This document shows, piece after piece, positions 1 through 38,542 of a stretch of 38,542 nt of DNA. Numbering within the stretch: position 1 is the first letter of the stretch; the number at the start of each line of letters is the position of its first letter. The notes under the pieces are model-generated. The model had not been told where the DNA came from. It saw only the letters and a program-made list of their open reading frames with translations, and did no database searches. Source of the stretch: a virus (taxonomy: Duplodnaviria; Heunggongvirae; Uroviricota; Caudoviricetes); the IMG/VR virus record IMGVR_UViG_2531839531_000011; one strand, 5' to 3'. A program made the position numbers and the translations under genes.

Positions 1-1020
1 TTAATCCCCCGTGGACACTGCGTGGACACTTACGCCACCTTTCAGCGGATTAAGGGCCACCGCATCCTGCAGGTAATCCGGTGCAAAATGTGCATATGCC
101 ATTGTTTGCTGAATGGTTGCGTGACCAAGAGTCTTCTGAAGCGCAATAATGTTTCCTCCGTTCATCACAAAATGGCTGGCGAACGTATGCCGCAGCACAT
201 GTGCAGCCTGGCCTTTTGGCAAATCGGGCTTAACTCTTTTCAGCGCCAGACAGAATTCCCGGTACTTCACCTCAAACAAGCCGCCTGTTTCTCTGGTTTT
301 GATCGCCTCACAAACTGCCTGCGAAATTGGCACCGTTCTCTTCCGACCATTTTTGGTTTCAAGAAACGTTACACGGTTATGAACTATCTGTTCACCACGA
401 AGCTTACAAGCTTCACTCCAGCGCGCCCCTGTGCTTAAACACAAAAGCGCAACACGCCAGTAGTCGCCCTCCAGTGTATCGAGCAATAGCGCTACTTCCT
501 TCTGGGACAGGAAAGCCATTTCTCGCGGGGATACATAAAGAATAGAAATCCCCCTTACCGGATGCTCTGCATCCCAGAGGCCTATTTTCTTCAGTACGGT
601 AAACATTCCGGATAACCGATTCATGTATCTGTTAGCAGATGACGGTTTCAATCCATCAGCTATCTTTTGAGAACGCCACGCGATAATTTTCAGCTTATCA
701 AGATCCACAGCCTGCATATCAGCGCCAAGCTCATTGATTATGTTGCGCAGTTGTTTTCGGTCTTCTTCCGCCTTACGCCTGTGCTGGCCGTGATACATCC
801 ACCACAACTCAAGCAAATCATTTAGCGTTCGACGATCACGGTAGCCCTGTATATATTCCCGCTTTTCAGCGTTCGCCATGATGTAGCGTTCAGTGGCCAC
901 CGCTACCGATTTTTTGTCAAATACCTTACGTACGCGCTTTCCCTTGCGTCCGTTCGGCCTGATGTCCAGCAAATAACGACCATCTTCGAGCTTCTTAATC
1001 GACATTGCGAAGCCCTCCAA
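1..1020 (-). CDS. int: Tyrosine integrase (P2 Int-like); true start may be the internal Met at MSIKKLEDGRY (~1005)
   Basis: 339-aa ORF; C-terminal catalytic-region residues (ARWSE, HVLRHTFASHF, LGHATIQQTMAYAHF) typical of phage integrases; position at prophage end next to repressor. Confidence 0.9.
   Translation of the reverse strand: MEGFAMSIKKLEDGRYLLDIRPNGRKGKRVRKVFDKKSVAVATERYIMANAEKREYIQGYRDRRTLNDLLELWWMYHGQHRRKAEEDRKQLRNIINELGADMQAVDLDKLKIIAWRSQKIADGLKPSSANRYMNRLSGMFTVLKKIGLWDAEHPVRGISILYVSPREMAFLSQKEVALLLDTLEGDYWRVALLCLSTGARWSEACKLRGEQIVHNRVTFLETKNGRKRTVPISQAVCEAIKTRETGGLFEVKYREFCLALKRVKPDLPKGQAAHVLRHTFASHFVMNGGNIIALQKTLGHATIQQTMAYAHFAPDYLQDAVALNPLKGGVSVHAVSTGD
11..28. other. Candidate attL core: 18-bp sequence gtggacactgcgtggaca, repeated directly (17/18) at 37363..37380; lies inside the last codons of int
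   Basis: Direct repeat seen by eye at both prophage ends; not statistically tested. Confidence 0.35.
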
Positions 1021-1101
1021 TGAACCGCTCTACAATTTCTCCAGCCTCTTTCCAGCAATAATCAGACCAGACAAAAAGCAGGTCTAACCAGTTTTCTGGC
1101 C

Positions 1102-1689
1102 TCAGCGGGGTAATTTTTGTTTTGTTTCGGTTGAACTCTGATCGCCCTCCAAACTGGAGAAGCCATCAAGAGAGAGAGGCGGAGCAATCTGCCCCGTCGC
1201 AGCATTAGTTTGATTAAACATTACCCAATCCGAATACTTCCGAAAACGGGGATGATTCAAAATCAGGAGTAGCGTTTCTCCAGGCATCATTCTTCCCAAT
1301 ATTTCATAATTTTTGAGATTGTTTTGAGATACCCCTGTCATCTCTTCCATCGCTCTACGCGACAATCCCTCTGCCTCTCGAATCAGGCGGAGTTTTTCTC
1401 CAAGCTCAGATACCACTTCAGATCCATTACCAGCCAATGGCGTGGGTTCAATTTGCCCATTATCTGGAGACACTTGCCCAGTCATAAGCCAAAGCGCGTA
1501 TTTTTTGAACCTATCAACCTGTAAAACTCGCTCAACCAACTCTGCTCTAGCAGGCTGATGACCTGTTTCATATTTCTGAATAGTATTAAGTGGAATCCCT
1601 GTAATATCAGAGAATTGACGTCTGCTTAACTCTTCCGCCTCCCTCATTCTCATGAGTCTTTGCGAATAGTCTATTGACACGTTTCTCAT
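1102..1689 (-). CDS. Immunity repressor candidate with two tandem XRE-type helix-turn-helix domains (ORF extends to 1737; start at MRNVSIDY preferred)
   Basis: Duplicated motif (LSRRQFSDITGIPLNTIQKYETG and LSRRAMEEMTGVSQNNLKNYEILG); aaggag RBS before second ATG; divergent from cox-like gene. Confidence 0.7.
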   Translation of the reverse strand: MRNVSIDYSQRLMRMREAEELSRRQFSDITGIPLNTIQKYETGHQPARAELVERVLQVDRFKKYALWLMTGQVSPDNGQIEPTPLAGNGSEVVSELGEKLRLIREAEGLSRRAMEEMTGVSQNNLKNYEILGRMMPGETLLLILNHPRFRKYSDWVMFNQTNAATGQIAPPLSLDGFSSLEGDQSSTETKQKLPR

Positions 1690-1739
1690 GCGAGAAATAT
1701 ACTCCTTTCTAAATTGAGAAATGCAAGAACAACTCAAAT

Positions 1740-1779
1740 AGCCAAAATAAGCCTATATAAGCCATTTTTAGCCATTTGG
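1740..1779. promoter_or_regulatory. Four exactly tandem 10-bp repeats (AGCCAAAATA AGCCTATATA AGCCATTTTT AGCCATTTGG) in the divergent repressor/cox switch region; candidate operator
   Basis: Read directly; 10-bp helical phasing; P2-type C and Cox proteins are known to bind direct repeats. Confidence 0.5.
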
Positions 1780-1801
1780 ACGAATTAAGGAGATTACCAC
1801 A

Positions 1802-2089
1802 ATGAGCGAATCAGAGCTTGAGGGGTTCATTCAGGTAGCACCATATCCACTTGAAGCGGTGCCATATCAACTATTTGCCAAGATGATTGGCCGCAAAGAA
1901 TCAACCGTCAGAACCATGATTGACGCAGCAAAGTTACCAACGATTGACTTTGTAAAACCGGGTTCAGCAAAGACGCGAGCATCAGAAAACTGGGTATATC
2001 TGCCAGCATTTAACGCAGGTATGCGCAAAGCATTTTTTGATCAGCCGAAAGAGCGCCGCGACGCATGGTTGCTCTGGCTGGGTCTTTGA
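1802..2089 (+). CDS. cox: Cox/Apl-like excisionase and switch regulator
   Basis: 95 aa; AGGAG RBS; motifs WVYLPAFN and WLLWLGL resemble recalled P2 Cox; divergent from repressor. Confidence 0.65.
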   Translation: MSESELEGFIQVAPYPLEAVPYQLFAKMIGRKESTVRTMIDAAKLPTIDFVKPGSAKTRASENWVYLPAFNAGMRKAFFDQPKERRDAWLLWLGL

Positions 2090-2100
2090 CGAGGATTTTT

Positions 2101-2442
2101 ATGAGACAACAACGTAATTCACGCTTTCGCAATGGCGCAGAACGCCATGCTAACCGTTTCGCTACCAGCGCATCACGTAGCAGCTCTCGCTACAGCCTGA
2201 GCGAAACACACGCAACGCCGGATGGCTACCCCGTAAAACAAATCGGCGAACACGCCTGGCTGATTGAGAAAGCTGGAATCGTGGTCCACAAATGCCCGCG
2301 TAATCCGTTTACCGGAAGCCGCATTTTTGCCCTGAGCAGCGGCGACAATCAGTTCGGACAGGATTTCACATTATACGAAGCACTACGCACGGTTGATCGT
2401 CTGCTTCGCGGGCAAAGTTTTATTAAACAGGCTGATTTATAA
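2101..2442 (+). CDS. Hypothetical early protein (113 aa, basic N-terminus)
   Basis: ORF in early operon, start MRQQRNSRF; no recognisable domain. Confidence 0.55.
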   Translation: MRQQRNSRFRNGAERHANRFATSASRSSSRYSLSETHATPDGYPVKQIGEHAWLIEKAGIVVHKCPRNPFTGSRIFALSSGDNQFGQDFTLYEALRTVDRLLRGQSFIKQADL

Positions 2443-2452
2443 CAGGTGCTTT

Positions 2453-2740
2453 ATGACTAAAGACCATGCACAAGGTGTATTTATCCGTTTTATTGATTTT
2501 CGCGGTGAACTGTTATTACGTGCATCCGCTATTGATGGAGTGACTCCGGCGGGTAAAAACGGAGCCGACGAAGCCACTTACGTTTATCTGAACGGTACGC
2601 GACTGCTTGTGGAACTTCCGCACCAGACCGTACGAGAAATCATTAGCGAAGCTGAAAAGGCACGCCAGGTTCATGGCGATGAACCCTATATCGAAATTAT
2701 TTGTATGGATTCAGAAGCTGAAATCCAGAAAGCAGATTAA
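2453..2740 (+). CDS. Hypothetical early protein (95 aa)
   Basis: ORF with in-frame ATG at MTKDHAQGVF; co-oriented in early operon. Confidence 0.55.
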   Translation: MTKDHAQGVFIRFIDFRGELLLRASAIDGVTPAGKNGADEATYVYLNGTRLLVELPHQTVREIISEAEKARQVHGDEPYIEIICMDSEAEIQKAD

Positions 2741-2751
2741 AGGGTGTTGCG

Positions 2752-2994
2752 ATGGGCAAAGAATATAAAACTCTCATTAACAAAGCACTTGAGCGTTTTT
2801 ATTTTCGCTTAAGCGCATCAGGCACTCATGCTGAACGTGCAGCCCGTGACTCATTGACCAGGGCAATCCGGAGTCTGTATGACGTGGCTTTTTACGCTGA
2901 TGATCTGGATGCACTTAACGAACTTTCTGAGCTTATCTGCGCCGCAGAATGCGGGGAACATATTGAACCGTATAAGCTGGGGAATATCGCATGA
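2752..2994 (+). CDS. Hypothetical early protein (80 aa)
   Basis: ORF MGKEYKTLINKALERF; stop overlaps next ATG. Confidence 0.5.
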   Translation: MGKEYKTLINKALERFYFRLSASGTHAERAARDSLTRAIRSLYDVAFYADDLDALNELSELICAAECGEHIEPYKLGNIA

Positions 2995-3104
2995 GTATAT
3001 TTATCTCATGGCTTGTTATGATTATTTCGGTGGCCTGCGCCATTGGGATTATGCGAATTATTCATTCAGTAAAAAAGATCGAACGTTTTTTCACTGGTGA
3101 ATAA
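2991..3104 (+). CDS. Small hydrophobic peptide (37 aa, MSIFISWLVMIISVACAIGIMRII...), possible single-pass membrane protein
   Basis: ATGA overlap with upstream stop; hydrophobic core; too short for the ORF track. Confidence 0.3.
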   Translation: MSIFISWLVMIISVACAIGIMRIIHSVKKIERFFTGE

Positions 3105-3196
3105 CCATACAAATAAAACATCAGGTTAAATAAGAAAACGTGAAAACAATCCGCATGCGCGGAGGTATTCGCACACGTAAATAACGGAGATATAAA

Positions 3197-3607
3197 ATGA
3201 ATGCAAAAGAAGAAGGTATTATCAGAGCACTGAAAGAAATTTCAAAGATGGAAAGCGAAGTGGCGAAAAAAGCCGTAGCAAATAATCATATAGACGTCGC
3301 TACCCACACAATGATAGTTGCAAAAGTCACGGCAGAAGCCGCCAAAATCATCGAAGAACAGGGTGCGGAACTTACGCTTTTCAAAACTCAACCAGTCACC
3401 GGACTGGATTTATCTGACACCGGACGCCTTATTTACACAATTGGCTCAGAGCCACAGCGATACACCATTATCGCCGGATTACAGGACAAATACCTGATCA
3501 CTCCTTACCCCATAAGGGAATCAGCGCTTCTGACAAATCTCCACCTGATAGAGCGCTCTCAGGTCGCATTCATTGATGACGCCCAACACACCGTATTTAA
3601 CGCATAG
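3197..3607 (+). CDS. Hypothetical protein (136 aa), first gene of accessory operon
   Basis: GGAG RBS; AT-richer than flanks; no recognisable domain. Confidence 0.55.
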   Translation: MNAKEEGIIRALKEISKMESEVAKKAVANNHIDVATHTMIVAKVTAEAAKIIEEQGAELTLFKTQPVTGLDLSDTGRLIYTIGSEPQRYTIIAGLQDKYLITPYPIRESALLTNLHLIERSQVAFIDDAQHTVFNA

Positions 3608-3633
3608 GGTTACTGGACAAAAAAAGGGGGGCA

Positions 3634-3837
3634 ATGGCAATTAAGCATTTTCCCGTCGTTCGCTTTACCTCCAGAGGACGTGAATACGAAGTCGACGAAC
3701 GCCTGATTACCACTATCGACAAACATCGTTCGGAAAAGGATGCACACCACATCTACCTCACTGACGGCACTTACTTCTGCGCCACCAACGTGGCGCGAGT
3801 AAATCTTATCCGACAGGTACAGGAGCAGCGTAAATGA
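3634..3837 (+). CDS. Hypothetical protein (67 aa)
   Basis: GGGGGG RBS upstream; stop overlaps next start (ATGA). Confidence 0.5.
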   Translation: MAIKHFPVVRFTSRGREYEVDERLITTIDKHRSEKDAHHIYLTDGTYFCATNVARVNLIRQVQEQRK

Positions 3838-4052
3838 GCAGAAGGCGAATCACACGCAGGCATCGCCGCACACACATGAATTCCTTACCGACGCTGAAAG
3901 AACTCATTCAACACGAGATCGCTGATTTCTGCGCAACGCTGGGGTCGCCTGGCGAACCGGAAACACCAGAAGCGATGCAGCGCGAACTCATGATGCGCAT
4001 CGATAACGTTTTTGACTTTTTCCTGAATAACAAAAGAGAGCAATCAACATGA
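3834..4052 (+). CDS. Hypothetical protein (72 aa; alternative start at MNSLPTLKEL)
   Basis: Translationally coupled on both sides (ATGA overlaps). Confidence 0.45.
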   Translation: MSRRRITRRHRRTHMNSLPTLKELIQHEIADFCATLGSPGEPETPEAMQRELMMRIDNVFDFFLNNKREQST

Positions 4053-4252
4053 ACAAAAAGACTTGGTTTCGCGCATACATGTGGGCGCTGGTATGCGTCC
4101 TCATTTCTATCATTCTGTATGCAGGACTACTCCCCCGAATGATTTCATCAGACAGCTCCTTCCTGGTATTGCTGGGCATTTTCATTGCCATGCTGTACCC
4201 GGCAGGCGTTGTTCGCCTTTTCAGTAAGTACATCAAGGAAATCAAACAATGA
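4049..4252 (+). CDS. Small two-helix membrane protein (67 aa)
   Basis: Two hydrophobic segments (WALVCVLISIILYAGLL and FLVLLGIFIAMLYPAGVV); ATGA overlap with SPFH gene. Confidence 0.55.
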   Translation: MNKKTWFRAYMWALVCVLISIILYAGLLPRMISSDSSFLVLLGIFIAMLYPAGVVRLFSKYIKEIKQ

Positions 4253-5079
4253 AGAAATTCAGACTCTTTCAGATTATCCCGCTTTTTGCCGCCATCCTGC
4301 TGGTTGGTTGCGATCGCGTTGAGCCAGGTAATGTGGGCATCAAAGTCAACAAACTGGGCGACGACAAAGGCGTCGGTGAAGTGGTTGGCGTTGGCCGCTA
4401 CTGGACAGGCTGGAATACAGAGGTTTACATCTTCCCGACCTTCAAACAAATGAAGACCTACGATGAGCCGTTCAGCTTCCAGATGAGTGACGGCACAACC
4501 ATCGGCTATCACATCGGTGTGGCCTACAAGGTTGATCCATCCAAAGTTACCACAGTGTTTCAGACCTACCGCAAAGGCGTGGATGACATTACCGACACCG
4601 ACCTGCGCCAGAAGATCGCCGATGCACTCAACCGGCTGGCCAGCAAAATGACCACCGATAAGTTTATCGACGGTGGTAAGTCTGAACTGCTGGATTCAGC
4701 ACTTAAAGATATTCAGGAAGAGATGACCCCCATCGGCATTCAGGTCATGAGCCTCTCTTATGTCGGTAAACCGGAATATCCGCCAACCGTTATCGACAGC
4801 ATTAACGCCAAAGTCACGGCAAACCAGAAAACCCTGCAACGTGAACAGGAAGTCAAGCAACGCGAAGCTGAAGCCAACATGCTGCGCGCAGAAGCTGCCG
4901 GACAGGCCGATGCCATTCGCACAAAAGCCCAGGCTGAAGCCGACGCCATTCGTTTACGCGGCGAAGCTCTGCGCCAGAATCCCGGCGTTATGGAGCTGGA
5001 AGCGATCAACAAATGGAACGGCACGCTGCCGCAATACATGACCAGTAACACCGCTGTTCCGTTCGTTCCCGTGAAGTAA
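4249..5079 (+). CDS. SPFH/Band-7 (stomatin-prohibitin-flotillin-HflK/C-like) lipoprotein
   Basis: 276 aa; signal peptide with lipobox LLVGC; central SPFH-like region; C-terminal Ala/Glu/Gln-rich coiled-coil (EAEANMLRAEAAGQADAIRTKAQAEADAIRLRGEA). Confidence 0.7.
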   Translation: MKKFRLFQIIPLFAAILLVGCDRVEPGNVGIKVNKLGDDKGVGEVVGVGRYWTGWNTEVYIFPTFKQMKTYDEPFSFQMSDGTTIGYHIGVAYKVDPSKVTTVFQTYRKGVDDITDTDLRQKIADALNRLASKMTTDKFIDGGKSELLDSALKDIQEEMTPIGIQVMSLSYVGKPEYPPTVIDSINAKVTANQKTLQREQEVKQREAEANMLRAEAAGQADAIRTKAQAEADAIRLRGEALRQNPGVMELEAINKWNGTLPQYMTSNTAVPFVPVK

Positions 5080-5084
5080 TTAAA

Positions 5085-5130
5085 TCCGGCCAGTGAAAAC
5101 CGCTGGCCGGAGCAGTATCAGGATTTTTTA
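5085..5130 (+). terminator. Hairpin (TCCGGCCAG...CTGGCCGGA, 9-bp stem) followed 13 nt later by TTTTTT; candidate terminator of accessory operon
   Basis: Inverted repeat and T-run read directly. Confidence 0.45.
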
Positions 5131-5307
5131 GTATGCCGTTCTCACAAAAAAACCGCTTGCCATGCCGCAATCAGCCAGGTTACATTTCCGCTGCACCTCA
5201 TAAAACGGGTGCCGGGATTCTCAACCTGCTGACAAACGAAGCGCACAACCGCGCCAGCGGTTTTTTTGTGCGTACTGTATTGCCACGTCTTTTTCGCATC
5301 AGAATTA

Positions 5308-5386
5308 TGGTGGGGCGTACGGGGCCGACTTCGGTCGGGCCGGTTTCTTCGTTTGCCGGTGTTGAGAACCCCGTACGTCTCGCCAC
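5308..5386 (+). ncRNA. Candidate structured RNA element: long-range stem (GGTGGGGCGTACGGGG pairing with CCCCGTACGTCTCGCCACC) enclosing a UUCG-tetraloop hairpin
   Basis: Complementarity seen by eye in a ~320-bp region with no credible ORF; strand and function unknown. Confidence 0.25.
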
Positions 5387-5449
5387 CCCGAGATTCTCAA
5401 CTCTGGTTGGTGAGTATCCAAAAACTCACAAACGAAGAGGCCAAACACC

Positions 5450-5680
5450 ATGGCAAACCGCAAACAGCACCGCACTATCGCGGAGCGTCGTCACATCCAG
5501 ACTGAAATCGATCGCAGACTCACCCGCGCTGCACACATCGCCTTTATCATGCAATCCAACACATTGCACAGACTCAACAGCACTATTTCAGCCGACTACT
5601 GCGCCGCTGTATTCAGCTATCTGGCGGAAGACCTCCTGTCTCTTCAGGATCTCATCCAGCAGCAAAACAAACTCCATTAA
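5450..5680 (+). CDS. Hypothetical protein (76 aa) upstream of replication genes
   Basis: GAAGAGG RBS before ATG; MANRKQHRTIAERRH basic N-terminus. Confidence 0.5.
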   Translation: MANRKQHRTIAERRHIQTEIDRRLTRAAHIAFIMQSNTLHRLNSTISADYCAAVFSYLAEDLLSLQDLIQQQNKLH

Positions 5681-5752
5681 TTCCTGTTCCGGGCCTTTCC
5701 TGCACCTTGCGGCGGGAGGCCTTCGCACATCTGTAACAAGAGGATTGCCGCA

Positions 5753-6118
5753 ATGATTCTCGCCAACGACTTTCTTGAATACCTGCTCAACACAGAGCGT
5801 GATCTTGCCGCTCGCGTGCGTGATCGTTATGACATGTACCTGAAATCCCTGCCTGTACCGCAGCTCGCTGACGGAAAGATTGTTATTGATGGTCGTTACA
5901 TGATTGACAGCCACGAGGGAAATTACAGGCTTTACCGCATTGAAGGTGGCACCCCGTCCGTTATTGGCATTTACCAGCGCCCATCCTCTGCAATCGTCGA
6001 TGTGATTGCCGACAGCATCCGCATCACACATCGCCATGCCGACACAGAAGACACCGTGCTGGAAATTCAGCGGCTGGCTACAGTCTGCCGCGACACCCTG
6101 AATGGCATGACGAAGTAA
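5753..6118 (+). CDS. Hypothetical protein (121 aa) immediately upstream of gene A
   Basis: ORF with start overlapping previous stop region; no domain recognised. Confidence 0.5.
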   Translation: MILANDFLEYLLNTERDLAARVRDRYDMYLKSLPVPQLADGKIVIDGRYMIDSHEGNYRLYRIEGGTPSVIGIYQRPSSAIVDVIADSIRITHRHADTEDTVLEIQRLATVCRDTLNGMTK

Positions 6119-6124
6119 ATCACT

Positions 6125-8947
6125 ATGACGGCAGAGTACATCAGGGACTGGCAACAACCGCGCCACGCAGTGGGGCGTGAAGGAACGGGGATCCCCGCTC
6201 CTGAATCCGCGCTTTCCTCCTGGCTGGATGCCTACCGGGCAGAGAACGAGCGCCGCCAGGAAATGGCTGATGCGGCGTTCTCCGCCACGCCGCTGGGCAA
6301 CCTGATTAATAAAAGCCTGGACGCACAGGAAAAACAGGACAAAACCATCACACTGGCAGGAGACGCCAGAAAACAGGCACGCGGCGCGGTGGATGAAGCC
6401 ATGGCCTCGCTGCGCCTGCTGCCGTCCTATCTGCGCGATCCGCTTATTCGCCACCTCTCCTTCCTGCGCAAAAAACAGGAAGCCGATCGCCGGAAAGGCA
6501 AAAAGAGCTGGCAGGCTGAACGCTACGCGCGCGGAACCCTGCGCAAAATATTCGAACGTCTGGAGCGCACCGACAGCCGCTGGCTGACACCGGGTTATCG
6601 CTCCCTTGCCGGACGCGAACGCCTGGACGATTTGCTTTACCTGCCGCAGCTTAACAAGCACCAGATACAGACGCTGGCCACCATGACGGCGGCAATGTTC
6701 AGCAGCACCTTTGAGACTCTCTGTGATGGTTTCGGTGCCAGAGATGGCGAGCTGACCATGGATGTAACGCTGAAGGCGTATCAGATGCTGGCCCGCATGG
6801 CGTTACACCTGCACGCCATGCCTCCACATTATGACGCACTGACAACAGACAAAGACCGGAGGAACGAACCGGACACGGAACTGCTGCCGGGCGCAATCCT
6901 TCGCCTGACCTGTGCGGACTGGTGGAAACGCAAACTGTGGCTGTTACGTTGTGAGTGGCGGGAAGAACAACTCCGCGCCGCCTGTCTGGTTTCCAGAAAA
7001 ACATCACCCTATCTGAGCCAGGACGCGTTAAGCGAGTTTCGCGCACAGCGCGAGAAAACACGCGATTTCCTGAAAAGTTTCATGCTGGAAAATGAAGACG
7101 GGTTCACGATTGATCTCGAGACGGTGTATTACGCGGGAGTAAGTAACCCGGTTCACCGTAAGGCAGAAATGATGGCCACCATGAAGGGACTGGAACTTCT
7201 GGCCGAAGCCCGTGGCGACAAAGCGGTGTTTCTGACTGTCACCTGCCCGTCAAAATACCACGCCACAACAGAGAACGGTCATCCGAATCCCAAATGGAAC
7301 GGGGCCACCATGCGCGACTCCAGCGATTACCTGGTTAACACGTTTTTTGCGGCGGTCCGCAAAAAACTGAACCGCGACGGCCTGCGCTGGTATGGCATCC
7401 GCACGGTGGAGCCTCACCATGACGGCACCGTGCACTGGCATATGATGGTCTTTGCTCATCCGGAAGAAATCGACACCATTGTGTCCCACACCCGCGATAT
7501 TGCCATTCAGGAAGACCGCCACGAACTGGGCAATGATATTACTCCGCGCTTTAAGGCGGAGTACGTCGACGGCTCAAAAGGCACGCCAACCAGCTACATC
7601 GCCACCTACATCGGAAAGAACCTGGACAGCCACGCCGTGGATGGCATCGACCCGAAAACGGGCAAGCCACGCGTTGACCACGAAACCGGAAAATCAATGG
7701 CCGAGAGCGTGGAGCGCGCCATCGGCTGGGCGCGCCTTCACCGGGTCCGCCAGTTCCAGTTCTTTGGCATCCCCTCCCGTCAGGTGTGGCGTGAACTGCG
7801 CCGCCTTGCCAGCCAGATGGCACGCAACCCGGAAGGCCCGCAACGACTGAAGGATGACGCAATGGATGCAGTGCTCGCTGCCGCTGATGCCGGGTGTTTT
7901 GCCTCCTACATTGAAAAACAGGGCGGCGTACTTGTTCCACGCAAAGACTACCTGATTCGCACCGCCTACGACCTCGCAGATGAGCTGAACGATTACAGCG
8001 AACAGAGCGTACAGATTTACGGGATCTGGTCACCACTCATCGGGGAGTCCTCCCGTGTGTGCACGCATCCGGATAACTGGAAGCTGGTAAGACGCAAACC
8101 GGAAGCGGAAGACAGCGCCCGCGAAAATGGTTTTGACCTTCAGGGCGGCCCTGCCGCCCCTTGGACTCGTGGCAATAACTGTCCCCGTGTACAGGAAACG
8201 GACAACAACGGGACAGAACAGCCGGAAGAACGGCCAGCACCGTGGCCGCAGCTCCCTGACGGCGTTGAAGTGAACGAATGGATGCGCTCACTGAAACGGC
8301 ACGAACGCCGGGCGCTGATGCGTTCGCTTCGTGACAAACAGGCAAAAAACAGCAGTGATGAAATGCAGAGCTGGACACAGAGCCGCAAACAGCAGCGGCC
8401 TTTGCCTGATAACCACGAATTACTCGCTAAAGAATGGCGGGAGTCTGCTGAATCTCTCGGCCTGCATATCGGTGAACAGCAGATGCAGCACCTGTTACGG
8501 GGCGGCAGTCTGTACGTTGACGGCAGCATCATTGCACCGCAGGGATTTGAAATTGTACGCAAACCGGATACCCGCCCGGACAGCCGAATCACGCAGCTCT
8601 GGCAGCGCCTGAGCCGTAATCACGGCGTAAGCAGCACGGAGATCCGCCATAACCCGGTCGCCAGCTATCTGGCACAGCTGGGGGCATCAGACCCCGAAGC
8701 CGCCGCACGCCTGGCATCCACACTTCAGCAGGACCAGAACACCATGAAAACACCCGTTACCGTGCTTTCTGACATGCTGCGCGCCATCCGCGACGCAGAG
8801 TACGCACAGAGAATCTGTGAAACCACTGAACGCGCCCACCGCAAAGCAGACCTGCTGCGGGGTGGCCTGACCCGTGGGAACAAAAAACAGACAGAAACGG
8901 GATTCACAAATCCCGTAAATGAGCAAAAAACGCGCCGCGATATATGA
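6125..8947 (+). CDS. A: Replication initiation endonuclease (P2 gpA-like rolling-circle initiator) with long C-terminal extension
   Basis: 940 aa; motifs HDGTVHWHMMVF and YIATYIGK match the histidine and catalytic-tyrosine motifs I recall for GPA-family initiators. Confidence 0.85.
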   Translation: MTAEYIRDWQQPRHAVGREGTGIPAPESALSSWLDAYRAENERRQEMADAAFSATPLGNLINKSLDAQEKQDKTITLAGDARKQARGAVDEAMASLRLLPSYLRDPLIRHLSFLRKKQEADRRKGKKSWQAERYARGTLRKIFERLERTDSRWLTPGYRSLAGRERLDDLLYLPQLNKHQIQTLATMTAAMFSSTFETLCDGFGARDGELTMDVTLKAYQMLARMALHLHAMPPHYDALTTDKDRRNEPDTELLPGAILRLTCADWWKRKLWLLRCEWREEQLRAACLVSRKTSPYLSQDALSEFRAQREKTRDFLKSFMLENEDGFTIDLETVYYAGVSNPVHRKAEMMATMKGLELLAEARGDKAVFLTVTCPSKYHATTENGHPNPKWNGATMRDSSDYLVNTFFAAVRKKLNRDGLRWYGIRTVEPHHDGTVHWHMMVFAHPEEIDTIVSHTRDIAIQEDRHELGNDITPRFKAEYVDGSKGTPTSYIATYIGKNLDSHAVDGIDPKTGKPRVDHETGKSMAESVERAIGWARLHRVRQFQFFGIPSRQVWRELRRLASQMARNPEGPQRLKDDAMDAVLAAADAGCFASYIEKQGGVLVPRKDYLIRTAYDLADELNDYSEQSVQIYGIWSPLIGESSRVCTHPDNWKLVRRKPEAEDSARENGFDLQGGPAAPWTRGNNCPRVQETDNNGTEQPEERPAPWPQLPDGVEVNEWMRSLKRHERRALMRSLRDKQAKNSSDEMQSWTQSRKQQRPLPDNHELLAKEWRESAESLGLHIGEQQMQHLLRGGSLYVDGSIIAPQGFEIVRKPDTRPDSRITQLWQRLSRNHGVSSTEIRHNPVASYLAQLGASDPEAAARLASTLQQDQNTMKTPVTVLSDMLRAIRDAEYAQRICETTERAHRKADLLRGGLTRGNKKQTETGFTNPVNEQKTRRDI

Positions 8948-8989
8948 AGCGCGCACAAAACAGGCAAAAACGGGATTTCAGAATCCCGT
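8897..8989. promoter_or_regulatory. Two copies of a 20-bp palindrome ACGGGATT-N4-AATCCCGT (8897..8916 inside the A 3' end; 8970..8989 upstream of parM); candidate ParR-binding centromere/operator or terminator
   Basis: Perfect 8-bp inverted repeats read directly, spaced ~73 bp. Confidence 0.4.
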
Positions 8990-9023
8990 AAACGATTAAT
9001 TAATCAACATAAGGAAAATCGAC

Positions 9024-9983
9024 ATGAAAATTTGTATCGACGACGGCTCCACCAACATCAAGCTGGCATGGACTGAGAACGGCGAACGCCGCAACGCCAT
9101 CAGCCCGAACAGCTTCAAGTCGGAATGGTCTGCGCCGTTCGGTGGCACGCAGCCCGCAAACTACATGCTTGATGGCGTGCGCTATGGTTTTGATCCGGTC
9201 AGCGATCGCTTTGTCCAGACGACCGACACGCAATACCAGTACAGCGATGTGAATGTCATTGCCATTCATCACGCGCTGGTCAAATCAGGTATCACACCAC
9301 AGGAAGTGGATGTGGTTGTCACCCTGCCACTGAGCGAGTATTTCGACACAAACGCCCAGCCGGATATGACCAACATCAACCGCAAAAAAGCGAATGTTAT
9401 GCGCCCGGTGGAGTACCAGAACGGTGAGGCATTCACTATCCGTAACGTGCGGGTTATGCCTGAATCCATTCCGGCTGGCTTTAAAGCACTGGCTGACATG
9501 AGTCCGTTTGAATCCCTGCTGATTGTGGATTTAGGCGGAACCACGCTGGATGTGGCAAAGGTTCAGGGACAACTGGCAGGTATCAGCCAGGTGTTTTGCG
9601 ATCCACACGTAGGCGTTTCCCTGATGGCCGATGCAGTACTCTCGGTGATGGCCGCTAACGGTATGCGTACCAGTCACCACATCGCCAATACCATTATCGA
9701 ACATCGCCATGATGAAGCCTGGCTGCGCCAGCACATCCACAATGACGCGCATTACGCCAGCCTGATGGCGGTTATTCGTGAAAAGGAAGAAACACTGAAA
9801 CAACGCGTGATCCGCGCGCTGGCGGGTTTTTCGGGTTACGGGCGGGTGATGGTTGTCGGTGGCGGGGCGGAGATTGTGGCACCCGCTATCCGCGAAGCCT
9901 GCGGAGTTAATGCGACTTTCATCGCGGACGGGGTGCCACAGTTTGCTCTGGTTAAGGGGCTGTACGCAATGGACAAGGAGTAA
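9024..9983 (+). CDS. parM: ParM/StbA-like actin-fold partition ATPase
   Basis: 319 aa; N-terminus MKICIDDGSTNIKLAW and downstream blocks closely resemble recalled plasmid R1 ParM; DLGGTTLD phosphate motif. Confidence 0.8.
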   Translation: MKICIDDGSTNIKLAWTENGERRNAISPNSFKSEWSAPFGGTQPANYMLDGVRYGFDPVSDRFVQTTDTQYQYSDVNVIAIHHALVKSGITPQEVDVVVTLPLSEYFDTNAQPDMTNINRKKANVMRPVEYQNGEAFTIRNVRVMPESIPAGFKALADMSPFESLLIVDLGGTTLDVAKVQGQLAGISQVFCDPHVGVSLMADAVLSVMAANGMRTSHHIANTIIEHRHDEAWLRQHIHNDAHYASLMAVIREKEETLKQRVIRALAGFSGYGRVMVVGGGAEIVAPAIREACGVNATFIADGVPQFALVKGLYAMDKE

Positions 9984-9987
9984 ACCA

Positions 9988-10299
9988 ATGACGACTCCAA
10001 CCAGACGGATAAGTTTCTATCTGAAGCCCGCCGCCGTCAAGAACGAAGGTGAAGCATGCGCCTGGCTGGACAGCCTTACACCAGAAGCGCGCAAAAGCGG
10101 CCAACGCGTGGCTTTTCTGGCCGGGCTGGCACTTCTGAAAATGAATCCGGCAGAGGCTTACCGACTGGCTGCATGGGCTGATGATGAAGCGTTATCAGTG
10201 ACACAAACCAGGACAGAACGCCCCGCGTCACAGCCAGTATCAACCGCACAGATAACCAGTCAGATGGCCGGAAATATCCGGGCGTTATTTCCCGAATAA
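9988..10299 (+). CDS. parR: ParR-like DNA-binding adaptor
   Basis: 103 aa directly after parM with AAGGAG RBS; AFLAGLAL and C-terminal NIRALFPE resemble recalled R1 ParR. Confidence 0.55.
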   Translation: MTTPTRRISFYLKPAAVKNEGEACAWLDSLTPEARKSGQRVAFLAGLALLKMNPAEAYRLAAWADDEALSVTQTRTERPASQPVSTAQITSQMAGNIRALFPE

Positions 10300-10362
10300 C
10301 ACAACATCAGGGCGCATCCGCCCTGATGACTTTAACCCGGGAACATAAACAAGGGGGACACA

Positions 10363-10698
10363 ATGCAACACATTGACAGAGAAAAAGCGCAGCGACTGAT
10401 TGAGCGGATGGAAGCGCTGGCGAAAGAAGAAAATGTCAACATCCAAAAAATAGCTGAATGTGGCCAGATAGTTCTTCGTCGTGAAAAAGACCTCAAACAA
10501 CTGATGTCTGGCGAAACCAGCAAAACATGGACTTCAGGTGAGGAGACGATTTATTGCAGCTTCTGCAATAAATCCCAGTACGAAGTCACAAAGGTGATTG
10601 CCGGACCGTCTGTTTACATCTGCAATGAGTGCGTTGATTTGTGCAATGAAGTTATCAGGAGAGAAGTGACAGACCATGAAGAAAAAACGCATGAATGA
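10363..10698 (+). CDS. Stand-alone ClpX N-terminal-type C4 zinc-binding domain protein
   Basis: 111 aa; C-terminal block [38 protein letters not shown] matches the ClpX zinc-binding domain signature. Confidence 0.7.
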
Positions 10699-10864
10699 CG
10701 AATTTGACGGCTTTTAATTTTATCGGGGCGCACTGTCGCCCTGCATGGAGAAAAACAATAAAAAAGATGAATAACTGCTCATGTCAGACGCGCTGCGGGC
10801 AAGTCTGGCACCCTGCCCTGTCTCCGCAAAGGCTGTTGTCTTAACACGACAGAGTATGCCAGCA

Positions 10865-11272
10865 TTAAATATAATCTTCTTCGTAGTCGCTGATTAATTC
10901 ATTGCCATAATCAGACAGCAATTTCAAAGCAAAGGTAACTTCCTCAAGGGTAGCTATCCCCATTGCTGAAAACACCGTTAATTTAACCAGCAGCAGGGAG
11001 TTTGAAAGTTCGGAAGAGTTCATCATTAAAAATATTGATGCAGCCTGAAAAGCTGTGCGTTTATTCCCATCATGAAAGGCATGAGCCTTGGCTATACCAA
11101 TCAAATACATAGCAGCCAGAGCATGAATATCATCAACCCCTTCATAGTAGTGTAGTGTCCTGACGCGATTTAAAGCACCTTCAAGTAGCCCGTCATTGGC
11201 ATTTCCGCTCTGGGGTAAAGTTTCAGCATGGATACGTTCTACTTGTTCTTTTGACAAAAACACTATGTCCAT
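10865..11272 (-). CDS. doc: Doc (death-on-curing) Fic-family toxin
   Basis: 135 aa; Fic-type motif HAFHDGNKRTA; start overlaps antitoxin stop (TGATG). Confidence 0.85.
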   Translation of the reverse strand: MDIVFLSKEQVERIHAETLPQSGNANDGLLEGALNRVRTLHYYEGVDDIHALAAMYLIGIAKAHAFHDGNKRTAFQAASIFLMMNSSELSNSLLLVKLTVFSAMGIATLEEVTFALKLLSDYGNELISDYEEDYI

Positions 11273-11628
11273 CAGTTATCCTCAAGCTTTTTAATGATAT
11301 CCGCATGTTTTTCTCTTGTACGCTTCATTGCATCTTCAAAAGACAATCCTTTTTTTCTCTGTGCGACAAGAGCTGGATGACGTTTTTCCAGATCTCTCAC
11401 TGCATTTATTAAGAGTGGTTGCTTCATTTTGTTTATTTGATCCCGCAGTTTTTTGGTTTTGCCAAGGACAGCCCGTATTTCAGGACTAAGATCAGAACCA
11501 GCAAGAACAACATCCTTCCCTCCCTGCGCCGTGATAACGACACTGCCACCGGAAGAAAGGTAATCCAGAATTTCACTCAGGTTCTCACGAAATTCATCAT
11601 CAGTTACAGTTTTCATATTCATTTCCAT
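11272..11628 (-). CDS. phd: Phd/YefM-like antitoxin candidate (start may be a downstream Met)
   Basis: Small acidic-C-terminus protein immediately upstream of and coupled to doc. Confidence 0.6.
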   Translation of the reverse strand: MEMNMKTVTDDEFRENLSEILDYLSSGGSVVITAQGGKDVVLAGSDLSPEIRAVLGKTKKLRDQINKMKQPLLINAVRDLEKRHPALVAQRKKGLSFEDAMKRTREKHADIIKKLEDN

Positions 11629-11639
11629 TATGCACGCCC

Positions 11640-11740
11640 ATAACGTAAGTATAACGGCTTGTTGGGCAGTAATAACACCGCCATATTTTCATTTTATACA
11701 CCGCACAATAGTGCACAAATTTGCACAATTTTTTTGAACA
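11640..11740 (-). promoter_or_regulatory. Candidate phd-doc promoter/operator with repeated TGCACAA motifs
   Basis: gtgcacaaatttgcacaattttttt directly upstream of the antitoxin start. Confidence 0.3.
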
Positions 11741-12102
11741 ACTTTTTACCCTTCCGGCCCGCGTGGCGACTGGATCCGTCAAGGATCCGTGCGTGCACAA
11801 AAAAACGCGTTTTTTCTGCGCGCAGGTGACGGGGGAACAGCCCGCGTTTCAGGGGGTAAATAGCATTCCCTGAACGATGTCGCAGAGATACAACAGAATG
11901 GCTGTCTTTCTCACGCTGAGCGTGAAAAAGACGTGAGGTTTTTTGATTTGATGGGGTGGCAGATAAGGCCGTCAAAATCGCACTGAGGCGGCGAGAACAT
12001 GCAGTCAGCGCGATGGGATTGCGTAAGAGCCTGACCGCCGATGATGGCAATAAGCTGGAAGGCGTCGTGAAATTATCTGATTGATACAGGAGCTGGAGAG
12101 TC

Positions 12103-12125
12103 GGGGCATAAATTTTTTATGCCCC
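12103..12125. terminator. Palindromic hairpin GGGGCATAAA-TT-TTTATGCCCC downstream of portal gene (bidirectional terminator candidate)
   Basis: Near-perfect inverted repeat read directly. Confidence 0.4.
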
Positions 12126-12152
12126 GGCGAAGCAGCAGACAAGCGAAGCGCG

Positions 12153-13199
12153 TCAGGATGTGGGCGGGGTGTCCAGCAGTGCGTAAGGGTTAAAGCGGAT
12201 CACCTCTTCGCCAAGCCAGTCATTGATGTGCTTCATGGCCTCCATAACGGGCATCAGCTCGTTAATTGCATAAACCCGCGCGGCCTTCTCCACATCACCA
12301 AACGCACTTTTTTCGCCCGGCATCGCCCCCATCAGTTGCGGCGGAACGCGGTGCGCAGCCAGCACATCATCACGGGATGCCGCCTTAACATTCATGAACT
12401 CATCCTTTGCGGTGATCTGCTGGAACGGCAAAATTTGCACCCCCTCTTTGCCCCCGTTGGGCGCATGAATGAGCACGTTTTTAAATGCACCACCACCACG
12501 TGCACCCTGTAGCGTTTCCTTCAGGGAGTCCATGCTTTCGCGGTTTACCTGCGCTGCACCGATGTAGATGATGCACCCGGCGTGGGATCCATTGTCGTAG
12601 TACAGTTTTCTGAACATGTCCGCCGAATGAGACAGGCTGGCCGAGAGTAATGCGCCGAGATATTCCGGCATGCCGTAGATTTCCTGGTTAATGTCAGGAT
12701 TCATCAGGTGGCACACTTTGCCAGGGCGAAACTGAAACGCGTCCTTGCCATCCTGCACATACCACCATGATTCAAGATCGCTTCCGCGTCGCATGTATTT
12801 CGCCAGGGCGTGCCGTAATTTAAGCGGTTCGCCGAGCATATTGCTCCGAAGCTCAAGGAATGCGTTACCGAACACAAACCAGTCCAGCGCCAGCGCCGAG
12901 AAATCCTGCCGGGAAAGCAGCGGGTGCGGGATGTAGCAACTGAGCAATACATTACGCTTAAAGTAAAGCGCAGACTGATGCCAGGACGTTTGCCGGGCAG
13001 CTCTTGCCAGACCGTACCAGTCCACCGGGGTTTCATACCACCGCCCGTTATCAGCACAGTACATATTGTCCAGCAAATCATGCCCGGTCAGGCGATAAGG
13101 ACCATCAAATGTGAATGCACTGAGCGACGATTCTTTCCTGAGCGCATCAGCGAGATCAATGCGTGAACTCATGCGCACTTTTTTATTTTTTCTGCTCAT
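12153..13199 (-). CDS. Q: Portal protein (P2 gpQ-like)
   Basis: 348 aa; position and divergent arrangement with terminase as in P2. Confidence 0.85.
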   Translation of the reverse strand: MSRKNKKVRMSSRIDLADALRKESSLSAFTFDGPYRLTGHDLLDNMYCADNGRWYETPVDWYGLARAARQTSWHQSALYFKRNVLLSCYIPHPLLSRQDFSALALDWFVFGNAFLELRSNMLGEPLKLRHALAKYMRRGSDLESWWYVQDGKDAFQFRPGKVCHLMNPDINQEIYGMPEYLGALLSASLSHSADMFRKLYYDNGSHAGCIIYIGAAQVNRESMDSLKETLQGARGGGAFKNVLIHAPNGGKEGVQILPFQQITAKDEFMNVKAASRDDVLAAHRVPPQLMGAMPGEKSAFGDVEKAARVYAINELMPVMEAMKHINDWLGEEVIRFNPYALLDTPPTS

Positions 13200-14950
13200 C
13201 AGAACTCCATAACCGTGAAACGCTCGTTTTCTCCTTCGCCGCCAATCGGTTCGTTAATGACAGCAAGCATGGTTGCCCACGCAAGGTCGCCGTGGCTGAT
13301 CCCCCTCGCGCGGTCCGTTTCGTATGTGATAAAGCCGCCCGGTGTTTTCACCTTACGCACGGCGTTAAAGGCCGCGACCAGCTCACGTTCGGCGCGATCG
13401 TATTCCCACCGCCCGGCACGCATTATTTGCAACATTTTCAGTACCAGCGACCGTTTTGATGACAGCGTGAAGGTGTACGGAATAGCAGCAGGGAAAAACC
13501 GTTTCACTATCTGATAAACAGCCTCCCCGTTCCCGCCTGTCACATCAATGCCGATGTGTTCCACGTTGTAGCGACACGTGAACTCTTCAATGACTCTGGC
13601 CTGTTCTTCAAACTCCAGCCCCTGAACGCGTCGCGTCTCCACCGTTCGAAAACGGCCTCCAGGAACAGCCGGAGGAACCACCACGGACACAGCGCCGCTG
13701 TCGCCGTTTCCACTGCTGCCGTTTGCGTCATACCCAATCCATACCGGACGATTCCCCATCGGGCGGGGAGCAAAAGGTTTCCAGTCTTTCCAGTCGTCGT
13801 ATCCGTCAACACCGCAGCCAATCAGGATATTCAGGTTAAATGCCGATTCCCCTTCGCGGACAAACTCACACATATAGAGATTGCGGAACTCGTCTTCGGT
13901 GTTTTCATCACGAATTTCGTCAATATCGGTGTGTTTCCAGCCGTGATTAACCACATCTTCCAGCGTGACAATTTGCCGCCACGTCCGGTCAGGGCAGATA
14001 AGCCCGTTATGCAGCGTTTTCCAGTCCACAGAAAAACGCTGGCGTTTATGCGTGGCCTTTTTCTCGTTCCAGCGGTCGCCGTTCCAGTAGGCGTATGCCT
14101 CGTGCGTTTCGGTGGATGGCGTGGAGAAGTAGGTGCGCCGCAGTCCGCTGAGGGTTGCCATAGCGCCAGCCACCTTGCGCAGTTCAGCAAAGCGACTGAC
14201 CCAGAAAAATTCATCAAAATAAAAATTGCCCGTGTAGGACTGTGCCGTCGCAGCAGAAGTACCAAGAAAATGCAGCTCTGCGCCGTTGGAGAGGATGATT
14301 TTATCGCCCCCTTTCAGCTCCACATCAACTTCAGATGCAGCCTTCTGAATAATGCTTTTAAACTGGAACGCCTGACGACGCGACGCAGACAAAAAAATCT
14401 GGTTACGCTGGTAAGGTTGCGCCACATCGTCACGCAGCGCCATCAGCAGTGCTTCCTGTGCAAAATACCAGGTCGCTCCAATCTGTCGGGATTTCAGGAT
14501 CATCCTGTTACGTATCCCGGCTTCCCTGCAAAGTGTCAGGGAGTCAAACCAGCCCCGCTGATGCCACTCCAGCCTGCTGATGATTTTTTCCCGCAGTGCG
14601 GCAATCTGTTCCGGCGTGAAATGATTTTTGAGTTTTTTCGCCCGGCTTTTCTTTCCTGTGGCCGTCGCATCCGGCTGGCCATCATGCAGTTTTTTAAGCT
14701 GCCGGGTCAGCAGGTCTATTTCCTTGAAGTCACCACCTGTTTTATTCTGTTTTTCAGTAAGCTGGATGAGGCGCGCATCGATGGACTGCGTGACACGCTG
14801 CACGGGTGGCGTTTCATCCCACTGGTCGCGTTTTTTCCACGCATAAATCGTGTTCGGGTTTATTCCCATCAGACGTGATATTTCTGCGGGCGGATAACCC
14901 TGCCAGTAAAGTTGCCGCGCACGCTGGCGCACAAAAGCGTCCTGAATCAT
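13199..14950 (-). CDS. P: Terminase large (ATPase) subunit (P2 gpP-like)
   Basis: 583 aa; N-terminus MIQDAFVRQRARQLYWQGYPPAEISRLMGINPNTIYAWKKRDQWDE. Confidence 0.9.
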   Translation of the reverse strand: MIQDAFVRQRARQLYWQGYPPAEISRLMGINPNTIYAWKKRDQWDETPPVQRVTQSIDARLIQLTEKQNKTGGDFKEIDLLTRQLKKLHDGQPDATATGKKSRAKKLKNHFTPEQIAALREKIISRLEWHQRGWFDSLTLCREAGIRNRMILKSRQIGATWYFAQEALLMALRDDVAQPYQRNQIFLSASRRQAFQFKSIIQKAASEVDVELKGGDKIILSNGAELHFLGTSAATAQSYTGNFYFDEFFWVSRFAELRKVAGAMATLSGLRRTYFSTPSTETHEAYAYWNGDRWNEKKATHKRQRFSVDWKTLHNGLICPDRTWRQIVTLEDVVNHGWKHTDIDEIRDENTEDEFRNLYMCEFVREGESAFNLNILIGCGVDGYDDWKDWKPFAPRPMGNRPVWIGYDANGSSGNGDSGAVSVVVPPAVPGGRFRTVETRRVQGLEFEEQARVIEEFTCRYNVEHIGIDVTGGNGEAVYQIVKRFFPAAIPYTFTLSSKRSLVLKMLQIMRAGRWEYDRAERELVAAFNAVRKVKTPGGFITYETDRARGISHGDLAWATMLAVINEPIGGEGENERFTVMEF

Positions 14951-15104
14951 TGCTCCCCCTGAGTAATTACAGGAAGATTACCCGCGCGCGAAACCGTTCT
15001 CCTTAACCCCCTGTTCTGACTGTTTTCTTACAACAAAAGCCCTTTGTATCAGCCTGTTACGCTTTGCCATCATGACTGAAGAACCAGTCAGAGGGGCAAA
15101 AACT

Positions 15105-15941
15105 ATGGCTAATGAAAAAAAGACATCCCGCAAAAAGTTTCGCGTGGCTGTCTCCGGTGTGACGGCAGACGGGCGCGAAATAAACGGCGACATGCTGAAA
15201 GCTGCCGCCACCAGTTATAACCCGTCCGTTTATGGTGCACGTGTGAATATTGAGCACATCCTGTCACCACTCCCCGGTAGCGAGTTTTCCGCTATGGGCG
15301 ATGTTGTGGGGTTGAGCACCGAAGACATAACCGATGGCCCGCTGGCAGGCCGCACGGCACTGTATGCCGAAATTGAGCCGACCGCTCGCATGATGTCCCT
15401 GCTTAACGATGGTAAAAAAATTTACTCCAGTATTGAGCTGGAACCACAGTCAACCATCACGGGAGGCCCTTACCTGCGCGGGCTGGCAATGACCGACACC
15501 CCCGCCAGCCTGGGCACGGAACGTCTGGCCTTTGCGGCACAACAACGTATGCAACTGATGACATTCAACTGTCAGCAGGGAGAGGTGGCGATGTTCACCG
15601 CCGCTATGGAGTCGGAACTCATCGAACTCACCGAACAACGTCAGGAAGAAGGCACCCAGTGGTTTAACCGCGTAATGGGAATTATTGGCCGTGGCCGCAA
15701 AGCGGATGACGCCAGTTTCTCCCGTATTCAGGAAGCGGTGGAAGGTGTCGCAACGTCACAGGCCGACATTATCGACCGTTTTAATGCACTGGAAACCCGC
15801 CATCAGCAGGACAGCCAGAAAATCACTTCGCTGACCACAGAGCTGACAACACTGAAGGAAAAGCTGCGCACGCAGGACGGCGATCCGCAGAACCGGTTCA
15901 CCGCAACGGGCGCAGCCTCCGACCAGCTGGCTGACTTCTGA
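15105..15941 (+). CDS. O: Capsid scaffolding protein (P2 gpO-like)
   Basis: Start chosen at MANEKKTSRKKFRVAVSGVTADGREI, which matches the recalled gpO N-terminus pattern. Confidence 0.8.
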   Translation: MANEKKTSRKKFRVAVSGVTADGREINGDMLKAAATSYNPSVYGARVNIEHILSPLPGSEFSAMGDVVGLSTEDITDGPLAGRTALYAEIEPTARMMSLLNDGKKIYSSIELEPQSTITGGPYLRGLAMTDTPASLGTERLAFAAQQRMQLMTFNCQQGEVAMFTAAMESELIELTEQRQEEGTQWFNRVMGIIGRGRKADDASFSRIQEAVEGVATSQADIIDRFNALETRHQQDSQKITSLTTELTTLKEKLRTQDGDPQNRFTATGAASDQLADF

Positions 15942-15964
15942 TAAGACAAAGGAGCAAATTTTTT

Positions 15965-17017
15965 ATGAATCTGGTGATGTCAGATAATGCCCGTAACAAG
16001 CTGGGCTGCTACATGACGCGACAGGCGTCGATTAACAATATCCCGGTTTCTGGACTGGTATCGCGATTTACCGTGGAACCCGCGGTGCAGCAGCGTTTTG
16101 AAAACGCCTCAAAGGATAGCACCGAACTTACAAAAAAAATTAACGTGATCGGTGTGACCGACCAGAAAGGCGAAAAAGTCCTCATGGACACCACCGGGCC
16201 GATTGCGCGCACAAATACCAGTTATGACGGCACAGATCGCCGCAACCCGATTAACGCTGTCGACCTGAAGTCCCGTCAGTACCAGTGTGAGCAGGTGAAC
16301 TACGACACGTTTATTTCGTATCCGCAGCTTGATGCCTGGGCGGCGCACAATGACTTCCAGACCCGCATCAGCGCACAGATTGCCCGACAGGTGGCGCTTG
16401 ACCGCATCATGATCGGCTTTAACGGCACGTCACACGCGGAAAAATCCAACTTCAGCACCAACAAGCTGCTTCAGGACGTTAACGTGGGGTGGCTGGAGCA
16501 CATCAGAACCAATGCCAGCGCGCGCGTAATGAATGACGTGACGCTGACCTCCCGCAACATGGACAACACCGTGGCGCACGCGGGTAAGTATGCGAACGCT
16601 GATGCACTGGTACAGGACGCACGCTCATCCCTGCTGGATGAATGGCACAAGGAAGCTGACGACCTCGTGGTGATTATGGGGCGCAACCTGTTTAACTCGC
16701 TGCGTCTGCCCGTGCTGAACAGCATCAGCGGCCAGAATCCCAATGCGGAATTACTTGCCGGGCAGCTCATCCTGTCATCGCGCACCATTGGCGGGCTGGG
16801 CGTGTTCCTTGCGCCGTTCTTCCCGGATGCAACGATGCTGATCACCTCGTTCAACAACCTGTCGATTTACTGGCAGAAAGGTTCAATGCGTCGTCTGATG
16901 AAAGACGAACCGGAATACAACCGCATCGCCACCTACCAGTCCATCAATGACGCTTATGTCGTTGAAGACTATGGCAAGTGCGCGATGGTCACTGGCCTGA
17001 AGTTCGCCGACAGCTAA
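15965..17017 (+). CDS. N: Major capsid protein (P2 gpN-like)
   Basis: 350 aa; FTVEPAVQQ block; gene order O-N-M-L. Confidence 0.85.
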   Translation: MNLVMSDNARNKLGCYMTRQASINNIPVSGLVSRFTVEPAVQQRFENASKDSTELTKKINVIGVTDQKGEKVLMDTTGPIARTNTSYDGTDRRNPINAVDLKSRQYQCEQVNYDTFISYPQLDAWAAHNDFQTRISAQIARQVALDRIMIGFNGTSHAEKSNFSTNKLLQDVNVGWLEHIRTNASARVMNDVTLTSRNMDNTVAHAGKYANADALVQDARSSLLDEWHKEADDLVVIMGRNLFNSLRLPVLNSISGQNPNAELLAGQLILSSRTIGGLGVFLAPFFPDATMLITSFNNLSIYWQKGSMRRLMKDEPEYNRIATYQSINDAYVVEDYGKCAMVTGLKFADS

Positions 17018-17062
17018 TCAACTCACGGCGGGCATCATGCCCGCCTGTAACGGAGAGAAAAA

Positions 17063-17863
17063 ATGATTACTCCTGCACAACAACACTGGCAGAACGTGAT
17101 GGCACAGCGCGCAGGCCGGGCGAATGAAGGCGTGGACCACGCCGCGCGTACCGCGCATGAAGAGGTGCTGTATCGTCTGCGTCTGGCACAGGCCCGGCTT
17201 AAGGGCGTACAGGCCAGAAGCGCGAAAGCCGCCATCAAAAAAGAGTTGTTGCCGGATTTTTCCGGCTGGATTGAGGGAACGCTGGAGGCTGACGGCGGGC
17301 AGCAGGATGAAGTGATTGCCACGCTGATGGTGTGGGCGATTGACTGCGGCGATCTTCCGCTGGCGTTGCGTATTGGTGCGTATGTGGTCCGTCATAACCT
17401 CATTATGCCGGATAACTTTGGCCGTACTGCTGCCACAGTGCTGACCGAAGAAATCTGCAACCCGGTACTGACGCAGGCCGGGACGGATGCCGACGCGGAT
17501 TTGTCCGCCTTTATCGAACCTCTGGATACCCTCCGGGAGATTGTCACCGACCAGGACATGCCGGACGAAGTGCGCGCCAAATTATGCAAGGCGTGCGCCT
17601 TTGCCCGCCGTGGCCTGAGTGATGCGGACAGCATGGCCCTGTCACTGAAGCTGCTGCGCGAAGCAATGCACCTGAACCCGAATGCAGGTGTGAAACGCGA
17701 GATTGCAACCCTTTCCCGCGCCCTGAAAAAAGCCGATTCCGCAGCCGAACCAGAAGACGCCAGCGCACAGCAGGCGCAGGACGAAAGCAGCAAAAGTAAA
17801 AAGACAACGCGGAAGCCTGCAACACGAAAAACCACCGCGACGCAGAAGGCGAAGCGCGGTTAA
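17063..17863 (+). CDS. M: Terminase endonuclease (small) subunit (P2 gpM-like)
   Basis: 266 aa; position after N; basic C-terminus. Confidence 0.8.
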   Translation: MITPAQQHWQNVMAQRAGRANEGVDHAARTAHEEVLYRLRLAQARLKGVQARSAKAAIKKELLPDFSGWIEGTLEADGGQQDEVIATLMVWAIDCGDLPLALRIGAYVVRHNLIMPDNFGRTAATVLTEEICNPVLTQAGTDADADLSAFIEPLDTLREIVTDQDMPDEVRAKLCKACAFARRGLSDADSMALSLKLLREAMHLNPNAGVKREIATLSRALKKADSAAEPEDASAQQAQDESSKSKKTTRKPATRKTTATQKAKRG

Positions 17864-17965
17864 CGACTGACCCCGTCAGCGGGCGGCGTGCGCGGTGTTC
17901 CGGTTTGACTCCGTGACCGTTTACACCGCGCACCCACCGCCCGATTTTTTTCAGGAGTGAACCCC

Positions 17966-18460
17966 ATGAGTATGGTTGCCAGAACCAACCCCGGCCCCGC
18001 AGAGGACGACATCACCGATACCGATGATGGTGATACCCGTATTTCAGCGGGTGCATTCTGGCCGGATATTGTGCTGCGTGAGCTGCGTCTGGCGGTACGA
18101 CTGCCGGGCCGTGTGACCACCTCCCGTCTGCTGCATACCGCCACCGGGGCTGTGGCACACGTTACCCGCGAGCTGGAAGCATGGCAGCAGGAACAGCAGG
18201 CGGCTGGCCATCAGACGCTGGCCGATGTTCCGGCACCCGTAATTAACGGAGAAAGCGTCAATCTCTGGCACTGGCGCAATGCGGTTTACACCGCCACACG
18301 CGCCCTGATTCTGGAGCGTTACCGCGATGCGGACACAACGGACAAGGGCGACCGCCGGGCGGACGCACTGGATATACAGACATCGGATTTGTGGCGTGAT
18401 GTGAGCTGGGCCATCTCTGACATTCTGTGCCGCCCGCGAATCTTTGCGGAGTTGTGCTGA
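17966..18460 (+). CDS. L: Head completion/stabilisation protein (P2 gpL-like)
   Basis: Position; AGGAG RBS before ATG at 17966. Confidence 0.7.
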   Translation: MSMVARTNPGPAEDDITDTDDGDTRISAGAFWPDIVLRELRLAVRLPGRVTTSRLLHTATGAVAHVTRELEAWQQEQQAAGHQTLADVPAPVINGESVNLWHWRNAVYTATRALILERYRDADTTDKGDRRADALDIQTSDLWRDVSWAISDILCRPRIFAELC

Positions 18461-18660
18461 TGAAAGTAAAGGCACTGGAAGGCGACACCGTGGATTCGCT
18501 CTGTTTCCGGTACTACGGCACGACGCAGGGCGTCACCGAAAAGGTGCTGGATGCCAACCCCGGACTCTGTCAGCAGGTATTTCTGGACGCCGGGCAGGAA
18601 GTGGAGATGCCGGAGCCGGAGAAGAAGAAACGAGAAATGATTCAGTTGTGGGGGGAGTAG
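18460..18660 (+). CDS. X: Tail protein X (P2 gpX-like)
   Basis: 66 aa; MKVKALEGDTVDSLCFRYYG; ATGA overlap with L. Confidence 0.75.
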   Translation: MKVKALEGDTVDSLCFRYYGTTQGVTEKVLDANPGLCQQVFLDAGQEVEMPEPEKKKREMIQLWGE

Positions 18661-18662
18661 CA

Positions 18663-18986
18663 GTGAGCACCATTCAAACAGGGATCACAGAGCAGGTTAT
18701 TGCGTGGCTCTTTGACCACCTGCCAACGGTGTATGCAGCAGGCGCGGCGGTCAGCATTTCCGCGCTGATGAGTCTTTATGACGGACGAACACTGGTTCAG
18801 ACCGTAACGGGATCGCTGGCGTGCGGCGTTCTTGCCATGGCCGTGGCCGGGTCGTTGCGCTTCTTCGGGTTTCCTGAAGATGCCGTGACGTTTATCGGCG
18901 CATCAATCGGTTTTATGGGCGCAGAGAAAGCACGCGACAAGGTTATTGCGGCCTTTAATCGCAGGGTGAAGGAGAAGGACGAATGA
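18663..18986 (+). CDS. Holin candidate (GTG start), three hydrophobic segments
   Basis: GGGGGAG RBS; hydrophobic helices; position before endolysin. Confidence 0.55.
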   Translation: MSTIQTGITEQVIAWLFDHLPTVYAAGAAVSISALMSLYDGRTLVQTVTGSLACGVLAMAVAGSLRFFGFPEDAVTFIGASIGFMGAEKARDKVIAAFNRRVKEKDE

Positions 18987-19375
18987 GCAACACATTTAAA
19001 TTCAGCAGCCGGAGCGAAAAGAATTTGCAGGGCGTAAATCCTGAGCTGGTGAAAGTGACCCGACGGGCACTGGAAATTTCGGAAGTGGATTTTGGTATCA
19101 CCGAAGGGTTGCGCAGCCGTTACCGCCAGAAGCAACTTGTGGCCACGGGTAAGAGCCAGACCATGAACAGCCGCCACCTTACGGGGCATGCCGTGGATGT
19201 TGTGGCTTATATCGGCAGCCAGGTGTCATGGGAATGGCCGCTGTACGAAAAAATCGCAGCAGCATTCAGACAGGCCAGCCGGGAACTGAATATTCCGGTG
19301 GAATGGGGCGGCGACTGGAAGCCCCTGAAAGACGGACCGCATTTTCAGTTACCGCACGGAGTTTATCCGGCATGA
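18983..19375 (+). CDS. Endolysin, peptidase M15-type peptidoglycan endopeptidase
   Basis: 130 aa; SRHLTGHAVD zinc-ligand motif; lysis-cassette position. Confidence 0.7.
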   Translation: MSNTFKFSSRSEKNLQGVNPELVKVTRRALEISEVDFGITEGLRSRYRQKQLVATGKSQTMNSRHLTGHAVDVVAYIGSQVSWEWPLYEKIAAAFRQASRELNIPVEWGGDWKPLKDGPHFQLPHGVYPA

Positions 19376-19779
19376 AGCTCTGGCCCACGCTGGGTGTCGC
19401 TTTTCTTCTGATTGCCGCCTGGGGAGTATCCATGCGTCTGTCGTGGTCACTGGGCCGGGAGAACGCCAGAAACGAAGCGCAGGCCAGCACCCTGAAAAGT
19501 ACCGTCGACACCCTGAATATCATCAGCGCCAGGGTACAGGATATGCAGCAGGTGCTGGCACAACTCCGCGCGGAAAATCAGCAACGCAATCAGGACGGAG
19601 AGGCCAGACGTGAACAGCTACGCAACGATATTGCAAAAGATGAATGCGCCCACGCTTTGCCTGACGCTCGTTTTACTGACAGGTTGCACAGGCACGCAGA
19701 ACGCGCCACGGCCAGCGCCGTCAGTCCGGCTTATACCGCAGACGCTGACCATACCGGTAACGCCTCCCCCCTTCCCTGA
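19372..19779 (+). CDS. i-spanin (Rz/LysB-like)
   Basis: N-terminal membrane anchor, coiled-coil-rich periplasmic region; ATGA overlap with endolysin. Confidence 0.6.
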   Translation: MKLWPTLGVAFLLIAAWGVSMRLSWSLGRENARNEAQASTLKSTVDTLNIISARVQDMQQVLAQLRAENQQRNQDGEARREQLRNDIAKDECAHALPDARFTDRLHRHAERATASAVSPAYTADADHTGNASPLP

Positions 19780-19930
19780 TACTCCCACATGGGGAAATCT
19801 CGGTATATGGGGCGACCGCCTTCTGGATGCACTGGAAACCTGTAACGCGGATAAACGGGCCATTGAATTACTGGAACAGCGCAGGCTGCAACGGCTGAAC
19901 AACGAGGACAACAACCATGCTGAAAACTGA
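19640..19930 (+). CDS. o-spanin (Rz1/LysC-like lipoprotein) starting inside the i-spanin gene in another frame
   Basis: Lipobox LLTGC after 12-aa hydrophobic signal; proline-rich mature region. Confidence 0.55.
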   Translation: MNAPTLCLTLVLLTGCTGTQNAPRPAPSVRLIPQTLTIPVTPPPFPDTPTWGNLGIWGDRLLDALETCNADKRAIELLEQRRLQRLNNEDNNHAEN

Positions 19931-20384
19931 TTCCCTGCGTGAAGCCATGACCCGTTCATGCCGATGGTGTCAGGCTAACCCGGAAAAATTCACCATTTTC
20001 GTGGAGAGCGGCAACATTGAAACGACCGGAGAAACGCCCTCGTTTGTTTACCGCTATCAGATGGTGATGTTTGTCATGGATTACGCCGGGGAGCTGGACG
20101 ACCTCACGCTGCCGCTACTGGCGTGGTTATCCGAAAATCAGCCACAGTTGTTGCTCAACCCTGAGCGTAATCAGGACATCAAATTCTCCGCCGTTATCAA
20201 TGACGATGACAGCGCCGATCTCCTGTTTACGCTCCCCCTGCGGGAACGCGTTCGCATCACGCGCAGCAGTCAGGGCACAGCGCAGGCAGAACACCTGCCG
20301 GAGCCAAAACCCCGCCTGCCCTCTTCCGAAGGCGACTGGTCGCATGTATTCCAGGATGTGACGTGGGGTGAAAGCGATGGATAA
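19917..20384 (+). CDS. R: Tail completion protein (P2 gpR-like)
   Basis: 155 aa; gene order lysis-R-S-V. Confidence 0.7.
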   Translation: MLKTDSLREAMTRSCRWCQANPEKFTIFVESGNIETTGETPSFVYRYQMVMFVMDYAGELDDLTLPLLAWLSENQPQLLLNPERNQDIKFSAVINDDDSADLLFTLPLRERVRITRSSQGTAQAEHLPEPKPRLPSSEGDWSHVFQDVTWGESDG

Positions 20385-21012
20385 GGCATTCACCCGCGTG
20401 GATGAAACCTTTGAGGCCATCCGCGACAGCCTGAATCAGCAGGCCATCAATAACATCGCCAGAAAGCTGGCACAGGATTTACGTCGCGCCCAGCAGGCAC
20501 GTATCCGGTCACAGAAAGCGCCGGACGGGACCGCGTGGACACCACGCAGACGCCGCGTAACCCGGATACAGGAACGCATTCGCTTTCTCTGGAATAACGA
20601 AGCACGCACGCTGAAAAACTGGCATCACGACACGGGGAAATACGGGCGAACCATTACCGGGTGGGATGAGGATAAAAACAATATCCGCACGTTTTACCGG
20701 GATGACATCGACCGTTTTCTGGAAATACGCACCCGGCGCATCAACCAGGACAGCACCAGGCGCGTCCCCATGTTCGTAAAACTGCGCACCGCCCGCTACC
20801 TGAAAGCCCGTGCAGATGCTTCCGGTGTGACGGTGGGTTACAGCGGCGTGGCCGCACGTATTGCACGCGTTCATCAGTTCGGTGAGCGTGATCAGGTTGC
20901 GCCAGGCATTTTCACCGATTACCCGGTACGTGAGCTGCTGGGTATCAGCCAGGCAGATGAGCGCCTGATTTATAACACGGTGCTGGGCCGGATTGCGGAG
21001 GCTGTACGGTGA
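20368..21012 (+). CDS. S: Tail completion/virion morphogenesis protein (P2 gpS-like)
   Basis: 214 aa; position between R and V. Confidence 0.7.
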   Translation: MKAMDKAFTRVDETFEAIRDSLNQQAINNIARKLAQDLRRAQQARIRSQKAPDGTAWTPRRRRVTRIQERIRFLWNNEARTLKNWHHDTGKYGRTITGWDEDKNNIRTFYRDDIDRFLEIRTRRINQDSTRRVPMFVKLRTARYLKARADASGVTVGYSGVAARIARVHQFGERDQVAPGIFTDYPVRELLGISQADERLIYNTVLGRIAEAVR

Positions 21013-21590
21013 GCGCAGAACTCATGCGACTGCTGAGCAATGTCATCCGCACCGGGATAATCTCTGAAGTTGATGAGAAGTCCTGGTGCGTGCGCGTTCG
21101 CAGCGGCGAACTGGAAACAGGCTGGTTACGCTGGAACACCACGCGCGCGGGAGCCTTCAATGTGTGGCTGCCGCCATCACCCGGCGAACAGGTGGTAATT
21201 GCCTGCATTGGCGGCAACCCGGAAACCGCCATGATAATTGGCAGCCTGTGGAGTGATACCAATCCGGCCCCCGGCAAAAGCCTGAAAGAAATCGTGGTCA
21301 GCGCGCCGGATGGCGCGGTGTTCCGCTACGACGCGGACGCTGGCGCACTGAGCGCCAGCGGCATGAAAACAGCCAGCCTGCAGGCATCCGTCAGCGTGAC
21401 ACTGGACACGCCCGTCGTGGAATGCACAAACCTTCTGAGAACGGCGACGCTTGACGTCACAAAAGGGGGAAAGATGAGCGGCAATATCACGCACAGCGGC
21501 GGCAATTTCACCTCAAACGGCATCACAGTGCATACGCATAAGCACGGTGGCGTTAAAGGTGGCAGCGATTCGACAGGAGGCCCGCAGTGA
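21009..21590 (+). CDS. V: Baseplate spike/assembly protein (P2 gpV-like)
   Basis: 193 aa; Gly-rich C-terminus (HTHKHGGVKGGSDSTGG). Confidence 0.85.
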   Translation: MSAELMRLLSNVIRTGIISEVDEKSWCVRVRSGELETGWLRWNTTRAGAFNVWLPPSPGEQVVIACIGGNPETAMIIGSLWSDTNPAPGKSLKEIVVSAPDGAVFRYDADAGALSASGMKTASLQASVSVTLDTPVVECTNLLRTATLDVTKGGKMSGNITHSGGNFTSNGITVHTHKHGGVKGGSDSTGGPQ

Positions 21591-21937
21591 CAACCCGCTA
21601 CACAGGAATGAACCCGGACGGGACGGGAAACCTGAACGATATGGAGCACCTGAAACAGTCAGTCAGGGACATCCTGACCACCCCGCTGGCAAGCCGGGTT
21701 ATGCGACGGGAATATGGCAGCCTTTTGCCTGATTTGATTGACGAACCCATGAATAACACCACGCGTCTGCAATGCATGAGTGCTGCCGTGATTGCACTGA
21801 CACGATGGGAACCCCGCATTGCCCTGGACGCCATCGACGTTGTCTGGAAGGCAGGAGGCCGCGCCGGGGTGACGCTGTCGGGCACTGTCATGCAGACCAT
21901 GCAGAATGTTGAATTAACCATCACGCTGAGGGAGTAA
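21587..21937 (+). CDS. W: Baseplate protein (P2 gpW-like)
   Basis: 116 aa; position and size. Confidence 0.8.
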   Translation: MTTRYTGMNPDGTGNLNDMEHLKQSVRDILTTPLASRVMRREYGSLLPDLIDEPMNNTTRLQCMSAAVIALTRWEPRIALDAIDVVWKAGGRAGVTLSGTVMQTMQNVELTITLRE

Positions 21938-21940
21938 ATC

Positions 21941-22837
21941 ATGCCCGCCGTTGACCTTTCCCAGTTACCGGAACCCGCCCTCATCGCGGAGCCTGACTTT
22001 GAAGCAATTCTGGCTGACACAAAAGCCATGATGATTGCGTCCTATCCCGCCGAACAGCGTGAAGCCGTTTCCGCCGCGCTGGAGCTGGAATCGGAACCCC
22101 TTAACGTTATCGCCCAGACAACAGCGTTTCGTGAAATGCTGTTACGCCAGCGGGTTAACGAGGGCGCACGCGCCTGCATGTTAAGCCACAGCGCCGGGAC
22201 AGACCTGGACAACCTCGCGGGCAATATGAACACAAAGCGCCTGGTTATCACTCCGGCAACGGATACCACCGACGCGGTGATGGAGAGCGACACCTCGCTT
22301 AGACTGCGGGCGCAGCGGGCGTACGACGGCCTGAGTGTTGCTGGCCCGTCAGGTGCATACGAGTATTTTGCCCGCAGCGCCAGCGGTCTGGTGCGTGATG
22401 CGCGGGCTATCAGTCCGTCTCCGGCCAATGTGACGGTTTCCATCCTGTCCACTGAAGGCGACGGCACAGCAACGGAGGCGTTGCTTAATACCGTTCGCGC
22501 CGTTCTGAATGCAGAGGATACCCGCCCGGTGGCCGACCGCCTGACGGTACAGAGCGCCAGAATCGTGACATGGCGGCTGAATGCAAAACTGTACTTTTAC
22601 CCCGGCCCGGAATCCGAACCTATTCTGGCCGCAGCTGAATCGTCGTTCAGGAAGTGGCTGGCTGAGCAGGGGCTTATCGGTCAGGACGTGGCGCTGTCAG
22701 CCATTGCTGCCGCACTGCATGTGCACGGTGTGCAACGCGTGGAGATAATCGAACCCACACAGAATATGGCCATCAGCGACATACAGGCGGCGCGCTGTGA
22801 GTCATTCACCATCAGCGAAGGTGGGCGCAATGAGTAA
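21941..22837 (+). CDS. J: Baseplate assembly protein (P2 gpJ-like)
   Basis: 298 aa; position and size. Confidence 0.8.
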   Translation: MPAVDLSQLPEPALIAEPDFEAILADTKAMMIASYPAEQREAVSAALELESEPLNVIAQTTAFREMLLRQRVNEGARACMLSHSAGTDLDNLAGNMNTKRLVITPATDTTDAVMESDTSLRLRAQRAYDGLSVAGPSGAYEYFARSASGLVRDARAISPSPANVTVSILSTEGDGTATEALLNTVRAVLNAEDTRPVADRLTVQSARIVTWRLNAKLYFYPGPESEPILAAAESSFRKWLAEQGLIGQDVALSAIAAALHVHGVQRVEIIEPTQNMAISDIQAARCESFTISEGGRNE

Positions 22838-23360
22838 TTCACTGTTACCGCCATCAGCCAGCAGTTTCATGCGTTGCGCCGAAGCTGTCGGAGCGCGCAT
22901 TACAGACATCCCGGTAGACCTCAACACGCTGTGGTCACCGGACACCTGCCCGGTGCATCTGCTGCCTTATCTCGCCTGGGCATTTTCCGTTGACCGCTGG
23001 GATCGCAACTGGCCGGAAGAGACAAAGCGACAGGTGATTCGTGATGCATGGCTGATACACCGACACAAAGGGACCATCAGCGCACTGCGCCGGGCCATTG
23101 AGCCGCTGGGATACCTCATTCGCGTGTCTGAGTGGTGGGAGTTCGGCGGAGAACCGGGAACATTTACCGTTGAAGTCGGCACGCTGGACAGTGGCGTGAC
23201 GGAGGAAATGTATCTGGAAATGGAGCGGTTGATTGCTGATGCCCGCCCGGCCAGCCGCCACATGACAGGGCTGAATATCATTCAGGAGATCCCGGGGGAT
23301 ATTTTCGCGGCGGCAGCAACTTACGACGGTGAAGTCATTACCATTTATCCGGACGATTAA
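22830..23360 (+). CDS. I: Baseplate/tail protein (P2 gpI-like)
   Basis: 176 aa from ATG at 22830 overlapping J stop. Confidence 0.75.
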   Translation: MSNSLLPPSASSFMRCAEAVGARITDIPVDLNTLWSPDTCPVHLLPYLAWAFSVDRWDRNWPEETKRQVIRDAWLIHRHKGTISALRRAIEPLGYLIRVSEWWEFGGEPGTFTVEVGTLDSGVTEEMYLEMERLIADARPASRHMTGLNIIQEIPGDIFAAAATYDGEVITIYPDD

Positions 23361-23362
23361 GC

Positions 23363-25729
23363 ATGAGTACCACAACACGAAAATTTAAAACCGTTATCAC
23401 CGATACGGGTGCAAAAAAATTAGCTCAGGCAGCCGCGCCAGATGGTAAGCCTGTCCGCCTGACTCATATGGCCGTGGGCGACGGTGGCGGCACGTTGCCC
23501 ACACCAGACAGTAAGCAGACCCGTCTGGTGCATGAGGTGTGGCGACACACTGTTAATCGCGTCATCCTGGACGCAACACATCAGAACCGCATTATTGCGG
23601 AGCTGGTTATTCCTCCTGAAACGGGCGGATTCTGGATCCGGGAAATTGGTGTATTTGATGAGCACGGCGATTTAATCGCGGTGGGCAATACTGCCGAAAG
23701 TTACAAGCCAGCCGTTGCCGAAGGGTCCGGTCGTGCACAAACGTTTCGCACCATTCTGACCGTATCCAGCACTGCCACCGTGGCGCTTACCGTGGATAAC
23801 ACCATGGTGATGGCCACAGTGGATTACGTGGATGACAAACTGAAAGAGCATGAACGGTCACGACATCACCCGGACGCCTCGCTGACCGCAAAAGGCTTTG
23901 TTCAACTCAGTAGCGCCACTAACAGCGTGTCTGAAACGCAGGCTGCAACGCCGAAAGCAGTAAAGGCAGCATATGACCTGGCTAATGGCAAATACACCGC
24001 ACAGGACGCTACCACTGCGCGGAAAGGGATAGTTCAGCTCAGTAGCGCCACCAACAGCACGTCTGAAACGCAGGCTGCAACGCCGAAAGCAGTAAAGACC
24101 GCGTATGATCTTGCTAACGGTAAATATACTGCGCAGGATGCCAGCACGACGCGAAAAGGCCTTGTCCAGCTCAGTAGCGCCACCAACAGCACGTCTGAAG
24201 CGCAGGCTGCAACGCCGAAAGCAGTAAAGGCCGCGTATGACCTTGCTAGCGCAAAATATACCGCTCAGGACGCCACGACGACACAAAAAGGGATAGTCCA
24301 GCTTAGTAGTGCCACCAACAGCACGTCTGAAACACTGGCCGCGACACCGAAAGCGGTTAAGGCGGTAATGGATGAAACGAACAAGAAAGCGCCTTTAAAC
24401 AGTCCTGCGCTGACCGGAACGCCAACAACGCCAACTGCGCCAAAAGGGACTAATAATACTCAGATCGCAAGCACGGCTTATGTGATGGCCGCGATTGCCG
24501 CACTTGTAGACTCGTCGCCTGACGCACTGAATACGCTGAACGAGCTGGCGGCGGCGCTGGGCAACGACCCGAATTTTGCGACCACCATGACTAACGCGCT
24601 TGCGGGTAAGCAACCGAAGGATACCACCCTGACGGCGCTGGCCGGGCTTGCTACTGCGGCAGACAGGTTTCCGTATTTTACGGGGAATGATGTCGCCAGC
24701 CTGGCAACTCTGACAAAAGTCGGGCGGGATATTCTTGCGAAATCGACCGTTGCCGCCGTTATCGAATACCTCGGTTTACAGGAAACGGTAAATCAGGCTT
24801 CTGGCGCATTACAGAAAAACCAGAACGGCGCAGATATTCCGGGAAAAGATACCTTCACCAAAAATATTGGGGCCTGCCGCGCATATAGCGCATGGCTGAA
24901 TATTGGTGGCGATAGTCAGACCTGGACAACTGCGCAATTTATTTCGTGGCTGGAGAGTCAGGGGGCATTTAACCATCCTTACTGGATGTGCAAAGGCTCA
25001 TGGGCTTATGCAAATAATAAGGTCATTACAGATACAGGTTGCGGAAATATTTGTCTTGCAGGTGCTGTGGTGGAAGTTATTGGCACTCGCGGCGCAATGA
25101 CCATACGCGTTACTACGCCGAGCACGTCCAGCGGCGGCGGAATTACTAACGCTCAATTCACCTATATTAATCATGGTGATGCTTATGCTCCTGGCTGGCG
25201 ACGAGACTACAACACGAAAAACCAGCAGCCTGCATTTGCTTTAGGGCAGACAGGAAGCAGGGTTGCAAATGATAAAGCTGTTGGCTGGAACTGGAATAGC
25301 GGTGTTTATGATGCAGATATCAAAGGCGCAACAGCATTAATACTCCACTTCAATATGAATACGGGGAGTTGCCCTGCTGTACAGTTCCGCGTGAATTACA
25401 GGAACGGCGGTATCCTTTATCGTTCAGCGCGTGATGGTTATGGCTTTGAAGATAACTGGTCAGCGTTTTACACCACAACCTACAAACCCTCTGCGGGGGA
25501 TGTTGGTGCATATACCAAAGCGGAATGTAACTCAAAGTTTATTACAGGTATTCGTCTGGGCGGTCTGTCATCTGTTCAGACATGGAATGGTCCCGGCTGG
25601 TCTGACAGGTCAGGTTATGTCGTTACGGGTTCAGTTAACGGAAACCGTGATGAATTAATTGATACAACTCAGGCAAGGCCAGTTCAGTATTGCATTAATG
25701 GAACGTGGTATAACGCAGGGAGTATTTAA
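23363..25729 (+). CDS. H: Tail fibre protein (P2 gpH-like) in the expressed orientation, with internal tandem repeats
   Basis: 788 aa; conserved N-terminus; ends ...INGTWYNAGSI before the chaperone gene. Confidence 0.9.
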   Translation: MSTTTRKFKTVITDTGAKKLAQAAAPDGKPVRLTHMAVGDGGGTLPTPDSKQTRLVHEVWRHTVNRVILDATHQNRIIAELVIPPETGGFWIREIGVFDEHGDLIAVGNTAESYKPAVAEGSGRAQTFRTILTVSSTATVALTVDNTMVMATVDYVDDKLKEHERSRHHPDASLTAKGFVQLSSATNSVSETQAATPKAVKAAYDLANGKYTAQDATTARKGIVQLSSATNSTSETQAATPKAVKTAYDLANGKYTAQDASTTRKGLVQLSSATNSTSEAQAATPKAVKAAYDLASAKYTAQDATTTQKGIVQLSSATNSTSETLAATPKAVKAVMDETNKKAPLNSPALTGTPTTPTAPKGTNNTQIASTAYVMAAIAALVDSSPDALNTLNELAAALGNDPNFATTMTNALAGKQPKDTTLTALAGLATAADRFPYFTGNDVASLATLTKVGRDILAKSTVAAVIEYLGLQETVNQASGALQKNQNGADIPGKDTFTKNIGACRAYSAWLNIGGDSQTWTTAQFISWLESQGAFNHPYWMCKGSWAYANNKVITDTGCGNICLAGAVVEVIGTRGAMTIRVTTPSTSSGGGITNAQFTYINHGDAYAPGWRRDYNTKNQQPAFALGQTGSRVANDKAVGWNWNSGVYDADIKGATALILHFNMNTGSCPAVQFRVNYRNGGILYRSARDGYGFEDNWSAFYTTTYKPSAGDVGAYTKAECNSKFITGIRLGGLSSVQTWNGPGWSDRSGYVVTGSVNGNRDELIDTTQARPVQYCINGTWYNAGSI
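23894..24375 (+). repeat. Tandem 132-bp (44-aa) tail-fibre repeats, about 3.6 copies (KG-VQLSSATNS-SETQAATPKAVKAAYDLANGKYTAQDATT)
   Basis: Repeats visible in both the H translation and the DNA. Confidence 0.75.
24759..24784. other. gix/hix-like inversion crossover site (TTATCGAATACCTCGGTTTACAGGAA) inside H
   Basis: 26 bp; inverted copy at 27686..27711 differs at two positions; resembles the Gin gix consensus. Confidence 0.7.
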
Positions 25730-25731
25730 TT

Positions 25732-26265
25732 ATGATGCACTTAAAAAACATTACTGCTGGCAATCCTAAAACAAAAGAGCAATACCAGCTAACAAAGCAA
25801 TTTAACATCAAATGGCTTTATTCAGATGATGGAAAAAACTGGTATGAGGAACAAAAGAATTTCCGGCCAGACACATTGAAAATGGCCTATGACCATAACG
25901 GCGTTATTATTTGTATTGAAAAGGATGTTTCAGCAATTAATCCGGAAGGCGCAAGCGTCGTTGAATTACCTGATATTACAGCAAATCGCCGTGCTGATAT
26001 TTCGGGTAAATGGATGTTCAAAGATGGCGCAGTGATAAAGCGAACTTATACCGGGGAGGAACAGAGGCAGCAGGCAGAGAATGAAAAGCAAAGCCTGTTG
26101 CAACTTGTCAGGGATAAAACCCAGCTATGGGACTCACAGCTACGGCTGGGCATCATTTCCGACGAGAATAAACAAAAATTAACCGAGTGGATGCTCTATG
26201 CGCAGAAAGTCGAATCCACAGACCCCTCCAGCCTGCCAGTAACATTTCCCGAACAACCTGAATGA
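25732..26265 (+). CDS. G: Tail fibre assembly chaperone (P2 gpG-like), expressed orientation
   Basis: 177 aa; N-terminus [22 protein letters not shown] shared with the inverted copy. Confidence 0.85.
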   Translation: MMHLKNITAGNPKTKEQYQLTKQFNIKWLYSDDGKNWYEEQKNFRPDTLKMAYDHNGVIICIEKDVSAINPEGASVVELPDITANRRADISGKWMFKDGAVIKRTYTGEEQRQQAENEKQSLLQLVRDKTQLWDSQLRLGIISDENKQKLTEWMLYAQKVESTDPSSLPVTFPEQPE

Positions 26266-26293
26266 GACAAGGCCCGATAGCGGGCCTTAATTT

Positions 26294-26824
26294 TTATTCA
26301 GGCTTTTGTGGCCATTCAGGATTTGCCCTATCCACACGGCTGACCAGAACACTGTAGCGTTCCCATGCTTCCAGTCGTGTGCGTTCCTCGTCTGTTGCCA
26401 TATTCAACCTGACAGCGCGTTCCAGCGGCTGGATGACTGATTCAGCTTCGGAAAGCAATGCGGCCTTTTGTGATTCGGCCTGTTGTTGCTGTTCGTCTGC
26501 CGTATAAATCCGTTTAACCACAGCTCCATCCTTAAACATCCACTTTCCTGAATCATCAGCGCGGCGGTTGGCTGTAATATCTGGAACCTCGACAACGCTA
26601 AAACCTTCGGGATTAAGCGTGGATGCATCTTTGGTGATGGCGACAATAATATTATTTGCATCGTAAACAATCTTTATTGTGTCTGGCTGAAAGTTTTTCA
26701 CTTCCTCATACCAGTTTTTACCGTCTTCTGTATATAACCAGATAACATCAAAATTCTTTGTTAGCTGATATTGCTCTTTTGTTTTTGGATTTCCTGACTT
26801 AATATTTTTTAAATGCTGCATCAT
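26294..26824 (-). CDS. Alternative tail fibre assembly chaperone, silent orientation
   Basis: 176 aa; paralogue of G on the opposite strand; convergent with G across a hairpin at 26270..26290. Confidence 0.8.
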
Positions 26825-27685
26825 TTACACCTGTGCGACGTTATACCATGTGCCATTGATGTATTTTTGTATTGGTCTGAAGATGGCTTCATCATCGCCA
26901 TCTACTTCACCAATGATTCTTAATCCGGTAATTGCGTGTCCGGCTTTTTCATAACGACCACCACGCGCCATCAATTGAACAACACGCGTACCCAGGCGAA
27001 CATCTTTTACATAGCGTGAATCAAAATTCCCCCAGTTGCTGGGCTGTATCTGACCGTTAACAGAAAATATTACCGAGTTATCTGTATTTCGCTGGCTATA
27101 GAAATGCCAGCCTGAATCATCACCAAGCTCTGCAACAGTTGGTCTTGATGAAGTGCCCCATAAATTAAACCCTACGTTCTTCGTGGAGTTGTTGGAGCTG
27201 GATAGCGAGAACTTTTTACTATCACCTGCCTGAATGTTTTTAAAAGCAATAGCCACTCCATTCTGAAAGCGGAATACTCGCTGACTATTAGCGTAAACAT
27301 CCAGAATACCATCACCATTCTGTTTAAATCCGGTATCATTATCACCAAGAACAATTGAGCTACCACCTAACGCATTCGTTGTACCAACTCCAAGACTGCC
27401 ATTAATGACGGCATTAACCAGAATATTCAGTGCATTCAATTTCAGCGTCATCAGGTCTTTTGTTGTGGTGCCCTAGCGGCTTCTCCATTTGAAATATTCA
27501 TTGCCGTTGTCGCCTGTTTCAAACCACATGAATGAATCAGTATCGCTGTCAGCATCATTTTTAAACCCAATCTTTGCCCAGTCAGTATTTCGAATCCAGG
27601 CAAGGATTGAGTCGTTTGCAAAAGTAAGCCCACCGGACAAGGTATCGCCATTCTTTTGCACCGCGTTCCTGGCCCTGTTTACCAT
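26825..27685 (-). pseudogene. Alternative tail-fibre variable domain interrupted by an in-frame TAG
   Basis: Two ORF pieces (27473..27685 and 26825..27451) in the same frame separated by an amber stop near 27473; ends ...INGTWYNVAQV like H. Confidence 0.6.
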
Positions 27686-27711
27686 TTCCTGTAAACCGAG
27701 GTTTTAGATAA
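27686..27711. other. gix/hix-like inversion crossover site, inverted copy (reverse complement TTATCTAAAACCTCGGTTTACAGGAA)
   Basis: Read directly. Confidence 0.7.
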
Positions 27712-27741
27712 TGGCGGTTTCTGGCCTGCATGGCATGATTT

Positions 27742-28356
27742 GTGCTTTTGGACGGGAGATTCAGCGTGCTGATTGGCTATGTAAGGGTATCAACAAATGA
27801 CCAGAATACAGACCTGCAACGAAACGCTCTTGTTTGTGCAGGATGTGAACAAATATTTGAAGATAAATTAAGCGGGACAAAGACAGACCGACCGGGATTA
27901 AAACGCGCTTTAAAGCGCCTTCAAAAAGGTGACACGCTGGTTGTCTGGAAACTGGATCGCCTCGGGCGAAGCATGAAACATCTGATTTCTCTCGTCGGGG
28001 AACTACGGGAGCGAGGGATTAATTTTCGCAGTCTGACCGACAGCATAGATACATCTTCTCCAATGGGGCGTTTTTTCTTCCACGTGATGGGTGCCCTGGC
28101 TGAAATGGAACGTGAATTAATTGTAGAGCGTACACTGGCCGGTCTGGCAGCAGCACGCGCACAAGGGCGCACAGGCGGACGTCGCCCGAAGCTGACAAAA
28201 GAACAGAATGAGCAAATAGCAAGGCTGATTAAAAACGGGCACGACAGAAAACAACTGGCAATAATTTACGGCATTGGTACATCGACGATTTATCGTTACC
28301 ACCCCGCAGGAGAATCAAGCGGAACAATTGAGAAGAGCAAACAAAATAACCGCTAA
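27742..28356 (+). CDS. Serine DNA invertase of the Gin/Cin/Pin/Hin family (probable GTG start at 27769, MLIGYVRVSTNDQ)
   Basis: Near-identical to recalled Gin over most of its length; catalytic-serine motif YVRVSTNDQ; C-terminal HTH. Confidence 0.9.
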   Translation: MLLDGRFSVLIGYVRVSTNDQNTDLQRNALVCAGCEQIFEDKLSGTKTDRPGLKRALKRLQKGDTLVVWKLDRLGRSMKHLISLVGELRERGINFRSLTDSIDTSSPMGRFFFHVMGALAEMERELIVERTLAGLAAARAQGRTGGRRPKLTKEQNEQIARLIKNGHDRKQLAIIYGIGTSTIYRYHPAGESSGTIEKSKQNNR

Positions 28357-28376
28357 TCTGGCCATTAGCGGTTTTT
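28350..28376. terminator. Bidirectional intrinsic terminator (CCGCTAAT-ctggcc-ATTAGCGG then TTTTT) between convergent invertase and U genes
   Basis: 8-bp perfect stem and T-run read directly. Confidence 0.55.
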
Positions 28377-28384
28377 GTGTTAAA

Positions 28385-28879
28385 TCAGAACAGCCCTTTA
28401 ACTGAACTGGCCGCGCTGTTAAGAGATGATGTCACTTTATCTTTGAAGCCGGACAGCATATCGCTGAACGATGAGGATTGCAGGCGCTCCCGCAAATCCT
28501 CATCACAGCGTTCAAGGGTCAGTGAAAATTCTATTTTTTTCGCCTTACCGTAGCGATCAAATTCAGAGCGGGTCGTACTCGTTTCGGTCAGGACATACAT
28601 GCCGTAAATCTGCCCGACGCCATCAATCAGAGGCCAGGGGCGTCCTGTATATGCCTGCGTGGTCAGCAGCGACAGCGACACTTCGCCACCTGTAATTTCA
28701 GGATAAAGCACGCCTGAAAGCACGATGCGATCATCACCTGCACCGATATACTGCCAGCTTGCTGAACGGTTAACGCGTTCATTTTTCACATGCCGCCAGC
28801 TTTTGTTTTGCTGTAACTGCTGATGCGGCAATGTGCGCAGCTCAAAAACAAACATGCCGTAGATCATCATCATGGCCAT
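28385..28879 (-). CDS. U: Tail protein (P2 gpU-like)
   Basis: 164 aa; follows tape-measure gene on the same strand. Confidence 0.7.
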   Translation of the reverse strand: MAMMMIYGMFVFELRTLPHQQLQQNKSWRHVKNERVNRSASWQYIGAGDDRIVLSGVLYPEITGGEVSLSLLTTQAYTGRPWPLIDGVGQIYGMYVLTETSTTRSEFDRYGKAKKIEFSLTLERCDEDLRERLQSSSFSDMLSGFKDKVTSSLNSAASSVKGLF

Positions 28880-28885
28880 GACTCC

Positions 28886-31702
28886 TCAGTCTTTATCGTA
28901 AAAACTGCCACGCCCGGCACGGGCGCGCCGTTCCATTTCTGCCCTGACCATTTCGCCAACCAGTTTCGCCAGTTCGCGGGGATTCTGCGTAACAACGTTA
29001 TGCAGATGAACATGAATTTCACCGCCAAATCCGGAGGCAACAGGCTCCCGGTTACGGGAAGTTGCAGGAACTGATGCCACTGGCGATCGTATAGCCTCCG
29101 CCACCGGGCGGGAGCTGGCCGCAACAACAGGGACCAGCGCCGGAGGCAGCGGAGCCGGAACCACGGGGGTGATATTAATTGCGGGGGCAGGCTTACTGAC
29201 CTGCGGAATCTTCCGCTCCTGCCACTCCCCACGAACGGCAAGTGCGCGGGGCAGGTTCTTAAAGACAATATCGCCGGGGCCAATACGTTTTTTCGTCTCA
29301 TCAACCAGCTTACCTGTGTTATCAGCAATTTTGCTGAGCCTGCGTAGCGTACCGGTATTGTTGTCTGTGAGCGGTTTGTTGTCTTTGGGTTTATCACCTC
29401 CGGAGCCATTTCCATTTTCCACAGGCTTCGGCGGATTGATTTTCGCCAGGTCCCCCTGAAGCAAGGCAACCTTGTCCTGAAGAATGGCCGCACGCTGTGC
29501 GTCTTCGATTTTCTTTCTCGCCCGTTCCGCTTCATCCGGAAGCACTCCGAGCTTTTCAAGTATCCACGCCAGTGAATCCATCAATGCTTTTGTTGGTGTC
29601 AGGACAAGCTCTATCGCTCCACCGAGTACCCTGCCAAATACCTCGCCAGCACTGGTACATTTATCCAGCGTTTCCTTGCTGGACTCCATCGGTGACAGCA
29701 GCGATTTAAACCAGTTAAACACCTGGCTGATCCCGCTTCCGATTGCGTCAAAAACAGGACCGAACCGTTCAAAGGTTTCGCGCAACGGAGCCAGCCGTTC
29801 CATAATCCCACTGAACACCCCTGCATAAAACGCCTTGATGGGTTCCCAGTATTTCCAGATGAGAACCGCCGCAGCCACAAACGCAGCAGCAATCAATCCG
29901 ACCGGGCTGAACAGCGCCCCGATAGCGCCCCCCAGTAACGAAACGGAACCCGTCACCATTCCCCATAGTGCTGGCAGGAGCCTGACAGCATTCATTGATC
30001 CGGTCAGGAGGGAAAAGCCAAGACGCAGTTTTGCCAGCGGGCCAGCAAGCACACCAATAGCCAGCGACAACGAGCCGACCGTTGCAGTCATCGCCAGCAA
30101 CGCCCCACCTGCAATCAGTAGCTGGCGCGTCAGTGCCGGATGGGCCTGCGCCAGCGCCGTCACCTTTGATACCACCCGCGTGAGCCACTGCGTGACAGAA
30201 CGCAGCGGACCGTCAATCAGATCTGCAATGCGGATGCGCAACCCTTCCCATGCACTGCCGAGTGATTTCAGATCGCCGTCAAGGTTGTTGGCCATAACCT
30301 TTGCCGTGCGTTCAGCCTCACCGCGTGCGCCTTCAAGTTCTTTTCTCAGTTTAGGTAAGGATCCGTCACCTGCCGCATCAACGAGGGCCATAAATGATGT
30401 GAAAGCCTCTTCTCCGGCAATGTCCTTAAAGAACGATACCCGATCAACTTCTCCGTATTTGCGGGTGGCTTTATAAAGGTCAGTCAGCAGATCTTCCATC
30501 GGGCGCATTTTGCCCCCGGCATCCGAGACAGACACGCCCAGCTCTTTCAGCGCCTCTGCTGCCGCCTTTGGCGGTGATGCCAGACGAGCCAGGCTGGCAC
30601 GCATTGCCGTCCCGGCATCACTTCCCCTGATACCCATATTCGCCAGCACGCCCGCCATCGCTGCGGCCTGCTCCAGCGATATTCCCAGCTTACCCGCCAC
30701 CGGACCTGCATATTTCATGGTTTCGCCCAGTGCGCGAAGGTCAGTGTTGGTACGGGTAAACGCTGCAGTGAGTGTGTCACCGACCCGGTCCATCTGGTCA
30801 GCAGAAAGGCCGAACTGCGTCAGGATATTTGAGCCAATATCCGCCGTCTCGCCGAGATCCATACCGCCAGCCGTTGCCATGCTCAGCACGCCGGGAAGCG
30901 CAGCCTGAATGGCCTGCGGAGTGAAGCCAGCCATTGCAAGAAATGCCTGTCCACTGGCGGCATCGCCTGCGGTGAACTGCGTTTCAGAGCCAAGTTTTAA
31001 CGCCTGCTCACGCAGCGCCTTAAACTGCGGGCTGTTCTGGTCGATTCGCGTCAGTGCCTGAACGCGGGACATCTCTTTGCCGAACCCGATCGCAGGCTGC
31101 AAAAAACGCCCGGCAGCATAGCCGCCCGCCGCTGCCGCACCAATTGCCAGCGCACCACCTGTTTTCAGTTTTCCCGCTGTTTCCTGCGCGCGCGAATACC
31201 GCTCACGCGCCCGCGTTACACGCGCAAGCGCCTGCCGTTCGCGTTCAAGCTGGTTGTTATACTGTTCGGTGCGTCTGATGGCCTGCTGGATGGTGTTATC
31301 GCTGCCTGTCAGGGAAATGCCGTGGCGTTTCAGCTCTCCGCCAAGTTCCCGCATTTTCTGAATTTCCCGTGTGCGCGATTCATTCAGGCGTTCAAGCCGG
31401 GTGCTTAACTGCTGCATCAGCTTTTGTTGTTTTTCGCTGAGCACTGTACCCGTGCGTTGTAACTGATTAAGAGCGTTAAGCTGGCGTCGTGCTTTCAATA
31501 TGCCAGCATCCGCTTTACTGACAGCGTCACGGGCGCGCTCAAATGAACGCGCCTGACGCTCGAGATTTTTGATCGCCCCCTGCGTTCGCTGGATGGAGTC
31601 ACCAAACTGCCCCATCAGGCGGCGGGCGTTTTCGGCAGGCCGGGTCAGCCTGTCAACGGCGCTGAAAGCGACCCGGATATCAAGAGTCTTCATTATCTGC
31701 AT
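28886..31702 (-). CDS. T: Tail tape-measure protein (P2 gpT-like)
   Basis: 938 aa; Ala/Gly-rich, coiled-coil N-terminus, hydrophobic central segments. Confidence 0.85.
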   Translation of the reverse strand: MQIMKTLDIRVAFSAVDRLTRPAENARRLMGQFGDSIQRTQGAIKNLERQARSFERARDAVSKADAGILKARRQLNALNQLQRTGTVLSEKQQKLMQQLSTRLERLNESRTREIQKMRELGGELKRHGISLTGSDNTIQQAIRRTEQYNNQLERERQALARVTRARERYSRAQETAGKLKTGGALAIGAAAAGGYAAGRFLQPAIGFGKEMSRVQALTRIDQNSPQFKALREQALKLGSETQFTAGDAASGQAFLAMAGFTPQAIQAALPGVLSMATAGGMDLGETADIGSNILTQFGLSADQMDRVGDTLTAAFTRTNTDLRALGETMKYAGPVAGKLGISLEQAAAMAGVLANMGIRGSDAGTAMRASLARLASPPKAAAEALKELGVSVSDAGGKMRPMEDLLTDLYKATRKYGEVDRVSFFKDIAGEEAFTSFMALVDAAGDGSLPKLRKELEGARGEAERTAKVMANNLDGDLKSLGSAWEGLRIRIADLIDGPLRSVTQWLTRVVSKVTALAQAHPALTRQLLIAGGALLAMTATVGSLSLAIGVLAGPLAKLRLGFSLLTGSMNAVRLLPALWGMVTGSVSLLGGAIGALFSPVGLIAAAFVAAAVLIWKYWEPIKAFYAGVFSGIMERLAPLRETFERFGPVFDAIGSGISQVFNWFKSLLSPMESSKETLDKCTSAGEVFGRVLGGAIELVLTPTKALMDSLAWILEKLGVLPDEAERARKKIEDAQRAAILQDKVALLQGDLAKINPPKPVENGNGSGGDKPKDNKPLTDNNTGTLRRLSKIADNTGKLVDETKKRIGPGDIVFKNLPRALAVRGEWQERKIPQVSKPAPAINITPVVPAPLPPALVPVVAASSRPVAEAIRSPVASVPATSRNREPVASGFGGEIHVHLHNVVTQNPRELAKLVGEMVRAEMERRARAGRGSFYDKD

Positions 31703-31900
31703 TCCCGCTGCGAAGTGCCGCCCGCTCGCGCCAGCTAACCACTTCGCCGGGCGTCATCATGAAGATTTCGGCGGGCGACCAGTTAAAAATGGCGGCAATA
31801 TCCGCCACCAGATCTTCGATGTGCTCAAAGCACACCAGGGTGATTACGCTGCCGTCTCCTGCACGCTCTTCGCGCCAGAGTCTGGCTCGCTCATAAAATT
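31680..31900 (-). CDS. E' frameshift extension of the tail assembly chaperone (E+E' made by -1 frameshifting)
   Basis: Overlapping -1 frame ORF; AAATTTT heptamer (plus-strand complement at ~31894..31900) at the frame junction. Confidence 0.55.
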
Positions 31901-32218
31901 TACAGCCACAGCGCACAACTGAATAAAATCGCGTGACGACATTTTTTTAATCATCACTTCATCCAGTCGTGGCGAGGTCACGCGAGGCAACAGCGTAAAC
32001 ATGGTATCCGCTTTCAGATTCAGCACATCAGACAGCGACAGACCACGCAGGGATCCAGCCTGCTCAATAGCCCCGGTGATCTCCACATACGTGATTTTTT
32101 CGCCACCACGCTCAATTGGTCGGGTCAGTTTTACGCCACGTTCGACAGCCATATCCTCACCTGCCGTCACATCATCCGCCACGGTGTTATTCCGGGTTTC
32201 AGTATCGATGTCTTTCAT
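31844..32218 (-). CDS. E: Tail assembly chaperone (P2 gpE-like)
   Basis: 124 aa; position between tube and tape-measure genes. Confidence 0.75.
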   Translation of the reverse strand: MKDIDTETRNNTVADDVTAGEDMAVERGVKLTRPIERGGEKITYVEITGAIEQAGSLRGLSLSDVLNLKADTMFTLLPRVTSPRLDEVMIKKMSSRDFIQLCAVAVNFMSEPDSGAKSVQETAA

Positions 32219-32273
32219 CAGTTGTCTCCTTTTCAGTCAGAGGCGACGCACTGCGCCGCCTGCATATTACTTA

Positions 32274-32789
32274 TCAGCCAAGCCCAAGCGCGGAACGGAT
32301 GCGATCTGGCACAATGTCCTTGCCGTCCTTCCGGTAGATGTGGTTCAGCAGGTCGATTTCCCACAGCGGGCGATCGTTAACGCTCAGCTTGTAGTAGGTG
32401 TTTTTGACAGCGTAAGTGTGTGATGTGGCTTCGCCCTGTTTGGCTTCCCCCATATCAATTTCCGTCACACGCCCGCGCATCTCGATTTCATACAGATCGC
32501 TTTCTGCATCGGTGTAGTATTCACCCGCAAAACGCAGCAGCGTGCCGTCAATCGTGCCGCCATATTTAAGGAACAGCGCACGAACAGCTCCACCCATGAC
32601 AAAACTCGCATCAAGCGCGGAGTCATCCAGACCGAGATCAATACTTACCGCCCCCATCATGCCTCCACCACGATAGCTGTCGGTTTTGCGCGTCAGTTTG
32701 GGCGGCGTGACGGATGTCACCTTACCCACTTCGTTTTCACCATCCACAAACAACGTAAAAAAGCGAAGATGTTTTGGTACAGCCATCAT
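32274..32789 (-). CDS. FII: Tail tube protein (P2 gpFII-like)
   Basis: 171 aa; position after sheath gene. Confidence 0.85.
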   Translation of the reverse strand: MMAVPKHLRFFTLFVDGENEVGKVTSVTPPKLTRKTDSYRGGGMMGAVSIDLGLDDSALDASFVMGGAVRALFLKYGGTIDGTLLRFAGEYYTDAESDLYEIEMRGRVTEIDMGEAKQGEATSHTYAVKNTYYKLSVNDRPLWEIDLLNHIYRKDGKDIVPDRIRSALGLG

Positions 32790-33970
32790 GCACCTCCCAG
32801 CACCGCAAATGCGGGACCAAAGAATTCATCAGTAAACGTCTGGTAAAGCTCCATGTCTTCCAGTGGCGGAACGGGCGTATATTTGTAGCGAATACGCACA
32901 CGTCCCTGACGTAAATCCGTTGTGCTGTTATCCACCACGTCATACCAGCACTCCGCACCAATCAGTTTCCCGGCAGTAACCAGCGAATCCAGTTTTGCCC
33001 TGATGGCGCTGATAACGTCCTTCACGTTCGCAGGCGTCAGTGGACTGTCGATGGTTTCAAACTGCGCTTCCGCAATTGAATCAGCCAGCACCTGTGCGGT
33101 TCGGGTATACACCTCAAAGATGTAGGCGTTCGTTTCCGGTGTGCGGTTGCCCCAGAAGCGGAACCCGTTGCGACGAATAATGGTCGTGATTTCTTTGTTA
33201 TTGAGACTGTTGGCATCACTGTCTTCGGCCTGCAACGACCAGAACACATGCCTCGACATCCCCAGCACATTTTTGACCGGAACGTTGGACAGCGATTTGT
33301 GCCAGCCCTGCTCATGGTCAATGTACGCACGAAGGCCGCACGCATAGGCAGGCGCGGGGAACGTTTCGTTTTTGCCACTTTTCGGGTTGTAGGCGATGAA
33401 GTCCGGCCATAAGAGCATCACCTCACGTTCGTTGAATTTCTGGCGGTAGGTAATTGCCTCAGCCATCGTGTTACAGTCATGACATGAGGCATACACAAAC
33501 GCGCGCAGTTTACCCGCAATCACGCACAGGGATTTTGTTACCGCTTCCGTGTCCAGCTCCGGCGCGGCCAGAATACGCGGACGGTATCCGATGCTTTCAT
33601 CCTGCTCTGCAACAAGCAGCGCATACATCCCCGTATAGCTGCCGTCATCCTCAGAACCACCGATAACCAGTTGATCCTGCGTCTTTCCGTCTTCTTCTTT
33701 GTGTTCAGCCACGCGAACGACGATCACCTTTGTGCTCACCTGGTCTGCGATGGCCTTAAGCGCACGATAAAGCGTCCCCGTTGTCCCGCATTTTCCCAGC
33801 ACGTCATTGACGCGGGTCAGCAGTGTGGGCTTGTTCAGCGGGAACAGCTTCGCGTCCGCATCATCCGCCGTTGCCACGATACCGATAACGCTGGAATCAA
33901 CATCGTTAATCGCTGTTACCAGGTCGGTATTTTCCGTAACACGGGCACCATGAAAACGAGTTTCACTCAT
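32786..33970 (-). CDS. FI: Contractile tail sheath protein (P2 gpFI-like)
   Basis: 394 aa; size and position as for P2 FI. Confidence 0.9.
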   Translation of the reverse strand: MSETRFHGARVTENTDLVTAINDVDSSVIGIVATADDADAKLFPLNKPTLLTRVNDVLGKCGTTGTLYRALKAIADQVSTKVIVVRVAEHKEEDGKTQDQLVIGGSEDDGSYTGMYALLVAEQDESIGYRPRILAAPELDTEAVTKSLCVIAGKLRAFVYASCHDCNTMAEAITYRQKFNEREVMLLWPDFIAYNPKSGKNETFPAPAYACGLRAYIDHEQGWHKSLSNVPVKNVLGMSRHVFWSLQAEDSDANSLNNKEITTIIRRNGFRFWGNRTPETNAYIFEVYTRTAQVLADSIAEAQFETIDSPLTPANVKDVISAIRAKLDSLVTAGKLIGAECWYDVVDNSTTDLRQGRVRIRYKYTPVPPLEDMELYQTFTDEFFGPAFAVLGGA

Positions 33971-34126
33971 AGCTTCAGCCCCTTGTATCCGTTAAATGAT
34001 TCGGCAACAATCATCACCCACCACGCGCGTAATCTCACCCCTGCGCCGTTCTCCCGCCACGGCGACAACAAAAAGCAGTAACCCACTCCGCACGCACATG
34101 CGACCATGCCGCACAGGGAGGGAAAG

Positions 34127-35236
34127 ATGACCGACACCACCATGCAATTGCTCAGTCAGAGCACAGACCCCGTGAAAATGCCGGATTTTGATATTCTCGC
34201 GGAGGGGGAAACGCTGTCCGGCGTGGCAGAGCGCCTGATGAGTCTGTCACTGACTGACAACCGGGGATTTGAAGCGGACCAGCTCACCATCACGCTGGAT
34301 GATGCGGATGGTCAGTTGCAGCTACCGCCACGGGGCGCGCGCCTGACGGTTCTCATTGGCTGGAAAGGAGAACCGCTGACAGAAAAAGGCACTTACATTG
34401 TTGATGAAATCGCTCACGAAGGACCGCCGAACAGGCTGACGGTTTCAGCCAGAAGCGCAGATTTTCGGGATGAATTTAACGTTAAACGTGAGGTGTCCTG
34501 GCATGATGTGACCGTTGAGCGAGTGGTATCCGCCATCGCTCATCGGTATGGTCTGAAACCGCAAATCAGCGAAATGCTGATGGATATCGAAATCGACCAC
34601 GCCGACCAGACCGAAGAAAGTGACATGTCCTTCCTTACGCGCATGGCGGAAATGCTGGGCGCAATCACCACGGTAAAAAGCGGTAATCTGTTATTCATCA
34701 TGCCCGGCGGTGGCGTGAACGCACAGGGCCAGCCGTTGCCATCGTTCGCCATCACACGCAGCAGCGGCGATCGCCATCAGTTCCGCATTGCTGACCGCGA
34801 GGCGTATACGGGGGTACGCGCTTACTGGCTTGATCTTAATTACGGGAAAAAGAAAAAAGTCAGCGTGAAACGCCGCAAACCGCCAAAACCCAAAAAGGAG
34901 AAAAGCAGCAGCCGTGAAGGTGATTATATGGAAGGCGCAGAAGGCAATGTGTTTGTGTTACGCAAGACTTATCAGAACGAGCAGGCAGCAAGACGCGCAG
35001 CAGCGGCAAAATGGCAGCAGCTACAACGCGGAGCCGCATCATTCTCCATCACGCTGGCGCGTGGACGCGCAGAACTCTATCCCGAAATGCATGGCACGGT
35101 GAAAGGCTTCAAAAGTGACATCGACAATCAGGACTGGATTATTGCAAAAGCTGAGCACACCATTGATAACAGCGGCTTTACCACACAGCTTGAGCTTGAG
35201 GCAAAAATCCCGGAATGGATAGCGGAAACAGAGTGA
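34127..35236 (+). CDS. D: Late control/tail protein D (P2 gpD-like); ORF extends to 34106, AGGGAGG RBS favours 34127
   Basis: Size and position immediately before ogr. Confidence 0.75.
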   Translation: MTDTTMQLLSQSTDPVKMPDFDILAEGETLSGVAERLMSLSLTDNRGFEADQLTITLDDADGQLQLPPRGARLTVLIGWKGEPLTEKGTYIVDEIAHEGPPNRLTVSARSADFRDEFNVKREVSWHDVTVERVVSAIAHRYGLKPQISEMLMDIEIDHADQTEESDMSFLTRMAEMLGAITTVKSGNLLFIMPGGGVNAQGQPLPSFAITRSSGDRHQFRIADREAYTGVRAYWLDLNYGKKKKVSVKRRKPPKPKKEKSSSREGDYMEGAEGNVFVLRKTYQNEQAARRAAAAKWQQLQRGAASFSITLARGRAELYPEMHGTVKGFKSDIDNQDWIIAKAEHTIDNSGFTTQLELEAKIPEWIAETE

Positions 35237-35278
35237 AGAACTTAGAATAGCGGCAGCACCACGTTAAGGGAGGTCGCT

Positions 35279-35539
35279 ATGTTCCGTTGTCCGCTTTGTG
35301 GCGCATCTGCCCGTATCCGCACCAGTCGTCCGGAAAATGATTCAAACACCGTGCGGCAAAAGTATTACCAGTGTAACAACCTGGAATGCGGCGTATGCTT
35401 CTCAACACTGGAAGCCTTCCATAAATTCACATCGAAACACGCCTCCGGCGTTCACTCATCAGAAGGTATTCCGTGGCATGAGCTGCCAGCTTCACACAGG
35501 GGAAACAATCAGATGAGTTTGCCTTTACCTCAGAATTAA
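35279..35539 (+). CDS. ogr: Ogr/Delta-family zinc-finger late transcription activator
   Basis: MFRCPLCGASARIRTSR...YYQCNNLECGVCF matches the recalled Ogr Cys4 pattern. Confidence 0.85.
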   Translation: MFRCPLCGASARIRTSRPENDSNTVRQKYYQCNNLECGVCFSTLEAFHKFTSKHASGVHSSEGIPWHELPASHRGNNQMSLPLPQN

Positions 35540-35627
35540 CAGGCAGAATTGCCGGAGTAACAAAAAAGCGATAGATTACGTGCGGGTGCCTTTCGGCTGA
35601 TGGTCGGAGGGAATACCCGAAGGCCAG

Positions 35628-35813
35628 ATGTGGAAAGGCCCCGAGTCAACTTTAACGTTAACCCGAGGCCCTAACCATCTACCCTTAGCAAGTGATAGGT
35701 TAGCGCCTCCCCGAAAAAGGAGCAAGCGCTATGTCGCAAAAATCGCTTACGGCCATCACGTTCTGCGTGACGGCAATCCTCATCATCTGGATGCTGCACG
35801 GTTCGCTGTGTGA
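35628..35813 (+). CDS. Mok-like overlapping reading frame (modulator of hok translation)
   Basis: 61-aa ORF overlapping the hok-like start in another frame, as in hok/mok/sok loci. Confidence 0.4.
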   Translation: MWKGPESTLTLTRGPNHLPLASDRLAPPRKRSKRYVAKIAYGHHVLRDGNPHHLDAARFAV

Positions 35814-35871
35814 AATACGGATGAGCTTCTGGGGAGCGGAGTTTGCGGCGTTCTTACAGTGTAAGCAGTAA
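35731..35871 (+). CDS. Hok/Gef-family type I toxin (46 aa)
   Basis: MSQKSLTAITFCVTAILIIWMLHGSLCEIRMSFWGAEFAAFLQCKQ; hydrophobic helix plus SLCEIR signature; below ORF-track size cut-off. Confidence 0.7.
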   Translation: MSQKSLTAITFCVTAILIIWMLHGSLCEIRMSFWGAEFAAFLQCKQ

Positions 35872-35880
35872 GGAAACCGC

Positions 35881-35902
35881 GACGGGGGAGTAATCCCCCG
35901 TC
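35881..35902 (+). terminator. Hairpin GACGGGGGA-gtaa-TCCCCCGTC at the 3' end of the hok-like transcript
   Basis: 9-bp perfect stem read directly. Confidence 0.4.
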
Positions 35903-36048
35903 AATCAGTTGCCAGGATAAGGTCGATAAGGCATCCTGTCTCACTCTATACCAGCTAATCAATTGACACATATCAATAAAAAGCCTGATAAAATCAAAAT
36001 GTTTTGTTACAAATGTCAGCTAGTAGAGGGCCAAAGGAGGCAGATTAT

Positions 36049-36381
36049 ATGGCATTAATCAAATGTCCTGAATGCCAGAAAGAGGTGATCGATTCAGTAT
36101 TGTCTTGCCCTGCTTGTGGCAAACAACTGAAAAATCTTAAACGCTCATTTTTTGGAGAACTCATTAAGTGTTTTTTTATATTATTTAATGTTTTTATAAT
36201 CTACACGATTTGTATTGGGCTAAGAGAGGTGGGTGAAATAATAAACAACGCCACATCCGATGCCGAAAAAGCCGGTACAGTTATTGGTACGGGCTTAGGT
36301 TTAATTGCTATTGGAGGCTTATGGGTTATTGGCAATATCATTATCGGAAATTTAGTATTTCTTACTAAACCAAAGGGATAA
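36049..36381 (+). CDS. Zinc-ribbon (CPEC...CPAC) membrane protein, AT-rich cargo gene
   Basis: AGGAGG RBS before MALIKCPECQ; N-terminal Cys4 ribbon followed by two or three hydrophobic helices. Confidence 0.55.
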   Translation: MALIKCPECQKEVIDSVLSCPACGKQLKNLKRSFFGELIKCFFILFNVFIIYTICIGLREVGEIINNATSDAEKAGTVIGTGLGLIAIGGLWVIGNIIIGNLVFLTKPKG

Positions 36382-36385
36382 CAAA

Positions 36386-37279
36386 ATGAAAAATGTGATT
36401 ATTTCTATAGGCGCATCATTTATATCAATTAGTGTGCTACCTGCTCACGCAGCAACTGAGCATAATAACTTTAAGTCATCACTCCAGTGCCGAGCAATAG
36501 AAAATAATAAAGAAAGACTTTCTTGTTATGATAAGTCAATACAACCGACTCGAACGACAGTTGCTGAAAAATTCGAAAGCAGAGATCAATGCCCTGATGA
36601 GAAAGATGATGACAGACGTTTATCTTGTTATGACCGTTTTTTTTCTCCAACATTTACTCCGCCTGTAAGCTCAAAATCTAAAGTGAAACAGCTAGTAACA
36701 ACAGAGACTCAGCAACCAAATCTTTCTGAGATATCTAAATGTCGAGCAGAAAACGATAAAGAAACTAGAGTAAACTGCTACGATAAACTATTTCCACAGG
36801 AAAAAGCTACGCAATCTAAATCAAAATTAGAGAAAGCCACAGACTCAGGAAAATGGCACACATCCATTACTACATCGCCAATTGATGATTCGAAAAATGT
36901 AATTTTATCGTTAGAAAGTGATGATTATATAAGAACTCCATTTGGAGAAGCGGTTACCCCTACTCTGTTTATAGCTTGCCGAGAAAAGAAAACCGAAGTA
37001 TTTCTTAATTGGGATGTATATTTAGGCCTTGAACAAACCAGCATGCTGTATCGCCTTGATAAACAGAAAGCAGTTGAGCGAAACTGGCTAGTATCTACAG
37101 ATACAAAGGCTGTTTTTTATAAAGGCAATGACATTAACTTCATCAGAAAACTAGCCAACTCAAACAAAATGTATGCAAGAATAACCCCTTATAATGAAAG
37201 CCCTGTAAGTGCAACTTTCAATTTAAACGGCCTGTCAACCACGCTAAAACCGCTTCAAGAAGCCTGTAACTGGAAATAG
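36386..37279 (+). CDS. Secreted protein with three Cys-containing repeats (C-x10-R-L/V-S/N-CYDK/R) and a C-terminal domain, AT-rich cargo gene
   Basis: 297 aa; signal peptide ...VLPAHAAT; repeats at RLSCYDK, RLSCYDR, RVNCYDK. Confidence 0.6.
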   Translation: MKNVIISIGASFISISVLPAHAATEHNNFKSSLQCRAIENNKERLSCYDKSIQPTRTTVAEKFESRDQCPDEKDDDRRLSCYDRFFSPTFTPPVSSKSKVKQLVTTETQQPNLSEISKCRAENDKETRVNCYDKLFPQEKATQSKSKLEKATDSGKWHTSITTSPIDDSKNVILSLESDDYIRTPFGEAVTPTLFIACREKKTEVFLNWDVYLGLEQTSMLYRLDKQKAVERNWLVSTDTKAVFYKGNDINFIRKLANSNKMYARITPYNESPVSATFNLNGLSTTLKPLQEACNWK

Positions 37280-37309
37280 TATAAATCATGCGGCTAAGCC
37301 ACAATCACA

Positions 37310-37347
37310 GATAACACAAAGCCCGTGAAAACGGGCTTTGTGTTATC
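37310..37347. terminator. Strong bidirectional terminator: 16-bp perfect inverted repeat GATAACACAAAGCCCG-tgaaaa-CGGGCTTTGTGTTATC
   Basis: Read directly, just after the cargo genes. Confidence 0.6.
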
Positions 37348-37362
37348 TATAACTCGAAAATG

Positions 37363-37380
37363 TGGTCACTGCGTGGACAT
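37363..37380. other. Candidate attR core (gtggtcactgcgtggaca), direct repeat of 11..28
   Basis: 17/18 match to the sequence at the int 3' end; lies between cargo genes and host flk. Confidence 0.35.
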
Positions 37381-37546
37381 GCGCCGATACAAATCCTTTT
37401 ATATCAAAAAGTTAAATCAACATCTTTTTCATCAACAAGGATTTTCACGTTTGTGTTACCTGTATGAGACGAGAGTTAACCGGACAAGTGTGCCATAATC
37501 TCGCGGCCAGGCATACTTGCGAAGATTTCAGGTATAAGGATACGTA

Positions 37547-38542
37547 ATGATACAACCTATTTCCGGCCCTCCTCCTGGGCAACCACCAGGTCAGGGAGAT
37601 AACCTGCCGTCTGGCGCGGGCAATCAGCCTTTATCCAGTCAGCAACGTACTTCGCTGGAAAGCTTAATGACGAAAGTGACCTCACTGACGCAACAGCAAA
37701 GAGCAGAACTGTGGGCGGGTATCAGGCACGATATTGGTCTGTCGGGAGATTCACCGCTGCTTTCGCGTCACTTCCCTGCCGCTGAGCATAATCTGGCGCA
37801 ACGTCTGCTGGCCGCGCAAAAAAGCCATTCTGCCCGCCAGCTTTTAGCGCAATTAGGGGAGTATTTACGTCTGGGGAATAATCGTCAGGCGGTCACGGAT
37901 TATATCCGTCATAACTTTGGTCAGACGCCGCTGAATCAGCTCTCACCGGAGCAATTAAAAACCATTCTCACCCTGTTGCAGGAAGGGAAGATGGTTATTC
38001 CGCAACCACAGCAGCGCGAGGCGACCGACCGTCCTTTATTACCGGCGGAGCACAATGCGCTAAAACAGCTGGTGACCAAACTTGCGGCGGCAACGGGGGA
38101 ACCCAGCAAACAGATCTGGCAATCGATGCTGGAACTTTCCGGGGTGAAAGATGGCGAGTTAATTCCAGCGAAACTGTTTAACCATCTGGTGACCTGGCTA
38201 CAGGCGCGTCAGACGCTAAGCCAGCAAAATACGCCGACGCTGGAATCACTACAGATGACGCTAAAACAACCTTTAGATGCCAGTGAACTGGCGGCGTTAT
38301 CGGCATATATCCAGCAAAAATATGATCTTTCTGCGCAATCATCGCTTTCTTCTGCCCAGGCCGAGGATATTCTTAATCAGCTTTATCAACGGCGGGTTAA
38401 AGGGATTGATCCGCGTGTTATGCAACCGCTGCTTAATCCTTTTCCACCGATGATGGACACGTTGCAAAATATGGCAACGCGTCCCGCGCTGTGGATACTG
38501 TTAGTCGCGATTATCCTGATGCTGGTCTGGCTGGTTCGTTAA
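37547..38542 (+). CDS. flk: Host flagellar regulator Flk (C-terminally membrane-anchored)
   Basis: 331 aa; N-terminus MIQPISGPPPGQPPGQGDNLPSG and C-terminal hydrophobic anchor match my recollection of E. coli Flk. Confidence 0.75.
   Translation: MIQPISGPPPGQPPGQGDNLPSGAGNQPLSSQQRTSLESLMTKVTSLTQQQRAELWAGIRHDIGLSGDSPLLSRHFPAAEHNLAQRLLAAQKSHSARQLLAQLGEYLRLGNNRQAVTDYIRHNFGQTPLNQLSPEQLKTILTLLQEGKMVIPQPQQREATDRPLLPAEHNALKQLVTKLAAATGEPSKQIWQSMLELSGVKDGELIPAKLFNHLVTWLQARQTLSQQNTPTLESLQMTLKQPLDASELAALSAYIQQKYDLSAQSSLSSAQAEDILNQLYQRRVKGIDPRVMQPLLNPFPPMMDTLQNMATRPALWILLVAIILMLVWLVR

What the first reader, a model, noticed from the sequence alone, without database searches (positions are those of the whole stretch)
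1690..1801. Immunity switch region with four phased 10-bp AGCCA repeats
The divergent repressor/cox intergenic region holds four exactly tandem 10-bp units beginning AGCCA, one containing TATATA. P2-type C and Cox proteins bind direct rather than inverted repeats, so these are strong operator candidates. The repressor here is unusual in having two tandem HTH domains.
Basis: partly seen in the sequence, partly recalled or inferred. Interest (0 to 1): 0.35.

Follow-up and report, generated by a model that had tools for sequence, protein, structure and literature searches.

The report
Cox-binding repeats in a P2-type switch
The four evenly spaced AGCC repeats are real and are most likely the docking sites for the prophage's Cox protein at an ordinary P2-type lysis/lysogeny switch, not the repressor's operators; the unusual part is that the repressor is a fusion of two different immunity repressors.

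Summary
AGCC recurs four times at exactly 10 bp (1740, 1750, 1760, 1770) in the 112-bp spacer between a P2-C-type repressor gene and cox. This is the only such array in the window and is far beyond chance. One unit starts AGCCT, not AGCCA.

In 50 related loci the same Cox (74-100% identical) sits beside three different repressor types. Units 2-4 stay conserved in all of them. A different pair of repeats, flanking the -10 of a strong rightward promoter, changes with the repressor type. In this window that pair is TTTCT-N6-AGAAA at 1682-1697 and 1706-1721. Those are the likely repressor operators.

The AGCC array matches the footprinted P2 cox-boxes in position, orientation, period and approximate sequence. 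It is therefore best read as a Cox-box array over the leftward repressor promoter: an ordinary new member of a known kind.

The more notable feature is the 195-aa repressor. It fuses a Chuche-type module to a Shae_phiSM-type module. Only the first module has operators in this prophage. The fusion recurs in hundreds of E. coli contigs and with other module pairs. I found no description of it.

The parts
1..1020 (-). Tyrosine integrase of the P2 type. Only part of this ORF is the real gene: relatives annotate a 1005-nt integrase.
   Evidence: Pfam Int_N 5.7e-23 and Phage_integrase 2e-22. Annotated integrase in Shae_phiSM, Chuche, P88_4B11 and E. coli SC418.
11..30 (+). Two direct GTGGACACT repeats, likely P'-arm integrase binding sites of attP/attL.
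   Evidence: Sequence. It matches the annotated P2 P'-arm Int site ctgtggacactgtgtggacact and the published arm consensus tgTGGaCa (PMC3448106).
1102..1689 (-). 195-aa immunity repressor made of two P2-C-type HTH modules joined by a disordered linker.
   Evidence: Pfam HTH_31 and HTH_3 with two stretches each. PDB 2XCJ/2L49 'C protein' at E=2.4e-18 for residues 8-87. AlphaFold2: two confident 5-helix domains; linker 86-94 and tail 173-195 disordered; pTM 0.44.
1432..1689 (-). N-terminal module (aa 1-86), immunity type 'A' as in phage Chuche. This module matches the operators present.
   Evidence: 77% identical to the 107-aa single-module repressor P0027. Only 36% identical to the second module. 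In 10 of 10 loci with an A-type first module the operators are A-type.
1102..1419 (-). C-terminal module (aa 91-195), immunity type 'B' as in Citrobacter phage Shae_phiSM. It has no cognate operator in this prophage.
   Evidence: 89% identical to the Shae_phiSM C protein. No B-type operator motif anywhere in the window.
1674..1703 (+). Candidate early promoter Pe: TTGACA, 18 nt, TATACT. Its -35 lies inside the first codons of the repressor gene, as in P2.
   Evidence: 11 of 12 consensus match, the only promoter-like site found in 1000-2200. Same layout as the annotated P2 Pe. Conserved in other A-type loci.
1682..1697 (.). Candidate repressor operator O1, TTTCTCATGCGAGAAA, in the Pe spacer and over the repressor start codon.
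   Evidence: Direct repeat D1 and inverted repeat I2. TTTCT-N6-AGAAA occurs only twice in the 38.5 kb, even with one mismatch. It tracks the A-type module.
1706..1721 (.). Candidate repressor operator O2, TTTCTAAATTGAGAAA, just downstream of the Pe -10 and 24 bp centre-to-centre from O1.
   Evidence: The geometry parallels P2 O1/O2, which flank the Pe -10 at 22 bp (PMC1904263).
1740..1779 (+). Four 10-bp phased units with an AGCC core: the candidate Cox-box array. Units 2-4 (1750-1779) are conserved across immunity types. Unit 1 lies at the mosaic boundary.
   Evidence: for existence and significance. for conservation with Cox regardless of repressor type. for correspondence to the P2 cox-boxes.
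1754..1783 (-). Weak candidate repressor promoter Pc: -35 TCGTCC at 1783..1778, 18 nt, -10 TATATA at 1759..1754. Placed by positional homology with P2 Pc.
   Evidence: Only a 7 of 12 match. The P2 Pc -10 TATAAT sits in the equivalent cox-box unit. Inferred, not shown.
1787..1792 (+). Shine-Dalgarno AAGGAG of cox.
   Evidence: Sequence; 9 nt before the ATG at 1802.
1802..2089 (+). cox, encoding the Cox-type excisionase and Pc repressor (95 aa).
   Evidence: Pfam Phage_Cox 3.4e-23. PHROG 272 'Cox-like excisionase and repressor' 3.6e-38. 58% identical to P2 Cox.

Best explanation
The spacer 1690-1801 is a P2-type lysis/lysogeny switch with two separate sets of protein-binding repeats.

(1) Cox sites. 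The four 10-bp phased AGCC units (1740-1779) are this phage's cox-boxes. Cox monomers would bind one box per helical turn, polymerise and wrap the DNA. That covers the leftward repressor promoter Pc, whose -10 would be the TATATA in unit 2. Cox would thereby shut off the repressor-integrase operon and commit the phage to lytic growth. At high Cox levels the filament could spread towards Pe.

(2) Repressor operators. These are the two TTTCT-N6-AGAAA elements at 1682-1697 and 1706-1721. They bracket the -10 of the strong rightward promoter Pe (TTGACA-18-TATACT, 1674-1703), so bound repressor would exclude RNA polymerase from the cox operon.

(3) The repressor. It is a fusion of an A-type (Chuche-like) and a B-type (Shae_phiSM-like) C repressor. 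The A module serves the resident operators.

What is shown: the existence, phasing and uniqueness of the repeats; their conservation pattern; the homology of the proteins; and the match to the annotated P2 layout. What is inferred: actual binding, the position of Pc, and the wrapping mechanism, which is taken from P2.
For: - The AGCC x4 array is unique and non-random.
- P2, whose Cox footprints are published, has Pc and its cox-boxes at the same distance from cox. P2 also shows four 10-bp units in the same orientation. The P2 consensus is TTAAA(G/C)NC(A/C), spaced 10-11 bp, overlapping the Pc -10 and -35 (PMC3936717).
- The window's boxes (AAATAGCCA, AATAAGCCT, TATAAGCCA, TTTTAGCCA) match 4-6 of the 8 specified consensus positions. 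This count is read directly from the sequence.
- Cox is 58% identical to P2 Cox.
- In 50 loci with 74-100% identical Cox, units 2-4 are kept next to A-, B- and C-type repressors. The Pe-proximal repeat pair always matches the first HTH module: A 10/10, B 18/18, C 21/22 under a strict pattern (sequences).
- More distant Cox lineages (about 54% identity, plus L063) also carry 3-4 boxes of the form (A/G)GC(A/C) at a 10-bp period just upstream of the cox ribosome-binding site.
- Pe scores 11 of 12. TTTCT-N6-AGAAA occurs only at the two Pe-flanking positions in the 38.5 kb.
- No Rfam family covers the spacer. The cox leader has no unusual RNA fold, z = 0.36.
Against: - No binding data exist for this phage.
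- Pc is only a 7 of 12 consensus match and its start site is unknown.
- P2 sites hold at least six boxes, and bending needs more than four. Only four are clear here.
- A second Cox site is expected at attP. A position-weight-matrix (PWM) scan found only one strong box (TTAAGCCGTT, 10.1 bits), and by eye a weak inverted one sits beside it next to the P' Int sites. No phased array is seen there.
- The 50 loci are related prophages, not independent samples. Conservation of the boxes could partly reflect linkage to cox within a mosaic block.
- All Cox lineages examined share a similar GC(C/A) core, so there is no protein-to-box covariation to exploit.
Confidence: 0.78

Rival explanations
1. The AGCC repeats are operators of the immunity repressor C. 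C would bind direct repeats here to control Pc or Pe.
For: P2-family C proteins do recognise directly repeated half-sites (PMC1904263; PMC2995052). The repeats lie in the C-cox spacer.
Against: Units 2-4 are unchanged next to three repressor types whose recognition helices differ (GIPLNTIQKYE, GVSQNNLKNYE, GLPYGTVTNYE). A different repeat pair at Pe changes with the repressor in 49 of 50 loci. In P2 the C operators flank the Pe -10, not Pc.
Confidence: 0.05
2. The array is mainly a structural or promoter element: phased A/T tracts separated by GCC give intrinsically curved DNA that tunes Pc or Pe, with no sequence-specific protein reading the AGCC cores.
For: The A/T parts form a pseudo-dyad (CAAAT..AAAAT..TATATA..ATTTT..ATTTG) around 1756, reported as inverted repeat I1. 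Spacer GC is 34% against 52% for the window. The A/T parts vary between lineages while the phasing is kept.
Against: The most conserved positions are the GCC cores, not the A/T tracts. The homologous P2 units are DNase-footprinted Cox sites. Curvature and Cox wrapping are not mutually exclusive.
Confidence: 0.1
3. The conservation is passive. The block from unit 2 to cox is one mosaic module that travels with cox, and the phasing has no function of its own.
For: The homology breakpoint between immunity types falls at unit 1, and everything to the right of it, including cox, is over 90% identical in the close relatives.
Against: Lineages with only about 54-58% identical Cox, and with diverged spacer sequence, still keep 3-4 boxes at an exact 10-bp period in the same place. 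The array is statistically exceptional.
Confidence: 0.05

Closest known systems
Bacteriophage P2 cox-boxes at the Pe-Pc switch (Cox as repressor of Pc)
   Same: - The spacer length is similar: 112 bp here, 114 bp in P2.
- The gene order is the same: int, C, then cox.
- Both have four 10-bp units directly upstream of the cox ribosome-binding site, on the same strand and in the same orientation.
- Both have an A/T-rich part followed by G-N-C-A/C.
- The Pc -10 lies inside the second unit.
- The Cox proteins are 58% identical.
   Different: - The core here is AGCC(A/T), not the P2 consensus AAG/C-N-C-A/C. Matches are only 4-6 of 8 positions.
- Only four clear boxes are present, against at least six in P2.
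- Cox residues at P2 positions T25, G26 and R30 differ (E, S and T here; read from the alignment).
- The Pc -10 is TATATA rather than TATAAT.
- No clear second array is seen at attP.
Bacteriophage P2 / W-phi C repressor operators O1 and O2
   Same: Both have two directly repeated sites bracketing the Pe -10, with the Pe -35 overlapping the start of the repressor gene. Spacing is 24 bp here, 22 bp in P2 and 34 bp in W-phi.
   Different: Each site here is itself a 16-bp palindrome (TTTCT-N6-AGAAA). The related C type has ATGCC-N6-GGCAT. P2 is described as having 8-bp non-palindromic half-sites. The repressor here carries a second, heterologous HTH module.
Coliphage 186 Apl sites between pR and pL and at attP
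   Same: In both, a small winged-helix excisionase/regulator binds direct repeats one helical turn apart, between face-to-face lytic and lysogenic promoters (PMC7498355 abstract).
   Different: Apl belongs to the 186-type switch with CI and CII. This locus has the P2-type C/Cox pair and no cII.
Xuanwuvirus (P88-like Peduoviridae) prophages: Shae_phiSM, P88_4B11, Chuche, PhiR44_2
   Same: They share the integrase, Cox (96-99% identical), the cox-proximal AGCC units and the downstream early genes.
   Different: All of these deposited phages have single-module repressors of about 100-107 aa. The top hits in the phage collection each span about one module (270-321 nt), and none reaches the score expected of a two-module gene.

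Membership tests
P2-type cox-box array (Cox operator at Pc) | Direct repeats spaced one helical turn (10-11 bp) apart. | tested here: met
   AGCC at 1740, 1750, 1760 and 1770, exact 10-bp period. Found in 0 of 100 window shuffles and 3 of 20,000 spacer shuffles.
P2-type cox-box array (Cox operator at Pc) | Similarity to the consensus TTAAA(G/C)NC(A/C). | tested here: inconclusive
   The four 9-mers match 5, 4, 6 and 6 of the 8 specified positions (read against the consensus). P2's own boxes are also degenerate. The core differs (GCC against GNC).
P2-type cox-box array (Cox operator at Pc) | At least six boxes per target; more than four needed for bending. | tested here: not met
   Only four clear boxes. 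The flanking 10-bp frames (1730-1739 and 1780-1789) lack the core.
P2-type cox-box array (Cox operator at Pc) | A Cox-family protein is encoded next to the array. | tested here: met
   Pfam Phage_Cox 3.4e-23. 58% identity to P2 Cox.
P2-type cox-box array (Cox operator at Pc) | The array overlaps the -10 and -35 of the repressor promoter Pc. | tested here: inconclusive
   The position matches the annotated P2 Pc. The best minus-strand promoter here is only 7 of 12. No transcript mapping is available.
P2-type cox-box array (Cox operator at Pc) | A second set of boxes at attP, for the excisionase function. | tested here: inconclusive
   The PWM scan of the P' arm, taken from E. coli SC418 attL, found one strong box (10.1 bits). 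By eye a weak inverted box adjoins the Int arm sites. There is no phased array. attL itself lies outside the window.
P2-type cox-box array (Cox operator at Pc) | Cox protein protects the region from DNase I. | not testable with these tools
   Needs purified protein.
Immunity (C repressor) operator | The sequence changes with the repressor's specificity among heteroimmune relatives. | tested here: not met
   AGCC units 2-4 are the same next to A-, B- and C-type repressors. The repeats that do change are at Pe.
P2-type transcriptional switch (C / Cox, Pe facing Pc) | A P2-C-family repressor is first in an operon with int, divergent from a cox-led early operon. | tested here: met
   2XCJ/2L49 at E=2.4e-18. 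Gene order int, C, then cox. Same order in the annotated relatives.
P2-type transcriptional switch (C / Cox, Pe facing Pc) | The Pe -35 overlaps the start of the repressor gene, with two repeated operator sites bracketing the Pe -10. | tested here: met
   TTGACA at 1674-1679, TATACT at 1698-1703. Operators at 1682-1697 and 1706-1721. Compare the P2 annotation.
P2-type transcriptional switch (C / Cox, Pe facing Pc) | The repressor is a single-HTH protein of about 100 aa that acts as a homodimer. | tested here: not met
   The repressor is 195 aa with two heterologous modules, 36% identical to each other.

The most novel reading that the evidence does not exclude
The two-module repressor is a natural dual-specificity immunity protein.

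Its first (A-type) module would pair in trans to hold the resident A-type operators. Its second module would be free to silence the early promoter of superinfecting phages of a second immunity group. That second module is B-type here and C-type in locus L035. It is intact, keeps the recognition helix of free-living B- or C-type repressors, and has no operator in its own prophage.

The result would be one-way immunity. The lysogen excludes both A-type and B-type phages, yet the phage can still grow on B lysogens.

The evidence does not exclude this:
- No B-type operator occurs in the window.
- Operators always follow the first module.
- The modules are predicted to be independent domains on a flexible linker.
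- Fusions recur with different partners and in several lineages.
- I found no description in the searchable literature, and no two-module repressor among the top hits in deposited phage genomes.
Probability: 0.3. Interest if true: 0.6.

Novelty: new member of a known kind. Interest (0 to 1): 0.28.

Why it matters
For the repeats themselves, little changes. They extend the P2 cox-box design to the P88-like (Xuanwuvirus) prophages of E. coli and Citrobacter, and they give a clean box variant, (A/T)TAAGCC(A/T), that could help define how Cox-family proteins read DNA.

The comparative set is useful in practice. It separates the Cox sites, which are constant, from the repressor operators, which are immunity-specific. 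It also predicts operators for three immunity groups.

The fused two-module repressor would matter more. If its second module is active, it is a simple natural route to widening superinfection immunity. It would also test the published idea that P2-type repressors are under pressure to avoid cross-immunity heterodimers (PMC2995052).

Tried and rejected
- **Tandem Repeats Finder on 1500-2000:** nothing found, because the units share only the core.
- **10-bp insertion idea:** I first thought the window and Shae_phiSM had gained an extra 10-bp unit compared with P88_4B11. Rejected: the 44-nt frame upstream of cox aligns without gaps in all types, and unit 1 is simply diverged at the mosaic boundary.
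- **PWM scan for a second box array at attP:** one good box only, so inconclusive.
- **Consensus search for Pc:** only weak matches.
- **RNA explanations:** no Rfam family in the spacer and no unusual folding of the cox leader.
- **Scan of species-representative genomes with Cox:** returned only one locus. The viral contig collection was far more useful.
- **AlphaFold2 on the repressor, to see whether the two modules pack as an intramolecular pseudo-dimer:** the domains are confident but pTM is 0.44 and the linker is disordered, so there is no support for fixed packing. The alignment was shallow, 9 sequences.
- **Search for B-type or C-type operators elsewhere in the prophage:** none found.
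- **Literature search for tandem-HTH P2-type repressors:** nothing relevant found, but the library is limited.

Full report
**1. What is in the sequence.**
Window 1-2100 carries three genes:
- a P2-type integrase at 1-1020 on the minus strand;
- a 195-aa HTH repressor at 1102-1689 on the minus strand, with its ATG at 1689;
- a Cox-family gene at 1802-2089 on the plus strand.

The 112-bp spacer 1690-1801 contains AGCCAAAATA, AGCCTATATA, AGCCATTTTT and AGCCATTTGG, starting at 1740, 1750, 1760 and 1770. Three units start AGCCA and one starts AGCCT. Outside the core the units are only about half alike, which is why Tandem Repeats Finder is silent.

The phased core is not chance:
- The four-copy pattern occurs once in 38.5 kb and in 0 of 100 shuffles.
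- Only 3 of 20,000 shuffles of the spacer give four phased copies of any 4-mer.

**2. The surrounding switch.**
The only strong sigma-70 match in 1000-2200 is a rightward promoter: TTGACA (1674-1679), 18 nt, TATACT (1698-1703), scoring 11 of 12. Its -35 lies inside the first codons of the repressor gene.

Two copies of TTTCT-N6-AGAAA, at 1682-1697 and 1706-1721, bracket its -10. This motif occurs nowhere else in the window, even with one mismatch.

The annotated P2 record has the same plan:
- the Pe -35 overlaps the start of C;
- O1 and O2 flank the Pe -10;
- Pc faces Pe from about 72-97 bp away, just upstream of cox.

The AGCC array sits where P2 has Pc.

**3. Relatives separate the two sets of repeats.**
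The locus belongs to the P88-like Xuanwuvirus group of Peduoviridae: Shae_phiSM, Chuche, P88_4B11 and PhiR44_2. With 44 IMG/VR loci and one E. coli chromosome, I classified 50 loci whose Cox is 74-100% identical.

These loci carry three repressor types with different recognition helices:

| Type | Example | Repeats at Pe |
|---|---|---|
| A | Chuche | TTTCT-N6-AGAAA, twice |
| B | Shae_phiSM | ATGTGAT(C/A), twice |
| C | P88_4B11 | ATGCC-N6-GGCA(T), twice |

The repeat type at Pe follows the first HTH module in 49 of 50 loci. The exception still has one copy under a strict pattern. AGCC units 2-4 are kept in all types. Unit 1 lies on the homology breakpoint and varies (AGCC, GCCC, GGCC, CACT).

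So the immunity-specific operators are at Pe, and the AGCC units travel with Cox.

**4. Comparison with the known Cox sites.**
P2 Cox protects at least 70 bp containing cox-boxes. Their consensus is TTAAA(G/C)NC(A/C), they are spaced 10-11 bp apart, and they overlap the Pc -10 and -35. Cox forms a filament that is proposed to wrap the DNA (PMC3936717).

Read in 10-bp frames, the P2 spacer shows GGCACTAAAA, GGCATTATAA, GACATTAAAC and GCAATTCATG. These lie on the same strand, in the same orientation and at a similar distance from cox (P2 cores at -56 to -26 from the ATG, here -62 to -32). The Pc -10 falls in the second unit.

The window's Cox is 58% identical to P2 Cox. Lineages with about 54% identical Cox, and a further lineage (L063), also have 3-4 boxes of the form (A/G)GC(A/C) at an exact 10-bp period in the same place.

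I therefore read the AGCC array as this phage's cox-boxes. The mechanism is taken from P2: Cox repressing Pc by occupying one box per turn, then spreading. It is not shown here.

**5. Weak points.**
- Pc is only a 7 of 12 match: TCGTCC, 18 nt, TATATA on the minus strand.
- Only four boxes are clear, whereas P2 targets have six or more.
- attL lies just outside the window, so I used the attL of E. coli SC418. A matrix built from the boxes finds one strong box there, TTAAGCCGTT. Reading the sequence by eye adds a weak inverted one next to the Int arm sites. It finds no phased array.
- The related loci are not independent samples.
- The spacer matches no Rfam family, and the cox leader does not fold unusually. 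An RNA role is therefore unlikely.

**6. The repressor.**
The protein is in fact a chimera:
- Residues 1-86 are 77% identical to a 107-aa A-type single-module repressor.
- Residues 91-195 are 89% identical to the B-type Shae_phiSM repressor.
- The two halves are only 36% identical to each other.

Both halves resemble P2 C. AlphaFold2 gives two confident 5-helix domains, a disordered linker (86-94) and tail (173-195), and pTM 0.44. That means no fixed packing between domains, although the alignment was shallow.

The fused form is not an artefact:
- Near-identical (95-98%) 195-aa proteins are recorded on hundreds of E. coli contigs.
- 77 of 5,426 complete E. coli genomes carry at least 80% of window 1-2200.
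- RefSeq annotates the same ORF.

Other combinations exist:
- A+C in locus L035 and protein P0024;
- a different first module with a B-like second module in P0025;
- more distant two-module proteins of 162-184 aa, the three whose contigs were examined (P0025, P0032, P0033) all lying between an int gene and a divergent small early gene, which only for P0025 is a recognised Cox-family gene.

The top hits in the phage collection each span a single module. A literature search found no description.

The operators always match the first module, and no B-type site exists in the prophage. The second module therefore has no resident target. A dual-immunity role is possible but untested.

**7. Verdict.**
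The repeats are real, and they are an ordinary P2-type Cox-box array. The likely C operators are the TTTCT-N6-AGAAA pair at Pe. The fused two-module repressor is the feature most worth an experiment.

Noticed in passing
window 1102-1689 (-); also L035, L063, L065, L066: The repressor is a fusion of two heteroimmune P2-C-type modules (A+B). Other loci carry A+C and further combinations. In the 50 Xuanwuvirus-type loci classified, the operators match the first module; in L063 the match was only judged by eye, and L065 and L066 were not checked. I found no description of this in the searchable literature, and no two-module repressor among the top hits in deposited phage genomes.
   Followed up: partly
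window 5193-5267 and 5303-5390 (+), ORF 5450-5680 (+): Rfam finds isrK (62 bits) and a C4 antisense RNA (79 bits) back to back. They are followed by a 76-aa ORF with a sub-threshold Pfam 'Derepression protein family' hit (22.7 bits, cut-off 27). This may be an RNA-controlled antirepressor module, which would bear on how this switch is induced.
   Followed up: partly
window 11703-11732: Three 10-bp phased TGCACAA repeats lie just upstream, in minus-strand sense, of a Phd-like antitoxin (11272-11628) and a Doc/Fic toxin (10865-11272). They are probably the operator of this toxin-antitoxin pair.
   Followed up: partly
window 35279-37446: The right end of the prophage holds an 86-aa ORF with paired cysteines that I take to be ogr-like (35279-35539; position and sequence only, not searched against Pfam), a zinc-ribbon membrane protein (36004-36381), and a VasI-like (type VI secretion) protein (36386-37279) as cargo. 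Then come the P-arm Int sites (about 37361-37379) and the attR core TTTCATCAACAAGGATTTT (37427-37445). The host flank, which I take to be an flk-like gene, starts at 37547. In E. coli SC418 the attL side abuts pdxB.
   Followed up: partly
window 1735-1778: The A/T-rich parts between the AGCC cores form a pseudo-dyad around the TATATA (CAAAT/AAAAT ... ATTTT/ATTTG, 76% complementary), although the cores themselves are direct repeats. This may contribute intrinsic curvature at the presumed Pc.
   Followed up: no
L006 1440-1474 (attL of E. coli SC418, about 30-60 bp left of window position 1): A near-perfect 35-bp palindrome, GGGCAATACTGAATAATTGTTATTCAGTATCGCCC, lies between the att core and the P' Int arm sites. 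It could be the int terminator or a protein site. It has no counterpart in the annotated P2 attP.
   Followed up: no
L009 (IMG/VR locus): This repressor has a C-type HTH body but the B-type C-terminal tail. The conserved tail region around GQIAP...LSLDG therefore looks like a recombination joint between immunity types.
   Followed up: no

Follow-up and report, generated by a model that had tools for sequence, protein, structure and literature searches.

A mobile SPFH lipoprotein gene and its two-helix partner in the early operon of a P88-like prophage

Gene layout and transcriptional setting

The window analysed here is a stretch of 38,542 nucleotides, and its source is a P88-like (P2-family) E. 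coli prophage. A first-pass annotation had described five co-oriented open reading frames at positions 3197-5130 as an accessory operon that closes with a hairpin. All five ORFs are present, and the sequence itself shows the ATGA stop/start overlaps claimed at 3834, 4049 and 4249. ORF1 and ORF2 do not overlap; the gap between them is 26 nt. The whole five-ORF arrangement is common to 79 E. coli genomes. Part of the block had been called AT-rich. This holds for 2850-3300, which covers the upstream spacer and the first part of ORF1 (GC 0.37-0.40), but not for the remainder (GC 0.47-0.55). The genes and the features around them are these:

1674..1703, + strand: Pe-like early promoter upstream of cox, TTGACA-18-TATACT, 11/12 matches (promoter scan)
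1802-2089: cox homologue (Pfam Phage_Cox, E 3.4e-23)
3197..3607, + strand: ORF1, 136 aa, P88-like backbone gene (phrog_9338, E 7e-69)
3634..3837, + strand: ORF2, 67 aa, backbone gene, homologue of P88 gp08 (phrog_3459, E 5e-45)
3834..4052, + strand: ORF3, 72 aa, deletion remnant of an Ead/Ea22-like gene
4049..4252, + strand: ORF4, 67 aa, two-transmembrane hairpin protein (phrog_1130, E 1.8e-22)
4249..5079, + strand: ORF5, 276 aa, SPFH/Band 7 lipoprotein (phrog_200, E 4e-112)
4043..5142, + strand: exchangeable cassette of ORF4, ORF5 and the 3' hairpin, delimited by similarity breaks
5085..5111, + strand: hairpin of 11 bp that closes the cassette (-22.3 kcal/mol, z = -4.4)
5193..5267, + strand: IsrK-like sRNA (Rfam RF01394, 62 bits against a gathering score of 50)
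5303..5390, + strand: C4-type antisense RNA (Rfam RF01695, 79 bits against a gathering score of 45)
5450-5680, 3' of the C4-type RNA: 'derepression protein' ORF, 76 aa (Pfam Derepression, E 8e-5, below cut-off)

Among promoter matches on the strand reading through the block, the Pe-like site ranks first. A simple consensus scan of the window found no sigma-70-like promoter within ORF2-ORF5, and consensus scanning found none upstream of the SPFH pair (ORF4 and ORF5 or their homologues) in RCS47 and phiP27; because promoter absence is judged here by consensus matching only, these are weak negatives. In temperate phages the pair is embedded in early or replication operons. In a Salmonella prophage it has the gene for a ssDNA-binding protein on one side and that for DNA polymerase A on the other, with a CI-type repressor upstream; in N4 the RNAP2 genes flank it on one side and the replication genes on the other. 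In the present phage, the prophage repressor should keep the Pe early operon, and hence the cassette, switched off.

The hairpin expected at the end of the block is real as a stable fold: none of 200 shuffles folds as well. It is not a textbook intrinsic terminator, however, because the nearby T-run (5124-5129) is located 12 nt beyond the stem; moreover, a terminator scan did not call it. The next element is the IsrK-like sRNA, with a promoter-like site at 5157-5186 and a terminator-like site at 5247-5262. It opens a separate module and therefore sets the 3' boundary of the finding. The 76-aa ORF further downstream has a P88 homologue, gp14, that is annotated as a derepression protein.

Neighbours and limits of the cassette

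ORF1 and ORF2 are backbone genes of the P88-like group and lie outside the SPFH cassette. Both are found in P88-like phages that lack the SPFH pair, and the pair is found without them; ORF1, for example, is present in 569R5 and Shae_phiSM, neither of which has the pair. Nucleotides 3624-3825 match P88 at 84%. The ORF1 product has few relatives (only 19 clusters among 1.8 billion representative proteins in an exhaustive search). In its AF2 model (pLDDT 84.6) a helical hairpin leads into a small SH3/KOW-like barrel; Foldseek searches of the PDB and BFVD with this model returned generic SH3/KOW/chromo-like barrels and no neighbour below E 1e-3.

ORF3 is not an intact gene but the remnant left by a deletion of about 350 bp. 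Its C-terminal 49 residues correspond to the tail of Ead/Ea22-like proteins, with 69% identity to residues 52-100 of P88 gp10, whereas its N-terminus is an unrelated basic sequence; phrog_4144 is matched at positions 34-99 only. E. coli C11 has about 350 bp here that the window lacks, with a 32-bp overlap at 3809-3840. RefSeq annotates the equivalent of ORF3 as a pseudogene fragment. What ORF3 does is maintain the translational coupling of ORF4 to the upstream genes. ORF1, ORF2 and ORF3 are neighbours of the SPFH pair, and not its components.

The cassette itself is delimited by abrupt breaks in similarity. Shae_phiSM and 569R5 resemble the window up to 4027/4042 and again from 5143 onwards, and other P88-like phages fill the slot at 4043-5142 with Ash-family or HTH proteins instead. 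Across E. coli genomes, the SPFH/isrK junction is found in 145, compared with 874 that have the flanking backbone (about 17%), so the block is not conserved in all P2-like phages. The earlier description of a five-gene accessory operon thus contracts to two genes: ORF4-ORF5 is variable cargo among P2-family phages, but ORF1 and ORF2 are backbone and ORF3 is a remnant. The cassette resembles a moron in that its presence or absence varies in otherwise syntenic phages. It departs from the definition of a moron in having no promoter of its own that we could find, ORF4 being ATGA-coupled to ORF3.

The lipoprotein and its two-helix partner

ORF5 is an SPFH/Band 7 protein anchored through a lipobox cysteine. 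Its N-terminus reads MKKFRLFQIIPLFAAILLVGC and continues with DR; a basic n-region and a hydrophobic core lead up to the lipobox L-V-G-C, whose cysteine is Cys21, and the signal peptide and lipobox together occupy nt 4249-4311. The membrane anchor is the lipid on this cysteine; there is no transmembrane helix. Pfam Band_7 (PF01145) matches residues 23-209 (E 5.7e-31, 108.4 bits against a cut-off of 23.6) and the best Foldseek match is HflC (7vhq_G, E 2.6e-13), which bears out the first-pass description of a lipoprotein with an SPFH core. The AF2 model (pLDDT 76.6) consists of strands at residues 20-95, an alpha/beta region at 97-176 and a single predicted helix at 179-243, the part that had been described as an Ala/Glu-rich coiled-coil tail; the last 27 residues are modelled with low confidence. 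In this model the lipid-modified cysteine is where the first beta strand begins, which leaves no linker. The C-terminus carries a conserved motif, KWNGxLP...PFVxVK, and C21, K255, W256, G258 and P261 are invariant in the family across 11 diverse phages. The residue at +2 is Asp in 66 of 96 distinct SPFH sequences. It is Tyr in N4 and is not Asp in several further clades, and the location of the protein may therefore differ among members.

The product of ORF4 is a small two-helix membrane protein, just as had been claimed, with hydrophobic transmembrane segments at residues 12-28 and 39-55. Its predicted topology is N-in/C-in with a short periplasmic loop (P29-F38), and P29 in this loop is the sole invariant residue of the family. 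A profile search of the PDB gave no identity for the partner. The arrangement of an SPFH gene co-transcribed with a small membrane-protein gene next to it recalls the SPFH-NfeD operons (QmcA-YbbJ, PDB 8z5g; YqiK-YqiJ; Pyrococcus PH1511-PH1510). The phage partner differs in that its two helices come without the NfeD OB-fold domain. Indeed, eight diverse members of the ORF4 family gave no NfeD or other Pfam match (NfeD at E up to 1), and a protein of 67 aa with two transmembrane helices has no room for an NfeD domain. QmcA matches the fold of ORF5 with E 6e-8. The two differ in placement: QmcA faces the cytoplasm, whereas ORF5 is exported.

An ORF4-type protein is a conserved and nearly constant partner of the phage SPFH lipoprotein. 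Of 280 IMG/VR viral loci, 267 have a two-helix gene immediately upstream of the SPFH gene, which vindicates the small membrane protein as a genuine SPFH partner. The same holds for 89 of the 96 distinct SPFH sequences, with a 4-nt overlap in 58 of the 89. Partner positions were taken from HMM coordinates, and the IMG/VR loci were gathered with N4, Vequintavirinae and Burkholderia queries; an IMG/VR search with a profile from the diverse alignment gave near-identical loci only. In one SPFH clade that the partner HMM missed, a small two-helix ORF is present too, again with a 4-nt overlap. In phiP27, RCS47 and Stx2 phages the partner gene is present yet unannotated. The SPFH gene, in short, travels with this often unannotated partner, almost always directly upstream.

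Clustering of neighbours across phages revealed no third conserved gene beside the pair. We considered whether ORF3, or Ea22-like proteins generally, might be related to the P22 gp17-like gene beside the N4 pair, and rejected this: there is no similarity, so a conserved module of three genes does not exist.

Unrelated phages, temperate and virulent alike, exchange the pair as a unit. Its temperate carriers include lambdoid/Stx, P1-like and Enc34-like phages, and its virulent ones N4-like and Vequintavirinae phages. SPFH protein homologues were found in 767 of 50,697 phage records, and haloarchaeal viruses also carry them. DNA resembling a 2.1-kb query region, mostly the SPFH gene, is present in 1,721 of 5,426 complete E. 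coli genomes, including those with Stx2-converting phages. A further 365 plasmids carry the SPFH gene; they are mostly non-mobilizable, of about 90 kb, and probably P1-type phage-plasmids.

The closest counterparts differ from ORF4-ORF5 only in degree. P88 gp11-gp12 is 95.5% (gp11) and 99.3% (gp12) identical, and N4 gp19-gp20 is 28% (gp19, E 2e-8) and about 61.5-63% (gp20) identical. Both belong to the same families (phrog_1130 and phrog_200), in the same order and with overlapping genes, so that there is no difference in kind. Their annotations in P88 and N4 are 'lipoprotein', 'membrane protein' and, historically, 'serine protease'. Kayvirus phages, described in published work as therapy candidates, carry a homologous pair. 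Kayvirus MbpS aligns with the ORF5 family at about 23-25% identity, and a small membrane-protein gene, mbpV, abuts the start of mbpS. This pair differs in its Gram-positive host, in having no classical lipobox and in its lysis-cluster location; moreover, MbpV has a single transmembrane segment and falls in another PHROG than ORF4.

The two genes do not diverge together. Modules with mature SPFH domains of 90% identity or more can have partners that are only 18% identical, which argues against a tightly co-evolving interface. A mirror-tree comparison likewise gave no support for a tight interface: partner identity tracks that of the signal peptide (r = 0.74) and, less closely, that of the mature SPFH domain (r = 0.51). 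It is possible that specificity lies in the fast-diverging small subunit, which is swapped along with the signal peptide.

Possible roles of the pair

SPFH proteins such as HflK/C, prohibitin, stomatin, flotillin and erlin are now regarded as membrane cages, and HflK/C hold the SPFH domain on the periplasmic side of the inner membrane. The cassette sits inside repressor-controlled early operons, and neither a promoter of its own nor a defence match was found; it therefore probably has an early lytic function, in which an SPFH ring is built at the inner membrane, on its periplasmic side.

We propose the following sequence of events. Upon induction or infection, ORF4 and ORF5 would be made together, and the overlap of their genes suggests roughly fixed proportions of the two proteins. 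The ORF5 lipoprotein, with Asp at +2, would be retained in the inner membrane and hold its SPFH1 domain right at the periplasmic surface. There the 65-residue helix may drive its oligomerisation into a ring or cage like that of HflK/C. ORF4 would add the transmembrane part missing from the lipoprotein and touch it with the short periplasmic loop. The patch of inner membrane fenced off in this way would serve the phage's own infection cycle, and the output might be a block to DNA entry by a second phage, or to some other second membrane insult to the infected cell. Ring formation, inner-membrane retention and contact with ORF4 are all inferred steps of this scheme. Envelope-level exclusion or protection is the output we favour. 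Taken as a whole, a mobile early-lytic cassette that forms a periplasmic-face SPFH ring or cage with its partner and acts at the envelope is our preferred reading, though we hold it with less than even confidence.

The envelope location, the early operon and some of the neighbouring genes of the pair are circumstantial hints of exclusion. N4 gp18, a member of the P22 gp17 'superinfection exclusion' family, adjoins the SPFH pair, and in a Vi01-like phage a superinfection exclusion protein is listed beside the SPFH gene; adjacency of a gp17-like gene was observed in no more than two lineages. Phages are known to place exclusion proteins in the envelope. P22 SieA is described as an envelope-level exclusion protein expressed from the prophage (PMC10883804), T4 Spackle as an early periplasmic exclusion protein (PMC7677548) and the T5 exclusion system as acting at the envelope (PMC9586334). 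As these accounts portray them, they resemble ORF4-ORF5 in location and lifestyle only, as accessory phage envelope proteins. We found no sequence or fold relation of ORF4-ORF5 to SieA, Spackle or the T5 system, and literature searching found no link of any SPFH protein to exclusion.

Other roles deserve weighing. An HflK/C-like phage ring could enclose, or compete for, FtsH or another inner-membrane protease, and so alter the stability of CII-type activators, LpxC or SecY. ORF5 shares with E. coli HflK/HflC the SPFH fold and the long coiled-coil helix. These two are among its best sequence and fold matches, the periplasmic orientation is the same (HflK/C PDB entries 7vhp and 7wi3), and the annotator of Aeromonas phage Gekk3-15 proposed such a role. 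Nevertheless, we consider it unlikely. Prohibitin, erlin and stomatin match ORF5 about as well as HflC and HflK do (Foldseek E 1e-13 to 1e-10), and identity to HflK/HflC over the aligned folds is only about 16-20%. The NCBIfam equivalog models for HflC and HflK (TIGR01932 and TIGR01933) score far under their cut-offs, at 25.7 against 134.4 bits and 23.5 against 159.4 bits. HflK and HflC are a pair of paralogues with transmembrane helices, whereas ORF5 is lipid-anchored and has no second SPFH paralogue. SPFH homologues in haloarchaeal viruses also speak against this role. The first-pass annotation had suggested a lysogeny modulator of the HflK/C type; as a general function this is excluded, because virulent N4-like phages, which take no lysogeny decision, carry the pair.

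A role in lysis timing or membrane maintenance is a weaker candidate, and we think it rather improbable. The scaffold would stabilise the energised inner membrane, or organise holin, antiholin or secreted lysis enzymes, and so prevent premature lysis. The Kayvirus mbpV-mbpS genes do lie within the lysis cluster, between the endolysin gene lysK and the transglycosylase gene tgl, and MbpV has been described as holin-like. In all Gram-negative phages examined, by contrast, the pair is in early or replication regions and not in lysis cassettes, and the single transmembrane segment and separate PHROG of MbpV weaken the analogy. N4 gp19 has a holin-family Pfam match, but it is weak (E 0.038) and far under the cut-off.

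We judge it very unlikely that the cassette is expressed from the prophage for defence, abortive infection or a lysogenic conversion that alters the host surface or virulence. Its nature as variable cargo in a swap-prone slot is compatible with this idea, and PHROGs places the partner family under 'moron, auxiliary metabolic gene and host takeover'. A possible parallel comes from Pasteurella multocida: PM0222, a prophage HflK/C-like SPFH protein of 25-35 kDa, occurs in lysogen cultures and outer-membrane vesicles and is reported to be a virulence factor acting via TLR1/2 (PMC9872710). We liken PM0222 to ORF5 by its published description only; if it belongs to the family, its presence in lysogen cultures would also weigh against our early-lytic reading. 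Against expression from the prophage stand the absence of a detectable cassette promoter, the ATGA chain to upstream early genes under Pe, a position outside the gpA-gpQ defence hotspot of P2-like phages, and the carriage of the pair by virulent phages. PADLOC-DB 2.0 returned no match for ORF1, ORF2, ORF3 or ORF5 and only a marginal 21-residue match of ORF4 to PDC-M18B (E 0.0078). Two published accounts of P2 defence hotspots make no mention of SPFH or of this locus. The abortive-infection or defence module first envisaged is thus unsupported.

Finally, that all five ORFs form one functional system is barely credible despite their co-orientation, the ATGA overlaps linking four of them and the 79 genomes that share the arrangement, since ORF1/ORF2 and the pair each occur without the other, ORF3 is a remnant and no third gene accompanies the pair across phages.

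We return to the envelope-acting SPFH ring as the preferred reading. A 2026 paper regards the reason for the occurrence of an SPFH protein in phages as unclear, and our literature searches found no published functional work on any member of the phage SPFH lipoprotein family. What was a vague annotation becomes, through our analysis, a two-gene unit fit for cloning or deletion, for which N4 and P88 are convenient model phages. That the pair resides in early lytic operons also goes against the expectation of a prophage defence island. Stated in its most specific form, the proposal is of a hitherto unrecognised two-component system, spread over many phages, in which an early, periplasm-facing SPFH cage excludes superinfecting phages or blunts membrane-based host defences. 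In that form it is a doubtful though possible account. If true, such a two-component SPFH cage system would be the first function for viral SPFH proteins.

Five early genes of a P88-type prophage

The window is a complete prophage, P88-type (Xuanwuvirus) within the P2 family. Around the five ORFs, a 2.1-kb region is 99.3% identical to an E. coli N50 prophage; in its 3′ part (3924-5200), this region matches phage P88 at 95% identity. An ORF listing recovered all five ORFs of the first-pass annotation.

Features of the early region
1674-1703, Pe-like early promoter (TTGACA-18-TATACT), upstream of the cox homologue
3197-3607, + strand, ORF1
3634-3837, + strand, ORF2
3834-4052, + strand, ORF3
4049-4252, + strand, ORF4, 67-aa membrane protein (the partner)
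4249-5079, + strand, ORF5, 276-aa SPFH lipoprotein
5085-5111, hairpin of 11 bp, 3′ of the last stop codon (-22.3 kcal/mol, z = -4.4)

The proposed ATGA overlaps at 3834, 4049 and 4249 do join ORF2, ORF3, ORF4 and ORF5; ORF1 is separated from ORF2 by 26 nt. The AT-richness noted for part of the block is limited to 2850-3300 (the spacer and the first part of ORF1). On the forward strand, a weak 9/12 site inside ORF1 is the sole promoter match in the block, with none within ORF2-ORF5. The T-run lies 12 nt from the hairpin, which is therefore not a textbook terminator.

Other parts of the window also deserve mention. A 37-aa ORF (2991-3104, + strand) overlaps by position the stop of a DUF4754 gene (ATGA at 2991) and is a further coupled small gene of the early operon; the P88 counterpart is annotated as a membrane protein, that of the N50 prophage as hypothetical. 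The immunity repressor ORF (1102-1737, - strand) encodes a 211-aa protein carrying a tandem pair of XRE-type HTH domains, whereas in P88 and the N50 prophage, its closest relatives, the repressors are of 93-97 aa; the immunity region is therefore unlike that of these otherwise near-identical prophages. Gene order shared with P88 and the N50 prophage identifies the genes at 9024-10299 (+ strand), after replication gene A, as those of a ParM-type segregation ATPase and a partition protein; such cargo is atypical of integrated P2-family prophages.

The SPFH lipoprotein and its two-helix partner

ORF5 belongs, as first proposed, to the SPFH/Band-7 family. It matches Pfam Band_7 (E 5.7e-31) and phrog_200 (“lipoprotein”; E 4e-112), and its closest sequence match among solved structures is HflK. 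Its AlphaFold2 model (pLDDT 76.6) has a beta-rich SPFH1 domain starting at the lipid-modified cysteine, an alpha/beta SPFH2 domain and then a single 65-residue helix (179-243). In Foldseek, this fold matched SPFH proteins that form cages (HflC, HflK, prohibitin, erlin and stomatin; E 1e-13 to 1e-10) as well as QmcA of the QmcA-YbbJ complex (E 6e-8). The predicted lipobox is also present: the N-terminus, MKKFR...ILLVGC/DR, is a classical lipoprotein signal. Cys21 is invariant in 11 homologues, from coliphages to Caulobacter and Staphylococcus phages, and the same 11 conserve a C-terminal KWNGxLP...PFVxVK motif. Asp at +2 is an inner-membrane retention signal in E. coli; 66 of the 96 distinct SPFH family members have it, and N4 has Tyr instead. 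With N4 gp20, ORF5 shares about 61.5-63% identity; homologues of the SPFH protein are encoded in 767 phage records.

ORF4 (phrog_1130), a hairpin of two transmembrane segments, has 28% identity to N4 gp19 (E 2e-8). That such a small membrane protein partners the SPFH protein was suspected, and its position bears this out: it lies directly upstream in 267 of 280 IMG/VR loci. The same holds for 89 of the 96 distinct SPFH sequences (4-nt overlap in 58 of the 89), and the single clade missed by the HMM has a 64-aa two-helix ORF that overlaps the SPFH gene by 4 nt. A small two-helix ORF with a common loop motif directly precedes the SPFH gene in P88, phiP27, a Stx2a phage and RCS47 (P1-like), and likewise in N4, a Vequintavirinae phage, an Aeromonas phage and Burkholderia phiE125; proline alone is invariant in the motif across the eight phages compared. 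The gene is unannotated in the GenBank/RefSeq records of phiP27 (L003:3262-3450), RCS47 (L004:3230-3466) and a Stx2a-converting phage (L013:2316-2504; each in its own numbering). Clustering of neighbouring genes found no third conserved gene beside the pair. The functional unit is the ORF4-ORF5 pair, with ORF4 an obligate partner. Profile searches ruled out an NfeD protein as the partner.

An exchangeable cassette and its surroundings

The cassette is mobile. Similarity to phages without an SPFH gene ends at 4027/4042 and restarts at 5143, so that the exchangeable unit is ORF4, ORF5 and the hairpin. Ash-family or HTH proteins occupy this slot in other phages, and synteny comparison, by revealing this swap in related phages, upholds the view of the SPFH pair as variable cargo. 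Among 5,426 complete E. coli genomes, 874 contain the downstream backbone, 145 the SPFH-gene/backbone junction and 79 the full five-ORF arrangement. Megablast matches to lambdoid and P1-like copies (Stx2/phiP27 phages, P1-like plasmids) start at 4306-4309, a few bases from the Cys21 codon, and partner divergence correlates with that of the signal peptide (r = 0.74 versus r = 0.51 with the mature SPFH domain); partner and signal peptide are therefore swapped separately from the mature domain. Even where the mature SPFH domains of two modules share 90% identity or more, their partners can be only 18% identical.

The five genes had been taken for one accessory module. They are not: of the region around the five ORFs, P88 shares only 3924-5200, and other P88-like phages (569R5, 705R2, Shae_phiSM) only 3100-3826 (ORF1 and ORF2). 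The usual gene order in the P88 group is ORF1, ORF2, a MarR-type winged-helix gene, an Ead/Ea22-like gene and a variable slot. A 32-bp junction sequence (3809-3840), comprising the ORF2 end, a Shine-Dalgarno sequence and the ATGA, occurs twice in the E. coli C11 prophage, and the ~350 bp between the two copies are missing from the window; ORF3 is therefore a remnant. It was created by this deletion, with end points at the junction copies, and such repeats may promote the shuffling of cassettes in the early region. Of phrog_4144, ORF3 matches only positions 34-99; over its last 49 residues it aligns with the tail of P88 gp10 at 69% identity, and RefSeq labels it a pseudogene fragment.

The ORF1 family is very small, with 19 clusters in a set of 1.8 billion representative proteins; the ORF1 model, a helical hairpin with a small SH3/KOW-like barrel, has no significant structural neighbour. 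The sole match of ORF2 is to a PHROG without an assigned function. Both ORFs lack a signal peptide and any transmembrane segment, and nothing connects either to the membrane pair.

Features 3′ of the cassette
5193-5267, IsrK-like sRNA (62 bits), immediately 3′ of the cassette
5303-5390, C4-type antisense RNA (79 bits)
5450-5680, “derepression protein” ORF (76 aa)

By analogy, 5193-5680 looks like an RNA-controlled antirepressor module of the P1 immI or Gifsy-1 IsrK type (on IsrK, PMC4825925). This putative module lies inside a P2-family early operon, upstream of replication gene A. A 207-aa ORF (5133-5756, + strand) crosses both Rfam-matched sRNAs and the derepression-protein ORF and is thus almost certainly spurious.

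Probable early expression and possible outputs

The pair in the window forms a chain with early genes under Pe control, at a locus that differs from the gpA-gpQ hotspot described for P2-like phages. Elsewhere it lies between the genes for the ssDNA-binding protein and for DNA polymerase A, with a CI-type repressor upstream (a Salmonella prophage); between the immunity side and xis-int (phiP27 and Stx2 phages); just before a DnaB-like helicase gene (P1-like phages); or between the RNAP2 and replication genes (N4). Promoter scans of three contexts found no dedicated promoter for the pair, virulent lineages such as N4-like phages carry it, and comparison with known defence systems gave no meaningful match. 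Together, these operon contexts, promoter scans, virulent carriers and defence searches point to what is probably an early lytic accessory function, and the earlier reading of a defence expressed by the lysogen is not borne out. Overall, the first-pass observation is confirmed and its interpretation supported in part.

We propose that ORF5 would be retained in the inner membrane, that its long helix would hold it in an HflK/C-like ring, and that ORF4 would contribute the transmembrane part via a short periplasmic loop. The output we favour would act at the envelope, as exclusion or as protection of the infected cell, because of the envelope location, early timing, sporadic accessory distribution and adjacency to exclusion genes. 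Indeed, N4 gp18 (L005:2413-2727), directly upstream of the pair, belongs to the P22 gp17 “superinfection exclusion” family (PF17420, E 1.5e-56), and a Vi01-like Salmonella phage has a superinfection exclusion protein annotated next to its SPFH gene. Rival outputs are modulation of an FtsH-type protease; control of lysis timing, for which the Kayvirus pair, sited in the lysis cluster, speaks; and lysogenic conversion, to which Pasteurella PM0222 may lend support.

We found no functional study of the phage SPFH lipoprotein family in the literature, and a 2026 paper calls the role of the SPFH family in phages unclear; the cassette is common and already annotated. In phage-borne form, it represents a variation on the SPFH-plus-partner theme: as in SPFH-NfeD systems, an SPFH protein is combined with a partner, but here the partner is minimal and non-NfeD, and the SPFH protein is lipid-anchored and faces the periplasm.

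What the first reader, a model, noticed from the sequence alone, without database searches (positions are those of the whole stretch)
5131..5449. Structured non-coding region with nested stems and repeated TTCTCAAC / ACAAACGAAG motifs
About 320 bp downstream of the operon terminator has no credible ORF (the 207-aa track ORF is Pro/Arg/Ser-rich and lacks an RBS). It contains a 5+9-bp long-range stem (5308..5323 with 5368..5386) enclosing a GCCGAC-UUCG-GUCGG tetraloop hairpin, a short hairpin with a T7 run near 5255..5280, three copies of TTCTCAAC (two direct, one inverted) and two copies of ACAAACGAAG. This looks like a small RNA or a cis-regulatory leader for the replication genes.
Basis: seen in the sequence. 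Interest (0 to 1): 0.5.

Follow-up and report, generated by a model that had tools for sequence, protein, structure and literature searches.

The report
Phage antisense-RNA immunity switch (IsrK + c4)
The "structured non-coding region" is a known kind of phage RNA switch: a small leader RNA and a c4-type antisense RNA whose short recognition boxes match the ribosome-binding site of a P4 epsilon-like derepression gene. It sits in a P2-family prophage where nobody has annotated it.

Summary
Window 5157-5449 holds two full-length Rfam matches above their gathering scores. One is an IsrK-type leader sRNA (5193-5267, 62 bits) with a promoter-like site and an intrinsic terminator. The other is a C4 antisense RNA (5303-5390, 79 bits).

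- a1/b1 lie in the leader.
- a'/b' lie in single-stranded parts of c4.
- a2/b2 lie downstream, and b2 overlaps the Shine-Dalgarno of a 76-aa gene.

That gene is a homologue of the satellite phage P4 derepression protein epsilon. Phage P4's own immunity region gives the same Rfam pair in the same order. The window is a P88-like (Xuanwuvirus, P2-family) prophage, so this is a P4/P1-type RNA immunity cassette placed ahead of orf121 and replication gene A.

Across 62 distinct P88-like copies the scaffold is almost invariant. The six boxes vary and stay mutually complementary, giving 20 specificity types. The c4 stems covary.

It is an unannotated member of a known kind, found in about 21% of complete E. 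coli genomes. Expression, RNase P processing and the function of the epsilon-like protein are inferred, not shown.

The parts
5157..5186 (+). Sigma-70-like promoter: TTGCCA (5157-5162), 18-nt spacer, TACATT (5181-5186). The predicted start near G5193 is position 1 of the isrK model.
   Evidence: 9 of 12 consensus positions; 2 sites found against 0.3 expected. Nearly invariant in 62 homologous copies (column entropy 0.13 bits). Consensus match only; no transcript data.
5193..5267 (+). IsrK-type leader sRNA (equivalent to the P4 seqA leader and the c4-a1b1 element). It has hairpin 1 (5193-5212), a second hairpin presenting a1 in its loop, single-stranded b1, and an intrinsic terminator.
   Evidence: Rfam RF01394, 62.0 bits (gathering score 50), model positions 1-77 of 77. 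The same family lies 22-62 nt upstream of C4 in 12 of 13 diverse loci and in phage P4.
5218..5225 (+). Box a1 (TTCTCAAC), complementary to a' of c4.
   Evidence: Covaries with a' in 61 of 62 P88-like copies.
5232..5241 (+). Box b1 (ACAAACGAAG); 9 nt are complementary to b' of c4.
   Evidence: A 9-nt match to the copy's own b' in 58 of 62 copies.
5247..5267 (+). Intrinsic terminator of the leader sRNA: stem AACCGC/GCGGTT, loop GCCA, then T7.
   Evidence: Column entropy 0.04 bits across 62 copies.
5303..5390 (+). c4-type antisense RNA (P1/P7 c4; P4 CI RNA). It has a 17-bp closing stem (5308-5324 / 5369-5385), a UUCG hairpin (5325-5338) and a second hairpin (5339-5360). The mature RNA is probably about 5308/9-5386.
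   Evidence: Rfam RF01695, 79.2 bits (gathering score 45), full length. The MFE fold equals the consensus structure, z = -4.67. Stems covary in 88 distinct c4 sequences. The mature ends are inferred from P1.
5346..5355 (+). Box b' (UCUUCGUUUG) in the loop of hairpin 2.
   Evidence: Sequence; (b'-b2 duplex -17.7 kcal/mol).
5361..5368 (+). Box a' (GUUGAGAA) in the single-stranded joiner between hairpin 2 and the closing stem.
   Evidence: inverted TTCTCAAC.
5394..5401 (+). Box a2 (TTCTCAAC), a target site on the mRNA leader.
   Evidence: Matches the copy's own a' in 62 of 62 copies.
5428..5440 (+). Box b2 (CAAACGAAGA, 5429-5438), overlapping the Shine-Dalgarno GAAGAGG (5434-5440). The ATG lies 9 nt downstream at 5450.
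   Evidence: and the sequence. Own-b' match of at least 9 nt in 56 of 62 copies. Across diverse loci the commonest b2-to-start distance is 10 nt (range 2-13).
5450..5680 (+). 76-aa homologue of the phage P4 epsilon (helper derepression) protein; the gene directly controlled by c4.
   Evidence: BLASTP against P4 epsilon: 30% identity over 66 aa, E = 4e-9. Pfam PF25738 gives 22.7 bits here (below the gathering score of 27) and 31.8 bits for the 70%-identical P88 protein. phrog_3688.
5681..5752 (+). Conserved intergenic spacer between the epsilon-like gene and orf121.
   Evidence: The 79 nt after the epsilon coding sequence (stop codon to the orf121 ATGA, 5678-5756) are identical to P88, although epsilon differs at 51 of 228 nt. 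Its 5' end is retained in a prophage that lacks the cassette.
5753..8947 (+). Downstream genes of the same transcription unit: orf121 (5753-6118, phrog_3237, function unknown) and replication initiator gpA (6125-8947).
   Evidence: (PF05840, 435 bits).
5133..5756 (+). The 207-aa ORF that databases label 'Ash family' or 'transcriptional regulator'. It overlaps both RNAs and the epsilon-like gene in the +1 frame. Most likely not a protein gene.
   Evidence: Weak PF10554 match (21.2 bits, below 26) over the RNA region. The frame is open in 56 of 66 copies and ends in ATGA at the orf121 start. Between-clade amino-acid identity is no better than in a frame with stops, and about 10 of 66 copies are frameshifted.

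Best explanation
The region is a P1 immI / P4 CI-type antisense-RNA switch carried as a cassette in a P88-like (P2-family) prophage.

Proposed mechanism:
1. A promoter at 5157-5186 starts transcription near 5193.
2. Most transcripts stop at the terminator (5247-5267). This yields a roughly 75-nt IsrK-like RNA that displays boxes a1 and b1.
3. Read-through transcripts carry the c4 RNA (about 5308-5386). It is cut out by RNase P and 3' trimming and accumulates in the lysogen.
4. c4 pairs through its b' loop and a' joiner with b2 and a2 on the mRNA. This covers the Shine-Dalgarno of the 76-aa epsilon-like gene and blocks its translation.
5. By analogy with P1 icd-ant and P4 kil/eta, the untranslated RNA is then terminated by Rho. 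That also limits orf121 and gpA expression from this promoter.
6. The a1/b1 copy competes for c4. It does so in cis by the long alternative helix and in trans as the short sRNA. A burst of leader transcription therefore titrates c4 and switches on the epsilon-like protein, a presumed antirepressor of P2-type C repressors.

Shown here by computation: family membership, fold, covariation of stems and boxes, overlap of b2 with the Shine-Dalgarno, and homology to epsilon and to the P4 layout. Inferred from the P1, P4 and Gifsy-1 experiments: transcription, processing, repression, polarity and the activity of the epsilon-like protein.
For: - Both RNAs give full-length Rfam matches above gathering score.
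- Phage P4's immunity region gives the same pair in the same order, followed by a2, then b2 over the Shine-Dalgarno, then an AUGGC start, with epsilon downstream. The 76-aa protein matches P4 epsilon at E = 4e-9.
- Three-way box covariation holds in 99 non-identical c4 loci with 47 a'/b' combinations. The locus's own a' or b' complement (at least 7 nt) is found upstream in 83 and 74 loci, and downstream in 91 and 90. Swapped controls give about 4-5%.
- In 62 distinct P88-like copies there are 20 types. Own-box matches are 7-8 nt (a) and 9-11 nt (b) in 56-62 of 62 copies, while swapped boxes match at 6 nt or fewer in more than 95% of cases. Column entropy is 0.57-0.83 bits in the six boxes and 0.00-0.30 elsewhere.
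- The c4 stems covary with many G-U pairs, which indicates a + strand RNA. The minus strand folds less well (z = -2.5 against -4.7).
- The read-through transcript's MFE pairs a1b1 with a'b' in cis. This is 'structure A' of the Gifsy-1 IsrK study, where short IsrK in trans activated translation 100-fold or more (PMC4825925).
- The commonest b2-to-start-codon distance across unrelated downstream genes is 10 nt (range 2-13).
Against: - There are no expression, processing or binding data for this phage group, and I found no paper on it.
- Whole-molecule cofolding predicts no net gain for c4 binding (ddG about 0). Pairing would need kissing-type initiation or a chaperone.
- The cassette is absent from a related prophage that keeps orf121-gpA, so it is dispensable for replication.
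- The epsilon-like variant does not track the phage's own repressor type. Identical epsilon occurs with C proteins only 35% identical, which leaves its target open.
- The window's own protein scores below the Pfam threshold.
- The Gifsy-1 authors explain their locus partly through a translated ORF inside the c4 region, not through a trans-acting c4.
Confidence: 0.8

Rival explanations
1. The RNAs are the same, but the primary role is P4-style immunity of replication. In this reading c4 binds a1b1 and a2b2 on nascent transcripts mainly to cause premature termination. That keeps gpA (and orf121) silent in the lysogen and in superinfecting homoimmune phage. The epsilon-like gene would be a passenger.
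For: The layout parallels the P4 left operon: leader, CI RNA, targets, epsilon, small ORFs, replication gene. The epsilon-like gene, orf121 and gpA are tightly packed on one strand. The epsilon-like type does not track the phage's own repressor type.
Against: b2 sits on the Shine-Dalgarno of the epsilon-like gene, which points to translational control as the first event. A related prophage runs orf121-gpA without the cassette. In a P2-type phage, gpA is normally expressed from the early promoter Pe, which the C repressor already controls (general knowledge of P2). This rival differs from the main explanation in emphasis more than in kind.
Confidence: 0.3
2. The region, or part of it, is protein-coding. 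The 207-aa ORF, or the 149-aa version starting at the AUG at the 5' edge of c4 (5307), is translated. Either the 'Ash-like' protein or the act of translating it (coupling into orf121 through the ATGA overlap at 5753-5756) matters, in addition to the RNAs.
For: The +1 frame is free of stops over the 257 nt upstream of the epsilon start in 59 of 62 copies. From the c4 AUG it runs 147-149 codons and ends exactly in the ATGA at the orf121 start in 56 of 66 distinct loci. Given the epsilon protein sequence, synonymous shuffles leave that frame open with probability about 0.01 (window clade) and about 0.1 (P88 clade). In Gifsy-1 an ORF in the equivalent place (orf45) was tagged, detected and needed for downstream translation (PMC4825925).
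Against: Between clades the +1 frame is 60% identical, against 63% for the frame with stops and 70% for epsilon, so there is no protein-level constraint. About 10 of 66 loci carry frameshifts while c4 and epsilon stay intact. Box variation follows base-pair complementarity, not codons. I saw no Shine-Dalgarno before AUG 5307 on reading the sequence. The window holds many spurious ORFs at least as long. The Pfam Ash match is below threshold and covers only the RNA genes.
Confidence: 0.15
3. It is an inactive relic, for example a scar of recombination with a P4-like satellite, or a DNA-level element such as repeated protein-binding sites or an origin for gpA.
For: The cassette is present or absent among related prophages. 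The repeats could in principle bind a protein.
Against: Twenty box types remain perfectly matched at three sites each across 62 copies. That requires continuing selection on RNA pairing. G-U pairs and strand asymmetry in the stems argue against a DNA structure. The promoter and terminator are nearly invariant. The module is in about 1148 of 5426 complete E. coli genomes.
Confidence: 0.04

Closest known systems
Satellite phage P4 immunity region (leader with seqA, CI RNA = seqB, seqC, then kil/eta, epsilon, orf151, cnr, alpha)
   Same: The same two Rfam families occur in the same order and spacing: isrK 60.8 bits and C4 74.9 bits in P4. Both have a two-box antisense design with upstream and downstream target copies. 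In both, b2 lies over a Shine-Dalgarno followed by an AUGGC start. An epsilon homologue lies downstream, followed by small ORFs and then the replication initiator.
   Different: The host element is a complete P2-family phage, not a satellite. There is no Icd-like kil/eta gene between c4 and epsilon. The replication gene is the rolling-circle initiator gpA, not the alpha primase-helicase. The epsilon-like protein is 76 aa and 30% identical. The box sequences differ.
Phage P1/P7 immI operon (c4 RNA, icd, ant)
   Same: It has the c4 fold, a'/b' boxes matching a1/b1 and a2/b2, a downstream box over the RBS of the first gene, and an anti-repressor-type output. P1 c4 is 77 nt and acts in trans on ant mRNA (PMC12197685). 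It is an RNase P substrate (Hartmann 1995, cited in PMC4919922).
   Different: The controlled genes differ (icd and ant against an epsilon-like protein), as does the phage family. Control of the promoter by the primary repressor, as for C1 in P1 (from memory), was not examined here.
Salmonella Gifsy-1 isrK / orf45 (STnc1160) / anrP locus
   Same: The leader belongs to the IsrK family. It is followed by a processed stable RNA complementary to it and then by an anti-repressor-like gene. The predicted cis helix between the leader and the downstream RNA matches their 'structure A'. Short IsrK activates in trans (PMC4825925).
   Different: Gifsy-1 is lambdoid. Its output, AnrP, is unrelated to epsilon. 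Their model relies on a translated orf45 inside the c4-like region, whereas here the equivalent frame shows no protein-level constraint.

Membership tests
C4 antisense RNA (Rfam RF01695; P1/P7 c4, P4 CI) | Covariance-model score at or above the curated gathering score, full length | tested here: met
   79.2 bits against 45, model positions 1-87 of 87, E = 4.5e-14.
C4 antisense RNA (Rfam RF01695; P1/P7 c4, P4 CI) | Long closing stem enclosing two hairpins, supported by covariation | tested here: met
   The MFE fold equals the Rfam consensus, z = -4.67. Across 88 distinct c4 sequences there are multiple compensatory pair types, for example 5315-5378 (CG 40, GT 29, TG 11, GC 4) and 5328-5335 (CG 45, AT 24, TA 14, GC 5). 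The stem of hairpin 2 was fixed by my search pattern, so it is uninformative.
C4 antisense RNA (Rfam RF01695; P1/P7 c4, P4 CI) | Two single-stranded boxes (a', b') complementary to a2/b2 at the ribosome-binding site of the downstream gene | tested here: met
   a' at 5361-5368 matches a2 at 5394-5401 (8 nt). b' at 5346-5355 matches b2 at 5429-5438 (10 nt), overlapping the Shine-Dalgarno at 5434-5440. These covary across 20 types in 62 copies and 47 types in 99 loci.
C4 antisense RNA (Rfam RF01695; P1/P7 c4, P4 CI) | Second copy of the targets (a1/b1) upstream of c4 | tested here: met
   a1 at 5218-5225 and b1 at 5232-5241. They covary with a'/b'.
C4 antisense RNA (Rfam RF01695; P1/P7 c4, P4 CI) | Excised from a longer precursor by RNase P, giving a stable RNA of about 77 nt | not testable with these tools
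   Only the geometry is consistent: a stem of 5308-5385 gives about 78 nt. No RNA data are available.
C4 antisense RNA (Rfam RF01695; P1/P7 c4, P4 CI) | Represses an anti-repressor or derepression gene | tested here: inconclusive
   The downstream gene is a homologue of P4 epsilon (E = 4e-9; the P88 orthologue passes the Pfam PF25738 threshold). The window protein is below threshold, and neither repression nor anti-repressor activity was tested.
isrK (Rfam RF01394) / c4-a1b1 leader / P4 seqA leader | Covariance-model score at or above gathering score | tested here: met
   62.0 bits against 50, model positions 1-77 of 77.
isrK (Rfam RF01394) / c4-a1b1 leader / P4 seqA leader | Match to the separate c4-a1b1 model (RF03163) | tested here: not met
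   There is no RF03163 match in 4900-5800 up to E = 10. P4 itself scores 44.1, below the gathering score of 46.7. The boxes that model describes are nevertheless present.
isrK (Rfam RF01394) / c4-a1b1 leader / P4 seqA leader | Own promoter and Rho-independent terminator, immediately upstream of a complementary c4-type RNA | tested here: met
   Promoter-like and terminator-like sites are conserved in 62 copies. The isrK-C4 tandem occurs in 12 of 13 diverse loci. These are consensus matches only.
isrK (Rfam RF01394) / c4-a1b1 leader / P4 seqA leader | Hfq binding and trans-activation of the downstream ORF | not testable with these tools
   Known only for Gifsy-1 (PMC4825925).
P4-like satellite | Satellite gene set (sid, psu, delta, alpha primase) and lack of its own virion genes | tested here: not met
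   By ORF order and size, the window looks like a complete P2-type phage: integrase, C, portal, terminase, capsid and tail genes (function read from position and size, not tested). Cox and gpA are confirmed by Pfam. The closest records are Peduoviridae, genus Xuanwuvirus. Only the immunity/epsilon cassette is shared with P4.

The most novel reading that the evidence does not exclude
P88-like helper-type phages, present in about a fifth of E. coli genomes, carry as a swappable cassette the same RNA immunity and epsilon module that is regarded as a hallmark of P4 satellites, in at least 20 recognition types. If so, helper phages and satellites (and lambdoid phages that share some a' boxes) may form an RNA cross-immunity or cross-induction network. 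P4's derepression and immunity functions may have come from, or been exchanged with, P2-family phages. A further possibility is that the conserved +1 frame running from the c4 AUG to the ATGA at orf121 is translated and couples the switch to orf121/gpA expression.
Probability: 0.2. Interest if true: 0.55.

Novelty: new member of a known kind. Interest (0 to 1): 0.3.

Why it matters
The finding itself is ordinary in kind. Both RNAs are curated Rfam families, and P1, P4 and Gifsy-1 provide experimental precedents.

Its value is in annotation and context:
- Public records of these phages and prophages carry no RNA feature here. They call spurious proteins over it instead: 'transcriptional regulator', 'ash family protein' or a minus-strand hypothetical.
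- A survey of P4-like satellites used Pfam PF10554 ('Ash') as its epsilon marker. Here that model matches the ORF overlying the CI/c4 RNA and not epsilon.
- The same survey stated that delta is the only P4-specific gene with clear homologues in P2-like phages. The epsilon homologue and the CI-type RNA in P88-like phages add to that picture.
- The 20 co-varying box types give a ready-made natural set of orthogonal antisense/target pairs.

Tried and rejected
- Decayed or real protein gene: rejected as the main reading but kept as a minor rival, because the +1 frame is unusually well preserved.
- Epsilon-like protein as a dedicated anti-repressor of the phage's own C repressor: not supported. Identical epsilon occurs with C proteins 35% identical, and 75%-identical C proteins occur with epsilon 70% identical.
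- orf121 as a homologue of P4 orf151: no similarity. It has no Pfam or NCBIfam match.
- A genome-contig scan with the 76-aa protein returned only one locus, in E. albertii. The viral-contig scans were far more productive.
- Whole-molecule cofolding of c4 with its targets gave ddG of about 0, so it neither supports nor refutes pairing. Only local duplex energies are informative.
- Literature searches found nothing on c4, IsrK or epsilon in P88-like or Xuanwuvirus phages, or on expression in EHEC prophage CP-933T. The primary P1 and P4 papers are not in the library, so those mechanisms are cited from reviews, reference lists and memory.
- The second promoter-like site (5280-5308) would start inside the c4 stem. 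I treated it as a chance consensus match.

Full report
**What is in the sequence.** The window looks like a complete P2-family prophage. Pfam confirms Cox, a Band-7/SPFH gene and a 940-aa gpA replication initiator. The integrase, C-type repressor, portal, terminase, capsid and tail genes are inferred from ORF order and size. Its closest relatives are phage P88 and other Xuanwuvirus members of the Peduoviridae.

The flagged stretch lies between the SPFH gene (4249-5079) and a 76-aa ORF (5450-5680). That ORF is followed by orf121 (5753-6118) and gpA (6125-8947).

**Identity of the RNAs.** A scan of the whole window against Rfam gives exactly two matches at gathering threshold, and both fall inside the finding:
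- isrK (RF01394) at 5193-5267, 62.0 bits against a gathering score of 50.
- C4 antisense RNA (RF01695) at 5303-5390, 79.2 bits against 45.

Both matches cover the full model on the + strand.

A sigma-70-like site (TTGCCA, 18-nt spacer, TACATT; 5157-5186) places a start near G5193, which is position 1 of the isrK model. The 'hairpin with T7' (5247-5267) is the terminator of that small RNA.

The 88-nt c4 segment folds alone into the Rfam consensus. This consists of a 17-bp closing stem, a UUCG hairpin and a second hairpin. The energy is -48.6 kcal/mol with z = -4.67. The opposite strand folds less well, with z = -2.5.

**What the repeats are.** They are the recognition boxes of the c4 system:
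- a' (GUUGAGAA, 5361-5368) lies in the single-stranded joiner of c4.
- b' (UCUUCGUUUG, 5346-5355) lies in the loop of the second hairpin.
- a1 (5218-5225) and b1 (5232-5241) lie upstream in the leader RNA.
- a2 (5394-5401) and b2 (5429-5438) lie downstream of c4.

Box b2 overlaps the Shine-Dalgarno GAAGAGG (5434-5440), and the ATG at 5450 follows 9 nt later.

**Evidence from other loci.** A pattern scan of viral contigs returned 99 non-identical c4 loci with 47 a'/b' combinations. Complements of at least 7 nt to the locus's own boxes were found as follows:

| Box | Upstream | Downstream |
|---|---|---|
| a' | 83 of 99 | 91 of 99 |
| b' | 74 of 99 | 90 of 99 |

Boxes swapped between loci reach this length in only about 4-5% of cases. 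The commonest distance from b2 to the start codon is 10 nt (range 2-13), even though the first gene differs between loci. It can be Rha/Ant-like, Icd-like or epsilon-like.

I then collected 62 distinct copies of the region upstream of epsilon-like genes in P88-like contigs. The scaffold is nearly invariant, with column entropy of 0.00-0.30 bits. This includes the promoter (0.13) and the terminator (0.04). The six boxes are the variable part, at 0.57-0.83 bits.

These copies fall into 20 types (5 a' by 14 b'), and the three copies of each box change together:
- Own a1 and a2 match a' over 7-8 nt in 61-62 of 62 copies.
- Own b1 matches b' over 9 nt in 58 of 62 copies.
- Own b2 matches b' over 9-11 nt in 56 of 62 copies.
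- Swapped boxes match over 6 nt or fewer in more than 95% of cases.

The c4 stems covary across 88 distinct sequences. Frequent G-U pairs would be A-C mismatches on the other strand, which indicates a + strand RNA. Rfam finds the isrK-C4 tandem, 22-62 nt apart, in 12 of 13 diverse loci.

**Relation to P4.** Phage P4's immunity region gives the same pair of Rfam matches: isrK at 60.8 bits and C4 at 74.9 bits (the CI RNA). It is followed by the same arrangement of a2, b2 over a Shine-Dalgarno, and an AUGGC start.

In P4 the first gene after c4 is the Icd-like kil/eta, and epsilon comes next. In the window the epsilon-like gene follows c4 directly.

The evidence that the 76-aa protein is an epsilon homologue is as follows:
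- It matches P4 epsilon at 30% identity over 66 residues, E = 4e-9.
- Pfam PF25738 scores 170 bits for P4 epsilon and 31.8 bits for the P88 orthologue.
- Pfam PF25738 scores 22.7 bits for the window's own protein, which is below the threshold of 27.

The module is therefore the P4-type immunity and derepression cassette, placed ahead of orf121 and gpA in a helper-type phage.

It is common, present at 80% query coverage or more in 1148 of 5426 complete E. coli genomes. It is also dispensable. A related prophage in strain TW10598 keeps orf121-gpA but retains only the last 59 nt of the cassette.

**Mechanism.** I commit to the P1/P4/Gifsy-1 model set out under best explanation. The steps about transcription, RNase P processing, translational block, Rho polarity and anti-repressor activity rest on three sources:
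- The Gifsy-1 experiments (PMC4825925).
- Review statements on P1 c4 (PMC12197685; PMC4919922).
- My own knowledge of the P1 and P4 literature, which the library does not hold.

One prediction is already visible in silico. The read-through transcript's MFE pairs a1b1 with a'b' in a long cis helix, which is the translationally silent 'structure A' of the Gifsy-1 study.

**The 207-aa ORF.** It is not that simple:
- Its frame is stop-free upstream of epsilon in 59 of 62 copies.
- From the AUG at the edge of c4 (5307) it runs about 148 codons to an ATGA overlap with orf121 in 56 of 66 loci.
- Synonymous shuffling of epsilon leaves that frame open in only about 1-10% of trials.

Against a protein, four observations stand:
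- Between-clade amino-acid identity is 60% in that frame, 63% in a frame with stops, and 70% for epsilon.
- About 10 of 66 loci are frameshifted while the RNAs and epsilon stay intact.
- I saw no Shine-Dalgarno before AUG 5307 on reading the sequence.
- The window has many spurious ORFs at least as long.

Its weak Pfam 'Ash' match covers only the RNA genes. The same model matches the obsolete P4 'cI' ORF over the CI RNA. I rate functional translation at about 15%.

**Novelty.** I found no paper describing these RNAs or the epsilon homologue in P88-like phages. Public annotations miss them. The kind of system is well known, so this is a new member of a known kind.

Noticed in passing
window 5133-5756; L123 (phage P4) 8168-8584: Pfam PF10554 'Phage_ASH' matches translations that overlie the isrK/c4 (CI) RNA genes and not epsilon, which is PF25738. 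A published P4-satellite survey used PF10554 as its epsilon marker (PMC8628076). PGAP places 'ash family protein' pseudogenes over this RNA region.
   Followed up: partly
window 5307-5756: The +1 frame, running from the AUG at the 5' edge of c4 through the whole epsilon-like gene, stays open in 56 of 66 distinct loci. It ends in an ATGA overlap with the orf121 start. There is no protein-level conservation.
   Followed up: partly
window 5678-5756: The 79 nt from the epsilon-like stop codon to the orf121 ATGA are identical to P88, although the epsilon gene differs at 51 of 228 nt and its differences are spread over all codon positions. This may reflect a mosaic boundary or a conserved element. 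A possible 8-bp hairpin (GGCCTTTC...GGGAGGCC) was seen by eye only.
   Followed up: no
L210 4996-5115 (E. coli TW10598): A related P88-like prophage lacks the entire leader/c4/epsilon cassette. It keeps only the equivalent of window 5642-5700 in front of orf121-gpA.
   Followed up: partly
window 1102-1737 (-): The immunity repressor ORF is 211 aa with two helix-turn-helix units. Each resembles a whole roughly 95-aa P2-type C repressor of related phages, so it looks like a tandem-duplicated, single-chain repressor.
   Followed up: no
window 4249-5128: An SPFH/Band-7 lipoprotein gene with its own hairpin is present here and in P88 and E. coli N50. It is absent from P88_4B11, phiSM and E1535, where homology to the window starts at about 5143. 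It looks like a moron-type insertion next to the RNA cassette.
   Followed up: no
window 9024-10299: ParM-like and partition-protein genes lie directly downstream of gpA. They are annotated as such in the near-identical N50 prophage. This hints at a plasmid-like maintenance option for this P2-family phage.
   Followed up: no
L004 6535-7379; L010 4574-5421; also L018, L095: Some viral contigs carry two isrK-C4 modules in tandem, about 650 nt apart. The two have different box types, and each is followed by a Rha/anti-repressor-like gene.
   Followed up: no
window 5280-5308: A second sigma-70-like site (TTGCCA, 17-nt spacer, AATTAT) would start transcription inside the c4 5' stem. It is probably a chance match.
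   Followed up: no
L012 5981-6049; L021 7978-8039: int-alpA RNA (RF02996) matches occur in two of the c4-bearing viral contigs. From memory, that motif is associated with P4-like elements.
   Followed up: no

What the first reader, a model, noticed from the sequence alone, without database searches (positions are those of the whole stretch)
8897..10299. ParM/ParR-like actin-type partition pair with flanking palindromes inside an integrating prophage
Directly after gene A, where P2 carries tin/old-type variable cargo, there is a ParM-like ATPase and a ParR-like adaptor. Two copies of ACGGGATT-N4-AATCCCGT lie upstream, one inside the A coding end, and could be a parC-like centromere or operator. 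A partition system in a phage that also has an integrase and sits in the chromosome is unusual. It could reflect a phage-plasmid lifestyle option, segregation of excised replicating genomes, or a co-opted function.
Basis: partly seen in the sequence, partly recalled or inferred. Interest (0 to 1): 0.6.

Follow-up and report, generated by a model that had tools for sequence, protein, structure and literature searches.

The report
ParMR partition cassette in P2-like prophage
A P88-type (P2-like) prophage carries a real, intact plasmid-style actin partition pair (ParM and ParR) with two palindromic repeats upstream; it is common in E. coli, already annotated and already noted in the literature, but its role in an integrating phage has not been tested.

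Summary
parM (9024-9983) and parR (9988-10299) follow replication gene A. Two exact copies of ACGGGATT-N4-AATCCCGT lie at 8897-8916 and 8970-8989.

- **ParM** is a close relative of plasmid R1 ParM (PDB E 6e-92).
- **ParR** belongs to Pfam Plasmid_stab_B. Its profile finds the solved pB171 ParR. It has the expected layout: conserved N-terminus, hypervariable linker, conserved C-terminal tail.
- **The palindromes** sit inside two 42-nt direct repeats. These repeats travel with parMR as one cassette (about 8883-10300) and are absent from a sister phage that lacks parMR.
- **Selection:** both genes are under purifying selection (dN/dS 0.05 and about 0.25).

The window is a P88-like prophage (genus Xuanwuvirus). 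The cassette occurs in about 24% of complete E. coli genomes, almost always on the chromosome. Rousset et al. 2022 already reported that about a quarter of P2-like phages carry a putative partition system.

My best reading is that this is a working type II segregation module. It is probably co-transcribed with A and probably acts on infecting or excised phage circles. The closest analogues are srpMRC of SXT/R391 elements and AlpAC of prophage CGP3. Stable plasmid maintenance looks unlikely. ParR binding to the palindromes and the biological role are both inferred.

The parts
8881..8922 (+). Repeat unit 1 of the candidate centromere/operator. It contains palindrome 1 (8897-8916, ACGGGATTCACAAATCCCGT) and overlaps the last ~21 codons of gene A.
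   Evidence: 42-nt direct repeat, 81% identical to unit 2. Exact palindrome. The left boundary of the cassette maps here: L121 has a different A 3' end and homology resumes at 8883; L164 has the same A up to ~8885 but no palindromes and no parMR.
8970..8989 (+). Palindrome 2 (ACGGGATTTCAGAATCCCGT), within repeat unit 2 (8954-8995), in the A-parM spacer, 34 nt upstream of the parM ATG.
   Evidence: Present in all 79 related loci that include the upstream region. The loop varies (TCAG/TAAA in 19 of 51 distinct sequences) while the arms are largely kept.
9024..9983 (+). parM, an actin-fold segregation ATPase (319 aa). RBS AAGGA at 9011-9015.
   Evidence: Pfam StbA_N 2.9e-82 and ParM C-terminal domain 3.2e-68. 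R1 ParM structures E 6e-92 over residues 2-316. DDGSTNIK, DLGGTTLD and GGGA motifs invariant against plasmid ParMs. 80/80 related loci keep a 319-aa ORF, dN/dS 0.05. PHROG 691 'partition protein'.
9988..10299 (+). parR, the adaptor/centromere-binding protein (103 aa). It starts 4 nt after the parM stop.
   Evidence: Pfam Plasmid_stab_B 1.6e-24. Phage-only profile's top PDB hit is pB171 ParR 2jd3, E 0.0097; with plasmid ParRs added, 6e-11. hhalign against plasmid ParRs gives 96.9%. N-terminal RRISFYLKP invariant, linker 65-92 hypervariable, C-terminal N-I-x-x-x-F-P conserved and shared with plasmid ParRs. 75/78 intact, dN/dS 0.22-0.29.
10305..10328 (.). GC-rich 10-bp-stem hairpin directly after parR. 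Probable end of the transcription unit and right edge of the conserved block.
   Evidence: Terminator-like site, scored on the minus strand. Homology among related phages commonly ends at 10299-10354.
6125..8947 (+). Gene A, the P2-type rolling-circle replication endonuclease. Upstream neighbour and probable co-transcribed partner.
   Evidence: Pfam Phage_GPA 2e-130. No plus-strand terminator-like site and no sigma-70-like promoter between about 5400 and the parR stop.

Best explanation
This is a functional R1-type (type II, ParMRC) DNA segregation module that belongs to a lineage of integrating P2-like phages (P88/Xuanwuvirus).

Shown:
- ParM is an intact actin-fold ATPase.
- ParR has the family's layout: a ribbon-helix-helix-type N-terminus, a disordered variable linker and a conserved C-terminal tail.
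- Two 42-nt repeats, each with a 20-bp palindrome, sit upstream and are inherited with the genes as one cassette.
- Both genes are under purifying selection.

Inferred mechanism:
- ParR dimers bind the four half-sites. The two palindromes are 73 bp apart, about 7 helical turns, so they face the same side of the helix.
- The ParR tails capture growing ParM filaments.
- The filaments push sister copies of the circular phage genome apart.

Inferred timing and role:
- No promoter or plus-strand terminator separates A from parM, so the pair is probably made with the replication protein A. That would happen after infection or induction, not in the repressed lysogen.
- Its substrate would then be the extrachromosomal, A-replicated circle. 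It would distribute copies to both daughter cells before integration or during transient excision, or organise replicating genomes in space.
- This parallels srpMRC of SXT/R391 elements and AlpAC of prophage CGP3.
For: - Homology: ParM; ParR.
- Cassette unity: the left boundary at ~8883 is shared by two independent mosaics, and the sister phage L164 lacks both parMR and the palindromes.
- Specificity: the exact half-site occurs only in the two palindromes in this window. Of 119 IMG/VR loci with the exact palindrome, 108 have the parM start within 200 nt and one more has a truncated parM about 500 nt away. Five are cut by a contig end. Five are unrelated single copies.
- Selection: parM dN/dS 0.05 with 80/80 intact; parR 0.22-0.29 with 75/78 intact; the N- and C-terminal parts are constrained and the linker is relaxed.
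- Operon context: a strong Pe-like promoter at 1674-1703; no plus-strand terminator-like site from ~5400 to the parR stop; a hairpin after parR.
- Integrated state: 1455-1747 chromosomal places against 2 on plasmids.
- Carrier phages are viable: P88 is inducible and phiSM is spontaneously active (PMC6456863).
- Precedents for partition systems expressed on induction in integrating elements: PMC4489591 and PMC4446434.
Against: - No experiment links ParR to the palindromes.
- The ParR DNA-reading strand is invariant in all relatives found, so no covariation test was possible.
- The candidate centromere has only two repeat units. Plasmid parC sites are long arrays of 10-11-bp iterons (PMC5016525).
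- Many natural variants carry one to three mismatches in the palindromes.
- On the minus strand the palindromes score as terminator-like hairpins.
- Co-transcription with A rests only on a negative consensus scan.
- A sister phage lacks the cassette, so it is dispensable for the backbone if that prophage is viable.
- The benefit of segregation to a phage that integrates or lyses is conjecture.
Confidence: 0.55

Rival explanations
1. Facultative phage-plasmid. The cassette lets these phages persist as stably inherited low-copy plasmids instead of, or as well as, integrating. This is the guess of the first reader and of Rousset et al. 2022.
For: The partition pair is canonical. PLSDB holds a 34,461-bp circular record that is a complete P88-like phage. 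The only other phage in the collection with a ParM is D6, a P1-like plasmid prophage. A Phd/Doc addiction-type module lies nearby in this window. PMC9122126 proposes this.
Against: There are 1455-1747 chromosomal places against 2 on plasmids in complete E. coli genomes, and up to 4 copies share one chromosome. Integrase, repressor and cox are intact. The 34-kb circle is 100.0% identical over 9 kb to an integrated prophage in another strain, so it may simply be an excised circle caught by assembly. The only replication function seen is the early-operon A protein, which I infer is repressed in lysogens by analogy with P2. Phd/Doc is variable cargo, absent from most relatives.
Confidence: 0.15
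2. The genes are a real ParMR pair, but the palindromes are not its centromere. They would be RNA hairpins or terminators, or sites for another protein, and ParR would bind elsewhere or nowhere.
For: Both palindromes score as terminator-like on the minus strand. As RNA the region folds well (z -4.3). The architecture is unlike plasmid iteron arrays. Many variants have imperfect symmetry.
Against: No minus-strand gene reads into them, and a better hairpin (10305-10328) already sits at the cargo boundary. On the plus strand no T-run follows them. They are inherited with parMR and absent without it. The paired arrangement is found only next to parM. Substitutions give no consistent strand-specific wobble pattern. 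Rfam finds no match in the region.
Confidence: 0.2
3. Hitch-hiking or repurposed cargo. The pair would be a plasmid-derived passenger with no role in phage DNA handling, or a weapon against competing plasmids or phages, in keeping with the neighbouring defence hotspot.
For: It lies in the gpA-gpQ interval known as a defence hotspot (PMC9122126; PMC13586616). A sister phage carries an AAA ATPase plus S8 peptidase in its place.
Against: Strong purifying selection and near-universal intactness. It forms a phage-specific clade: ParM is at most 52% identical to any plasmid ParM, and ParR is not detectable on true plasmids by tblastn, so cross-binding to plasmid centromeres is unlikely. It has its own cis repeats. 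No PADLOC match. It is conserved within the lineage while the cargo downstream varies.
Confidence: 0.1

Closest known systems
ParMRC (StbAB) of plasmids R1/R100, and ParR of pB171
   Same: ParM aligns end to end with R1 ParM (E 6e-92) and keeps the nucleotide-binding motifs. Gene order is parM then parR, with repeats upstream. The ParR profile matches the solved pB171 ParR (2jd3), and the three-part ParR layout with a conserved C-terminal tail is shared.
   Different: The host replicon is an integrating phage. ParM is at most 52% identical to plasmid ParMs and ParR 18-25%. The upstream site is two 42-nt units, each with a 20-bp palindrome, in a 76-bp spacer that overlaps the end of gene A. Plasmids have a 270-425-bp region with arrays of 10-11-bp direct iterons around a promoter (PMC5016525). 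No own promoter was detected.
srpMRC of SXT/R391 integrative conjugative elements (Carraro et al. 2015, PMC4489591)
   Same: It is a type II-like partition locus in an element that normally sits in the chromosome. It is expressed only when the element is activated and acts on a rolling-circle-replicating excised circle. Its centromere is made of a few direct and inverted repeats. A toxin-antitoxin module sits beside it.
   Different: SrpM and SrpR are only distantly related to R1 ParMR, whereas the phage pair is a clear ParM/ParR homologue. The element is conjugative rather than a virus. Its function was tested; here it was not.
AlpAC/alpS of Corynebacterium glutamicum prophage CGP3 (Donovan et al. 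2015, PMC4446434)
   Same: An integrated prophage encodes an actin-like filament former and a co-transcribed DNA-binding adaptor that binds upstream repeats. The genes are induced early after excision and are needed for efficient replication of the phage circle.
   Different: AlpC belongs to a different actin-like family and the host is Gram-positive. No sequence comparison was run here. The roles proposed there (membrane transport, replication efficiency) are not shown for P88-like phages.
StbA/StbB of phage-plasmid D6 (P1-like)
   Same: It is the only other phage in the 50,697-record phage collection with a ParM homologue (48% identical), followed by a ParR-type gene.
   Different: D6 is maintained as a plasmid. 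It has a 266-bp upstream region with TCTCA-type direct repeats.

Membership tests
Type II (ParMRC) partition system | Actin-fold ATPase of the ParM/StbA family with intact nucleotide-binding motifs | tested here: met
   Pfam StbA_N 2.9e-82 and ParM C-terminal domain 3.2e-68. R1 ParM structures E 6e-92, residues 2-316. DDGSTNIK, DLGGTTLD and GGGA invariant.
Type II (ParMRC) partition system | Small adaptor gene directly downstream of parM with a ribbon-helix-helix-type N-terminal DNA-binding domain | tested here: met
   Pfam Plasmid_stab_B 1.6e-24. Phage-only profile's top PDB hit is pB171 ParR 2jd3 at E 0.0097, and 6e-11 with plasmid ParRs added. hhalign 96.9% over the N-terminal 67 columns. 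The fold itself was not confirmed: the single-sequence AlphaFold model was unusable (pLDDT 48.6).
Type II (ParMRC) partition system | Conserved ParR C-terminal tail that docks into ParM | tested here: inconclusive
   A C-terminal N-I-x-x-x-F-P motif is invariant across phage ParR alleles despite a hypervariable linker, and it aligns with R-N-x-x-x-x-F-P-D of plasmid ParRs. Its dN/dS is 0.03-0.13. Binding to ParM cannot be tested with these tools.
Type II (ParMRC) partition system | Cis-acting centromere: repeats in one locus upstream of the operon, bound by ParR | tested here: inconclusive
   Two 42-nt repeats with 20-bp palindromes lie upstream and are inherited with the genes. There are only two units, they are palindromic rather than a tandem iteron array, and ParR binding is untested.
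Type II (ParMRC) partition system | Own promoter inside or next to the centromere, repressed by ParR | tested here: inconclusive
   The consensus scan finds no sigma-70-like promoter on the plus strand between 8600 and 10800. A negative consensus scan does not exclude a weak promoter.
Type II (ParMRC) partition system | Stabilises an unstable low-copy replicon in cis | not testable with these tools
   Needs a plasmid stabilisation assay.
Phage-plasmid (plasmid prophage) | Prophage maintained extrachromosomally in lysogens | tested here: not met
   1455-1747 chromosomal places against 2 plasmid places in complete E. coli genomes. The one 34-kb circular record is identical to an integrated prophage elsewhere.
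Phage-plasmid (plasmid prophage) | Plasmid-type replication module active in the lysogenic state | not tested
   Only the P2-type A endonuclease was identified. No systematic search for a plasmid replicon was run.

The most novel reading that the evidence does not exclude
In about a quarter of E. coli P2-like prophages, rolling-circle replication by A is coupled to an actin-type segregation machine that uses a minimal centromere of two palindromes. This would give an integrating phage a short-lived, actively partitioned episomal phase before integration, after reversible excision or in a carrier state. That phase would raise lysogen yield or prevent loss of the phage. The hypervariable ParR linker and its two allele classes might additionally tune the system between co-resident phages.
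Probability: 0.3. Interest if true: 0.55.

Novelty: already known. Interest (0 to 1): 0.33.

Why it matters
If the module works as proposed, a very common group of E. coli prophages uses a cytoskeletal motor during the window when its DNA is free in the cell. That would bear on how lysogeny is established and how excised prophages avoid being lost. It would also add a virus to the integrating elements (SXT/R391 ICEs, CGP3) that blur the line with plasmids. The cassette is small (about 1.4 kb), self-contained and easy to test. As it stands, it is a well-supported annotation plus an untested hypothesis that is already in print.

Tried and rejected
- **Covariation between ParR and the palindromes.** Impossible: the ParR N-terminal strand RRISFYLKP is invariant in every relative retrieved.
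- **More distant phage relatives.** The single-protein and alignment-based scans of IMG/VR returned the same group with 98-100% identical ParM. The genome-collection scan gave 3 close loci.
- **Strand-specific wobble analysis of palindrome variants.** Mixed result: palindrome 2 changes are mostly G-U compatible on the plus strand, while palindrome 1 changes are mostly compatible on the minus strand or constrained by coding. No conclusion.
- **Differential conservation.** The sequences are too similar (about 97%). Only the loop of palindrome 2 stands out as variable.
- **Structure prediction of ParR.** The single-sequence model had pLDDT 48.6 and was discarded, and no fold search was run.
- **Promoter search upstream of parM.** Nothing passed the consensus scan or inspection by eye.
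- **Similarity of the palindromes to plasmid iterons.** None seen.
- **Rfam and PADLOC.** No match for the region or for the proteins.
- **Whether the strain with the 34-kb circle also has an integrated copy.** Its assembly did not show up in the E. coli genome collection.
- **Literature searches with 'ParM' by word start.** They mostly matched author names.


Full report
**What is in the sequence**

The window is an integrated P2-type prophage. It starts with an integrase (1-1020, minus strand), a two-HTH repressor (1102-1737, minus strand) and cox (1802-2089). A plus-strand early region follows, ending in the replication endonuclease A (6125-8947; Pfam Phage_GPA 2e-130).

parM (9024-9983, 319 aa) comes next. 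parR (9988-10299, 103 aa) starts 4 nt after the parM stop.

The motif ACGGGATT-N4-AATCCCGT occurs exactly twice, at 8897-8916 and 8970-8989. About 0.02 matches are expected by chance, and none of 100 shuffles gave two. The first copy is inside the last codons of A. The second is in the 76-bp spacer. The exact 8-mer half-site occurs nowhere else in 38.5 kb.

Each palindrome sits in a 42-nt direct repeat (8881-8922 and 8954-8995, 81% identical). The repeats are 73 bp apart start to start, about seven helical turns.

**Identity of the proteins**

ParM:
- It matches Pfam StbA_N (2.9e-82) and the ParM C-terminal domain (3.2e-68).
- It aligns over residues 2-316 with the solved R1 ParM (E 6e-92).
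- The nucleotide-binding motifs DDGSTNIK, DLGGTTLD and GGGA are invariant against plasmid ParMs.

ParR:
- It matches Pfam Plasmid_stab_B (1.6e-24).
- A single-sequence search of the PDB found nothing.
- A profile of phage ParRs alone has the solved pB171 ParR (2jd3) as its top hit at E 0.0097. Adding three plasmid ParRs gives 6e-11.
- Profile-profile comparison with plasmid ParRs gives 96.9% probability over the N-terminal 67 columns.

Across 17 to about 45 phage alleles the N-terminal RRISFYLKP and the following helices are conserved. Residues 65-92 are hypervariable. The C-terminal N-I-x-x-x-F-P is invariant and aligns with the C-terminal R-N-x-x-x-x-F-P-D of plasmid ParRs. This is the known ParR layout: a DNA-binding domain, a flexible linker and a ParM-docking tail (review PMC5016525).

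**What the element is and how common it is**

The region is 97.7% identical to Escherichia phage P88. It matches 14 phage records (genus Xuanwuvirus, and Citrobacter phage phiSM), where the genes are already annotated as ParM or partition protein.

It is present in 1308 of 5426 complete E. coli genomes, at 1455 chromosomal places against 2 on plasmids. A query spanning the A 3' end and parM gives 1619 against 2.

PLSDB holds seven records. One is a 34,461-bp circle that is a whole P88-like phage with its integrase. Four others are replicons of 227 kb to 1.4 Mb. The 34-kb circle is 100.0% identical over 9 kb to an integrated prophage in another strain. It may therefore be an excised circle.

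**The palindromes belong to parMR, not to A**

I compared about 80 related loci.
- The block A-parM-parR is conserved up to 10299-10354.
- A variable region follows, 10300-11700. Here it holds a ClpX zinc-finger protein and Doc/Phd.
- The portal side is conserved again from 11703.

Two independent mosaics place the left edge of the partition cassette at about 8883, which is the start of repeat unit 1.
- L121 has a different A 3' end, and homology resumes at 8883.
- L164, a chromosomal P88-like prophage, has the same A up to about 8885. It has no palindromes and no parMR. An AAA ATPase and an S8 peptidase follow A instead.

In IMG/VR, 119 loci carry the exact palindrome. In 108 the parM start lies within 200 nt, and one more holds only a truncated parM about 500 nt away. 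Five are cut by a contig end. Five are unrelated single copies, consistent with chance. The cassette is therefore about 8883-10300: repeats, parM and parR.

**Is it functional?**
- parM: 80 of 80 loci keep a 319-aa ORF. Mean dN/dS is 0.05.
- parR: 75 of 78 loci are intact. dN/dS is 0.22-0.29 overall.
- Within parR, dN/dS is 0.13 in the N-terminal part, 0.03-0.13 in the tail and 0.5-0.6 in the linker.

The pair forms a phage-specific clade. The closest plasmid ParM is 52% identical. tblastn with ParR finds no true plasmid among 72,556 records. The only other phage with a ParM is D6, a P1-like plasmid prophage (48% identical). This argues against a recent plasmid fragment or a decaying passenger.

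**Expression context (inferred)**

A strong Pe-like promoter (TTGACA-18-TATACT) lies at 1674-1703. From about 5400 to the parR stop there is no plus-strand terminator-like site. The scan found no sigma-70-like promoter upstream of parM. A GC-rich hairpin (10305-10328) follows parR.

The simplest reading is that parMR is the distal end of the transcription unit that contains A. It would then be made when the phage replicates, not in the repressed lysogen. This rests on consensus scans only.

**Comparison with plasmid centromeres**

Three plasmid-type loci (IncI, IncF and D6) have 266-424 bp upstream of parM with arrays of 10-11-bp direct iterons. This matches the textbook description (PMC5016525). 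The phage has only two units, each palindromic, split by 53 bp. No sequence similarity to those iterons was seen.

ParR binding to the palindromes is therefore inferred from four things: position, co-inheritance, uniqueness, and the habit of ribbon-helix-helix proteins of binding repeated half-sites. Covariation could not be tested, because the ParR DNA-reading strand is invariant. Only 19 of 79 loci have two perfect palindromes. The rest carry one to three mismatches, which a protein site would tolerate.

On the minus strand the palindromes score as terminator-like. However, no minus-strand gene reads into them, and a stronger hairpin already sits at the cargo boundary.

**Prior knowledge**
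- Rousset et al. [quoted passage not shown]
- The phiSM paper lists the gene only as a fitness factor (PMC6456863).
- I found no functional study of the cassette.
- Tested precedents exist for partition systems in integrating elements. srpMRC of SXT/R391 ICEs is expressed on activation and stabilises the rolling-circle-replicating excised form. [quoted passage not shown]
- AlpAC of prophage CGP3 is induced early and is needed for efficient replication of the phage circle (PMC4446434).

**Verdict**

The centromere idea is reasonable and is now backed by cassette-boundary evidence. The claim of unusualness does not hold: the feature is common, annotated and already noted in print.

My best explanation is a working type II segregation module that acts on extrachromosomal phage circles during replication (confidence 0.55). 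Stable plasmid maintenance is the main rival (0.15). It is disfavoured by the overwhelmingly chromosomal location.

Novelty is "already known" as to existence and kind. The function, the two-palindrome centromere and the timing of expression remain open and are easy to test. Interest is 0.33.

Noticed in passing
window 10363-10698 (+): A 111-aa protein consisting of a short N-terminal part plus a ClpX-type C4 zinc finger (Pfam zf-C4_ClpX 2.9e-17; PHROG 6797, unknown function). It is variable cargo directly after parR and occurs in many relatives with or without Phd/Doc. It may mimic or compete with the ClpX N-domain. I recall from the P1 literature, not from any tool result, that ClpXP degrades the Phd antitoxin.
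   Followed up: partly
window 10865-11628 (-): Doc toxin (135 aa; TIGR01550 2.3e-14) and Phd-type antitoxin (118 aa). This is a P1-style addiction module in the variable hotspot between parR and the portal gene. It is absent from most related phages.
   Followed up: partly
window 5193-5390 (+): Rfam matches to isrK (5193-5267, 62 bits) and C4 antisense RNA (5303-5390, 79 bits), inside an Ash-family ORF region (5133-5756) upstream of gene A. Promoter-like sites lie at 5157-5186 and 5280-5308, and a plus-strand terminator-like hairpin at 5247-5262. It looks like a P1/P7-type antisense control module within the early region.
   Followed up: no
window 9988-10299 and loci L002-L084: ParR comes in two allele classes (103 and 104 aa, about 52-57% identical) next to nearly identical parM and palindromes. 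Recombination break points lie inside parR, at about 10043 and 10133-10190. The linker (residues 65-92) is hypervariable, with dN/dS 0.5-0.6.
   Followed up: partly
L001 (NZ_CP148288.1, 34,461 bp circular): A complete P88-like phage, with integrase, is deposited as a plasmid of an E. coli isolate from a cat. It is 100.0% identical over 9 kb to a chromosomal prophage in strain Z1323HEC0067. Whether it is an episome or an excised circle could not be decided.
   Followed up: partly
L164 (NZ_CP173557.1) 5172-8542: A sister prophage with the same A gene carries an AAA-family ATPase plus an S8 peptidase where this window has parMR. This is probably a defence-type cargo pair.
   Followed up: no
window 36386-37279 (+) and 4249-5079 (+): A VasI-family (type VI secretion) protein lies near the right end of the prophage; the phiSM paper lists the same gene as phage ORF1. 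An SPFH/Band-7 protein lies in the early region. Both look like phage-borne cargo.
   Followed up: no
L083 (NZ_JBQPOM010000071.1): A genome record titled Vagococcus sp. holds a 226-kb contig with this E. coli-type prophage (ParM 98% identical). This probably reflects contamination or mislabelling of the assembly.
   Followed up: no
window 1102-1737 (-): The repressor-position gene encodes a 211-aa protein with two helix-turn-helix domains. The related prophages in L001 and L166 have repressors of about 95-105 aa instead. The immunity regions differ among phages that share the same parMR cassette.
   Followed up: no

Follow-up and report, generated by a model that had tools for sequence, protein, structure and literature searches.

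The window, by which we mean the whole stretch of 38,542 nucleotides that was analysed, is a P88-like (Xuanwuvirus, Peduoviridae) P2-type prophage. Ahead of the portal gene, in the variable region and immediately after gpA, ParM and StbB, lies a gene for a 111-aa protein that combines a helical hairpin with a ClpX-type zinc-binding domain (ZBD). The original prediction had assigned the gene to the variable region that follows gene A, and the observed order, gpA-ParM-StbB-ZBD-Doc/Phd-portal, agrees with this. The features of the locus are collected in Table 1.

Table 1. The ZBD gene, its parts and its neighbours, in coordinates of the window
Feature	Position	Strand	Remarks
Replication endonuclease gpA	6125-8947	+	Upstream of ZBD gene
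ParM	9024-9983	+	Upstream of ZBD gene
StbB/ParR-like	9988-10299	+	Directly upstream of ZBD gene
G+C-rich hairpin, 10-bp stem	10305-10328	.	Between stbB and ZBD gene
Shine-Dalgarno-like AGGGGG	10352-10357	+	5 nt before ATG; read from sequence
CDS, 111 aa, hairpin + ClpX-type ZBD	10363-10698	+	ATG start
Family-specific helical hairpin, residues 1-50 (helices 6-23, 27-48)	10363-10512	+	AlphaFold2 model; profile search
Linker, residues 51-62, low-confidence, length-variable	10513-10548	+	AlphaFold2 model; allele comparison
ClpX-type C4 zinc-binding domain (ZBD), residues 63-104	10549-10674	+	Pfam, PDB, Foldseek
Zinc ligand codon C65	10555-10557	+	
Zinc ligand codon C68	10564-10566	+	
Zinc ligand codon C87	10621-10623	+	
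Zinc ligand codon C90	10630-10632	+	
Acidic C-terminal tail HEEKTHE + stop codon	10675-10698	+	
Doc (Fic family) toxin	10865-11272	-	Convergent, downstream
Phd/YefM-type antitoxin	11272-11628	-	Downstream
Portal	12153-13199	-	
Large terminase	13199-14950	-	

The ORF is a genuine gene rather than a chance reading frame, because its product matches phrog_6797 over the full length (E = 4.3e-58, residues 1–105 on profile positions 5–106 of 107), 112 of 5426 complete E. coli genomes (2%) carry it, and its non-synonymous divergence lies well below the synonymous divergence. The same gene is P88 gp19 and also occurs in PhiR44_2. RefSeq genomes name the protein ‘ClpX C4-type zinc finger protein’. GenBank/RefSeq phage records label it ‘carboxylate--amine ligase’, for which we found no supporting match in Pfam, NCBIfam or PHROG; this widespread database label should be corrected. 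A promoter/terminator scan upstream of the gene returned no convincing promoter of its own, so the gene is probably co-transcribed with gpA-ParM-StbB. In the same scan, the G+C-rich hairpin that follows stbB scored as a terminator on the minus strand only. Comparison with P88-like phages that lack the ZBD gene places the upstream junction of the cassette at ∼10302–10354. The recombination junction with the P88-type allele lies within the C-terminal tail region; the P88 allele ends in KKGKNA and has an ATGA overlap with gp20.

Several independent searches identify the C-terminal part of the protein. Residues 64–99 match the Pfam family zf-C4_ClpX (PF06689) with E = 2.9e-17 and 62.7 bits, against a curated gathering cutoff of 27 bits, and cover model positions 2–38 of 39. 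A phmmer search of the PDB aligned residues 57–104 with 1ovx and 2ds5, two entries for the E. coli ClpX ZBD (E = 2e-19 to 1e-18). Among ClpX proteins, the window protein matches that of E. coli (E = 5e-18) better than those of Listeria (2e-12) and Neisseria (3e-5), and 30 of the 40 residues of the ZBD core (75%) are identical to E. coli ClpX. The C-x2-C ... C-x2-C zinc site is formed by C65, C68, C87 and C90, which are kept in all aligned members and align with the E. coli ClpX ligands (C14, C17, C36 and C39 in the mature numbering). The AlphaFold2 model (mean pLDDT 78.5) consists of two helices, a low-confidence linker at ∼49–62 (pLDDT <50 at residues 54–59) and the ZBD. Foldseek superimposed this model on the crystal structures 2ds5, 2ds6 and 2ds8 with an rmsd of 0.6–0.8 Å over 38–42 residues and a TM(target) of 0.88–0.92; a zinc-binding fold is thus predicted that overlays the ClpX ZBD at ∼0.7 Å. 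The original prediction, which quoted a 30-residue segment corresponding to residues 65–94, held that the product ends in a ClpX C4 zinc-binding domain and carries no AAA+ module, and both statements are borne out. The NCBIfam ClpX equivalogs TIGR00382 and NF003745, with which we looked for the AAA+ module, yielded 49 bits over ClpX positions 6–53 only, compared with cutoffs of 371 and 359 bits. The protein is therefore not a ClpX. Judged from these matches it is a bona fide zf-C4_ClpX member, with putative zinc binding and stable dimerisation. It has the fold, the zinc site and most of the core residues of the E. coli ClpX N-terminal ZBD, and differs from ClpX in being phage-encoded, in lacking an attached AAA+ motor and in carrying the ZBD at the C-terminal rather than the N-terminal end, after a 50-residue hairpin and a linker.

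Lambda O, SspB, RssB and trigger factor dock on the ClpX ZBD dimer, at a hydrophobic pocket of which F16 and I46 are part (PMC7804408). Our check of the partner-binding surface covered these two residues. F16 corresponds to F67 in the window protein, and phenylalanine is identical in all aligned family members; I46 corresponds to V97, and the position is isoleucine or valine throughout. The phage-plasmid alleles of the family (see below) carry AGD(T/N/A)VF in place of AGPSVY and a change at L43 in the helix (L42 when counted, like F16 and I46, in mature-ClpX numbering), and partner specificity may therefore differ between alleles.

The N-terminal half is of a different kind. We built a profile from residues 1–57 and compared it with 1.84 billion representative proteins, which gave 15 matches. 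When fragments and one spurious repetitive protein are set aside, all of these are 109–129 aa long with the order hairpin, linker, ZBD. Neither Pfam, NCBIfam nor PHROGs contained a match to the hairpin beyond phrog_6797. In the full-length matches examined, the hairpin thus appears to occur only joined to the ZBD of this family. We define the family by a two-helix hairpin, a variable linker and a C-terminal ZBD within ∼105–130 aa, and the window protein fits this definition. In the Salmonella alleles P0019 and P0123 the linker has 11–14 additional residues. The N-terminal region had been described beforehand as helical, in agreement with the two modelled helices; that it is a family-specific module never seen without the ZBD was absent from that account.

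The relationship to host clpX is old. Between the ZBD codons and clpX, synonymous sites are saturated (pS 0.76–0.95) while pN is 0.09–0.28. Recent capture of the host gene is excluded by this saturation together with a nucleotide identity to clpX of ∼72% over 98 nt. In 12 of 13 family alleles the ZBD nonetheless shares 26–35 of 40 residues with E. coli ClpX (65–88%), the remaining allele, P0124, sharing 21 of 40. The hairpin has drifted within the family down to 25–45% identity. Where dS is measurable, dN/dS is ∼0.1–0.5 for both halves, and both hairpin and ZBD are under purifying selection. One allele, P0015, is an intragenic mosaic that joins a hairpin of the phage-plasmid type to a ZBD of the P88 type. 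Saturated synonymous sites in a domain that still resembles ClpX so closely point to an old divergence under strong selection to stay ClpX-like. Moreover, the conservation exceeds what the fold needs, given that ORFs of Pseudomonas and Klebsiella phages that consist of the ZBD only share just 42–49% identity with the window protein in the stretch that aligns; this argues that the surface, and not the scaffold alone, has been selected to remain ClpX-like. The original prediction missed the non-recent origin of the gene, as it did the age of the family and its residence in phage-plasmids.

These patterns bear on the idea that the protein has a function unrelated to ClpXP, in which the ZBD would be a compact zinc-stabilised dimerisation module and the hairpin would bind, for example, a phage replication, partition or regulatory protein. 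In general, treble-clef zinc fingers act as protein–protein interaction modules, the gene adjoins replication and partition genes, and P0124 shows that an allele can drift far from ClpX. A generic dimeriser, however, would not be expected to hold such a level of ClpX identity in 12 of 13 alleles at saturated synonymous sites when the rest of the protein has fallen to 25–45%, nor to conserve the pocket residues. The hairpin has no detectable relatives joined to other partners, and the protein is acidic (pI 5.3) and without a DNA-binding signature. We consider such a function quite unlikely.

The genes around the ZBD gene vary. Other P88-like phages have gpA-ParM-StbB with a different gene at the ZBD position (e.g. 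P88_4B11), and the ParM-StbB module, which marks this prophage type, is present in 1307 of 5426 complete E. coli genomes (∼24%) compared with 112 for the ZBD gene. This makes the ZBD gene optional cargo, located where the variable A-to-portal region begins. ParM/StbB are present upstream in some family members and absent in others: P0015 (53% identical), P0122 and the Salmonella alleles P0019 (43%) and P0123 follow a gpA of 763–838 aa without ParM/StbB. These divergent members, like the genome counts, rule out that the gene is part of the ParM/StbB partition module. Every P2-like member examined lies between gpA and portal, and the four just named are on the gpA strand. Downstream, the majority of P88-type IMG/VR loci have P88 gp20, joined by the ATGA overlap. 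Other loci carry the Doc/Phd cassette, as the window does, a 174-aa ORF with an Ead/Ea22-like gene behind it, or Ogr-like or other genes. An obligatory two-gene operon with gp20 is likewise ruled out, since gp20 is absent from the window and from many loci. In the Salmonella alleles, the downstream genes include a minus-strand pair of 119 aa and 81 aa that we considered as a possible toxin–antitoxin pair; the 119-aa protein has an N-terminal DxDG motif, read as HAD-phosphatase-like, and Pfam matches were sub-threshold only. Since both the upstream and the downstream neighbours vary, the ZBD gene works as a single-gene unit.

The nearest downstream neighbours in the window, Doc and Phd, raise the question of a shared function. 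The ZBD protein could be an accessory that stabilises a Phd-type antitoxin against ClpXP and so tunes Doc activation. A precedent is RexB, a prophage gene product that protects Phd and lambda O from ClpXP, and the Phd of P1 is reportedly a ClpXP substrate. The window gene is convergent with Doc/Phd at a distance of 166 bp, and Doc (57%) and Phd (28%) also lie next to P0131, an allele of 35% identity from a distant P2-like phage (gpA 37%, portal 31%). These two co-occurrences have different gene orders and orientations, Doc/Phd being upstream in P0131, and the cassette in the window has visibly replaced another gene, the 174-aa ORF, of which 27 codons are left (remnant at ∼10760–10844). Moreover, Doc/Phd is missing from ∼94 of the 112 E. 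coli genomes that carry the ZBD gene, from 34 of 38 P88-type IMG/VR loci and from all 35 loci with D6/phage-plasmid-type alleles. A search seeded with Doc recovered Doc/Phd in two P2-like hotspots without the ZBD gene, seven loci without P2-like marker genes and with no ZBD nearby, and one fragmentary Doc match, again without a ZBD. An accessory role for Phd/Doc is thus improbable. The case for a conserved three-component module of Phd/Doc and ZBD is also weak, as the association is known from two lineages with different gene order and is absent in most members.

The same variable region invites a second reading of the gene as cargo. The A-to-portal region is reportedly a site of defence cargo in P2-like phages, and the original prediction had allowed for a sensor or other role in defence or anti-defence. 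An anti-defence protein would be compatible with a decoy mechanism, for example through a block of ClpXP-dependent antitoxin decay. The evidence does not favour the proposal of a defence-system component or sensor: no family in PADLOC-DB v2 matched the ZBD protein or P88 gp20 at E ≤ 0.01, no partner gene is conserved, and the gene is contiguous with the early replication operon and on its strand, directly after it, rather than forming a separately transcribed module. It also occurs in the early-gene arrays of phage-plasmids. We therefore regard a role in defence or anti-defence as very unlikely.

Members of the family are found well beyond P88-like phages. The P1-like phage-plasmid D6 encodes one (orf93), as do SSU5-like phage-plasmids, and these copies lie inside arrays of small early genes and adjoin Ead/Ea22-like genes. 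In PLSDB, 94 plasmid records have a match that covers at least 80% of the protein; those listed are on 85–120 kb replicons of Escherichia, Salmonella and Shigella, and mobility typing classed 134 of 145 matching records as non-mobilizable. We read these replicons as phage-plasmids. No conventional conjugative plasmid with the ZBD gene was seen among the PLSDB matches listed. The P0131-type allele was not found in a set of contigs with one genome per species. Overall, the distribution fits temperate phages of Enterobacteria and, within these, early-gene regions.

ClpX-type zinc fingers without the hairpin occur in other phages. Pseudomonas phage PP9W2 encodes one of 65 aa (gp081), three genes after its DnaB helicase gene, and Klebsiella phage ST846-OXA48phi9.2 has an unannotated 73-aa ORF between cII and O-like and DnaC genes. 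Proteins of this kind belong to the separate PHROG families phrog_12435 and phrog_5259, which also match the window protein, and share with it the stand-alone ClpX-type ZBD and the location in temperate-phage early regions beside replication genes. Together with the position after gpA in all P2-like members examined, the siting of these ORFs suggests a link between the ZBD gene and replication. Lambda O, MuA and TrfA, all classic ClpX clients, are of interest in this respect.

Which function best accounts for a free ClpX-like docking domain in such phages? We tentatively propose, as a reading whose chance we put just short of even, that the gene product mimics, in trans, the host ClpX N-terminal docking domain. 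This would explain why the ZBD is unusually ClpX-like, is held by selection and keeps its pocket residues, and it is in keeping with a gene that acts alone and is specific to temperate phages, in whose early-gene arrays it lies beside replication genes. It is the best explanation because the free E. coli ZBD has the corresponding activity in vitro: added in trans, the isolated domain inhibits the RssB-mediated breakdown of sigma-S by ClpXP (Micevski et al. 2020, PMC7226468). That recombinant domain, like the phage protein, is a ZBD free of the motor, and it inhibits adaptor-dependent ClpXP by binding the adaptor. It is, however, a laboratory construct, whereas the phage gene is natural and selected, has an added hairpin and has a putative activity.

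The following mechanism can be envisaged for a ClpX N-domain mimic. The protein would be made from the phage early (replication) operon, and its ClpX-like ZBD surface would capture adaptors and substrates that need docking on the ClpX ZBD. Candidate ligands are adaptors of the SspB or RssB type, N-domain-dependent substrates of the lambda O or MuA type, and possibly phage replication or antitoxin proteins. N-domain-dependent degradation by ClpXP would then be selectively lowered, and ZBD-independent proteolysis, such as basal degradation of ssrA-tagged substrates, would stay intact. The hairpin would probably raise avidity or specificity by adding a second surface for oligomerisation or target binding. 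A decoy of this type, as the original prediction had suggested, is biochemically plausible, and the isolated ClpX ZBD has served as an in-trans competitor in vitro. We infer, by analogy, both that the phage protein inhibits as the isolated E. coli ZBD does and which proteins would be protected. The simple decoy model leaves the role of the obligatory hairpin unexplained.

The hairpin is central to the main rival of the mimic, in which the phage ZBD would heterodimerise with the ZBD of new ClpX subunits. The hairpin, thereby placed on the hexamer, would redirect ClpXP as an adaptor or receptor to a target chosen by the phage, or block the N-domain as a cap. In support of this, ClpX ZBDs function as dimers (PMC7804408), and the residues of the ZBD core and helix, VYIC.ECVDLCN.II, are almost identical to those of ClpX. 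A pure decoy accounts less well than a second functional surface for a hairpin that is always present and under purifying selection. The ZBD dimers within the ClpX hexamer are reportedly very stable and intramolecular, and their invasion by a free domain may be inefficient. On balance we judge docking onto ClpX to be unlikely.

The proposed mimic has partial counterparts among known regulators of proteolysis. Phage interference with host AAA+ proteases is known from lambda RexB, which acts on the ClpP-dependent degradation of lambda O, Phd and MazE, and from T4 PinA and T7 gp4.5, which act on Lon. With these proteins the ZBD protein would share, if the proposal is correct, the stabilisation of selected proteins by interference with a host AAA+ protease. 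It has no relation to them in sequence or fold, none of the three mimics a protease domain, and we found no Pfam or PHROG link. A further functional likeness is to the anti-adaptors IraD, IraM and IraP, which are small proteins that block adaptor-mediated delivery to ClpXP by binding the adaptor (RssB, for sigma-S). IraD and the ClpX ZBD have been proposed to bind an overlapping site on RssB (PMC7226468). The anti-adaptors are nevertheless unrelated in sequence and fold, chromosomal, stress-regulated and specific for RssB, whereas a ZBD mimic could in principle compete for every ligand of the N-domain. S. aureus CxaR, which came up in the literature, is unrelated. Phage modulation of host AAA+ proteases is thus a known kind of function, and what is new in the present proposal is modulation by domain mimicry. 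A full-text literature search returned no study of a stand-alone phage ClpX ZBD and no experiment on any member of the family. One virome paper discarded a contig for carrying a ClpX ZBD.

Taken more broadly, it is quite possible, and we suggest with reserve, that temperate enterobacterial phages, namely P2-like prophages and phage-plasmids of the D6 and SSU5 types, carry a dedicated, long-maintained mimic of the ClpX docking domain that selectively switches off adaptor- and N-domain-dependent ClpXP proteolysis early in phage development, and that such mimics have arisen more than once. The suggestion of repeated origin comes from the Pseudomonas and Klebsiella phages, whose ZBD-only ORFs are unrelated and also adjoin replication genes. 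If this is true, those that stand to benefit may be phage replication initiators, antitoxins or sigma-S, and the control of a protease by domain mimicry would be a strategy that has not been described for phages. Among the proteins under ClpXP control are lambda O, MuA, sigma-S, UmuD′, a number of antitoxins and many regulators, and only scattered cases show how phages cope with this protease or exploit it. A natural free-standing ClpX N-domain would supply a genetic tool that separates N-domain-dependent from N-domain-independent functions of ClpXP in vivo. It would also offer prophages a simple, testable way of reshaping host proteolysis, and could touch phage replication, toxin–antitoxin activation and the general stress response of lysogens.

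The allele P0015, a divergent P2-like member of the family, reads from sequence comparison as an intragenic mosaic. Against the window allele, synonymous sites are saturated in its N-terminal hairpin half (pS, synonymous divergence, 0.77), and its zinc-binding domain (ZBD) half is close (pS 0.26). The hairpin half is instead alike to that of the phage-plasmid allele (pS 0.41–0.46). These differing pS patterns imply that alleles of P2-like phages have recombined within the linker with those of phage-plasmids.

Two ZBD-only ORFs, from the unrelated temperate phages ST846-OXA48phi9.2 (Klebsiella) and PP9W2 (Pseudomonas), lack the hairpin and lie beside replication genes. In the Klebsiella phage the ORF has no annotation, and its place in the record is given to an ORF on the minus strand. 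A metagenomic contig carries ZBD proteins in tandem, a hairpin-plus-ZBD family member and, directly 3′ of it, another ORF of 111 aa that matches zf-C4_ClpX less strongly (E = 2e-5). Gp19 of P88 and orf93 of D6, like many NCBI proteins, are recorded as ‘carboxylate--amine ligase’. None of the matches found in Pfam, NCBIfam or PHROG supports this name, and it looks like an error that has spread between annotations.

Coordinates of the features described in the window and in comparison loci (L-numbers)
Feature	Locus	Position	Strand	Remarks
23-nt inverted-repeat units (two)	window	8900-8995		gpA end and 76-bp gap 5′ of parM
ParM/StbB pair	window	9024-10299
G+C-rich hairpin	window	10305-10328		before ZBD gene
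49-aa ORF	window	10695-10844
G+C-rich hairpin	window	10726-10741		after ZBD gene
27-codon remnant of 174-aa ORF	window	10760-10844
Doc/Phd cassette	window	10865-11628	-
P0015	L006	6001-6333		compared with window 10363-10698
119-aa protein gene	L008	6493-6852	-	3′ of Salmonella-type ZBD allele
119-aa protein gene	L020	7496-7855	-	3′ of Salmonella-type ZBD allele
ZBD-only ORF, 73 aa	L098	2501-2722		ST846-OXA48phi9.2
ZBD-only ORF gp081, 65 aa	L097	2495-2692		PP9W2
Hairpin + ZBD family member	L019	206-535		metagenomic contig
Second 111-aa ORF	L019	628-963		metagenomic contig
P88 gp19	L001	4964-5296
D6 orf93	L015	3980-4300

Similar G+C-rich hairpins (GGGCGCA..CGCCC) lie a short way 5′ and 3′ of the ZBD gene, near breaks in similarity to other P88-like phages (∼10302–10354 and ∼10675–10698). 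Possibly they are markers of the cassette boundaries or lend stability to the transcript. In other prophages the ZBD gene is followed by a 174-aa ORF; here the Doc/Phd cassette took the place of the rest of that ORF and of an Ead/Ea22-like gene. The 49-aa ORF is probably not a genuine gene, because the 27 codons within it are what this replacement left of the 174-aa ORF. A further hotspot cargo gene follows the Salmonella-type alleles. Its 119-aa product begins MGWVGVDFDGVLA, with a DxDG motif that we read as HAD-phosphatase-like, and gave only sub-threshold matches in Pfam.

Upstream, this integrated P2-like prophage carries a plasmid-type ParM/StbB partition pair. Over the end of gpA and the gap 5′ of parM a 23-nt unit occurs twice (GGATTCACAAATCCCGTAAATGA and GGATTTCAGAATCCCGTAAACGA), each copy forming an inverted repeat. 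The repeats are candidates for a parC-like centromere or for a site at which the pair's ParR (StbB) binds. Of 5426 complete E. coli genomes, 1307 contain the partition module, and its location is nearly always chromosomal. ParM/StbB is an actin-type segregation system, here kept by an integrating phage.

What the first reader, a model, noticed from the sequence alone, without database searches (positions are those of the whole stretch)
10865..11740. Phd-Doc type II toxin-antitoxin cassette as hotspot cargo next to the candidate cos region
The Doc toxin carries the Fic motif HAFHDGNKRTA and its start overlaps the upstream antitoxin stop (TGATG). The promoter region has TGCACAA repeats. The pair is AT-rich and sits just before the portal-side terminator, consistent with a mobile addiction or abortive-infection module.
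Basis: partly seen in the sequence, partly recalled or inferred. Interest (0 to 1): 0.4.

Follow-up and report, generated by a model that had tools for sequence, protein, structure and literature searches.

The report
Phd-Doc toxin-antitoxin pair in P2-like prophage
This is an ordinary, already annotated Phd-Doc toxin-antitoxin gene pair carried as accessory cargo beside the DNA-packaging (cos) site of a P2/P88-like E. coli prophage, at a published hotspot for accessory and anti-phage genes.

Summary
On the minus strand, a 135-aa Doc toxin (10865-11272, motif HAFHDGNKRTA) follows a 114-aa Phd-like antitoxin (11272-11616). Stop and start overlap as TGATG. The pair has 41% GC against 52-58% around it.

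The window is a P88-like (Xuanwuvirus, P2 family) prophage. The cassette (about 10840-11702) lies at the cos-proximal edge of the gpA-to-portal accessory hotspot.

The identical pair occurs in 20 of 5,426 complete E. coli genomes, where RefSeq names it a Doc toxin and a Phd/YefM antitoxin. This exact arrangement is listed in Table S5A of Rousset et al. 2022.

Two corrections:
- The TGCACAA repeats belong to the phage backbone, not the cassette. They are present in 1,099 E. coli genomes and at least 120 viral contigs, nearly all without phd-doc.
- The antitoxin is atypical. It has a Phd/YefM-fold N-domain, a variable linker of about 45 residues, and an invariant C-terminal helix.

Divergent homologues in about seven enterobacterial genera all sit in the same place and orientation next to cos.

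The most likely mechanism is EF-Tu phosphorylation by Doc, held in check by the antitoxin. The biological role (phage exclusion or prophage retention) is untested. Interest is low: it is already known.

The parts
10865..11272 (-). doc: 135-aa Doc-family (Fic-fold) toxin. Doc-type motif H64-A-F-H-D68-G-N70-K71-R72-T-A. Identical to RefSeq WP_001561009.
   Evidence: Pfam Fic E 3.5e-11. TIGR01550 DOC_P1 53.6 bits against a cut-off of 38.65. P1 Doc 3K33 E 6e-13, ungapped over 97 residues. PHROG 577 'Doc-like toxin' E 2.9e-26. 100% DNA identity to the annotated locus.
11272..11616 (-). phd-like antitoxin, 114 aa (an alternative in-frame ATG at 11628 is not conserved). It has a Phd/YefM-fold N-domain (residues 1-42), a variable helical linker (about 45-90), and an invariant C-terminal helix LSFEDAMKRTREKHADIIKKLEDN. 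Identical to WP_001561011.
   Evidence: Pfam PhdYeFM_antitox 29.2 bits, just under the gathering score of 29.8. PHROG 375 'Phd-like antitoxin' E 2.4e-4. AlphaFold model pLDDT 70 (N-domain 82). All top Foldseek PDB hits are Phd/YefM, e.g. 4ZLX rmsd 1.0 A over 39 columns. Alignment A2. 33% identity over 42 aa to a classic 73-aa Phd.
11270..11274 (-). TGATG stop/start overlap (translational coupling). The doc Shine-Dalgarno GAGGAT lies at 11283-11278.
   Evidence: Read directly from the sequence.
11640..11678 (-). Cassette-specific upstream block conserved across genera: GTGTTAT (11678-11672), CGTTATACTTACGTTAT (11656-11640) holding a -10-like TATACT (11653-11648) and repeated GTTAT motifs. This is the candidate phd-doc promoter/operator. 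The SD TGGAAA is at 11627-11622.
   Evidence: Alignment A5 of eight loci from different genera. Motif coordinates. Function is inferred. The consensus promoter scan did not call it.
11702..11728 (.). Three 10-bp-phased (T/C)GCACAA repeats (TTGTGCA on the minus strand). They are part of the conserved cos-flanking phage backbone, not of the cassette.
   Evidence: Homology with P88, 569R5, HNSQ2209 and P88_4B11, which carry other cargo, starts at 11703. The backbone segment is in 1,099 E. coli genomes against 20 with the cassette. The exact repeat is in at least 120 viral contigs, only one of which carries this phd-doc.
10840..11702 (.). Extent of the phd-doc cargo segment, defined by where homology to related prophages is lost.
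   Evidence: blastn against L003 (shared 10692-10839 and 11703-12300) and against P88 L004 (shared up to 10695 and from 11703).
11747..11780 (.). Approximate cos position. A deposited linear P88-like genome (LR595891) opens at the position equivalent to 11747. GCGTGGCG at 11761-11768 resembles the start of the cohesive end of phage 186 (recalled from memory).
   Evidence: The exact cut site was not determined here.

Best explanation
This is an intact two-gene type II toxin-antitoxin operon of the Phd-Doc family, carried as accessory cargo at the cos-proximal edge of the gpA-to-portal variable region of a P88-like (P2-family) E. coli prophage.

Mechanism, inferred from the family:
- The operon is transcribed away from cos, from a cassette-borne promoter about 30-60 bp upstream of the antitoxin. 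The two genes are translationally coupled through TGATG.
- Doc is a Fic-fold kinase that phosphorylates EF-Tu and stops translation.
- The antitoxin dimerises and binds operator DNA through its Phd/YefM N-domain. It neutralises Doc with its invariant C-terminal helix.
- If the antitoxin is no longer made, because the element is lost or host expression is shut off, proteolysis frees Doc.

Biological role, inferred and not shown. My estimates for each role:
- About 0.4: exclusion of competing phages by abortive infection, as with old and tin at the same position in P2.
- About 0.3: retention of the prophage, including any episomal phase supported by the adjacent ParMR.
- About 0.25: a selfish passenger with no benefit to the host or phage.

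The confidence given (0.8) is for the identity and molecular mechanism, not for any one biological role.
For: Shown:
- Doc membership by three profile libraries and by P1 Doc structures, with the Doc-specific HxFxDGNKR motif.
- Phd/YefM fold of the antitoxin N-domain.
- Stop/start overlap and a Shine-Dalgarno sequence.
- Both ORFs are intact and 100% identical to RefSeq loci annotated as Doc toxin and Phd/YefM antitoxin.
- Prophage context of integrase, gpA, ParM, ParR, ClpX-ZnF, doc, phd, cos, portal and terminase.
- Cargo status: the cassette is in 20 of 5,426 genomes and the backbone in 1,099, with other genes at the same site in P88, 569R5 and HNSQ2209.
- The same arrangement is listed in Rousset et al. 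2022 Table S5A, and the gpA-gpQ locus is described there as an accessory and defence hotspot.
- Purifying selection: Doc is 81-89% identical, and the antitoxin termini are invariant, in homologous pairs from about seven genera, always in the same place and orientation.
- P2's mapped old-tin transcript starts about 150-170 bp from cosR and reads in the same direction.

From the literature: Doc phosphorylates EF-Tu and Phd-C neutralises it (Castro-Roa 2013 and Garcia-Pino 2008, as cited in PMC10440598).
Against: - There is no functional data for this pair. Rousset et al. list the arrangement, and no test of it was found in their main text.
- The antitoxin is below the curated Pfam and TIGRFAM cut-offs and has no sequence match in the PDB.
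- The antitoxin C-terminal helix shows no detectable sequence similarity to P1 Phd-C by BLAST. The neutralisation mode is therefore inferred.
- The antitoxin model is only moderately confident (pLDDT 70; 54-66 in the C-terminal half).
- No antitoxin model and no dedicated Doc model exists in PADLOC. Doc gives only weak hits to Fic-domain candidate systems.
- No consensus sigma-70 promoter or intrinsic terminator was called for the operon.
- The target of this Doc is assumed to be EF-Tu, not shown.
Confidence: 0.8

Rival explanations
1. The pair is mainly a post-segregational addiction module that stabilises the prophage. It would work together with the neighbouring ParM/ParR partition genes during an episomal phase, as Phd-Doc and ParAB do on the P1 plasmid prophage.
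For: The founding Phd-Doc system is the P1 addiction module (P1 Doc is the best PDB match). ParM and a Plasmid_stab_B protein lie 0.6-1.8 kb away. Rousset et al. suggest that the partition genes found in about a quarter of P2-like phages may allow maintenance as plasmids.
Against: The prophage is chromosomally integrated, with an integrase, next to btuC. All but one of the E. coli matches to the queried cassette/cos segment are chromosomal. The cassette persists where parMR is deleted (UPEC132, L072) and occurs without parMR in L007, L008, L009 and L013-L016. Most ParMR-bearing relatives lack phd-doc.
Confidence: 0.3
2. The pair is a selfish passenger. It persists only because it is hard to lose and because the conserved cos flank lets it recombine between P2-like phages, with no benefit to phage or host.
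For: Prevalence is low (20 of 5,426 genomes; 1 of 120 viral contigs carrying the backbone repeat). Doc is more conserved (81-89%) than portal (68-79%) or gpA (30-35%) in the more distant relatives, which fits horizontal spread. Decayed remnants occur in Symbiopectobacterium.
Against: Both genes and the upstream block are maintained intact across about seven genera at one fixed position. The locus is one where tested cargo often confers phage resistance.
Confidence: 0.25
3. The toxin is not a Doc-type kinase. It would be a class I Fic AMP-transferase (FicT) held in check by a FicA-type inhibitory antitoxin.
For: It has the same Fic fold and Pfam family. The weak PADLOC hits are to larger Fic-domain candidate defence proteins.
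Against: The motif is HAFHDGNKRTAF. It has Lys where AMPylating Fic proteins have the second Gly, and it lacks the final Arg of HxFx(D/E)GNGRxxR. This is the Doc signature, identical in pattern to P1 Doc HIFNDANKRTAL. The size of 135 aa matches Doc. The protein passes the Doc-specific TIGR01550 cut-off. By my own reading of the translation, the antitoxin has no (S/T)xxxE(G/N) inhibitory motif.
Confidence: 0.04
4. The TGCACAA repeats are the operator/promoter through which the antitoxin autoregulates the operon.
For: The repeats lie 86-112 bp upstream of the antitoxin ATG. In the window and in L007, repeat 2 (TTGTGC) sits 16 bp from a TAAAAT hexamer (11696-11691), which could form a promoter. 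P2 has analogous TGCAT repeats just upstream of the mapped old-tin transcript start.
Against: The repeats are conserved in about 1,080 E. coli genomes and in 119 of 120 viral contigs that lack this antitoxin. The TAAAAT hexamer is not conserved in the Edwardsiella, Enterobacter, Klebsiella or Citrobacter homologues, whereas the downstream GTGTTAT...CGTTATACT block is. A fourth copy lies on the other side of cos. A packaging or other phage function fits better.
Confidence: 0.1

Closest known systems
Phd-Doc of plasmid prophage P1 (PDB 3K33, 3DD7, 3KH2; TIGR01550/TIGR01552)
   Same: - Two-gene operon with the antitoxin first and overlapping stop/start.
- The toxin aligns without gaps over 97 residues (35% identity) and keeps the HxFx(D/N)(A/G)NKRTA catalytic loop.
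- The antitoxin N-domain has the Phd/YefM fold and the F-R-x-NLSE(V/I)L signature.
- It is carried by a temperate phage.
   Different: - The antitoxin is 114 aa, not 73. It has an extra, variable linker of about 45 residues, and a C-terminal helix (…KHADIIKKLEDN) with no BLAST-detectable similarity to P1 Phd-C.
- Doc carries an extra acidic 15-residue tail.
- The host element is an integrated P2-family prophage, not a plasmid prophage.
old and tin at the cos-proximal gpA-gpQ hotspot of phage P2, and the hotspot cargo catalogued by Rousset et al. 2022
   Same: - Same genomic slot, between the replication gene A and cos/portal Q.
- Same transcription direction, away from cos, starting roughly 130-170 bp from the cohesive end.
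- AT-rich, swappable cargo.
- This exact domain arrangement, with WP_001561011, is in their Table S5A.
   Different: old is an OLD-family ATPase/nuclease and tin is a T-even exclusion protein. Neither is homologous to Phd-Doc. Anti-phage activity is shown for old-tin and for some other cargo, but not for this pair.
Short classic Phd-Doc pairs at the same cos edge in other P2-like phages (IMG/VR loci L024, L061, L116)
   Same: The Doc is 43% identical with the same motif. The Phd N-domain is 33% identical. These pairs lie within about 100-700 bp of the same TTGTGCA backbone repeats.
   Different: The antitoxin is 73 aa, as in P1. The operon is in the opposite orientation, transcribed toward cos.

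Membership tests
Doc toxin (Fic/Doc superfamily, TIGR01550 DOC_P1) | Scores above the curated cut-offs of the Fic (PF02661) and Doc-specific (TIGR01550) profiles | tested here: met
   PF02661 44.2 bits against 24. TIGR01550 53.6 bits against 38.65.
Doc toxin (Fic/Doc superfamily, TIGR01550 DOC_P1) | Doc-type active-site loop HxFx(D/N)(A/G)NKR, with Lys replacing the second Gly of the AMPylating Fic motif | tested here: met
   H64-A-F-H-D-G-N-K71-R72 aligns column for column with P1 H66-I-F-N-D-A-N-K73-R74. It is invariant in four homologues.
Doc toxin (Fic/Doc superfamily, TIGR01550 DOC_P1) | Small single-domain protein (about 125-135 aa) encoded directly downstream of, and coupled to, a Phd/YefM-type antitoxin | tested here: met
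   135 aa, with a TGATG overlap to the upstream ORF. The same arrangement is found in all homologous loci.
Doc toxin (Fic/Doc superfamily, TIGR01550 DOC_P1) | Kinase activity on EF-Tu causing translation arrest, and toxicity relieved by the antitoxin | not testable with these tools
   This needs expression and biochemical assays.
Phd/YefM antitoxin (PF02604, TIGR01552) | Scores above the curated profile cut-offs | tested here: not met
   PF02604 29.2 bits against 29.8 (a borderline miss, N-terminal 38 residues only). TIGR01552 16.6 against 20.8. Some homologues carry a precomputed PF02604 hit. RefSeq nevertheless names it Phd/YefM family.
Phd/YefM antitoxin (PF02604, TIGR01552) | N-terminal beta-alpha-alpha-beta-beta dimerisation/DNA-binding fold of Phd/YefM | tested here: met
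   The model has E2-5, H6-11, H13-21, E25-29 and E35-39, with pLDDT about 82 over this domain. The 39 best Foldseek PDB hits are Phd, YefM, VapB46-N or RelB-type antitoxins, for example 4ZLX at rmsd 1.0 A and 33% identity, although E-values are only about 1e-3.
Phd/YefM antitoxin (PF02604, TIGR01552) | C-terminal segment that folds onto and neutralises the cognate toxin | tested here: inconclusive
   An invariant C-terminal helix (residues 91-114) is the most conserved part of the family, including distant relatives. No complex could be modelled, and no sequence similarity to P1 Phd-C was detected.
Phd/YefM antitoxin (PF02604, TIGR01552) | Autorepression by binding operator repeats in its own promoter; lability to a host protease | not testable with these tools
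   Only a conserved candidate block (11640-11678) was identified.
P2-family cos-proximal accessory/defence hotspot cargo (Rousset et al. 2022) | Located between replication gene A and portal gene Q of a P2-like phage, adjacent to cos, and replaced by other genes in close relatives | tested here: met
   Gene order. Replacement in P88, 569R5 and HNSQ2209, with break points at 10696/10840 and 11702. The arrangement is listed in Table S5A.
Anti-phage defence system (abortive infection) | Demonstrated reduction of phage plating, or membership of a validated defence family | tested here: not met
   PADLOC gives only weak hits of Doc to unvalidated Fic-domain candidates (PDC-S23 E 7e-6) and none for the antitoxin. 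No report of Phd-Doc phage defence was found in the literature searches. A phenotype cannot be tested here.

The most novel reading that the evidence does not exclude
This may be a distinct Phd-Doc lineage restricted to the P2 family and fixed at the cos edge of the hotspot. Its long-linker antitoxin (Phd N-domain, variable linker of about 45 residues, invariant C-helix) would act as a sensor that releases Doc during superinfection. That would make Doc-mediated EF-Tu phosphorylation a true abortive-infection defence. The neighbouring free ClpX zinc-finger protein might tune ClpXP-dependent turnover of the antitoxin, so that the phage's own lytic growth does not trigger it.
Probability: 0.12. 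Interest if true: 0.45.

Novelty: already known. Interest (0 to 1): 0.12.

Why it matters
It matters little beyond bookkeeping. The pair confirms that the cos-proximal slot of P2-like prophages carries toxin-antitoxin cargo as well as recognised defence systems. It also provides a clean, small candidate (863 bp) for testing whether a Doc kinase can act as a phage-exclusion effector, which no paper found in the searches reports.

The comparative result may help anyone studying how hotspot cargo is exchanged. The lineage is always in the same place and orientation in about seven genera. Doc is more conserved than the phage's own structural genes, and the antitoxin linker evolves fast.

Tried and rejected
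- The TGCACAA repeats as cassette operators. Rejected because they belong to the backbone shared with phages that lack the cassette.
- A consensus sigma-70 promoter or intrinsic terminator for the operon. None was called on the minus strand. The region downstream of doc folds no better than shuffled sequence (z -0.06).
- A sequence search of the antitoxin against the PDB. No hit, even at E 1.
- A FicT/FicA AMPylase reading. Rejected on the motif.
- A functional link between the cassette and ParMR or the ClpX-ZnF gene. Each occurs far more often without phd-doc, and phd-doc occurs without them. The ClpX-ZnF adjacency recurs in L007, but that is not evidence of dependence.
- Literature searches for Phd-Doc or Doc as a phage-defence system. 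Nothing specific was found. The 2026 NAR paper on P2/P4 hotspots does not mention Doc, Phd, Fic, ParM or ClpX in its main text.
- BLAST detection of Phd-C similarity between this antitoxin and a classic 73-aa Phd. Only the N-domain aligned.
- A Doc-antitoxin complex could not be modelled, because the tool predicts single chains only.

Full report
**What is in the sequence**

The finding's coordinates cover two minus-strand ORFs.
- The downstream ORF (10865-11272, 135 aa) contains HAFHDGNKRTA at residues 64-74.
- The upstream ORF runs from 11628 or 11616 to 11272.
- The reverse complement of 11270-11274 is TGATG. The antitoxin stop (TGA, 11274-11272) and the doc start (ATG, 11272-11270) therefore share one base.
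- A GAGGAT Shine-Dalgarno sequence lies 5 nt upstream of the doc start.
- Alignment of homologues shows that the conserved antitoxin start is the ATG at 11616 (MKTVTD...). The upstream ATG is replaced by CTG in two relatives, while a TGGAAA Shine-Dalgarno is invariant. RefSeq uses the same start.
- The cassette is 40.8% GC. parM, gpA and portal are 54-58%, and the whole window is 52.3%.

**Identity of the toxin**

The 135-aa protein passes the curated cut-offs of Pfam Fic (44.2 against 24 bits) and of the Doc-specific TIGR01550 (53.6 against 38.65). It matches PHROG 577 'Doc-like toxin' at E 2.9e-26.

It aligns without gaps over 97 residues to the crystallised P1 Doc (3K33, E 6e-13). H64-x-F-x-D68-G-N70-K71-R72 falls on P1 H66-x-F-x-D70-A-N72-K73-R74.

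The lysine in place of the second glycine of the AMPylating Fic motif, and the absence of the final arginine, mark it as Doc-type. From the literature (Castro-Roa 2013, cited in PMC10440598), such proteins are kinases of EF-Tu. The FicT/FicA reading is therefore rejected.

**Identity of the antitoxin**

This is the weaker leg by sequence.
- Only the first 40 or so residues match Phd/YefM, just under the thresholds: Pfam 29.2 against 29.8, TIGR01552 16.6 against 20.8, PHROG 375 E 2.4e-4.
- There is no sequence match in the PDB.
- An AlphaFold model built on 15 homologues has pLDDT 70 (about 82 over the N-domain). It gives strand-helix-helix-strand-strand followed by helices at 45-63, 66-79, 81-84 and 93-113.
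- Its best Foldseek hits in the PDB are all Phd, YefM and related antitoxins. 4ZLX, the P1 Phd DNA-binding domain, fits at rmsd 1.0 A over 39 columns with 33% identity. E-values are only about 1e-3.
- A pairwise BLAST against a classic 73-aa Phd found in another P2-like phage gives 33% identity over residues 1-42.

The protein is therefore a Phd/YefM N-domain, followed by a poorly conserved linker of about 45 residues, and ending in an invariant helix, LSFEDAMKRTREKHADIIKKLEDN.

An exhaustive profile search finds only about 60 representatives among 1.84 billion proteins. Full-length relatives keep the same plan and the C-terminal ...KHAxIIKxLED(N/K) signature. One distant relative that was examined is again followed by an overlapping 135-aa Fic gene. 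By analogy with Phd-C, I take the C-helix to be the segment that neutralises Doc. This is inferred, not shown.

**Genomic context**

The window is a P88-like (Xuanwuvirus, Peduoviridae) prophage. The gene order is integrase, early genes, gpA replication endonuclease (6125-8947), ParM (9024-9983), ParR/StbB-like (9988-10299), a ClpX zinc-finger protein (10363-10698), doc, phd, cos region, portal (12153-13199, minus strand), terminase and capsid genes.

blastn against relatives fixes the cargo boundaries.
- P88 shares sequence up to 10695 and again from 11703.
- E. coli HNSQ2209 shares sequence up to 10300, then 10692-10839, then from 11703.
- The phd-doc segment is therefore about 10840-11702. 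The ClpX-ZnF gene is a separate insert.

Other genes occupy the slot in P88, 569R5 and HNSQ2209.

The full cassette occurs in 20 of 5,426 complete E. coli genomes, whereas the adjoining backbone occurs in 1,099. A linear P88-like genome record opens at the position equivalent to 11747, so cos lies roughly 130 bp from the antitoxin start.

**Already described**

Rousset et al. 2022 (PMC9122126) define the gpA-gpQ, cos-adjacent locus of P2-like phages as a hotspot of accessory and anti-phage genes. They note that about a quarter of these phages carry partition genes.

[quoted passage not shown] No test of this arrangement was found in their main text, which reports eight additional P2-hotspot systems plus old-tin as cloned. 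No paper found in three searches shows Phd-Doc acting in phage defence.

**The TGCACAA repeats**

The repeats are real. There are three copies at 10-bp phase (11702-11728) and a fourth at 11794-11800. However, they begin exactly where homology with cargo-different relatives resumes, and they are identical in P88, 569R5, HNSQ2209 and P88_4B11. The 18-mer TTGTGCAAATTTGTGCAC occurs in at least 120 viral contigs. Most of these have a portal gene nearby, and only one carries this phd-doc. The repeats are a backbone element.

P2 itself has TGCAT repeats at a similar phase just upstream of the mapped old-tin transcript start, about 150-170 bp from cosR. A role in a cos-proximal outward promoter or in packaging is therefore possible, but it is not specific to the TA pair.

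What is specific to the cassette, and conserved from E. coli to Edwardsiella, Klebsiella and Symbiopectobacterium, is the block GTGTTAT...CGTTATACTTACGYTATGG (11678-11640). It holds a -10-like TATACT and repeated GTTAT motifs. That block is my candidate promoter/operator. The simple consensus scan did not call it.

**Comparative picture**

Homologous pairs from Edwardsiella piscicida, Enterobacter hormaechei, Klebsiella, Citrobacter youngae, Symbiopectobacterium, and further E. coli or unnamed assemblies all show the same order: terminase, portal, about 0.45-0.55 kb, phd, doc, and then gpA.

Identity to the window's proteins in these loci:

| Protein | Identity |
|---|---|
| Doc | 81-89% |
| Antitoxin | 53-64% |
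| Portal | 68-99% |
| gpA | 30-51% |

Most of these loci lack ParMR and ClpX-ZnF. Two E. coli variants have lost parR and ClpX-ZnF by deletion but keep phd-doc. Two Symbiopectobacterium loci keep only the last 27 codons of the antitoxin.

The lineage is thus tied to the cos edge of P2-family phages. It is under purifying selection on Doc and on the antitoxin termini, and it does not depend on its neighbours in this window.

**Mechanism and role**

I commit to the standard Phd-Doc mechanism: a coupled operon, autorepression through the Phd N-domain, neutralisation through the C-helix, and EF-Tu phosphorylation once the antitoxin decays. Confidence in the identity and molecular mechanism is about 0.8.

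The role is inferred only. My estimates:
- About 0.4: phage exclusion by abortive infection. This is favoured by the slot, by the orientation shared with old-tin, and by the behaviour of other cargo at the hotspot.
- About 0.3: prophage retention or addiction.
- About 0.25: a selfish passenger.

**Verdict**

This is a correct but ordinary finding. The pair is annotated in RefSeq and catalogued in the literature, and only its phenotype is unknown.

Noticed in passing
window 10363-10698 (+): A 111-aa protein made of an N-terminal coiled region plus a ClpX-type C4 zinc finger (Pfam E 2.9e-17), with no ATPase domain. It is a separate insert relative to HNSQ2209. It is present in 112 of 5,426 E. 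coli genomes, mostly followed by a different hypothetical gene as in P88. It lies convergent to doc both here and, at 93% identity, in L007 next to a 64%-identical antitoxin. P1 Phd is a ClpXP substrate (my own knowledge: Lehnherr & Yarmolinsky 1995), so a free zinc-binding domain might modulate antitoxin turnover. It could equally protect phage proteins.
   Followed up: partly
window 9024-10299 (+): ParM (StbA_N plus ParM C-terminal domain, E 1e-82) and a Plasmid_stab_B (ParR-like) gene sit directly after gpA in a chromosomally integrated prophage. Rousset et al. note such partition genes in about a quarter of P2-like phages. Whether these phages have an episomal phase is open.
   Followed up: partly
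window 11702-11728 and 11794-11800; P2 locus L011 3950-3990: Three 10-bp-phased TTGTGCA repeats and a fourth copy across the presumed cos are conserved in all P88-like backbones, even where the surrounding cos region has diverged (Edwardsiella, L009). P2 has TGCAT repeats at a similar phase, upstream of the mapped old-tin transcript start. Their function is unknown (terminase or cos recognition, or an outward hotspot promoter).
   Followed up: partly
L024 8164-8765 (also L061, L116): A second Phd-Doc lineage sits against the same backbone repeats in other P2-like phages, but in the opposite orientation (transcribed toward cos). It has a classic 73-aa Phd and a 127-aa Doc that is 43% identical to the window's, with motif HIFNDGNKRTAF. 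By eye, its Phd C-terminus (...RHGRTIKALADR) resembles the ...KHADIIKKLEDN tail of the window's antitoxin.
   Followed up: partly
window 12157-12171; L002 6503-7027, L005 4030-4554: A second small variable site lies between the cos region and the portal stop. UPEC132, 569R5 and probably L072 carry an extra 525-nt hypothetical ORF there that this window lacks.
   Followed up: no
window 11790-11824, 11904-11932, 12102-12126: Three inverted repeats lie in the cos-to-portal interval: TGCGTGCACAAAAAA/TTTTTTCTGCGCGCA, GTCTTTCTCACGCT/AGCGTGAAAAAGAC, and a perfect 11-bp hairpin CGGGGCATAAA-TTT-TTTATGCCCCG 27 bp past the portal stop. All are in the segment conserved among P88-like phages.
   Followed up: no
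L017 and L018 (Symbiopectobacterium sp. RP), 6001-6081: Two P2-like prophage copies in one genome keep only the last 27 codons of the antitoxin and no doc. These appear to be decayed remnants of the cassette.
   Followed up: no
L001 14454-15501 compared with window 12153-13199: The otherwise 98%-identical prophage in E. coli C7 has a frameshifted portal gene. In this window the portal ORF is intact at 348 aa.
   Followed up: no

Follow-up and report, generated by a model that had tools for sequence, protein, structure and literature searches.

The window (the whole 38,542-nt stretch of viral DNA analysed here) very probably carries a complete tail-fibre host-range switch of the Gin/Cin/Pin type in an intact P88-like prophage, in which the silent fibre 3' end, Sv', is broken by a real TAG codon. 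The features of the switch are listed in Table 1. A 2.95-kb segment between two crossover sites holds one variable fibre end with its chaperone on the plus strand (Sv and U) and an alternative pair on the minus strand (U' and Sv').

Table 1. Features of the invertible tail-fibre locus, in window coordinates.
Feature	Position	Strand	Description
Sc, constant part of the tail-fibre gene (P2 H / Mu S equivalent)	23363..24772	+	Codons 1-470; ends inside gixL
gixL crossover site	24759..24784	+	TTATCGAATACC-TC-GGTTTACAGGAA; inside the fibre reading frame; exact pattern match
Sv, variable fibre 3' end expressed in the present orientation	24773..25729	+	318 aa
U, tail-fibre assembly chaperone paired with Sv	25732..26265	+	Pfam Caudo_TAP, E = 6.5e-36; 95% identical to Mu U'
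Terminator-like G+C-rich hairpin followed by a T run	26269..26288	+	8 pairs, 6 of them G-C; mid-segment, between the convergent cassettes
U', chaperone of the silent cassette	26294..26824	-	Pfam Caudo_TAP, E = 1e-36; 98% identical to P7 U', 94% to Mu U
Sv', silent alternative fibre 3' end	26825..27697	-	290 codons from the crossover; TAG at codon 75 thereafter
In-frame amber TAG (CTA on the plus strand)	27473..27475	-	CAG (Gln) in the closest intact copy, ETEC H10407
gixR crossover site	27686..27711	-	TTATCTAAAACC-TC-GGTTTACAGGAA, as read on the minus strand
Gin-family serine DNA invertase	27766..28356	+	196 aa, GTG start; just outside the segment
Stretch matching the enhancer annotated in P7 cin (nt 19-86 of the gene)	27784..27851	+	Putative enhancer, by homology

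Judged from its sequence, the window is an intact E. coli prophage of the P88-like kind (Xuanwuvirus, Peduoviridae, P2 family). A contig of E. coli 2726800, from assembly GCA_000356625, matches it at 100% identity along the 12.6 kb that were compared, and its first 24.7 kb show 95.5% DNA identity to P88 over 83% of their length. In the comparison of window and P88 proteins, the P88 proteins with a match, among them every structural protein, keep their full length in the window except for the Sv' part of the fibre, and a few small early-region genes had no match. At the DNA level, the segment matches the G/C segments of Mu, D108, P7 and P88 with 90-96% identity.

The 26-bp crossover sites were located with the gix pattern TTATCNAANACCTCGGTTTACAGGAA. 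The pattern derives from the gix consensus, which was then checked in the Mu and P7 records against the DNA on either side of the segment. It has two exact matches in the window, gixL and gixR, where 100 shuffles gave an expectation of 0. The two sites are inverted, lie within repeat arms of 40 nt (24753-24792 and 27678-27717) that are 90% complementary, and have the same central dinucleotide TC. They are the sole such sites, since no third gix site was found in the window with up to three mismatches allowed; without further crossover sites inside the segment even at that tolerance, a multi-inversion system of the Min or shufflon-like kind was rejected. Across the crossover, the constant part and Sv read ...VIEYL/GLQETVNQ and the silent side reads ...II(stop)NL/GLQEMVNRA. 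Because the frames on both sides agree, an exchange at the central TC would give an in-frame fusion.

The expressed fibre ORF (23363-25729 (+), 788 aa) has Sv as its 3' end. Its Sc part contains a tail-collar N-terminal domain and four Phage_fiber_2 repeats (Pfam PF12571 and PF03406), with 132-nt tandem repeats at 23890-24361. Sv shows 94% amino acid identity to Mu S' (the G(-) fibre) and P7 Sv, and 96% to the C-terminus of the ETEC H10407 side tail fibre. The hairpin behind U is likely the transcription terminator of the expressed cassette. On the silent side, the fibre 3' end occupies 26825-27685 (-) up to gixR and is a mosaic, with the first ~110 aa similar to Mu S and P88 H and the last ~76 aa similar to P7 Sv' and P88 H. 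It is 98% identical to an intact 278-aa copy in ETEC H10407, from which it differs by 16 synonymous, 6 missense and 1 nonsense changes, and 97% identical to the expressed 760-aa fibre of NCCP 15734. Each fibre 3' part precedes its own Caudo_TAP chaperone, and both orientations are in frame.

The invertase contains the Pfam domains Resolvase (E = 1.3e-50) and HTH_7 (E = 1.4e-13), and is 82% identical to Mu Gin, 73% to P7 Cin and 97% to the P88 invertase. Within the first ~119 residues it has a single difference from Gin, and the C-terminal third diverges. The active-site Ser9 is present, and the motif YVRVS(9)TNDQ is invariant among the invertase, Gin, Cin and the P88 invertase. The ORF lister extends the gene to a GTG at 27742; alignment with these three proteins places the start codon further in, at GTG 27766. 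Over its first 135 nt, which include the enhancer-like stretch, the gene has only 2 differences from Mu gin. A sigma-70 scan between gixR and the invertase start codon gave no convincing promoter. Weak expression is expected for such invertases. Overall, the anatomy agrees with the original prediction. The two inverted gix-like sites were exact matches to the pattern at the positions given in Table 1, and the ~2.95-kb segment with two convergent sets of variable domain and chaperone was recovered from the ORFs, Pfam and homology. The Gin-family invertase just outside the segment was identified by its domains, Ser9 and its identity to Mu Gin, and the proposed in-frame fusion of the constant part of H to the alternative domain follows from the frames at the gix sites.

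In the silent cassette, the 3' ORF (26825-27472) shares its frame with the upstream part, and the translation ...YFKWRSR(stop)GTTTKDLMTLKLN is identical to that reported in the original prediction, which had placed a TAG near 27473. A wrong frame in that hand translation was considered and rejected; the frame is right. Codon 80 is TAG here and CAG in ETEC H10407. Gln occupies the site in 20/20 related proteins examined that span it, as well as in Mu S and P7 Sv'; one of the spanning relatives is an intact 271-aa protein with the same ...RQGTTTKDLMTLKL context. The comparison with intact homologues proposed at the outset thus gave Gln in all relatives examined and CAG in the closest. The TAG allele is rare. 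By megablast, the 41-mer that covers the site, in its TAG form, occurred in 0 of the 5,426 complete E. coli genomes, and its CAG form in 13 genomes. The exact TAG 41-mer had no match in the IMG/VR viral contigs or in the GTDB species-representative genomes. The 208-aa ORF that follows the stop was found in only 2 contigs in the large collection searched. The allele recurs in another draft assembly, GCA_000356845 of E. coli 2854350. Over 3,130 nt it has 21 mismatches to the window, including two within Sv', and both TAG assemblies encode identical 208-aa and 70-aa products. From these alignments, we read the TAG as a real and rare single-base change from CAG (Gln), an ordinary loss-of-function variant.

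The original prediction had allowed that the stop might be suppressed or might be a sequencing error. The idea that a sequencing or assembly error hides an intact CAG cassette is helped by the absence of the allele from the complete E. coli genomes, IMG/VR and the GTDB representatives, and by its confinement to two draft assemblies whose accession numbers are close together and which may stem from one project. On the other hand, the two assemblies are distinct sequences that nevertheless have the TAG in common, and the site is not in a homopolymer. A C-to-T transition is also a common type of spontaneous mutation, which counts against an error. The recurrence of the same allele in a second, non-identical assembly makes a sequencing error unlikely. 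General prophage decay was rejected as the source of the stop, since none of the P88 structural genes is shortened in the window. Apart from the TAG there is a single in-frame stop, and it falls in the counterpart of a 47-aa hypothetical ORF.

Natural isomers of the segment exist. In NCCP 15734, the flanks are 98.7-99.4% identical to the window in one orientation and the segment (24755-27711) lies in the other, so that its intact 760-aa fibre uses the Sv' homologue. The segment of phage P88 is likewise opposite to that of the window, and the breakpoints of both fall inside the gix sites. The TAG-bearing contig of E. coli 2854350 (3.4 kb) has invertase flank at both ends and contains both junction types, including the recombinant junction between the Sv half-gix and the invertase half-gix. 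The presence of both junction types on this contig suggests active inversion of the segment, although a pair of related prophages in 2854350, as opposed to a mixed population, could in principle also account for them. The source-strain contig passes straight through the segment, in a single orientation. In draft assemblies, short contigs that end in invertase flank on both sides can usefully point to a segment that may be flipping.

The serine invertase is expected to recombine the two inverted gix sites at their central TC, presumably assisted, by analogy with Mu, by an enhancer in the 5' part of its own gene and by Fis from the host. The constant 5' part (codons 1-470) would stay outside, and inversion would set either Sv and U or Sv' and U' behind it. 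In the present orientation, the phage is predicted to make a 788-aa fibre with a tip of the Mu G(-) type. In the flipped state, translation predicts a 544-aa fibre instead of 760 aa, in agreement with the truncated fibre that had been foreseen. This product would lack the C-terminal 216 residues, which in related fibres form the receptor-binding tip and the part targeted by the U' chaperone, and the flipped phase would therefore be expected to be fibre-defective. With such a defect, the prophage would probably be confined, in effect, to a single working host range. The mutation could persist in the silent cassette despite the loss of the tip, because tail-fibre genes are silent in the lysogen and counter-selection would act only on phage from the flipped orientation.

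The retention of the TAG allele across 21 SNPs of divergence in the 3.1-kb segment means that it may be tolerated or bypassed, and we weighed whether a real stop still leaves the flipped phase infective, by a suppressor tRNA, by read-through, or by re-initiation at ATG 27451 to give a two-piece fibre. A supE-type amber suppressor would put back the original Gln, and the in-frame ATG, seven codons (21 nt) past the stop, opens the 208-aa ORF. Besides the persistence of the allele through some divergence, the remaining changes in Sv' are mostly synonymous; however, this bias came from the comparison with an intact relative and is largely older than the mutation. A search of the window for a suppressor tRNA found no tRNA gene, no Shine-Dalgarno-like sequence precedes ATG 27451, and we found no precedent for a split Mu-type S fibre. 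To our knowledge, natural E. coli isolates are generally not amber suppressors, which also counts against a bypass. Altogether, we consider a bypass very unlikely.

Another idea is that the host has taken over the switch, with the truncated fibre or the 208-aa fragment serving the cell, for instance by blocking the adsorption of other phages. There is a precedent in the cryptic prophage e14, where PinQ inverts the P segment and the resulting StfE2 chimera blocks T2 adsorption (PMC12529663). The prophage here, however, is not cryptic, as its replication, head, tail and lysis genes are all intact, and its fibre genes sit in a late phage operon that shows no sign of being expressed in the lysogen. 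The extreme rarity of the TAG allele gives no sign of selection for it, and we regard such a takeover as extremely improbable. The wider notion that the amber is kept with a functional flipped phase, whether through a two-piece fibre, low-level read-through or an off or decoy phase useful to the lysogen, seems highly improbable; an off or decoy form would possibly mean fibre-less particles or a truncated protein that helps the lysogen. The sole hints of a kept amber are the occurrence of the allele in two assemblies that differ at 21 positions and the in-frame ATG seven codons on. We retain the reading of the TAG as an ordinary loss-of-function change in a complete switch.

The switch itself is a classic host-range inversion of the Mu/P1 type, and such switches have been described before in P2-family prophages, P88-like ones included. 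The Mu G segment with Gin (also in D108 and SfMu) has the same arrangement, with Sc outside, Sv-U and U'-Sv' convergent in a ~3-kb segment, 26-bp gix sites of which the left one lies in the fibre frame, and an adjoining outside invertase that also begins with GTG; the aligned parts of the segment DNA (76-83% of the query) are ~92-93% identical. By contrast with the transposable Mu-like phages, the phage here is a temperate member of the P2 family (P88-like), the constant part of its fibre is of the P2 H type (tail-collar N-terminus and fibre repeats), and the middle of its silent Sv' is unrelated to Mu S and carries a nonsense codon. The P1/P7 C segment with Cin follows the same switch logic, and P7 Sv' shares the last ~70 aa of Sv' here, but the P1/P7 segment is the longer one, at about 4 kb in the P7 record. 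That record also lists one cassette's U chaperone gene as two pieces, Ua and Ub, so there is a precedent for a disrupted-looking gene in such a segment.

P88 and related Xuanwuvirus prophages such as NCCP 15734 have the same phage type and gene order as the window. Most P88 proteins are 90-100% identical, and the segment, the invertase and the converging block of tail genes are at matching places. In P88 and NCCP 15734, however, the Sv' counterpart is intact and, as deposited, expressed; the window integrase is only 43% identical to that of P88, and the immunity region differs. The e14 P segment with Pin and the loci of P2-like E. coli prophages also use a serine invertase to swap fibre 3' ends. 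Unlike the prophage here, which looks complete, e14 is a defective lambdoid remnant with a 1.8-kb segment (PMC12529663). In invertible fibre loci of E. coli prophages, both orientations coexist in cultures, as found by sequencing and PCR (PMC4272514).

Against this family background, in which both alternative 3' parts carry complete fibre tips, the interrupted Sv' is a defect of one member and no departure from the Mu S/U-type design. The finding has little import beyond annotation, being a textbook system whose unexpressed cassette has acquired a rare point mutation; should the stop turn out to be bypassed, the locus would offer a minor curiosity about split tail fibres. For annotation, the small ORFs at 27476-27685 and 26825-27451 belong together as a single disrupted cassette for the silent fibre end and should not be listed as two genes.

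The region around the tail-fibre genes was inspected by direct reading of the sequence, ORF listing and a repeat search. A 40-nt inverted repeat, whose arms are 90% complementary, contains the 26-bp pattern TTATCNAANACCTCGGTTTACAGGAA; this pattern has two exact matches in the 38.5-kb window, with 0 expected in shuffled sequence. No third crossover site was found in the 38.5-kb window, even allowing three mismatches. The central dinucleotide is identical in both sites, each read in its own orientation (TTATCGAATACC-TC-GGTTTACAGGAA and TTATCTAAAACC-TC-GGTTTACAGGAA). The original prediction of inverted gix-like sites enclosing two convergent sets of variable domain and chaperone, with a Gin-family invertase just outside, was thus borne out by the exact pattern matches, the two fibre 3' ends and two chaperones on opposite strands, and the recombinase. 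Across the 132-nt tandem repeats of the constant fibre shaft, the window exceeds phage P88 in length by about 133 nt, which is consistent with one extra repeat unit.

Features of the invertible fibre segment and its surroundings
Feature	Coordinates	Strand	Remark
Integrase	1-1020	-	
Protein of 211 aa	1102-1737	-	two helix-turn-helix domains
Fic/Doc and Phd/YefM-like pair	10865-11628	-	135 aa and 118 aa
P88 gp21 homologue	11793-11933	+	47-aa hypothetical protein, in-frame stop
Tail-fibre ORF	23363-25729	+	788 aa; 3' 318 codons = expressed tip (Sv); ORF listing, domain search
Tandem repeats	23890-24361		encode Phage_fiber_2 repeats
Inverted repeat, arms	24753-24792 and 27678-27717		
Crossover site gixL	24759-24784	+	
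Chaperone (U)	25732-26265	+	Caudo_TAP; ORF listing, domain search
Hairpin	26269-26288		G+C-rich, T tail; between the two chaperone genes
Second chaperone (U')	26294-26824	-	Caudo_TAP; ORF listing, domain search
Second fibre 3' end (Sv')	26825-27685	-	silent; ORF listing, domain search
Amber codon TAG	27475-27473	-	in Sv'
Crossover site gixR	27686-27711	-	
Serine recombinase	27766-28356		196 aa, GTG start, just outside segment; Resolvase and HTH_7 domains
Right flank	35240-38542		E. coli chromosome

Inversions in E. coli prophages have been covered before (PMC4272514, PMC12529663), and judged by its sequence this switch is of an already known type, nearly identical to characterised examples. 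Along 76-83% of its length, the 3.1-kb region matched P88, D108, P7, RCS47, D6, P1, SfMu and Mu at approximately 89-95% identity; over its full length, it matched side-tail-fibre loci of ETEC strains at 96%. The expressed Sv and U share 94-95% protein identity with the G(-) set of Mu, S' and U'; against P7 Sv, the value for Sv is 94%. On the silent side, U' has its counterparts in P7 U' (98% identity) and Mu U (94%), and Sv' has a mosaic make-up. The opening ~110 residues of Sv' are similar to Mu S and P88 H and the closing ~76 to P7 Sv' and P88 H; close relatives of the part in between occur only in E. coli prophages. The invertase shares 82% identity with Gin, shows a single difference from it within the first ~119 residues and retains Ser9. 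The Mu gin gene differs at two positions in the first 135 nt, and the Cin enhancer, as annotated in the P7 record, falls within the stretch matching these 135 nt. The P7 record also holds a further disrupted-looking gene within an invertible fibre segment: in one cassette, the gene for the U chaperone (2427-2960) is annotated as two pieces, Ua and Ub.

Related genomes carry the segment in the other orientation. In a prophage of E. coli NCCP 15734, both flanks share one orientation relative to the window (98.7-99.4% identity), while the segment (24755-27711) aligns in the opposite orientation, with breakpoints inside the repeat. That prophage encodes an intact fibre of 760 aa in which the Sv' homologue follows directly on the constant part. 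The P88 segment is likewise flipped relative to the window. Between the window and NCCP 15734 the segment itself is only 96.1% identical, below its flanks, which suggests that fibre cassettes have been exchanged separately by recombination. Contig APZL01000086.1 of E. coli 2854350 (3,387 nt) carries the segment between two copies of the invertase-side flank. The junction on one side is that of the window; on the other lies a recombinant junction, ...ACCGTTTCCTGTAAACCGAGG|TTTTAGATAATGGCGG..., combining an Sv-side with an invertase-side half-site. Because the exact stretch common to both crossover sites is only 18 nt, this junction most likely represents real reads from the other orientation, though a second related prophage in this strain may be its source. 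A flank at both contig ends would be expected from an assembler when both orientations are present in the culture, and such short contigs could help to spot active inversions in draft genomes.

The reading frames agree across the crossover (...AAVIEYL|GLQETVNQA on the expressed side, ...II*NL|GLQEMVNRA on the minus strand of the silent side), so a crossover at the central TC would place Sv' in frame behind codon 470 of the constant part, as had been predicted from hand translation. From the crossover, Sv' runs for 74 codons to the TAG, which lies where it had been claimed; past this stop, the same frame stays open for another 216 codons, up to the natural TAA. The flipped product is predicted to be 544 aa, against 760 aa for the intact NCCP 15734 equivalent.

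The amber codon is probably a real, rare loss-of-function point mutation. Compared with its closest intact copy, in ETEC H10407, Sv' shows 97.4% DNA identity and 23 differing positions: 16 synonymous, 6 missense and one CAG to TAG. The comparison with intact homologues proposed alongside the original prediction gave Gln at this position in H10407, Mu S, P7 Sv' and all 20 related database proteins spanning the site. One of the 20, of 271 aa, shares the ...RQGTTTKDLMTLKL context and in effect represents the unmutated allele. By megablast against 5,426 complete E. coli genomes, a 41-mer centred on the mutant base matched none, and its wild-type counterpart matched 13. Since megablast needs a word of 28 exact bases, which a central mismatch in a 41-mer removes, this comparison is allele-specific. 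The mutant 41-mer also had no match in IMG/VR or GTDB representative genomes.

The predicted truncation had been offered with two provisos, suppression of the stop and sequencing error. In a large assembly collection, the 208-aa ORF after the stop appeared on two contigs only, from strains 2726800 and 2854350. Their TAG-bearing copies differ at 21 of 3,130 positions and are therefore not one sequence deposited twice, making a random base-calling error unlikely; that proviso largely falls away. An escape from the stop, whether through suppression, read-through or a fresh start of translation at the ATG at 27451, is unlikely too and, if anything, slightly less probable than sequencing error. Direct reading revealed no Shine-Dalgarno-like sequence ahead of this ATG; no tRNA genes were found in the window. 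Co-option of the truncated fibre by the host, for which the PinQ/StfE2 analogy speaks, would be the most improbable reading. Other E. coli assemblies encode short silent-cassette proteins of 143 aa (P0008; three contigs, not marked partial) and 125 aa (P0011; one of two records marked partial). Truncated silent cassettes may thus occur repeatedly, though stops, frameshifts or mere gene calling could each account for the short forms.

From its sequence, the surrounding prophage is complete-looking. Its first 24.7 kb share approximately 95% DNA identity with Escherichia phage P88 (Xuanwuvirus, Peduoviridae) and relatives, and at the right end the matches are to E. coli chromosomes, with flk and a TagO/VasI gene of type VI secretion among the genes there. 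Over 12.6 kb around the switch, the window shows 100% identity to contig AQFE01000030.1 (assembly GCA_000356625.2), from E. coli 2726800 according to protein records. A few small P88 early-region genes had no match; the P88 proteins with a match are full length, including all structural ones (the set covers portal, terminase, capsid, lysis, baseplate, sheath, tube, tape measure and gpD); it does not look like a decaying remnant. Among the P88 ORFs, a stop otherwise occurs only in the gp21 homologue, which is perhaps not a genuine gene. Identity to the P88 integrase is just 43%, most other genes exceeding 90%, so a different attachment site is used. The 211-aa protein resembles a repressor formed by tandem duplication or fusion: the C repressor of P88 (93 aa) aligns to it twice (36% and 33% identity). 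A Fic/Doc-family protein follows a Phd/YefM-like antitoxin (Pfam score slightly under the curated cut-off) in a stretch that separates the partition genes from the portal gene and to which no P88 protein maps; together they resemble a toxin-antitoxin cargo module.

In Mu, the invertase, Fis and an enhancer bring the gix sites together and the segment inverts. By analogy with the established systems of Mu, P1 and e14, we infer that the invertase, Fis and enhancer would act likewise on the two gix sites here, inverting the segment, and that both orientations would build up in lysogens. On induction, each genome would make whichever tip and chaperone stand behind the constant part. One orientation would give a Mu-G(-)-like tip, and the other a fibre cut off after residue 544, without the distal tip. 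These late genes are silent in the prophage, so the nonsense mutation would be selected against only during phage production from the flipped orientation. The likeliest consequence would be that the second host range is lost and a fraction of the progeny is defective.
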